In this document: positions 1-8,853 of the stretch, in pieces | How positions within the stretch are numbered: the first letter of the stretch is position 1 | How the letters are laid out: every line of letters starts with the position of its first letter | Origin: an uncultured Polyangiaceae bacterium | Lineage (GTDB): Bacteria; Myxococcota_A; Polyangia; Polyangiales; Polyangiaceae | Length of the DNA stretch: 8,853 bases | Reading direction: 5' to 3' | Assembly: GCA_964610275.1 (NCBI GenBank) | Contig: CAZSVU010000190.1 | Coordinates: 1-8,853, forward strand | The notes under the pieces: generated by a model | What the model saw: only the letters and a program-made list of their open reading frames with translations | What the model was told of the DNA's origin: nothing | Databases searched by the model: none | Made by a program: the position numbers and the translations under genes

Positions 1-420
1 AGCGATGTCCCTGCGAAAGATGTCGTAGCTGGCAGTGTCGACATCCGCGGCGAATGTCGACAGCGGGTCGAAGGACGTCAGCGTGAACGGGTTGGTGCCC
101 ACCGGAATGTAGGTGTCGCCAGCGCTAGCACCGGCACTACCGGACTCGACGCGGAGCTCCGCCTCTTCCATCCCATCTGCACCGCTGAGGTACGCCGCGG
201 AGGCGCCTCCCGTCCCGGTCGAGTAGTTGCTGGTGGGATCGCCCTCAGGGGGCAGGACCGGGAGCCCACCGTCTGCGCTCACGTACGTGTCCCCGTCGTC
301 GTCGTCGCCCCCCGACGACGACGACGACGGCTCCTCACTCTCCGCATCCAGGCTGCAAGCGGCCGCGAGGGACCCGACAGCAGCGGCGAAAGCAATCAGC
401 AAGAACCGATCGGACGGCAT
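1..420 (-). CDS. Partial CDS (N-terminal 140 codons; continues past the window start): predicted lipoprotein with the YfbK-type N-terminal domain that normally precedes a von Willebrand factor A (vWA) domain
   Basis: It is absent from the ORF track because it runs off the window edge. The reverse complement of 1..420 is open for 140 codons from ATG (420..418): MPSDRFLLIAFAAAVGSLAAACSLDAESEEPSSSSSGGDDDDGDTYVS...GTNPFTLTSFDPLSTFAADVDTASYDIFRRDIA. It has a hydrophobic signal sequence ending in a lipobox-like LAAAC (Cys22). A GGGAGG Shine-Dalgarno sits at 434..429, 8 nt before the ATG. The NPF...PLSTF-x-x-DVDTASY block is the recognisable signature of the vWA N-terminal domain of YfbK-like proteins. 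Third codon positions are G/C-rich. Confidence 0.75.
   Translation of the reverse strand, partial: MPSDRFLLIAFAAAVGSLAAACSLDAESEEPSSSSSGGDDDDGDTYVSADGGLPVLPPEGDPTSNYSTGTGGASAAYLSGADGMEEAELRVESGSAGASAGDTYIPVGTNPFTLTSFDPLSTFAADVDTASYDIFRRDIA
294..326. repeat. Perfect 14-bp inverted repeat, (CGT)n / (ACG)n arms with a CCCCC loop, inside the coding sequence
   Basis: cgtcgtcgtcgtcg (294..307), ccccc, cgacgacgacgacg (313..326). On the coding (minus) strand this encodes SSSSS-GG-DDDD. Confidence 0.9.
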
Positions 421-448
421 GGCAAGAACCTCCCGAACGTGCCCGTGG

Positions 449-464
449 TGCAACCCGCGTGCCG
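449..464 (-). promoter_or_regulatory. Sigma-54 (-24/-12) promoter for the vWA-type lipoprotein gene
   Basis: The minus strand reads CGGCACG-CGGG-TTGCA, against the consensus TGGCACG-N4-TTGCW. It matches 15 of 16 positions with correct GG-N10-GC spacing. The predicted +1 is near 438, giving an 18-nt leader that contains the GGGAGG Shine-Dalgarno (434..429) before the ATG at 420. Confidence 0.6.
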
Positions 465-526
465 GGACCACCGCCGCATGGCATTTCGCTGGGTTGCGGC
501 GCCCGCCTGCGCCAGGGACGCGACGC

Positions 527-545
527 GGCACAGCTCGGCTGTGCC
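527..545. promoter_or_regulatory. Perfect inverted repeat GGCACAG-N5-CTGTGCC, a candidate upstream activator (EBP) site about 90-107 bp upstream of the 449..464 promoter start
   Basis: ggcacag ctcgg ctgtgcc has 7-bp perfect arms. No T-tract follows on either strand, so it is not a canonical intrinsic terminator for the gene ending at 570. Its right half lies within a 12-nt string, TCGGCTGTGCCA (535..546), that recurs at 7716..7727. Confidence 0.3.
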
Positions 546-569
546 AGAGTGAGCCACCGCCTGCCGCGC

Positions 570-1307
570 TCAGTCTGGGCTGTGAACCGTGATGGCACGT
601 CGCTCCGGCGGCGTGCCGATCCAAAGGAACACGATCTCCTCGTCGAAGGCAGCGCCAGCCACGACCTCCACCGTCACGCTCAGACTCTCGCCCGGCAGTA
701 CCGTCGCTGGCCAGGTCGCGCCCGTCCCAACCATGAGTGCGCTCGGCTCGAGGCGGGTGGTGGGCGCCGCAACCACCACGTCGGTAGTGCACGAGTTTCG
801 AATCTCGACGACGTCGGGCTGGGTCCCGAGGATGAGCTCGGCGGGCGGATCGATCTCGACGCATCCATCGGCAAGCGACCCACCCGTCCCCGGCGCTCCA
901 TCGACCCCGCCCACAGGAGGCGCCTCGGCATCTGAGGGCTGCGACCGTGCCCCATCGGCGATCACCTGGATGCGGATCTCGTCTCCTGCAGCACCAGGCA
1001 CGACCAGCTCGAAGCTCCCGTCTTCGGCCACGGTGGTTTCCACGTAGCTGTCCGCCGAGTCCAGGTTGTAGGCGCGCACCGTCGCACCCGGCGGAGACGC
1101 CGCTCCAGGACCTCCGCGCACGACCACGCCGTCCCCTCGCGTGGGGACTGCTTCGGAGTCCGTCACACCGACGTCCACCTGGTTCGGGTCCAGGGTGGCG
1201 TCCGGGGGCTCTGGCTTGGGGCTGATCTCGCAACCCACTGCGCACGCGATCAGTGCTGCCAGGACGTGGCACAGCCACTTCTGATTTCGAACCGCAGGCG
1301 CACTCAT
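570..1307 (-). CDS. Predicted lipoprotein of unknown function with two probable beta-sandwich (Ig-like) regions
   Basis: This is track ORF 570..1382, with the start trimmed to the internal ATG at 1307..1305. That start gives MSAPAVRNQKWLCHVLAALIACAVGC..., a classic n-region, h-region and lipobox LIAC. A GAGGA Shine-Dalgarno lies at 1316..1312. Third codon positions are G/C-rich. The segment VRAYNLDSADSYVETTVAEDGSFELVVPGAAGDEIRIQV resembles carboxypeptidase-regulatory-like folds. The C-terminal half (ELILGTQPDVVEIRNSCTTDVVV...LPGESLSVTVEV) resembles PapD/ASH-like beta-sandwich domains. The fold assignments are pattern recognition only. Confidence 0.75.
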   Translation of the reverse strand: MSAPAVRNQKWLCHVLAALIACAVGCEISPKPEPPDATLDPNQVDVGVTDSEAVPTRGDGVVVRGGPGAASPPGATVRAYNLDSADSYVETTVAEDGSFELVVPGAAGDEIRIQVIADGARSQPSDAEAPPVGGVDGAPGTGGSLADGCVEIDPPAELILGTQPDVVEIRNSCTTDVVVAAPTTRLEPSALMVGTGATWPATVLPGESLSVTVEVVAGAAFDEEIVFLWIGTPPERRAITVHSPD

Positions 1308-1321
1308 CTCGTCCTCAGTTT

Positions 1322-1337
1322 TGCAAATCCAATGCCC
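1322..1337 (-). promoter_or_regulatory. Sigma-54-like -24/-12 element upstream of the 570..1307 lipoprotein gene; positionally awkward
   Basis: The minus strand reads GGGCAT-TGGAT-TTGCA, with GGCA and TTGCA intact and correct spacing. The predicted +1 is near 1311, only about 4 nt before the ATG at 1307. That would exclude the GAGGA Shine-Dalgarno from the transcript, so the mRNA would be nearly leaderless or the match is fortuitous. Confidence 0.3.
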
Positions 1338-1479
1338 GTCTGAACAGGATTGGGTGGGCGACCAGCGCGGAGCGAGATCCACCCGTGAATTCGGCCGCCG
1401 TCGCGGGATCCAGGGATGCGCGCCGGCACTGTCACCGCAACCTGTGCAGCTCGGCTAGCGCAGATCATGTTTCATTCTG

Positions 1480-1485
1480 TATCAT
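1480..1485 (+). promoter_or_regulatory. Possible sigma-70-type -10 hexamer (TATCAT) placed so that transcription would start at or next to the ATG, giving a leaderless mRNA
   Basis: TATCAT lies 6 nt upstream of A1492 inside an unusually AT-rich 31-nt island (1461..1491). No Shine-Dalgarno-like purine run precedes the ATG. No good -35 element is seen. Confidence 0.25.
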
Positions 1486-1491
1486 TTTGGC

Positions 1492-4400
1492 ATGCTTCCC
1501 GACTCGGGGAGACAGTCGAACGGGATCACCGCGGGCTCGATCATCCAGCATCGCTACGAGGTGGTGCGCGCGCTCGGCCACGGGGGTCTGGCCACGACCT
1601 TCCTCGTTCGTGACCTGCTGGTGGGCACGAGCGTGGCCCTGAAGCTCCTCGCAGAATCCGCTCCCGAGGCACTGGAGGCTCTGCGATTCGAGTTTGCCGT
1701 GCTGCGCGAGCTCTACCACCCACACCTGTGCCAGGTGCACGACTTCGCCCTGGTGAGACCACGGGCGGGCGACGAGCGTCAGCTCGCGTTCTACACGGCC
1801 GAGTACGTGCCCGGACAAACCCTCGCAGAGCTGGCGCCAGCAGCAACCTGGCCCGGGCTGCGACAGCCGTTGGTCGACGCTCTGAGCGCGCTTCGGCTCT
1901 TGCACCGAGCCGGTCTTCGACACGGCGACTTCAAACCCGCCAACGTTCTGGTGCGAAGCAACGAACGGGGCGTGCTGATCGATCTCAGCTGTGCCCAGCG
2001 GACGGACGCCGCGCCTTCGGGCAGGGTGAGCGGCACGCCCGACTACCTGGCGCCGGAGCTGCTGAAGGCGGGGTCGGCGGACGCGCGAGCGGATCTGTAC
2101 GCGGTAGGACGGACGCTGCTCGAGCTGTCGGAGTCGGTGAAGCGCGGGCTACCGCCTGCGGTGATGAGTCTCGCACAGCGCTTGCTGCGAGACGACGTGG
2201 AGGCTCGCCCCGCAGACGTGGACGAAGTGCTCGAAGCCCTGGGGATCTCGCCGACCGAGCACGTGGCGGTACCGGTGGGTATCGGGCGTCTGGTGGGTCG
2301 CGACGAACAGCTCCAAACGGCACGCGGTGCCTTGGGCGCGCTCGCGGAAGGTACTGCTGGTCCGCGCTGCCTGTACGTGTGCGGGACAGAAGGCGTGGGG
2401 AAAAGCCGAGTCCTGCGGGAAATCAAGTGGACAGCCCAGCAGCAGTTCCGCGTCGTGGAGGCGAACTCCGCCAACCCCGGCGCCATCGACGCCCTGCTGC
2501 AGCACGCTCTGGGCGACGGGCGGTCGCACGGCTGGGCGGCCGTCGGAGCGCTGCGCCGGGCTCTGGCGGCCTCAACGTGGACATCCTGCGTTCTGTTCAT
2601 CGACGACGTCCACCTGCTCCGCGTTCGCCAGCGTCAGCTGCTCCTGGCAGTGGTGCGGTCCCTGGAGCCCACTGACGCGCTGTTGCTGGTCATCACGGGG
2701 CCCGCAGACCACGATCCGGGCGGGCCTGCCACGTGCCGCCTGGACCTTCGTCCACTGACCCCGGAGCAGATGGACGATTGGCTCGGCTCCACGTTGCCCG
2801 AGTCCGTTCGCACGGCGCTGCGCAAGCACAGTGGTGGGTTTCCCGGTGCCCTGCGCTCGCTGATCACGCAGCTCGCCACCGGCGCGATCTCGGAAGTCGA
2901 CATCAAGCGCGGTCAGCGCGGAATCGCTCTCTCCGGTCACCAGCGCGCCAGGGTGCGGGGACTGGACCCCGAGGCCCAGCGCGCGCTCGGTGCACTGGCA
3001 GTGGTGGGGCGCGCCTCCGGCGCTGCTGCTCTGGCACAACTGGGTGTCGACGAGGCTGCCCTGACCCAGCTGGCGAGCTCGGCCATCGTGGAACAAAACG
3101 AGCGGGGCTTCCGACTCTGGCGATGGGGCGAGAGCGAAGACGTGCTGGCAGCGTTGGATCCGGCGTTGGTGGCTGACCTTCATCGCCGCATGGCCGCGTG
3201 GCTCGCGACTCGGCCGCCCGAAGTCGCGCCGCTCAGCGACTCGGAGCAACTGGCCCGGCGGGTGCTGCACCTCGCTCTGGGCCGGGGTGAACAGGAGGCG
3301 CGGCAGCTACTGCTGGATTCGAACGCGCTTTGGGAGGATGTGCCCGGAGCTTGGGCCGAAGCGGCTCGGGCGGTCAGCTCGGTCAGCGCCGATCTCGAGG
3401 TCGGAATCGCTGCAGCCGCGCTGGAGCGTGAGGCAGGCGGCGCGCGGGCGGCCCGGGACCGACTGGTGGCAACCCAGGGACGCGCCATTCCAATTGCGCT
3501 ACGAGCTGCGTTCCACTTGGAGCTGGGGCTCTGTCACCTCAGGCTCGGCGACGCGAGCGCCGGCGAATCCGAGCTCAGCCGGGCGGCAGACGTCGCGCAG
3601 ACTCCAGAGCTGGCCGCTCGGGCGCAGGCCGCGCTGGCCGGATCGCTCAACAAGCGCGGGCGGTACCGCGAAGCCCTGGAGCTCGTGGACCGGGCGCTGG
3701 CGGCCGAGCTTCCTCCAGTGCTCCGCGCCGCGCTGCAGCAGGCCGGTGCGGTGGCGGACTGCTTCCTGGGCAACCTCGACCTCGCCCTAGGGAGAGTCCA
3801 GGAAGCGGCGCGTCTGCTGGGCTCGGTGACGCACCCACGACGGCTCGTGCGGGCCCTGGGAACACAGGCGCTGGTCGAGCAGCAGATGGGCAACTTGCAG
3901 GCGGCCACCACGCACTACGGCGCGGCTCTCGACCTGGCAGAGCAGCACGGCCTCTCCGACCAGATCGCCACGGCGGCGCTCAACCTGGGGACCGCGTTGC
4001 ACCAACAGGGCGACTGGAGCGAAGCACTCGTCGCCTACGAGCGCGGCTTGCTCACTGCGGCGGCCGTGGGTCAAGCCACTACGGAATCGTTGCTACGGTT
4101 CAACCTCTCGAAGCTGTACGCCGACTTGGGACAATTCGATCGTGCCGAGCTGGCCGCGGATCGCTGCCAAGCGCTGGCGCGACAGGGCGACCTCAACCTG
4201 GTCGCTGCGGAGGCCGAGGCCGTGCGTGGCGAGGTCCAAATGTTGCGCGGAGATCTGCGCGGGGCCCGTCGGTGCTTCGAGCATGCGCTGCTTCAATTCG
4301 ATCAGCACGAGAGTCGGCGGGAGCGCACCGAAGTCGCCCTGCAGCTCAGCGAAGTTCTGCTCGCGTGCCAAGAAGTCGACGCAGCCGAACGGCTGCTGGC

Positions 4401-6351
4401 CGAGGTCGCACCCCAGCTCGGTGACCTGGACGCCGAGGACACGAAGCTCAGGTGGCGGTTGGCCTCGGGTCGACTCGCGCTCGCCCGAGCCGATGCGGGC
4501 GCGGCGGCAGCGGCCGGCGAAGCAGCTTCGCGAGAGGCCAGCCGGCTGTCGTTGCAGGACGTCGAAGGTGATGCCGAGCTATTTCTCTCCGAGGTCTGGC
4601 GCGGCCAAGACTCTCCATCCCTGGCGCAGAAGCACTTGGTCCGTGCCCGGGAGGTCTGGGAACGAGCTGCCGTCACTCTGGAGCCTCAGCTGCGGGATGC
4701 CTTCTGGCGGCACCCACGGCGGCGTGACGCTCGCAGCCCGAGCGCCGAAGCGCGCGAGCCGGCCGGGTCCAACCGTCAGCGCAAGCTCGAGCTGCTGCTG
4801 GACATCAACCAGCGCCTGAACTCCTCACTGCGCACTTCCGAGATCCTGCAGCACACCATGGACGCCGCCATCCAACTCACCGGAGCCGAACGCGGTTTCG
4901 TCCTGCTACTGGAGTCGGCGGCATCGCCCCGAACGTTCCGGGTGGCAGTAGCTCGGAATCTCGACTGTGAGCAGTTGGAGCGCTCGCACTTGAAGTTCAG
5001 TCGCGCCATCGCCGAGCAGGTGGTGCAGTCGGCCACGCCCGTGGTGACGGCGAACGCTCAGACGGACGCTCGCTTCAGTCAGCACGACTCGGTGCATGCC
5101 ATGCACCTGCAGTCCGTCGTCTGCGTGCCGGTGGTTTCGCCAGCGGGCACACTCGGGGCCCTCTATCTCGACAATCGGTTTCAGGCGAATCGCTTCCGGC
5201 AGGCGGACGTCGAGATCTTGCTGGCGTTCTCGACTCAGGTCGCCATCGCGCTCAACAATGCGCGCCTGCACGACGAGCTCAAGAAGCGAAACCGGCAGCT
5301 GTCGCGCGAGCGTCAGCGAGTCGAAGAGTTGCTGCAGGGCCAGGCGGCGGAAATCGAGCGTTTGAGCGACGAGGTGCGCCGTGCCCGGACCACGCCCGAG
5401 CAACGCTACGACTACCAGGGCATCGTCGGAGCGAGCGACTCGATACGGCAGGTCTTCTCGCTACTGGACCGCGTCATCGAGACCGACCTGTCCATCCTCA
5501 TTCAGGGCGAGAGCGGTACCGGGAAGGAGTTGTTCGCGCGGGCCATCCACCTGAACAACTCCCAGCGGAAAGGCCCCCTGGTTTCGGTCAACTGCGCGGC
5601 GTTGCCACAGACCCTGCTCGAGAGCGAGCTGTTCGGATACGAGCGCGGTGCGTTCACCGGGGCGGACCGAAGCCGGGAGGGTCTATTGGTCAAGGCGCGC
5701 GGCGGAACGCTCTTCTTGGACGAGGTGGCCGATATGCCTCTACCCATGCAGGTGAAGCTCTTGCGCGCCCTGCAGGAGCGCGAGGTCCGTCCGCTCGGCT
5801 CCAGCCGAGTGGTGCCCATCGACATTCGTCTGGTGTGCGCCACCAACCGGCATCTCCAGAGTGAGGTCAAGCTTGGGGCCTTCCGCGCAGACCTGTACTA
5901 CCGAATCGCCGGTGTGGAGGCGACCCTGCCTCCGCTGCGTGACCGCCCGGAAGACATCCCGCTGCTGGTGCACCACCTGCTCGCTGCTGCCGCGCGACGC
6001 ATGGAGCGTCCCGTGCCTGAGCTCAGCCCACCGGCGTTGCGCAAGCTCACCGGGTTCGAGTGGCCGGGCAACGTCCGGCAGCTGGAGAACGTGGTGACCA
6101 AGGCGCTCGTCATGGCCGAGGGCAACCGCATCGCCGCGCGCGACATCGAGCTCCCCGGCGACGACGCCAGCGTGGCATCTGGCGCGAACCGAGACGCCTT
6201 CCTCCAGCACGAAGCCGAACGGATCGCCGCCGCTCTCGCCGAGAACCGGTGGAACGTGTCCAGGGTCGGCAGACTACTCGGGATCCCTCGGCCCACGCTC
6301 TATCGAAAGCTCAAGCGCTACGGGCTGATGCGCGCCAAGAGCAATCGCTGA
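1492..6351 (+). CDS. 1619-aa multidomain regulator: Ser/Thr protein kinase, STAND-type P-loop NTPase, TPR-like repeats, GAF, sigma-54 interaction AAA+ domain and Fis-type HTH (a sigma-54-dependent enhancer-binding protein fused to a kinase/STAND sensor)
   Basis: It is a single uninterrupted ORF with strong G/C bias at third codon positions. ATG 1492 is the first start after the in-frame stop at 1456..1458. The diagnostic motifs are listed in the domain sub-features below. Confidence 0.95.
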   Translation: MLPDSGRQSNGITAGSIIQHRYEVVRALGHGGLATTFLVRDLLVGTSVALKLLAESAPEALEALRFEFAVLRELYHPHLCQVHDFALVRPRAGDERQLAFYTAEYVPGQTLAELAPAATWPGLRQPLVDALSALRLLHRAGLRHGDFKPANVLVRSNERGVLIDLSCAQRTDAAPSGRVSGTPDYLAPELLKAGSADARADLYAVGRTLLELSESVKRGLPPAVMSLAQRLLRDDVEARPADVDEVLEALGISPTEHVAVPVGIGRLVGRDEQLQTARGALGALAEGTAGPRCLYVCGTEGVGKSRVLREIKWTAQQQFRVVEANSANPGAIDALLQHALGDGRSHGWAAVGALRRALAASTWTSCVLFIDDVHLLRVRQRQLLLAVVRSLEPTDALLLVITGPADHDPGGPATCRLDLRPLTPEQMDDWLGSTLPESVRTALRKHSGGFPGALRSLITQLATGAISEVDIKRGQRGIALSGHQRARVRGLDPEAQRALGALAVVGRASGAAALAQLGVDEAALTQLASSAIVEQNERGFRLWRWGESEDVLAALDPALVADLHRRMAAWLATRPPEVAPLSDSEQLARRVLHLALGRGEQEARQLLLDSNALWEDVPGAWAEAARAVSSVSADLEVGIAAAALEREAGGARAARDRLVATQGRAIPIALRAAFHLELGLCHLRLGDASAGESELSRAADVAQTPELAARAQAALAGSLNKRGRYREALELVDRALAAELPPVLRAALQQAGAVADCFLGNLDLALGRVQEAARLLGSVTHPRRLVRALGTQALVEQQMGNLQAATTHYGAALDLAEQHGLSDQIATAALNLGTALHQQGDWSEALVAYERGLLTAAAVGQATTESLLRFNLSKLYADLGQFDRAELAADRCQALARQGDLNLVAAEAEAVRGEVQMLRGDLRGARRCFEHALLQFDQHESRRERTEVALQLSEVLLACQEVDAAERLLAEVAPQLGDLDAEDTKLRWRLASGRLALARADAGAAAAAGEAASREASRLSLQDVEGDAELFLSEVWRGQDSPSLAQKHLVRAREVWERAAVTLEPQLRDAFWRHPRRRDARSPSAEAREPAGSNRQRKLELLLDINQRLNSSLRTSEILQHTMDAAIQLTGAERGFVLLLESAASPRTFRVAVARNLDCEQLERSHLKFSRAIAEQVVQSATPVVTANAQTDARFSQHDSVHAMHLQSVVCVPVVSPAGTLGALYLDNRFQANRFRQADVEILLAFSTQVAIALNNARLHDELKKRNRQLSRERQRVEELLQGQAAEIERLSDEVRRARTTPEQRYDYQGIVGASDSIRQVFSLLDRVIETDLSILIQGESGTGKELFARAIHLNNSQRKGPLVSVNCAALPQTLLESELFGYERGAFTGADRSREGLLVKARGGTLFLDEVADMPLPMQVKLLRALQEREVRPLGSSRVVPIDIRLVCATNRHLQSEVKLGAFRADLYYRIAGVEATLPPLRDRPEDIPLLVHHLLAAAARRMERPVPELSPPALRKLTGFEWPGNVRQLENVVTKALVMAEGNRIAARDIELPGDDASVASGANRDAFLQHEAERIAAALAENRWNVSRVGRLLGIPRPTLYRKLKRYGLMRAKSNR
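1555..2241 (+). other. Domain: Hanks-type Ser/Thr protein kinase catalytic domain (aa ~22-250)
   Basis: Motifs present: Gly-loop LGHGGLATTF; VALK (Lys51); alphaC Glu in RFEFAVLRELYHPHL; catalytic loop RHGDFKPANVL (Asp146, Asn151); DLS in place of DFG (Asp164); GTPDYLAPE. Confidence 0.9.
2287..2871 (+). other. Domain: STAND/AAA_16-like P-loop NTPase (aa ~266-460)
   Basis: The preamble LVGRDEQL is followed by Walker A GTEGVGKS (aa 298-305, nt 2383..2406) and Walker B VLFIDDVH (aa 367-374, nt 2590..2613). This layout is typical of PknK/MalT/AfsR-type signalling NTPases that follow a kinase domain. Confidence 0.75.
3508..4690 (+). other. Region: TPR-like / alpha-helical repeat scaffold
   Basis: Recurrent ~34-40 aa Leu/Ala-rich helical units are present. 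Examples: LGLCHLRLGDASAGESELSRAADVA, LAGSLNKRGRYREALELVDRALA, LNLGTALHQQGDWSEALVAYERGL, LSKLYADLGQFDRAELAADRCQALA and VRGEVQMLRGDLRGARRCFEHAL. The boundaries are approximate. Confidence 0.65.
4786..5280 (+). other. Domain: GAF (aa ~1099-1263)
   Basis: LELLLDINQRLNSSLRTSEILQHTMDAAIQLTGAERGFVLLLE...SVVCVPVVSPAGTLGALYLDN...ILLAFSTQVAIALNNARLHDEL. This is a typical GAF pattern as found N-terminal to NifA/FhlA-type activators. A short coiled-coil linker follows (KKRNRQLSRERQRVEELLQGQAAEIERLSDEV). Confidence 0.85.
5407..6100 (+). other. Domain: sigma-54 interaction AAA+ ATPase core
   Basis: Motifs present: Walker A GESGTGKE (5506..5529); ESELFGYERGAFTGA with an intact GAFTGA loop (5647..5664); Walker B GGTLFLDEV; sensor I LVCATN; FRADLYYRI; WPGNVRQLENV. 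Confidence 0.95.
6244..6330 (+). other. Domain: Fis-type helix-turn-helix DNA-binding domain
   Basis: NRWNVSRVGRLLGIPRPTLYRKLKRYGL is the canonical C-terminal HTH_8 of NtrC-family activators. Confidence 0.9.
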
Positions 6352-6402
6352 TCTGCCACCTACCGCCCGTGGGACGCCCGGCGATGCGCCGCCGCGCGGA
6401 GT

Positions 6403-7314
6403 TCAGTACGGAATGGCGTATCGGGCCACGTTGCAGTTGAGATCGAGCAGACAGTCAGCGTCCTCACAATCGACAGTCCCGTCGAAGTCGTTGTCGACGC
6501 CGTCCGTGCAGTTCTCCATGGGAACGGCGTAGTCGGCTTGCCCCACGCAGAGTATGTCCGCACTGCAGTCGGTGTCGTCGCAGTCGATGGCGTTGTCGCC
6601 GTCGTCGTCGATCCCGTTGCCGCAGTTGGTCTCGATGGGGATCCCATACCGCTCACCCGCGCAGGCTGCGGCTGACGTGCAATCCGCATCGGCGCAGTCA
6701 ACCGCGCCGTCGAAGTCGTCGTCGACGCCGTTGGTGCAGTCCTCCAGCGGAACGCCATATTCCGGCTGCCCCACGCACACTGGATCCGACGCGCAGTCGG
6801 TGTCGTCGCAGTCGACGGCATTGTCGCCGTCGTCGTCCGTGCCGTTGCTGCAGTCGGTCTCCATGGGCACGCCGTAGACAGGCTGCCCGACGCAGACGGG
6901 ATCCTGGGCACAGTCTTGGTCGCTGCAGTCGATGGCGTCGTCGCCGTCGTCGTCGATGCCGTTGCTGCAGTCACTCTCCAGCGGAATGGCGTAGCGTTCG
7001 CCGGCGGAACATGCAGGCGTACCCGCGCAAGTGTCGTCGGCGCAATCGACCGCTCCGTCCTGATCGTTGTCCACCTGGTCGCTGCACTGCTCGGCGCAGT
7101 CTGGCCCGCTGCAGGTCCCCTCACCGACCGAGTCGGTACCTCCACTGCTCTCTCCGCCGCAGGCCGCGAGCACCAGCGTGGTGCCCAGCGCTGCCGGCGC
7201 AGCCAGGCGCCGGCGCAGCCACCGCCGCCAGGGCAGCGGCGCAGTGCCGGTCGGCGTGCTGCACACGAGCTCGAGAAAAGCTTGAAGATCCCTAGCGTGC
7301 TGGTGGGTGGACAT
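6403..7314 (-). CDS. Secreted lipoprotein with six tandem ~38-aa Cys/Asp-rich repeats carrying DxDxDG-type (thrombospondin type-3 / EF-hand-like) putative Ca2+-binding loops
   Basis: This is track ORF 6403..7314 (303 aa). A strong AGGAGG Shine-Dalgarno lies at 7326..7321, 6 nt before the ATG at 7314. The signal region is ...RRWLRRRLAAPAALGTTLVLAACGG, with lipobox LAAC (Cys52). The repeat unit is C-x-[ND]-G-x-D-[DN]-D-x-D-[GDN]-A-[VI]-D-C-x-D-x-D-C-x(5,6)-C-...-Y-[AG]-[VI]-P. Third codon positions are G/C-rich. Confidence 0.9.
   Translation of the reverse strand: MSTHQHARDLQAFLELVCSTPTGTAPLPWRRWLRRRLAAPAALGTTLVLAACGGESSGGTDSVGEGTCSGPDCAEQCSDQVDNDQDGAVDCADDTCAGTPACSAGERYAIPLESDCSNGIDDDGDDAIDCSDQDCAQDPVCVGQPVYGVPMETDCSNGTDDDGDNAVDCDDTDCASDPVCVGQPEYGVPLEDCTNGVDDDFDGAVDCADADCTSAAACAGERYGIPIETNCGNGIDDDGDNAIDCDDTDCSADILCVGQADYAVPMENCTDGVDNDFDGTVDCEDADCLLDLNCNVARYAIPY
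6406..7086 (-). repeat. Six in-frame coding repeats (~114-117 bp each), alternating between two subtypes
   Basis: The repeats start at Cys77, 116, 155, 193, 231 and 269. The subtype DDDGD[DN]A[IV]DC[SD]D[QT]DC...CVGQ alternates with the subtype D[DN]D[FQ]DG[AT]VDC[AE]D[AD][DT]C. At DNA level, ~230-bp double units (for example 6563..6650 against 6793..6880) are clearly similar. Confidence 0.85.
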
Positions 7315-7372
7315 TTCGAGCCTCCTGCGATTCCGCTCTCACGGTGCGGACCGCATTACGGAGAGGGTAGAA

Positions 7373-7388
7373 TGCAATCTGCATGCCA
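7373..7388 (-). promoter_or_regulatory. Sigma-54 (-24/-12) promoter P1, proximal, for the Cys/Asp-repeat lipoprotein gene
   Basis: The minus strand reads TGGCATG-CAGA-TTGCA. It matches the consensus TGGCACG-N4-TTGCW at every specified position except C to T at position 6, and it fits TGGCAY-N5-TTGCW perfectly. The predicted +1 is near 7362, giving a 48-nt leader containing AGGAGG before the ATG at 7314. Confidence 0.75.
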
Positions 7389-7502
7389 GGTAGCGTGCCG
7401 GCGAGCACACCTGCCACCCTGTCGGGCACTTGGAAAGCCAAGCTAAGCGCTTGACGGCCTCTTCTCGACAGATGCACCCGCCGGCATTTCGGGAGGTTCT
7501 GT

Positions 7503-7523
7503 CGGTGAGCGAGAAGCTCACCG
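7503..7523. promoter_or_regulatory. Perfect 8-bp inverted repeat CGGTGAGC-GAGAA-GCTCACCG, a candidate activator-binding site for P1 or a leader hairpin of the P2 transcript
   Basis: The repeat was read directly from the sequence. It is centred about 150 bp upstream of the predicted P1 start, which is the typical distance for enhancer-binding protein sites. Confidence 0.3.
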
Positions 7524-7559
7524 GCTGGGGATGTGTGTGAAGAAGCCTGGAAACGAGAC

Positions 7560-7575
7560 AGCAAGTACGGTGCCA
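7560..7575 (-). promoter_or_regulatory. Sigma-54 (-24/-12) promoter P2, distal, same orientation as P1
   Basis: The minus strand reads TGGCAC-CGTAC-TTGCT, a perfect match to the TGGCAC-N5-TTGCW core. The predicted +1 is near 7549, about 235 nt upstream of the ATG at 7314. Confidence 0.6.
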
Positions 7576-7576
7576 G

Positions 7577-7649
7577 CGGGGTCGCACTGGGCCGGGCTCG
7601 ATTCAAAGCCCGCAACTCCCCGCGCAAGCGCGGATTTGTTGCGACCCTG
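7577..7649. other. ~73-nt nested inverted-repeat element (three-way junction if transcribed) abutting the -24 box of P2
   Basis: The outer stem pairs 7577..7586 with 7640..7649 (core GGGTCGCA/TGCGACCC). Inner hairpin A is CGGGCT-cgattcaa-AGCCCG (7593..7612). Inner hairpin B is CCGCG-caag-CGCGG (7620..7633), followed on the plus strand by ATTTGTT. Confidence 0.3.
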
Positions 7650-7904
7650 AACAGAGGAGCACCACCTGCCGGCGCAGCAAACAGCTCGAATCTAGTTGAT
7701 ACGATTTGAGACAGGTCGGCTGTGCCAAATGAGCGGTGGATTTGCTCCTTGGGCTGGCCGACGCCGTGAATTGCAGTCCTGACGTCTTCCCGCTCAGAAG
7801 ATGCGCAATCGATGCCGAGAACAATCCGCAGCGACTGCCTGCATGCACGGCGCACGGGTGACAGTACCGGGGTAAACGCTCCTCAAGGTGGAGGCACTGG
7901 GACT

Positions 7905-8853
7905 ATGAAAGACTTGATAAAGGCATTGGGCAGCCTCGCGCTTGCAGGCGCGTTGCTGGGAATCGGTTGCGGCGACAGCGGGTCGTCAGGCGATGACGAC
8001 GGCGGCGACGGCGGCGCAACGAGCATGGGCGGGTACGTTGGGTCGCTCGGAGGAGGATCCAGCACTACCGGTGGATCGACCGGCGATGCGGGCTCTGACA
8101 CCGGCTCGGGCGGCTCTGACACCGGCTCGGGTGGCTCTGACACCGGCTCGGGTGGCTCTGACACCGGCTCGGGCGGTGATGACACCGGCTCGGGTGGTGA
8201 TGACACCGGAGCTGGCGGCGCGACCGCGGACGAGTGCCCGGCCACACAGCCCGACGACGGGGACGCTTGCGACGCAATGGCCCTCCTCGGAACGACCTGC
8301 GACTACGGGAACACCTCCTGCACCTGTGACTTCGCCATGGGTGGCGGCACCTGGAACTGCGGAGGCGACACGGGAACCGGCGGCGCCGGCGGCGCAGGGG
8401 GCGATGTGTGCCCGGCCAACGAGCCCGACGACGGTGACGCGTGCACCTTCGCCGAGATGGGCACCACCTGCAGCTACGGCAACACGGACTGCACCTGCGA
8501 AAACACCGGCGGCTTCAACCTCGCCTGGAACTGCGGCGGCGCCACCGGAACAGGAGGTTCGGCCGGCGGCGGCAGCACTGACGCGTGCCCGGCCAACGAG
8601 CCCGACGACGGCGACTCCTGCGATATGGCTACGGTCGGTGGAGAGACCTGCACCTACGGTGGCACGACCTGCACCTGCGAATGGCAGGGCGGAGGTACGT
8701 GGAACTGCACCGGCGACACGGGGACTGGCGGCTCGGCGGGTGGCGGTAGCACCGATGCGTGTCCGGCCAACGAACCCACCGACGGCGGCTCGTGCGACAT
8801 GGCTACGGTCGGTGGAGAGACCTGCACCTACGGTGGCACGACCTGCACCTGCG
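7905..8853 (+). CDS. Partial CDS (316 codons; continues past the window end): lipoprotein with an acidic Gly/Ser/Asp linker and at least four tandem ~58-aa six-cysteine modules
   Basis: It is absent from the ORF track because there is no stop within the window. The frame is open from ATG 7905 to the window end: MKDLIKALGSLALAGALLGIGCGDSGSSGDDDGGDGG... The lipobox-like motif is LGIGC (Cys22). GGTGGAGG lies at 7887..7894, 10 nt upstream of the ATG. The module is CP-A-x-x-P-x-DG-x-x-C-x(5,6)-G-x-TC-x-YG-x-T-x-CTC-x(5,9)-WNC, joined by Gly-rich linkers. Third codon positions are G/C-rich. Confidence 0.85.
   Translation, partial: MKDLIKALGSLALAGALLGIGCGDSGSSGDDDGGDGGATSMGGYVGSLGGGSSTTGGSTGDAGSDTGSGGSDTGSGGSDTGSGGSDTGSGGDDTGSGGDDTGAGGATADECPATQPDDGDACDAMALLGTTCDYGNTSCTCDFAMGGGTWNCGGDTGTGGAGGAGGDVCPANEPDDGDACTFAEMGTTCSYGNTDCTCENTGGFNLAWNCGGATGTGGSAGGGSTDACPANEPDDGDSCDMATVGGETCTYGGTTCTCEWQGGGTWNCTGDTGTGGSAGGGSTDACPANEPTDGGSCDMATVGGETCTYGGTTCTC
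8091..8216 (+). repeat. Six tandem copies of a 21-bp unit (ggctctgacaccggctcgggY), in frame, encoding the heptad GSDTGSG x4 followed by two GD-variant heptads (GDDTGSG, GDDTGAG)
   Basis: The units lie at 8091-8111, 8112-8132, 8133-8153, 8154-8174, 8175-8195 and 8196-8216. The first four are nearly identical and the last two are diverged (ggtgat...). Confidence 0.95.
8235..8853 (+). repeat. At least four tandem coding repeats with a 174-177 bp period (the six-Cys module)
   Basis: The module first-Cys codons are at 8235, 8409, 8586 and 8760. Modules 3 and 4 are nearly identical over ...atggctacggtcggtggagagacctgcacctacggtggcacgacctgcacctgcg, which points to recent duplication or gene conversion. 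Confidence 0.85.

Follow-up and report, generated by a model that had tools for sequence, protein, structure and literature searches.

A candidate local sigma-54 control module built around a kinase-STAND-GAF activator in an uncultured Polyangia-type myxobacterium

Introduction

The described systems closest in layout to the locus reported here are the PspF/pspA operon and NorR/norVW of E. coli, in which the gene of a sigma-54 activator (EBP) is divergent from its sigma-54 target and the enhancers overlap the EBP promoter. On the sensory side, the nearest counterparts are PknK of Mycobacterium tuberculosis and the STAND regulators of the MalT/LAL type, which act by phosphorylating a separate regulator or through a LuxR HTH, respectively. 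Fis-type and EBP HTH dimers classically recognize inverted, not direct, repeats. Nla28, a myxobacterial EBP from Myxococcus xanthus, binds tandem imperfect 8-bp direct repeats of the GC-rich consensus CT(C/G)CG(C/G)AG upstream of sigma-54 promoters (PMC9765219). Among secreted proteins, the C-rich domain of teneurins is TSP3-like and binds three Ca2+ ions (PMC9058538).

This paper addresses a window of 8,853 nucleotides, the whole stretch of DNA that was analysed, from an uncultured Polyangia-type myxobacterium. We read it, with a probability of about 0.6, as a local sigma-54 control module in which the divergent lipoprotein gene B is the conserved direct target of a multidomain activator, the product of gene C. 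The original prediction was of a regulon made up of the flanking genes; this stands for B, by its conserved synteny and its promoter, but not for a conserved four-gene unit, genes A and D being restricted in distribution and gene E having no homologue in related loci. That the regulon is self-contained, and that it serves adhesion or envelope remodelling, may at most be inferred.

The activator

1492-6351, plus strand: gene C, 1619 aa; Hanks-type kinase, AAA_16 STAND NTPase, TPR, GAF, sigma-54 AAA+ and HTH_8

In Pfam terms, the product of gene C carries Pkinase (22-213), AAA_16 (266-400), TPR/TPR_MalT (720-1001) and GAF (1116-1254) domains, followed by Sigma54_activat (1311-1475), AAA_lid_14 and HTH_8 (1574-1610). 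A motif check found GAFTGA, both Walker motifs and the kinase catalytic residues; across 36 orthologues the EBP hallmarks and the kinase and STAND catalytic motifs are kept, and the HTH is nearly invariant. By domains and motifs this is a bona fide EBP, which bears out the earlier description of the regulator as a sigma-54 activator with kinase, STAND and GAF inputs. The architecture is common yet uncharacterised in Polyangia, where more than 100 full-length homologues are found, several of them carrying the name 'PknK' in JGI. Such a protein would represent a signalling pathway in a single polypeptide, in which a non-RD Hanks kinase, a MalT/PknK-like STAND NTPase and a TPR array are fused to a NifA-like GAF/AAA+/Fis-type HTH unit.

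PspF is matched by the AAA+ core with E ~1e-55, and the locus also resembles those of PspF and NorR: activator and target genes diverge, the target has a sigma-54 promoter, and a candidate enhancer lies where the activator starts. However, the input here is a 1300-aa kinase/STAND/TPR/GAF array, not a trans-acting PspA or an NO-sensing GAF, and the target is a secreted lipoprotein with an mRNA predicted to be leaderless. The C-terminal 520 aa align with NifA-type EBPs over the GAF, AAA+ and lid (TIGR01817, 357.8 bits, under the equivalog cut-off of 528.85) and with the NifA structure 9qq6 (E=1.6e-72), but the locus lacks a nif context and C has a large extra N-terminal module. Judged in part from JGI annotations, the N-terminal Hanks kinase, the AAA_16 P-loop NTPase and the MalT-like TPR sensor (TPR_MalT 38.3, under the cut-off of 45) resemble those of PknK and MalT/LAL proteins, whereas the output of C is an in-cis sigma-54 AAA+/HTH module.

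The conserved pair of genes B and C

570-1307, minus strand: gene B, 245-aa lipoprotein with a lipobox and two Ig-like beta-sandwich domains
1322-1337, minus strand: PB, sigma-54 -24/-12 element GGGCATTGGATTTGCA upstream of B, two mismatches to the consensus
1468-1485, plus strand: tandem 8-bp direct repeat TGTTTCAT-TC-TGTATCAT, candidate enhancer (UAS) and auto-operator

A homologue of B adjoins the activator gene, divergently, in all 14 B-carrying loci with readable DNA (one more contig, with gene calls only, was left out of this count), even in L004 and L007, where activator identity drops to 32-35%. Conservation of the gene neighbourhood, which had been proposed as a check on the regulon, is thus found for B, is limited for D (two other loci) and A (close relatives), and is absent for E. 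PB is the weakest element by consensus, yet by far the best conserved. From the end of its -12 element to the B ATG there are 14 nt in the window, and the same distance is 12-14 nt in 12 of 12 close loci; equally good sites have a background rate of 9.5e-4 per position. With the -12 end so near the ATG, we expect the B mRNA to have little or no leader. Gene B, as the conserved partner of the activator, is the firmest part of the proposed module.

In homologue alignments of B, an invariant lipid-Cys is followed by ISPKPEPP and then by both Ig-like domains. The AlphaFold model (pLDDT 87.1) contains two Ig-like beta-sandwiches, and its Foldseek matches are solely generic ASH/PapD/FN3/RbmA/MG-domain ones. 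The likeness to tandem Ig/FN3 matrix proteins such as V. cholerae RbmA, at TM-scores of just ~0.3, lies at the level of the fold only, with no sequence family link. As modelled, B is a generic tandem Ig-like lipoprotein without assignable function.

The repeat at 1468-1485, with the consensus TGTnTCAw twice over, scores 34.8 bits by PWM, ends 6 nt before the activator ATG and lies 130 bp upstream of PB. Of 12 B-C intergenic regions, about 10 keep it next to the start of the activator, 53-152 bp upstream of the B promoter; its copies in L004 and L007 are degenerate. Across unrelated high-GC loci totalling 418 kb, the PWM gave 0 matches of at least 18 bits.

From these observations we infer how the module may work, from the binding of C to the repeats and the signals it reads to the roles of the secreted proteins. 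Oligomers of C would assemble on the tandem TGTnTCAw repeats, and since this candidate enhancer overlaps the activator's own start region, C would also be autoregulatory, like PspF. The GAF ligand, the STAND nucleotide state and phosphorylation would govern release of the AAA+ ring, which would reach the sigma-54 holoenzyme at PB through DNA looping and promote the open complex. The output would be the leaderless or nearly leaderless B mRNA.

Genes D and A

6403-7314, minus strand: gene D, 303-aa lipoprotein with a lipobox at Cys52 and six acidic double-disulfide repeats
7373-7388, minus strand: PD1, proximal sigma-54 element TGGCATGCAGATTGCA, one mismatch, 58 nt upstream of the D ATG
7420-7550, minus strand: predicted structured RNA (leader or small RNA) from PD2, conserved core 7432-7505
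7560-7575, minus strand: PD2, distal sigma-54 element TGGCACCGTACTTGCT, no mismatches, 245 nt upstream of the D ATG
7696-7713, minus strand: second tandem repeat TGTCTCAA-AT-CGTATCAA, 22.4 bits, 121 bp upstream of the PD2 -24
7711-7727, minus strand: 17-mer TGGCACAGCCGACCTGT, abutting the repeat copy at 7696-7713, 16/17 match to 530-546
1-420, minus strand: gene A, N-terminal 140 aa only; YfbK-like lipoprotein with a vWF_A N-terminal domain, its VWA domain outside the window
449-464, minus strand: PA, sigma-54 element CGGCACGCGGGTTGCA, one mismatch, 28 nt upstream of the A ATG
527-545: perfect palindrome GGCACAGC-nnn-GCTGTGCC, which may be a second enhancer or an operator

Sequence comparison makes D a likely, lineage-restricted second target of the activator. 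The second tandem repeat is the sole other PWM match of at least 12 bits within the window, and locus L003 has a counterpart, CGTCTCGG-AG-TGTCTCAC, ~120 bp upstream of its distal D promoter. Both promoter elements recur in L003, PD1 as TGGAACGCGGCTTGCT, 64 nt upstream of the D start, and PD2 as TGGCATTGGATTTGCT in the equivalent distal position. A ~75-nt block upstream of D is kept there as well, although the D proteins are just 45% identical; the predicted RNA has an MFE of -53.4 kcal/mol (z=-4.5) with four compensatory pairs between the two sequences, and it matched no Rfam family. This conservation of motif and leader on the D side spans two genomes only. In this lineage, D would have been recruited into the module as a Ca2+-binding repeat lipoprotein, with PD2 also making the conserved structured leader RNA and PD1 lying downstream of it.

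In the D protein, a conserved N-terminal extension precedes the lipobox, and the six NCBIfam acid_disulf_rpt repeats score 156.5 bits (NF033662, cut-off 41). The repeat aligns with the teneurin-4 C-rich domain (PDB 7plp) at E=1.6e-4, is 50% identical to it over 33-34 residues with the acidic Ca ligands included, and superposes in Foldseek with an rmsd of 1.1 A across 34 residues, in keeping with the earlier assignment of D to a Ca2+-binding type. D has six tandem four-Cys units, whereas teneurins have one six-Cys unit, and Pfam TSP_3 had no match in D.

Gene A has a signal peptide, a lipobox (LAAAC) ending at Cys22 and a match to Pfam PF12450 (33.7 bits, cut-off 25); in its L087 orthologue, 61% identical, the vWF_A domain is followed by a VWA domain. 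The gene is found only where the B of the locus is at least 73% identical. Directly downstream of B, it would be served by a conserved sigma-54 promoter of its own: PA, which is followed by a GGGAGG Shine-Dalgarno sequence, is invariant but for one spacer base in the window, L001, L086 and L087, while its flanks vary. The palindrome, centred ~72 bp upstream of the PA -24, keeps its arms in the latter three loci and varies in its centre. The 17-mer search gave 2 matches against 0.15 expected, and the element common to the A and D control regions reads TGGCACAGCCGAsCTGT. Gene A may be co-regulated, by read-through from PB or by the TGGCACAG palindrome that it has in common with the D control region.

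An unlikely, though serious, alternative is that the activator's regulon is limited to B, with A and D under other EBPs (for example, a reader of the TGGCACAG palindrome) and placed here by chance or recent rearrangement. Neither gene is kept as a neighbour past close relatives; D is present in only two other loci, is missing from L002, L084, L085, L091 and L092, and has widespread D-like relatives that generally do not adjoin this activator. The control region of A has no tandem-repeat match of at least 12 bits, the element that A and D have in common is a different one, and in L093 a similar palindrome precedes a D-like gene with no kinase-EBP adjacent. Polyangia encode ~100 sigma-54 activators (PMC8436480), and with so many EBPs per myxobacterium adjacency alone says little for A and D. 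What argues for the wider module is the repeat upstream of PD2, with its L003 equivalent at the same distance, and gene order: D comes after the activator here, in L001 and L003, and probably on the P0003 contig.

The tandem repeat

The repeat lies near the start of C and could serve there as the promoter of C itself or as an operator for some other factor. Classical inverted-repeat binding by Fis-type HTHs counts against the use of direct repeats by C.

It is improbable, in our view, that the AT-rich repeat is a sigma-70-type promoter of C or an unrelated repressor's operator, with the PB enhancer located elsewhere, such as at a nearby TGGCAC box. Such a reading gains from TATCAT, a -10-like hexamer, within the repeat, from the repeat lying 1-15 nt from the annotated C ATG, from TGGCAC flanking the repeats in L002, L084, L085, L090 and L092 (background 7.9e-4 per position), and from inverted repeats being the usual sites of EBP HTH dimers. 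However, the distance from the repeat to the annotated activator start varies across loci (1-15 nt), the copy upstream of PD2 has no nearby gene start, and in L003 the two units stand in swapped order, which favours equivalent half-sites over -35/-10 promoter boxes. An enhancer of 8-bp direct repeats also has a precedent in Nla28 (PMC9765219), whose tandem sites likewise precede sigma-54 promoters. Nla28 differs in being an EBP of the response-regulator type with a GC-rich consensus; the candidate site in this locus is the AT-rich TGTnTCAw.

Sigma-54 elements across the window

Searching the whole window for TGGCACN5TTGCW with at most two mismatches gave 13 matches against 4.35 expected, a number reached in 0 of 200 shuffles. 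The four good intergenic -24/-12 elements all lie on the minus strand, upstream of A, B or D. An element had been claimed for each minus-strand gene, and the mismatch counts agree: A is strong (one), D strong and doubled (one and none) and B the weakest by consensus (two). An excess over chance and evolutionary conservation are supported for these elements on sequence grounds.

We consider it very improbable that they are chance or non-functional matches, with ordinary promoters and no sigma-54 module. A consensus match by itself is no proof of function, the window PB has two mismatches, GG/GC-containing matches arise in high-GC genomes, and two sites scoring at least 9 fall inside gene C; against this stand the excess over shuffles, the correct orientation of 4/4 intergenic elements, the fixed position of PB in 12 loci, the invariance of PA in four, and a promoter search across the window that turned up no sigma-70-like candidate. 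STAND NTPases and kinases are frequent in defence systems and PADLOC models match the kinase and EBP domains of C, but an anti-phage or conflict sensor with the flanking secreted proteins as effectors is most implausible, as the PADLOC matches are generic and domain-level (PD-T4-6 kinase, RtcR-type AAA+), A, B, D and E match no PADLOC defence model, and C ends in a complete sigma-54 activator module, with sigma-54 promoters on its neighbours.

Gene E and the lipoprotein flanks

7905 to beyond 8853, plus strand: gene E, lipobox, (GSDTGSG)n Gly/Ser/Asp linker and at least four six-Cys modules of ~58 aa

Gene E matches no Pfam or NCBIfam family and has no homologue in any related locus, and no plus-strand sigma-54 element scoring at least 7 was found upstream of it. 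This agrees with the suggestion that the gene at 7905 lacks a -24/-12 element and perhaps lies outside the regulon; E is probably a neighbour outside the module. The view that all flanking genes encode lipoproteins also held, with A, B, D and E each matching the PROSITE-type lipobox pattern (4/4).

Architecture and Kinship of the Activator

The window, at 60-73% G+C, carries five genes, and the activator gene C stands among four genes that each encode a PROSITE-type lipobox. Lipidation of all four flanking products, as the original prediction held, is predicted from the pattern.

Table. Genes of the window
1-420, minus strand: gene A, lipobox Cys22, PF12450 vWF_A N-terminal match (33.7 bits, cut-off 25)
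570-1307, minus strand: gene B, lipobox, modelled confidently as two Ig-like beta-sandwiches (pLDDT 87)
1492-6351, plus strand: gene C, 1619-residue kinase-STAND-TPR-GAF-sigma-54 AAA+-HTH protein
6403-7314, minus strand: gene D, lipobox Cys52, six acidic double-disulfide repeats
7905 to beyond 8853, plus strand: gene E, lipobox Cys22, Gly/Ser/Asp linker and six-Cys modules of ~58 residues

Table. Domains of the activator C
Residues 22-213: Pkinase, PF00069, 77.6 bits (cut-off 31.7)
Residues 266-400: AAA_16, 45 bits (cut-off 32.6)
Residues 720-1001: TPR_12, above its cut-off, and MalT-like TPR (TPR_MalT 38.3, cut-off 45)
Residues 1116-1254: GAF, Pfam match
Residues 1311-1475: Sigma54_activat, PF00158, 232.6 bits (cut-off 20.2)
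AAA_lid_14: Pfam match
Residues 1574-1610: HTH_8 (Fis-type), PF02954, 52 bits (cut-off 22)

The C-terminal part of the activator bears the EBP motifs GESGTGKE (Walker A) at 1339, GAFTGA at 1386 and LFLDEV (Walker B) at 1407. With every sequence-level hallmark present, C is classed in the bEBP superfamily (NtrC/NifA). The putative STAND region has its own Walker A, GTEGVGKS at 298, and VLFIDD at ~367. By score and catalytic motifs, the N-terminal domain is predicted to be a Hanks-type Ser/Thr kinase, with VALK (Lys51), a non-RD HGDFKPAN at 144-151 and APE at 187; DLS at 164 replaces DFG, and the homologue family has DLG there. All of the 36 full-length homologues compared keep these functional motifs, and their HTH hardly varies.

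Among solved structures, those nearest to the C-terminal third are ZraR, NifA, FleQ, NtrC and PspF, while PknG/PknB come nearest to the kinase. The C-terminal half is NifA-like, but C is not NifA; its score against the NifA equivalog TIGR01817 (357.8 bits) falls under the cut-off of 528.85, and the resemblance is one of architecture. The N-terminal half appears PknK/MalT-like. More than 100 full-length homologues occur in Sorangium, Polyangium, Minicystis, Sandaracinaceae and MAGs, annotated merely as "sigma 54-interacting transcriptional regulator", "protein kinase" or "PknK". The kinase-EBP architecture is widespread in databases and not rare. A kinase-EBP fusion was reportedly noted by Perez et al. 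in 2008 (PNAS). In one related locus, L090, a single long-read contig, the activator is called at 5779-8877 as a 1032-residue kinase-STAND-TPR protein with the GAF-EBP half missing; a frameshift artefact or a natural split would account for this.

Gene B, the Constant Neighbor

Gene B has no Pfam or NCBIfam family, and its structural neighbors are generic only. Its lipobox pattern holds Cys22 and Cys26, of which Cys26 is invariant in the family. A word-indexed search had returned 27 clusters and an impression of a tiny family; an exhaustive profile search supersedes it, with 1049 representatives at E ≤1e-3 and 237 at E ≤1e-30.

Neighborhoods were gathered through activator homologues, through a metagenome scan with the B alignment, and through B homologues. 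In every neighborhood retrieved, a B orthologue of 234-267 residues lies directly upstream of, and divergent from, the activator. The pair is found in the window and in the related loci L001-L003, L084-L087 and L089-L092, as well as on the contig P0003, the last by gene calls only. Remote B genes detected with a B-family HMM are likewise placed in L004 and L007, where the activators are 32-35% identical. No B accompanies the other paralogous kinase-EBPs of the genome scan. In a contig scan with the activator as query, the generic FLDEVADM AAA+ pattern dominated, and most of the EBPs obtained were unrelated.

The pairing of B and activator is the part of the proposed "self-contained regulon" that survives the comparison of gene order: genes A and D are confined to a few loci, and E is found in no other. 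B is the sole universal candidate target of the module. The label of an envelope or surface module is uninformative for B, but with Ca2+-dependent proteins in mind it is reasonable for A (vWA) and for D.

Putative Sigma-54 Promoters and a Predicted Nearly Leaderless Transcript

Searching the window with TGGCACN5TTGCW at no more than two mismatches yields 13 sites where 4.35 are expected, and none of 200 shuffles got to 13. Four sites are intergenic, all on the minus strand and each upstream of A, B or D.

Table. Predicted sigma-54 promoters
449-464, minus strand: PA, upstream of A
1322-1337, minus strand: PB, upstream of B
7373-7388, minus strand: PD1, upstream of D, proximal
7560-7575, minus strand: PD2, upstream of D, distal, perfect consensus match

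By consensus, position and orthologous conservation, these four elements qualify as putative sigma-54 promoters, and no sigma-70-like promoter was found across the whole window. The -24/-12 elements originally assigned to the three minus-strand genes are thereby borne out. Their ranking also holds: judged by consensus, A has a strong element, D has two strong ones, and that of B is the weakest. PA is unchanged in all four loci with A while its flanks vary, and both PD1 and PD2 have counterparts in L003. A weak plus-strand site at 1424-1439 was rejected, as it is not conserved in L001.

The position of PB is nearly fixed. An element of its type, for example TGGCACTAAGCTTGCA, TGGCACCCGCCTTGCT, TGGCACGACGGTTGCT or TGGCACCGAGCTTGCT, ends 12-14 nt ahead of the B ATG in 12 of 12 close loci, a count that rests on re-read start codons for L084 and L089. 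Since sites as good as PB have a background of 9.5e-4 per position, such recurrence at a fixed place is far beyond chance. As transcription from sigma-54 promoters usually begins some 12 nt beyond the -12 GC, the leader of B would be 0-4 nt, and its mRNA should be leaderless or nearly so. No Shine-Dalgarno sequence ahead of B is conserved among the close loci.

A similar spacing is seen elsewhere. In L003, a perfect-class element at 39-54 (plus strand), TGGCACGTTGATTGCT, precedes an SBBP-repeat gene, with 13 nt between its end and the ATG. From this gap, sigma-54 transcripts that lack a leader may be usual in the lineage and not a peculiarity of B.

A Tandem Repeat as Candidate Enhancer

One further element of the B-C intergenic region recurs among the loci.

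1468-1485: tandem repeat TGTnTCAw-N2-TGTATCAw, 18 bp, adjoining the activator start, a candidate enhancer

The repeat lies 53-152 bp upstream of PB and is kept in about ten of the 12 loci; the order of its units is swapped in L003, and degenerate forms stand in L004 and L007. A PWM made from six instances finds, at 12 bits or more, one other site in the window, at 7696-7713 (minus strand), which scores 22.4 bits and lies 121 bp upstream of PD2. The same PWM finds no site scoring 18 bits or higher in unrelated high-GC loci that total 418 kb. In L003, CGTCTCGG-AG-TGTCTCAC is likewise present, ~120 bp upstream of the distal D promoter. The repeat, with this second copy and its match in L003, makes the main case for a regulator common to B and D. 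None of the CRP, Fur and IHF consensus sequences, compared by eye, fitted the AT-rich repeat. The myxobacterial EBP Nla28, which binds tandem 8-bp direct repeats, offers a precedent (PMC9765219).

Near PA, a palindrome at 527-545, GGCACAGC-nnn-GCTGTGCC, has its center about 72 bp upstream of the -24 element; its arms are kept and its center changes. A 17-mer from this palindrome, TGGCACAGCCGAsCTGT, recurs at 7711-7727 and abuts the D-side repeat copy. Read as a sigma-54 promoter, the 17-mer fails on its GG-to-GC spacing of 9 instead of 10. As a terminator hairpin for B it was rejected generally, given that no gene precedes the copy at 7711-7727, whose second arm is degenerate.

Boxes of the form TGGCAC(AG), non-canonical as promoters, occur in the window at 530-546 and 7711-7727 (both minus strand), in L093 at 62-79, and in the B-C intergenic regions of L002, L084, L085, L090 and L092. 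They adjoin tandem repeats or sit ~70 bp upstream of sigma-54 promoters, are sometimes full palindromes, and in five of seven are followed by GC at GG-N9-GC spacing. Possible readings are a second type of enhancer, a sigma-54 decoy or a site for another factor. The exact 10-mer AGCCGAsCTG is present three times on the minus strand (531-540, 1447-1456 and 7712-7721), upstream of PA, PB and PD2, where we estimate from base composition that ~0.08 exact copies are expected. Because the copy near PB is not conserved in L001 or L087, the triplication may reflect recent duplication rather than function.

Gene D and a Predicted Upstream RNA

The product of D matches NF033662 at 156.5 bits (cut-off 41) over six repeats, and is thus an acidic double-disulfide repeat protein. 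Orthologues follow the activator in L001 and L003 only, and probably on the P0003 contig. L003 shows the same two-promoter arrangement 5' of D. A stretch of some 75 nt (window 7432-7505), lying downstream of the distal promoter, is kept in L003, where the D proteins are 45% identical; it contains CCGACAGAACCTCC, GGCGGGyGCA, GCCGTCA and GCTTGGCTTTCC.

7420-7550, minus strand: predicted RNA, core 7432-7505; L003 counterpart ~15975-16104, minus strand

The predicted RNA folds at -53.4 kcal/mol (z=-4.5), with four compensatory pairs between the two sequences, and shows a short hairpin at its end followed by TTTCC. Rfam gave no family match for it. The RNA from PD2 may be a sigma-54-dependent structured leader or a small RNA, a candidate drawn from two sequences only. 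A 14-codon ORF in the PD2 leader was rejected, as it is not conserved in L003.

The repeat of D aligns with human teneurin-4's C-rich domain (7plp) by phmmer (E=1.6e-4), acidic ligands included, and by Foldseek at an rmsd of 1.1 Å with 50% identity over 34 residues. On these alignments, the bacterial acidic double-disulfide repeat is judged homologous to the animal teneurin C-rich domain. The teneurin domain coordinates three Ca2+ in TSP3-like and LDL-A-like ways, sites I and II being TSP3-like (PMC9058538). The DxDxDG/TSP3-like Ca2+ module first proposed for D is supported by this homology, but Pfam TSP_3 gave no match to D at E ≤0.01; D resembles TSP3 indirectly, by way of the teneurin domain. 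Such a link between a bacterial repeat family and a Ca2+-binding domain of animal teneurins is in keeping with the bacterial ancestry that has been proposed for the teneurin ectodomain.

Ahead of its signal peptide and lipobox, D carries a motif of about 25 residues, HAxLxxYLEExC (residues 1-25; 7240-7314, minus strand). It is common to the orthologues P0149, P0150, P0153, P0155 and P0156, and is unusual for a lipoprotein. The D N-terminus has a weak, sub-threshold match to the NCBIfam "lipo-invert tail" (E=0.0047).

Proposed Mechanism and Comparison with Known Systems

To our knowledge, all characterized sigma-54 activators take their input from a receiver, GAF, PAS, V4R or a partner protein. 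The searchable literature yielded no sigma-54 activator under the control of a fused Hanks kinase and STAND NTPase, no paper on the kinase-EBP fusion and no functional description of it. PADLOC returned only generic domain matches over the window. In the boldest reading, the kinase-STAND-GAF-EBPs of Polyangia would form an unstudied class of one-protein pathways in which STAND oligomerization and Ser/Thr phosphorylation gate the sigma-54 AAA+ ring; C would bind the AT-rich tandem repeats, fire PB, so placed that its transcript is leaderless, and drive a new structured, sigma-54-dependent RNA upstream of D. This reading is tentative, and we give it a probability of roughly 0.3.

In the mechanism that we hold most likely, the AAA+ ring of C would be gated in cis by the GAF domain and the upstream kinase-STAND-TPR module. 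The analysis shows the domain content, the promoter elements, the gene order and the shared motif, from which we infer binding to the repeats, the signals that C may sense and its physiological role. It would most likely bind the tandem repeats at its own start, which would bring autoregulation, as in the divergent pspF-pspA. From there, repeat-bound C would reach PB through a DNA loop and activate it. The repeat upstream of PD2 would, in this lineage, put D and its candidate leader RNA under the control of C. A is perhaps co-expressed, through read-through from PB or the shared palindrome, and E would be unrelated to the module. An EBP with its target adjacent is the same working arrangement as in PspF-pspA, NorR-norVW and PrpR-prpBCDE.

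The comparative data define a clean, testable system. It offers a way into the kinase-STAND EBP class through the compact, invariant candidate target B, a defined promoter and a candidate 18-bp enhancer; D, preceded by a conserved leader RNA, is probably a second target. Its unusual features would be a sigma-54 transcript without a leader, enhancers built of AT-rich direct repeats, and an RNA that may depend on sigma-54. If true, the mRNA of B is a rare instance of a leaderless message from a sigma-54 promoter.

Genes E and A

Gene E has no Pfam or NCBIfam family and no homologue in the related loci. A 21-bp tandem repeat at 8091-8209 (5.7 copies, 93% identity) encodes (GSDTGSG)n, and 174-bp repeats at 8526-8853 encode the six-Cys modules (CPANEPDDGDxC...WNC). 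In agreement with the first reading, no sigma-54-like site lies upstream of E. Weak half-sites of the tandem repeat, TTTATCAA (9.6 bits) and TCTTTCAT (11.3 bits), overlap its start codon at 7905-7921 (minus strand) with 9-bp spacing, and may be a chance product of AT-rich Lys codons.

Gene A is predicted to encode a vWA/YfbK-like protein. The orthologue in L087 goes on into a VWA domain (PF00092, 54.1 bits), a part that for the window gene lies outside the stretch. A is present only where B is at least 73% identical, namely in L001, L086 and L087. Inside A, at 293-330, a run of Ser codons, (TCG)5, and a run of Asp codons, (GAC)4, are mutual reverse complements. They make up a perfect inverted repeat of 15 bp around an 8-nt loop, so that the mRNA would fold into a strong hairpin some 90 nt from the start of the ORF.

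Follow-up and report, generated by a model that had tools for sequence, protein, structure and literature searches.

A predicted sigma-54 promoter in front of a YfbK-type vWA lipoprotein gene in Polyangia

Results

The window, by which I mean the whole 8853-bp stretch of DNA analysed here (G+C content about 67%), begins with the 5' part of a YfbK-type vWA lipoprotein gene on the minus strand (1..420), of which 140 codons are present and which continues beyond the window. The frame from position 420 encodes the lipoprotein signal peptide MPSDRFLLIAFAAAVGSLAAAC, with LAAAC at its end, and then the first part of the vWF_A domain PF12450 (E=3.7e-8). While the window reaches no further than the signal peptide and the beginning of PF12450, the copy in the related locus L006, of which the N-terminus is 61% identical, has PF12450 and VWA, and full-length homologues combine PF12450, VWA and PF12034 (YfbK_C). 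The family proteins encoded in the fetched vWA loci all start with lipoprotein signal peptides. No function is known to have been established for the YfbK-type vWA lipoproteins, not even in E. coli.

Upstream of the vWA gene and in the same orientation lies gene B (570..1307, minus strand), encoding a lipoprotein of 245 amino acids without a family match, which is divergent from a large activator gene on the plus strand (1492..6351). The product of the latter, 1619 amino acids long, contains Ser/Thr Pkinase, AAA_16, TPR, GAF, Sigma54_activat and HTH_8 domains, the last two with high significance (PF00158, E=2.8e-69, and PF02954, E=5.6e-14, respectively), and both GESGTGKE (Walker A) and GAFTGA can be read in its translation. 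These features identify it as an enhancer-binding protein of the sigma-54 type. The named proteins closest to it, at 42-47% identity, are from Sorangium, Polyangium and Minicystis, which places the source of the window among uncultured Polyangia (Myxococcota). The kinase domain (1492..2150, plus strand) reads HGDFKPAN, with HGD for HRD, and DLS for DFG, while the VALK lysine and APE are kept, and it may be a non-RD kinase or a pseudokinase. Located 6-16 nt upstream of the activator ATG is a direct repeat, TGTTTCA-TTC-TGTATCA (1468..1484, plus strand; consensus TGTnTCAnTnTGTnTCA), which is unusually AT-rich for this genome and is kept in seven of the nine loci that share the pairing of gene B with the activator gene; an operator, a promoter element and a translation signal of the activator gene are all conceivable roles. 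Beyond the activator gene follow gene D (6403..7314, minus strand, ATG at 7314), encoding an acidic double-disulfide-repeat lipoprotein (NF033662, six repeats), and a divergent gene (7905..8853, plus strand) for a Cys-rich lipoprotein with GSDTGSG tandem repeats and CPANEPDDGDxC...TCTC modules, but without a family match. Exact-protein look-ups of the window's own genes gave no matches on record, and none of its non-coding regions had a match in Rfam.

The sequence in front of the vWA gene had been described in a preliminary description, made from the letters alone, as a sigma-54 promoter that matches TGGCACG-N4-TTGCW in 15 of 16 positions on the minus strand. Re-reading shows this to be correct. 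The box CGGCACGCGGGTTGCA (464..449, minus strand) agrees with the consensus at 11 of the 12 specified positions, or 15 of 16 if the four N are counted, the sole mismatch being a C for T at the first base, and its GG (463/462) and GC (451/450) are spaced at exactly 10 nt. It lies in non-coding DNA, in the sense orientation, 28 nt from the vWA ATG. With the -12 position assigned to C450, standard sigma-54 promoter geometry would place the transcription start at 438, plus or minus 2 nt, on the minus strand. The predicted leader is then the 18-nt sequence GTTCGGGAGGTTCTTGCC (438..421), which includes the Shine-Dalgarno site GGGAGG (434..429, minus strand) located 8 nt before the ATG (420..418). 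Each of these earlier coordinates, i.e. the predicted start near 438, the 18-nt leader, the GGGAGG and the ATG at 420, was recovered on re-reading. No sigma-70-like promoter was found in a scan of positions 1..1600.

Boxes of this kind are far more frequent in the window than expected. With at most one mismatch three are observed against 0.13 expected, and with at most two mismatches six against 1.82; in neither case did any of 200 shuffles (dinucleotide shuffles for the former) reach the observed number. The three boxes with at most one mismatch are all intergenic and directed at the gene downstream, one at the vWA gene and two at gene D.

The gene order of vWA, B and divergent activator is common to the window and its two closest relatives, L001 and L006, the activator of L001 being 88% identical to that of the window. 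The 449..464 box is identical in both relatives save for one spacer base. In a three-way alignment of the intergenic region between B and vWA from the window, L001 and L006, four blocks are invariant: GGTGGCTCACTCTGGCACAG-nnn-AGCTGTGCCG, CGCAACC..GCGAAAT, CGGCACGCnGGTTGCA and GGGAGGTTCTTGCCATG, the last of which covers the Shine-Dalgarno region. Between these blocks the sequence diverges and contains indels of 1 and 2 nt, which suggests that the region is non-coding and is selected at those elements that a sigma-54 promoter needs.

I collected loci encoding homologues of the vWA N-terminus, 80 from metagenomes and 71 from species-representative genomes, and scanned the sense strand upstream of each vWA gene, with the GG and GC cores required. 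The named loci are nearly all from Polyangia, Polyangiaceae, Sandaracinaceae or other Myxococcota. The scan found a box with no more than one mismatch in 30 of the 80 metagenome loci (30 in 38.8 kb, against a background of 9 in 735 kb over the remainder of the loci, about 63-fold) and in 37 of the 71 genome loci (37 in 41.5 kb, against 5 in 739 kb, about 130-fold). The upstream windows of 150 vWA loci hold 66 boxes in the sense and a single one in the antisense orientation. The family boxes are located at a median of 37.5 nt from the first in-frame ATG; a large group of them lies at 22-29 nt with GGAGG in between, which the 28 nt of the window fits, and nine of the 66 have a C as first base, as in the window. 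About half of the vWA family loci are without a box at this stringency. In one vWA subgroup, to which some of these loci belong, a variant, TGGC[CG]CG-N3-GCTGCT, with CTGCT for TTGCT at -12, is located 23-27 nt before the ATG (L007, L011, L012, L020, L025, L032, L034-L036 and L042). These variants, which fall outside the one-mismatch counts, are probably sigma-54 promoters as well. The conservation of the box in L001 and L006, together with its strongly oriented recurrence in the family, which is the main evidence, bears out the earlier proposal of a sigma-54 promoter in front of the vWA gene.

Short motifs can arise randomly, and the first position of this box is a C, which would both agree with a chance match in GC-rich DNA devoid of promoter function. 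I consider this explanation highly improbable, as a window of this size is expected to contain just 0.13 such boxes, as the box is kept in the relatives while its flanks diverge, and as the family boxes point almost without exception towards the vWA gene.

Further upstream, a perfect inverted repeat, GGCACAG-CCGAG-CTGTGCC, is located at 545..527, corresponding to -107..-89 relative to the predicted start and beginning 25 nt past the stop codon of gene B. With one more base it forms the enhancer-like element TGGCACAG-CCGAG-CTGTGCC (546..527, minus strand, -108..-89), a putative protein-binding site whose arms stay the same in the window, L001 and L006 while its loop differs. Within the vWA family the motif TGGCACA is found upstream in 23 of 60 non-redundant regions, against 1.6 expected (k-mer test, z=16), with a peak near -100. 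Its shorter form TGGCAC occurs at -150..-60 in 27 of 60 vWA upstream regions; 28 occurrences are sense and 11 antisense, and 24 of these 39 lie at -125..-76. An anchored alignment gives the consensus cTGGCACA-N3-tGGCaCAg, in which the half-sites repeat in tandem every 10 bp; TGGCACAG at -108 corresponds to the first half-site of this family element. The second half-site is inverted in the window, as it also is in L119, L148 and L021, and direct in most relatives; a search for a palindrome shared among the upstream regions of the family promoters found none. Hence the earlier proposal of an enhancer at 527..545 stands with regard to its position and its 5' arm, which match the family TGGCACA element, while the palindrome by which it was recognised is not a conserved feature, a direct repeat being usual.

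Some further occurrences were discarded. The 10-mer AGCCGAGCTG, common to 540..531 and the region upstream of gene B, is not kept in L001 and was treated as chance. The copy of TGGCACAGCC at 1267..1276 and the copies of TGGCACAG inside the kinase gene lie within conserved codons (LCH/LCQ) and were not counted as regulatory; with one mismatch allowed, the count of the 10-mer was not significant.

Alternatively, the 527..545 repeat may form a hairpin in the RNA where gene B ends, serving as a terminator or a stabiliser and not as a site for protein binding, with the vWA gene transcribed mostly by read-through from the promoter of gene B. The short distance to the gene B stop codon would suit such a hairpin, and kept arms around a variable loop in L001 and L006 are also what a hairpin would be expected to show. 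However, the stem is followed by GCGTCGCG instead of a T-run, the terminator scan is silent here, and the predicted fold is no better than that of shuffled sequence (z=-0.47). Moreover, the 13 nt 5' of the stem are likewise invariant, and TGGCACA keeps its distance to the promoter in relatives whose upstream genes are unrelated. I therefore regard the hairpin as improbable and treat the repeat as an enhancer-like element below.

In between this element and the core box lies the invariant block CGCAACC..GCGAAAT (482..500, minus strand), a candidate DNA-bending site. In the family, A/T bases are enriched in phase at -56..-54 and -47..-44, and the A/T bases of the block (about -57/-56 and -48..-45) coincide with these peaks, from which I infer a bending region. 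By eye, the block holds no clear match to the IHF consensus.

Gene B appears to have its own promoter. A weaker sigma-54 box, GGGCATTGGATTTGCA (1337..1322, minus strand), is followed after 14 nt by the gene B ATG at 1307. The pair of gene B and activator gene is conserved in nine loci (the window, L001-L005 and L157-L159), and in eight of these gene B is immediately preceded by a sigma-54 box, often a perfect match. A genome scan for relatives of gene B returned none, and the synteny was found via the activator homologues. Because gene B carries this conserved box of its own, it and the vWA gene are apparently promoted separately despite their shared orientation, in agreement with what had been suggested from the letters alone. 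Nothing resembling a strong terminator was found between gene B and the vWA gene, so read-through from gene B may contribute to vWA transcription.

The gene B ATG is located only 13-15 nt after TTGCW in eight of the nine loci (1305..1337, minus strand, in the window, and L001-L003, L005 and L157-L159), which predicts a leader of about 3-5 nt without a ribosome-binding site, i.e. a nearly leaderless sigma-54 transcript. About six promoters of the vWA family show a similar spacing of 13-14 nt between box and ATG. A literature search on leaderless transcripts in Myxococcus gave nothing relevant.

On the other side of the activator gene, gene D is preceded by two sigma-54 boxes in tandem, 187 bp apart: a proximal one, TGGCATGCAGATTGCA (7388..7373, minus strand), with at most one mismatch, and a distal one, TGGCACCGTACTTGCT (7575..7560, minus strand), which has a counterpart in L003. 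That locus also has two boxes, 366 bp apart. A second copy of the enhancer-like element, TGGCACAGCCGACCTGTCTC (7727..7708, minus strand), is 16/20 identical to 546..527 and located at about -179 from the distal box, and L003 has TGGCACA at about -186 of the distal-box counterpart. In the region 7389..7575 (minus strand), the approximately 160 nt after the distal box share the blocks CCGACAGAACCTCC, GGCGGGyGCAyC and GCTTGGCTTTCC with L003 (15950..16129, minus strand), the proteins being only about 45% identical. This region folds better than shuffled sequences (z=-3.4) and contains a CCUCC anti-Shine-Dalgarno-like motif. It is a candidate for a sigma-54-driven small RNA or a structured leader.

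Discussion

Taken together, these observations make it very probable that a functional sigma-54 (RpoN) promoter for the vWA gene at 420 has its -24/-12 core at 449..464 on the minus strand. In such a promoter, sigma-54 RNA polymerase would occupy GG(463/462)-N10-GC(451/450) as a closed complex, and an AAA+ enhancer-binding protein bound at the element containing TGGCACAG (546..527), about 100 bp upstream, would reach the polymerase by DNA looping, possibly with the aid of the A/T bases phased near -56 and -46. ATP hydrolysis by the activator would then open the promoter, transcription would begin near 438, and the 18-nt leader would carry only the GGGAGG ribosome site. I infer the transcription start, the rpoN dependence, the looping and the identity of the binding activator from sequence.

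Fusions of a sigma-54 activator with a Ser/Thr kinase are numerous in Polyangia (Sorangium and relatives). In the window, an intact gene for a sigma-54 activator lies at 1 kb from the promoter. Among single candidates for driving the vWA promoter this adjacent kinase-GAF protein ranks first, a tentative assignment to which I would give somewhat less than even chances. The chance is close to even, on the other hand, that the promoter is sigma-54 dependent and driven by an activator encoded elsewhere, in which case the neighbour would act only on its conserved partner, gene B, and perhaps on gene D, and would have come to lie next to the vWA gene by a recent accident. In the metagenome loci L007-L085 no sigma-54 AAA+ domain is found within 4 kb of the vWA gene, while many of these loci still carry the box and TGGCACA; among the metagenome vWA loci it is L006 that forms an exception, sharing the synteny of the window including the activator. 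Conversely, the pair of gene B and activator is kept without a vWA gene in L002-L005 and L157-L159. As the activator is absent near most vWA genes and the pair occurs without vWA, the promoter travels with the vWA gene and not with the activator. The window's own intergenic region between B and activator also lacks TGGCAC. However, three observations speak for the adjacent activator: the second copy of the element lies beyond the activator gene, upstream of a gene D sigma-54 box; extra copies of TGGCAC are present in four of the nine intergenic regions between B and activator, against 0.98 expected (20 of 2000 shuffles reached this number); and of about 14 further sigma-54-like boxes in the fetched loci none is preceded by such a copy.

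Ser/Thr kinase genes adjoin the vWA homologue in the unrelated loci L021, L032, L035, L050, L082 and L085; those of L032, L035 and L021 lie immediately upstream of it and in divergent orientation. This hints at a recurrent association of kinase and vWA genes that is independent of the sigma-54 activator.

A more far-reaching scenario is that the kinase-STAND-GAF activator reads TGGCACA tandems that mimic the -24 box, and thereby runs a small envelope regulon comprising gene B, the vWA gene, gene D and the structured RNA of about 160 nt, with several of the transcripts essentially leaderless. I consider it rather unlikely to hold. A literature search found no description of such a combination of activator, TGGCACA and envelope regulon.

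What is new here is modest, namely, for Polyangia, a gene predicted to be a conserved member of a sigma-54 regulon and a candidate motif for the enhancer. The YfbK-type vWA family has apparently not been linked to sigma-54 before, the promoter architecture itself being standard; a literature search gave nothing that links sigma-54 to vWA/YfbK lipoproteins, and such work may still exist. The locus offers a testable promoter, a conserved family of targets and, in the TGGCACA repeats near -100, a candidate binding motif, and could thereby serve as a starting point for defining one regulon of the kinase-fused activator class, for which the literature search found no target promoters or binding sites described. 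These elements also agree with the view that control by sigma-54 is directed chiefly at components of the cell exterior. The value of these observations lies in annotation and regulon mapping, and not in a new mechanism.

Classical sigma-54 promoters of the glnAp2/NtrC type are enhancer-dependent, and the NtrC site is a palindrome. The promoter described here resembles them in its GG-N10-GC core matching TGGCAC-N5-TTGCW, in the (here putative) activator site about 100 bp upstream, in the presumably bendable A/T region in between, and in the nearby gene for an AAA+ activator that has GAFTGA and an HTH of the Fis type. Unlike the NtrC palindrome, TGGCACA resembles the -24 box and forms a tandem direct repeat in most relatives, and the place of a two-component response regulator is taken by the candidate activator, a 1619-aa kinase-STAND-GAF fusion.

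The sigma-54 promoters of Myxococcus xanthus under control of Nla28, Nla6 and ActB share with the present one the phylum, the consensus TGGCACG-N4-TTGC(T/A) and the use of tandem imperfect repeats, not simple palindromes, by their activators, and their targets include cell-envelope functions (PMC9765219). The Nla28 half-site, however, is CT(C/G)CG(C/G)AG, and many of the sigma-54 promoters in M. xanthus lie within genes and have long leaders (PMC9765219), whereas the element here is TGGCACA, the box is intergenic, the predicted leader is 18 nt and the lineage is Polyangia. The vWA target family is not among the reported M. xanthus targets (PMC9765219).

The kinase-fused activators of Sorangium and Polyangium have, according to database annotations, the domain order of the 1619-aa protein and are 42-47% identical to it over the full length. 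In contrast to these annotated activators, the present locus allows candidate sites to be named, along with a conserved partner of the activator gene.

Follow-up and report, generated by a model that had tools for sequence, protein, structure and literature searches.

Tandem sigma-54-type promoter boxes beside a kinase-fused activator gene in an uncultured Polyangiaceae bacterium, the distal one apparently heading a conserved structured RNA

The DNA analysed here, called the window below, is a stretch of 8853 bp from an uncultured Polyangiaceae bacterium. The nearest relatives of its proteins are found in Polyangia and other Myxococcota. A protein of 1619 aa is encoded on the plus strand at 1492..6351, for which a domain search gave a Ser/Thr-kinase, AAA_16, TPR, GAF, a sigma-54 AAA+ domain and HTH_8. 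The individual matches include Sigma54_activat (2.8e-69), HTH_8 (5.6e-14) and an AAA lid, and the motifs GESGTGKE and GAFTGA were read in the translation. The naming of this gene as a sigma-54 activator, which had been made in an initial annotation from the DNA letters, is therefore borne out by its Sigma54_activat domain, Walker A, GAFTGA and HTH_8. Full-length relatives occur across Polyangia with identities of 88%, 60%, 58%, 56% and 52%. Kinase-fused sigma-54 activators form a very large uncharacterised family, abundant in Sorangium and Polyangium genomes. A scan of genome contigs with a peptide pattern from the middle region of the activator returned zero relatives.

The activator gene converges on a lipoprotein gene on the minus strand (6403..7314), and the 51 bp between the 3' ends of the two genes (6351 and the stop at 6403) are as first annotated. 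The product is a 303-aa lipoprotein with the lipobox LAAC and six acidic double-disulfide repeats; it matches NCBIfam NF033662 with 156.5 bits (cutoff 41) in 6 repeat stretches. One correction concerns the region upstream of this gene, which is a divergent intergenic region of 590 bp (7315..7904), since the plus strand carries a second lipoprotein gene whose ATG is at 7905.

Within this intergenic region lie two sigma-54-type -24/-12 boxes. Searching both strands of the window with the pattern TGGCAYNNNNNTTGCW (TGGCAY-N5-TTGCW) gave exactly two matches, both on the minus strand: the proximal box P1, TGGCATGCAGATTGCA, at 7388..7373, and the distal box P2, TGGCACCGTACTTGCT, at 7575..7560, 187 bp apart. 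Both are exact consensus matches with the features of the class, i.e. GG at -24, GC at -12 and the fixed spacing. In 200 dinucleotide-preserving shuffles the mean number of matches was 0.01, against 2 observed, and 0/200 shuffles contained two or more. Scoring was carried out with an approximate sigma-54 matrix, which we built ourselves on the Barrios consensus and whose scores are rough; P1 (19.7 bits) and P2 (16.9 bits) are the top two scores in the window, with a per-site chance of 5e-8 and 8e-7, respectively, according to the same approximate matrix. The two boxes, their strand and their spacing had all been described in the initial annotation and were recovered at the same positions, and its back-of-envelope figure of about 0.02 matches expected by chance has the right order of magnitude. 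A matrix scan, which it had proposed as a check, ranks the same two boxes first. In themselves the boxes are ordinary, because in myxobacteria a sigma-54 promoter next to an activator gene comes as no surprise.

At sigma-54 promoters, transcription begins 11-13 nt past the GC and needs rpoN as well as ATP hydrolysis by an activator. As C(-12) of P1 is position 7374, its +1 is predicted near 7362, which would give the lipoprotein mRNA a leader of 48 nt. A Shine-Dalgarno sequence, AGGAGG, was read from the sequence at 7326..7321 on the minus strand, 6 nt 5' of the ATG at 7314, and its GGAGG is retained in the related locus described below. These coordinates agree with the geometry first given for P1. 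For P2, C(-12) is position 7561 and the predicted +1 lies near 7549. In these organisms, transcription from other sigma-54 promoters also seems to begin only ~4 nt ahead of the start codon, so that the mRNAs would be leaderless.

Conservation of the boxes was evaluated on related loci. One locus, L003, was usable for this comparison (activator 56% and lipoprotein 45% identical), with the convergent ortholog and its upstream DNA present. A further locus, L006, is the L003 sequence from another metagenome, hence the comparison comprises two independent lineages in total. The locus with the closest activator (L001, 88% identical) stops within the lipoprotein gene and is without intergenic DNA, and two others (L002 and L004) are without the lipoprotein gene. 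In L003 both boxes recur on the minus strand in the same order: a counterpart of P2, TGGCATTGGATTTGCT, at 16129..16114 (19.4 bits) and a counterpart of P1, TGGAACGCGGCTTGCT, at 15763..15748 (14.7 bits), with per-site chances of 7.5e-8 and 4.5e-6. The conservation in related genomes that had been named as a check on the boxes is thus found, in one independent relative. When the window and L003 are aligned, both pairs of boxes keep the consensus positions while the spacers differ. Such conservation, confined to the consensus positions in otherwise diverged DNA, is what functional -24/-12 elements would be expected to show. The distance from C(-12) of the proximal box to the ATG is 60 nt in the window and 65 nt in L003.

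The opposite reading is that the boxes are chance or non-functional matches and that the lipoprotein gene is transcribed from some other kind of promoter that escaped recognition. A consensus match is by itself no proof of function, and the distant lipoprotein homologs (L008-L013), none of which adjoins an activator or has a sigma-54 box, may use other promoters. These homologs say nothing about P1 and P2; as they have neither activator nor boxes, the boxes accompany the activator-linked loci. Against a chance origin stand the shuffling result, the retention of both boxes at their places in a relative in which the rest of the intergenic DNA has been randomised, the adjoining activator gene, and a promoter scan of 7200..8000 in which no sigma-70-like promoter was found. 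We consider a chance origin very improbable. Both boxes are probably functional sigma-54 promoters, and P1 is most likely the promoter of the lipoprotein gene at 6403..7314, judging from its position and its nearly constant distance to the start codon.

The region between P2 and P1 contains a conserved element. When the whole intergenic region was compared by blastn with all the related loci retrieved, the sole significant similarity was a 75-nt block, 7505..7432 in the window and 16063..15989 in L003 (E 9e-6). From P2 onward the alignment of the two sequences is collinear. Following the P2 box there is a variable stretch of 45-60 nt, then in order the invariant CCGACAGAACCUCC, GGCGGGYGCAYC, GCCGUCA, GCUUGGCUUUCC and GGUGYGYUCGCC. 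The block starts 48 nt past the P2 box in the window and 62 nt past it in L003, and the element ends 7 nt from the P1 box in the window and ~176 nt from it in L003. A dispersed repeat was considered and rejected, as the block was found nowhere else in ~140 kb of related loci. A DNA pattern of the block was also used to scan other collections: in genome contigs it gave one chance match only, on an AT-rich Williamsia contig; in metagenome contigs it gave L006 and one chance match (L007); and a relaxed version gave two chance matches only in viral contigs.

A transcript started at P2 would carry this element as a non-coding RNA of ~154 nt (~155 nt), 7549..7396 on the minus strand, where the 5' end is predicted from the box and the 3' end is placed at the foot of the helix described below. 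The predicted RNA has a fold z-score of -3.55, and no Rfam family matches it with E values up to 10. It lies in the intergenic region between divergent genes and contains no reading frame common to both genomes; the ORFs over the block are in different frames (82 aa, 7339..7587, in the window and 121 aa in L003). If the RNA is confirmed, the spurious ORFs that gene callers put across it and across the promoter in L003 would be a warning for annotation.

Near the 5' end the predicted fold contains an 8-bp hairpin, CGGUGAGC-UUCUC-GCUCACCG, at 7523..7503. This hairpin is not clearly conserved: the L003 sequence offers merely a 4-bp GGGG-CCAA-CCCC, absent from the minimum-energy fold. It is followed by the invariant motif CCGACAGAACCUCC at 7505..7492, which is identical at 14/14 positions to L003 16063..16050, is predicted to be unpaired in the consensus fold and includes the anti-Shine-Dalgarno sequence CCUCC; we regard it as a candidate seed. 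Next comes a conserved 21-bp helix, in which the 5' arm UGCCGGCGGGUGCAUCUGUCG (7486..7466) pairs with the 3' arm UGGCAGGUGUGCUCGCCGGCA (7416..7396). RNAalifold and the single-sequence folds agree that GGCGGGYGCAYC pairs with GGUGYGYUCGCC as the core of this long helix. The apical part of the helix domain (7458..7432, from alignment and fold) holds the invariant GCCGUCA at 7458..7452 and GCUUGGCUUUCC at 7443..7432; both sides are conserved there, so the internal fold of this part is without covariation evidence.

The 21 pairs shared by the window and L003 have taken up 14 substitutions: 11 pairs are unchanged, 6 carry one-sided, wobble-compatible changes, 4 carry two-sided compensatory changes and 0 are broken. 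When the same 14 substitutions were placed randomly with the observed transition share, all pairs were kept in ~1/10,000 trials, a figure to be read with the fact that the 21-bp helix model was derived from the same two sequences in which covariation was counted. For the 16 pairs that MAFFT aligned cleanly, 100% are paired, compared with 31-48% with the partners slid. A shuffle control on the pair count (114/500) is powerless with two sequences, and the covariation statistics as a whole are weak because there are only two independent lineages. The folding energy of the helix domain is strand-specific, being -53.6 kcal/mol on the minus strand vs -35.2 kcal/mol on the plus strand in the window, and -60.4 vs -50.0 kcal/mol in L003. 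The difference is due to G-U pairs, and the favoured minus-strand fold points to an RNA transcribed in the direction of P2.

Could the block rather be a DNA enhancer for P1, with P2 as a weak or decoy box? In the window its distance upstream of the P1 box is 44-117 bp, near the typical range of enhancer-binding sites, given as 80-150 bp ahead of the -12 and -24 regions (PMC7910581). In L003, however, it lies ~225-300 bp upstream of the P1-like box while the distance to P2 is kept, and the P2 box has itself retained its consensus positions. The conserved segments also show neither dyad nor tandem-repeat symmetry, and the one inverted repeat within the block is lost in L003; G-U-compatible and compensatory changes together with a strand-asymmetric fold are unexpected for a protein-binding site. 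Because of the variable distance and the RNA-type covariation, we reject the block as an enhancer of P1; this reading is improbable.

Still less probable, and the least credible of the readings weighed here, is a role of P2 as the promoter of a small protein gene, either a 14-codon ATG ORF at 7487..7443 or a longer ORF over the block. In the frame of the short ORF, 7/10 residues are identical over 10 codons (AGASVEKRPS in the window and AGAPVSKEPS in L003), but this likeness is what the 22/30 nucleotide identity of the helix arm gives anyway. The ATG at 7487 is without a ribosome-binding site and is preceded by CCUCCC, and there is no start codon at the equivalent place in L003. Stop codons bound the frame in the window, a TGA upstream and a TAG 14 codons on, whereas in L003 it is open for 121 codons from upstream of P2. 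The small ORF was rejected because frames, starts and stops are inconsistent.

More attention is needed for the reading in which both promoters serve the lipoprotein gene, as the initial annotation had held in describing both as aimed at it. P2 would then give a leader of ~235 nt, and the structure would be a cis element acting by masking of AGGAGG by CCUCC or on mRNA stability. In both genomes P2 and the element precede orthologs of one and the same gene. The helix is not followed by a U-tract in the window or in L003 and a terminator scan was empty there, so that transcription from P2 may read through into the lipoprotein gene. Folded within a longer transcript, the window sequence favours a different structure, mutually exclusive with the helix in the manner of a riboregulator; a hand check showed that this alternative hairpin is not conserved in L003. 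Pairing of CCUCC with the GGAGG of the gene's own ribosome-binding site is conceivable, but it amounts to just 5 bp in both genomes, and as a target this site was rejected. A conserved P1 stands between the element and the gene, where it would be needless if the element were the leader of that gene, and the element lies ~170 nt closer to the start codon in one genome than in the other, whereas the distance to P2 is nearly constant. We regard a common target gene as possible but unlikely. The claim for both promoters is supported for P1, where the distances to the ATG agree, and is not favoured for P2 as mainly a promoter of the lipoprotein gene, as the conserved structured element moves along with P2 rather than P1. 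The alternative raised at the same time, a separate short transcript from P2, fits better than the assumption that the gene has two promoters.

The reading that we favour, with somewhat better than even confidence, is that the tandem boxes head two separate sigma-54 transcription units on the minus strand. From P1 a lipoprotein mRNA with a 48-nt leader and a strong ribosome-binding site would be made. From P2 a distinct, conserved, sigma-54-dependent non-coding RNA of ~155 nt (7549 to ~7396) would be made, comprising the 5' hairpin, the unpaired CCGACAGAACCUCC and the 21-bp helix domain. On each box the sigma-54 holoenzyme would sit as a closed complex and fire only after remodelling by the AAA+ activator.

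The activator of both promoters is probably the adjacent kinase-GAF-AAA+ protein, for which adjacency and a common repeat motif are the basis. Upstream of P2 there is a direct repeat, GTCTC-N5-GTMTC, in both genomes (window 7712..7698, L003 16275..16261). In the window it belongs to the candidate enhancer GTCTCAAATCGTATC at 7714..7698 on the minus strand, which includes CTGTCTC and begins 137 nt ahead of the P2 box; the L003 repeat, GTCTCGGAGTGTCTC, begins 146 nt upstream of the P2 box of that locus. CTGTCTC is present 3 times in the window, only on the minus strand, and every copy precedes a sigma-54-type box by 139-178 nt. In L003 the GTCTC-N5-GTMTC repeat is also found upstream of the conserved divergent promoter, and no candidate enhancer repeat was found there for the P1-like box. 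The recognition helix of the HTH is identical in the activators of the window and L003. Activator sites in Myxococcus have been described as tandem-repeat half-sites (PMC7910581). The activator would probably act through this candidate repeat ~140 bp upstream of P2. A perfect palindrome, GGCACAG-N5-CTGTGCC, was tried as a general enhancer and rejected; it occurs only upstream of the box at 464..449 (and in L001) and is absent from L002-L004.

The invariant unpaired motif of the predicted RNA contains ACCUCC, an anti-Shine-Dalgarno sequence, which suggests pairing with ribosome-binding sites. This stretch would mimic the anti-Shine-Dalgarno end of 16S rRNA, and the RNA would most likely base-pair with ribosome-binding sites via the unpaired CCUCC. 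One candidate is the leader of a further lipoprotein gene of the window, with its ATG at 420, where UUCGGGAGGUUCU (437..425, minus strand) lies in an 18-nt leader that includes the Shine-Dalgarno sequence. Positions 7500..7488 of the RNA are a 13-nt perfect complement of 437..425, a stretch that makes up nearly all of this leader, with a duplex energy of -27 kcal/mol. Of the shuffled seeds, 0.35% were equally good on five start regions (p ~0.004), and equal duplex energies were obtained at several non-start sites in the GC-rich window. L003 is without a counterpart of the ATG-420 gene, and the target comparison covers the window only; we take this leader as only a lead. A sigma-54-like box also precedes this lipoprotein gene.

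Carried to its end, the model would make P2 the start of a new lineage-restricted sRNA, dependent on sigma-54 and the activator, whose anti-Shine-Dalgarno-like seed silences the ATG-420 leader, forming an incoherent feed-forward loop. We offer this extended version as speculative and rather unlikely as a whole. If true, one kinase-GAF activator would induce envelope lipoproteins plus an RNA that restrains one of them.

The two boxes were compared with known systems. Promoters of the glnAp2/NtrC type and the targets of Nla28 (PMC7910581) have in common with them TGGCAC-N5-TTGCW with exact spacing and an adjacent activator; the upstream repeat, a candidate enhancer, is comparable in kind to the tandem-repeat half-sites described for Nla28. 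In contrast to the glnAp2/NtrC type, there are here two tandem promoters 187 bp apart with, on our model, different products, and the activator has an N-terminal Ser/Thr-kinase-like, AAA_16 and TPR module in place of a receiver domain. 

Several small RNAs are transcribed in a comparable manner. Vibrio Qrr1-5 and Pseudomonas CrcZ and NrsZ are sigma-54-dependent sRNAs. Other examples are GlmY/GlmZ (PMC3045617) and NcS25 of Burkholderia (PMC10117139). All of these have their own -24/-12 promoter and a dedicated enhancer-binding protein, and several act on the ribosome-binding regions of their targets. They are not homologous to the predicted P2 RNA, however; their ends have been mapped, their targets are known and a canonical terminator is usually present. 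Within the phylum, the only well-studied sigma-54-linked small RNA to our knowledge is Pxr. Pxr of Myxococcus is an sRNA with a sigma-54 promoter, located next to the activator gene nla19 (PMC5568312), and thus resembles the present case in phylum, promoter type and a nearby activator gene. It differs in its neighbours (nla19 and an NADH dehydrogenase gene), in its length and fold (~108 nt and three stem-loops, compared with ~155 nt, one long helix domain and no terminator U-tract) and in its host lineage (Cystobacterineae, compared with a Polyangia-like host). The target sequence of the Pxr probe is absent here even when 3 mismatches are allowed, and Rfam gave no match. The P2 RNA most likely resembles the sigma-54-driven kind of sRNA, belongs to no described family and is previously undescribed, as far as its predicted sequence and structure tell.

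In these uncultured Polyangia-like bacteria an undescribed structured RNA thus appears to begin at the distal box. If confirmed, it would be a second, unrelated activator-linked small RNA in the phylum, and the locus would form a compact regulon made up of a single activator, a single RNA and three or four promoters. The upstream repeat would, in the same case, provide a candidate enhancer motif for the family of kinase-fused sigma-54 activators.

The most conserved neighbour of the sigma-54 activator gene (1492..6351, plus strand) is not the gene of the Cys/Asp lipoprotein but a divergent gene encoding a lipoprotein of 245 amino acids, with its start codon at ATG 1307. A sigma-54-type box, GGGCATTGGATTTGCA, scoring 15 bits, lies on the minus strand at 1322..1337, leaving a gap of exactly 14 nt to this start codon. 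Counterparts of the box are found in three loci carrying activator relatives, at 1006..1021 in L001, 9810..9825 in L002 and 9813..9828 in L003, and the spacing of 14 nt to the ATG is constant in the window and all three, down to 56% activator identity. As the predicted transcription start falls only about 4 nt before ATG 1307, an mRNA made from this box would be leaderless. Another box in L003 (39..54, 20 bits) is likewise placed 13 nt ahead of a gene start.

The activator itself consists of a Ser/Thr-kinase-like domain, AAA_16 and TPR fused to GAF-AAA+-HTH. In the catalytic loop of the kinase-like domain, HRD is replaced by HGD. Hundreds of proteins are related to it over their full length, with many genomes of Sorangium and Polyangium represented, and no description of any of these relatives was found in the literature searched.

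A fourth sigma-54-like box, CGGCACGCGGGTTGCA (449..464, minus strand, 11.4 bits), would give an 18-nt leader to a lipoprotein gene that starts at ATG 420 and continues beyond the window edge. A perfect palindrome, GGCACAG-N5-CTGTGCC, is located at 527..545, its centre about 98 bp upstream of the start predicted from this box. Both box and palindrome are retained in L001. At 7707..7727 the palindrome recurs in degenerate form, overlapping the candidate enhancer, a GTCTC-N5-GTMTC repeat upstream of P2.

One of the three CTGTCTC copies in the window (7555..7561, minus strand) overlaps P2, the distal sigma-54-type box, in its -12 to -7 region. This copy is also 173 nt upstream of P1, the box that precedes the Cys/Asp lipoprotein gene. 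If this copy were an activator site for P1, its occupancy would collide with polymerase at P2. The copy is not conserved in L003. The RNA predicted from P2 has an alternative fold within 7466..7504 (minus strand), in which CGACAGAACCUCCCG can pair with CGGGUGCAUCUGUCG in 12 of 15 positions; this holds for the window only. The fold would mask the candidate seed motif (7492..7505) and preclude the 21-bp long helix. The pairing is absent in L003, and the fold is therefore probably incidental.

Two automatic gene calls in L003, both on the minus strand, cover the counterparts of P2, the predicted RNA and P1. One (15963..16247) is an ORF of 94 amino acids placed over the P2 box and the RNA, and the other (14920..15771) makes the lipoprotein ORF long enough to take in the P1-like box; the true lipoprotein start is likely ATG 15684. 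In L002, the Cys/Asp lipoprotein gene and the RNA block are missing. An orphan repeat, GTCTCAGTGTGTCTC, with no sigma-54 box behind it, is found there immediately after the activator ortholog's stop codon (14999..15013, minus strand), and may be the remnant of a lost module.

The divergent lipoprotein gene at 7905..8853 (plus strand) continues beyond the window edge and has no sigma-54 box on its strand. It contains two repeats: a 21-nt tandem repeat of 5.7 copies at 8091..8209, coding for GSDTGSG, and at 8526..8853 a Cys-rich repeat of 174 nt. Its product gave no match in Pfam or NCBIfam.

Distant homologs of the Cys/Asp lipoprotein, an acidic double-disulfide-repeat protein, share an N-terminal HAxLxxYLEExC motif. 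The homolog directly adjoins a radical SAM/SPASM gene at three loci, which represent two to three organisms (L009, 8001..11542; L010, 1664..5205; L013, 2062..4039). This gene neighbourhood hints at post-translational modification of the Cys-rich lipoprotein homologs.
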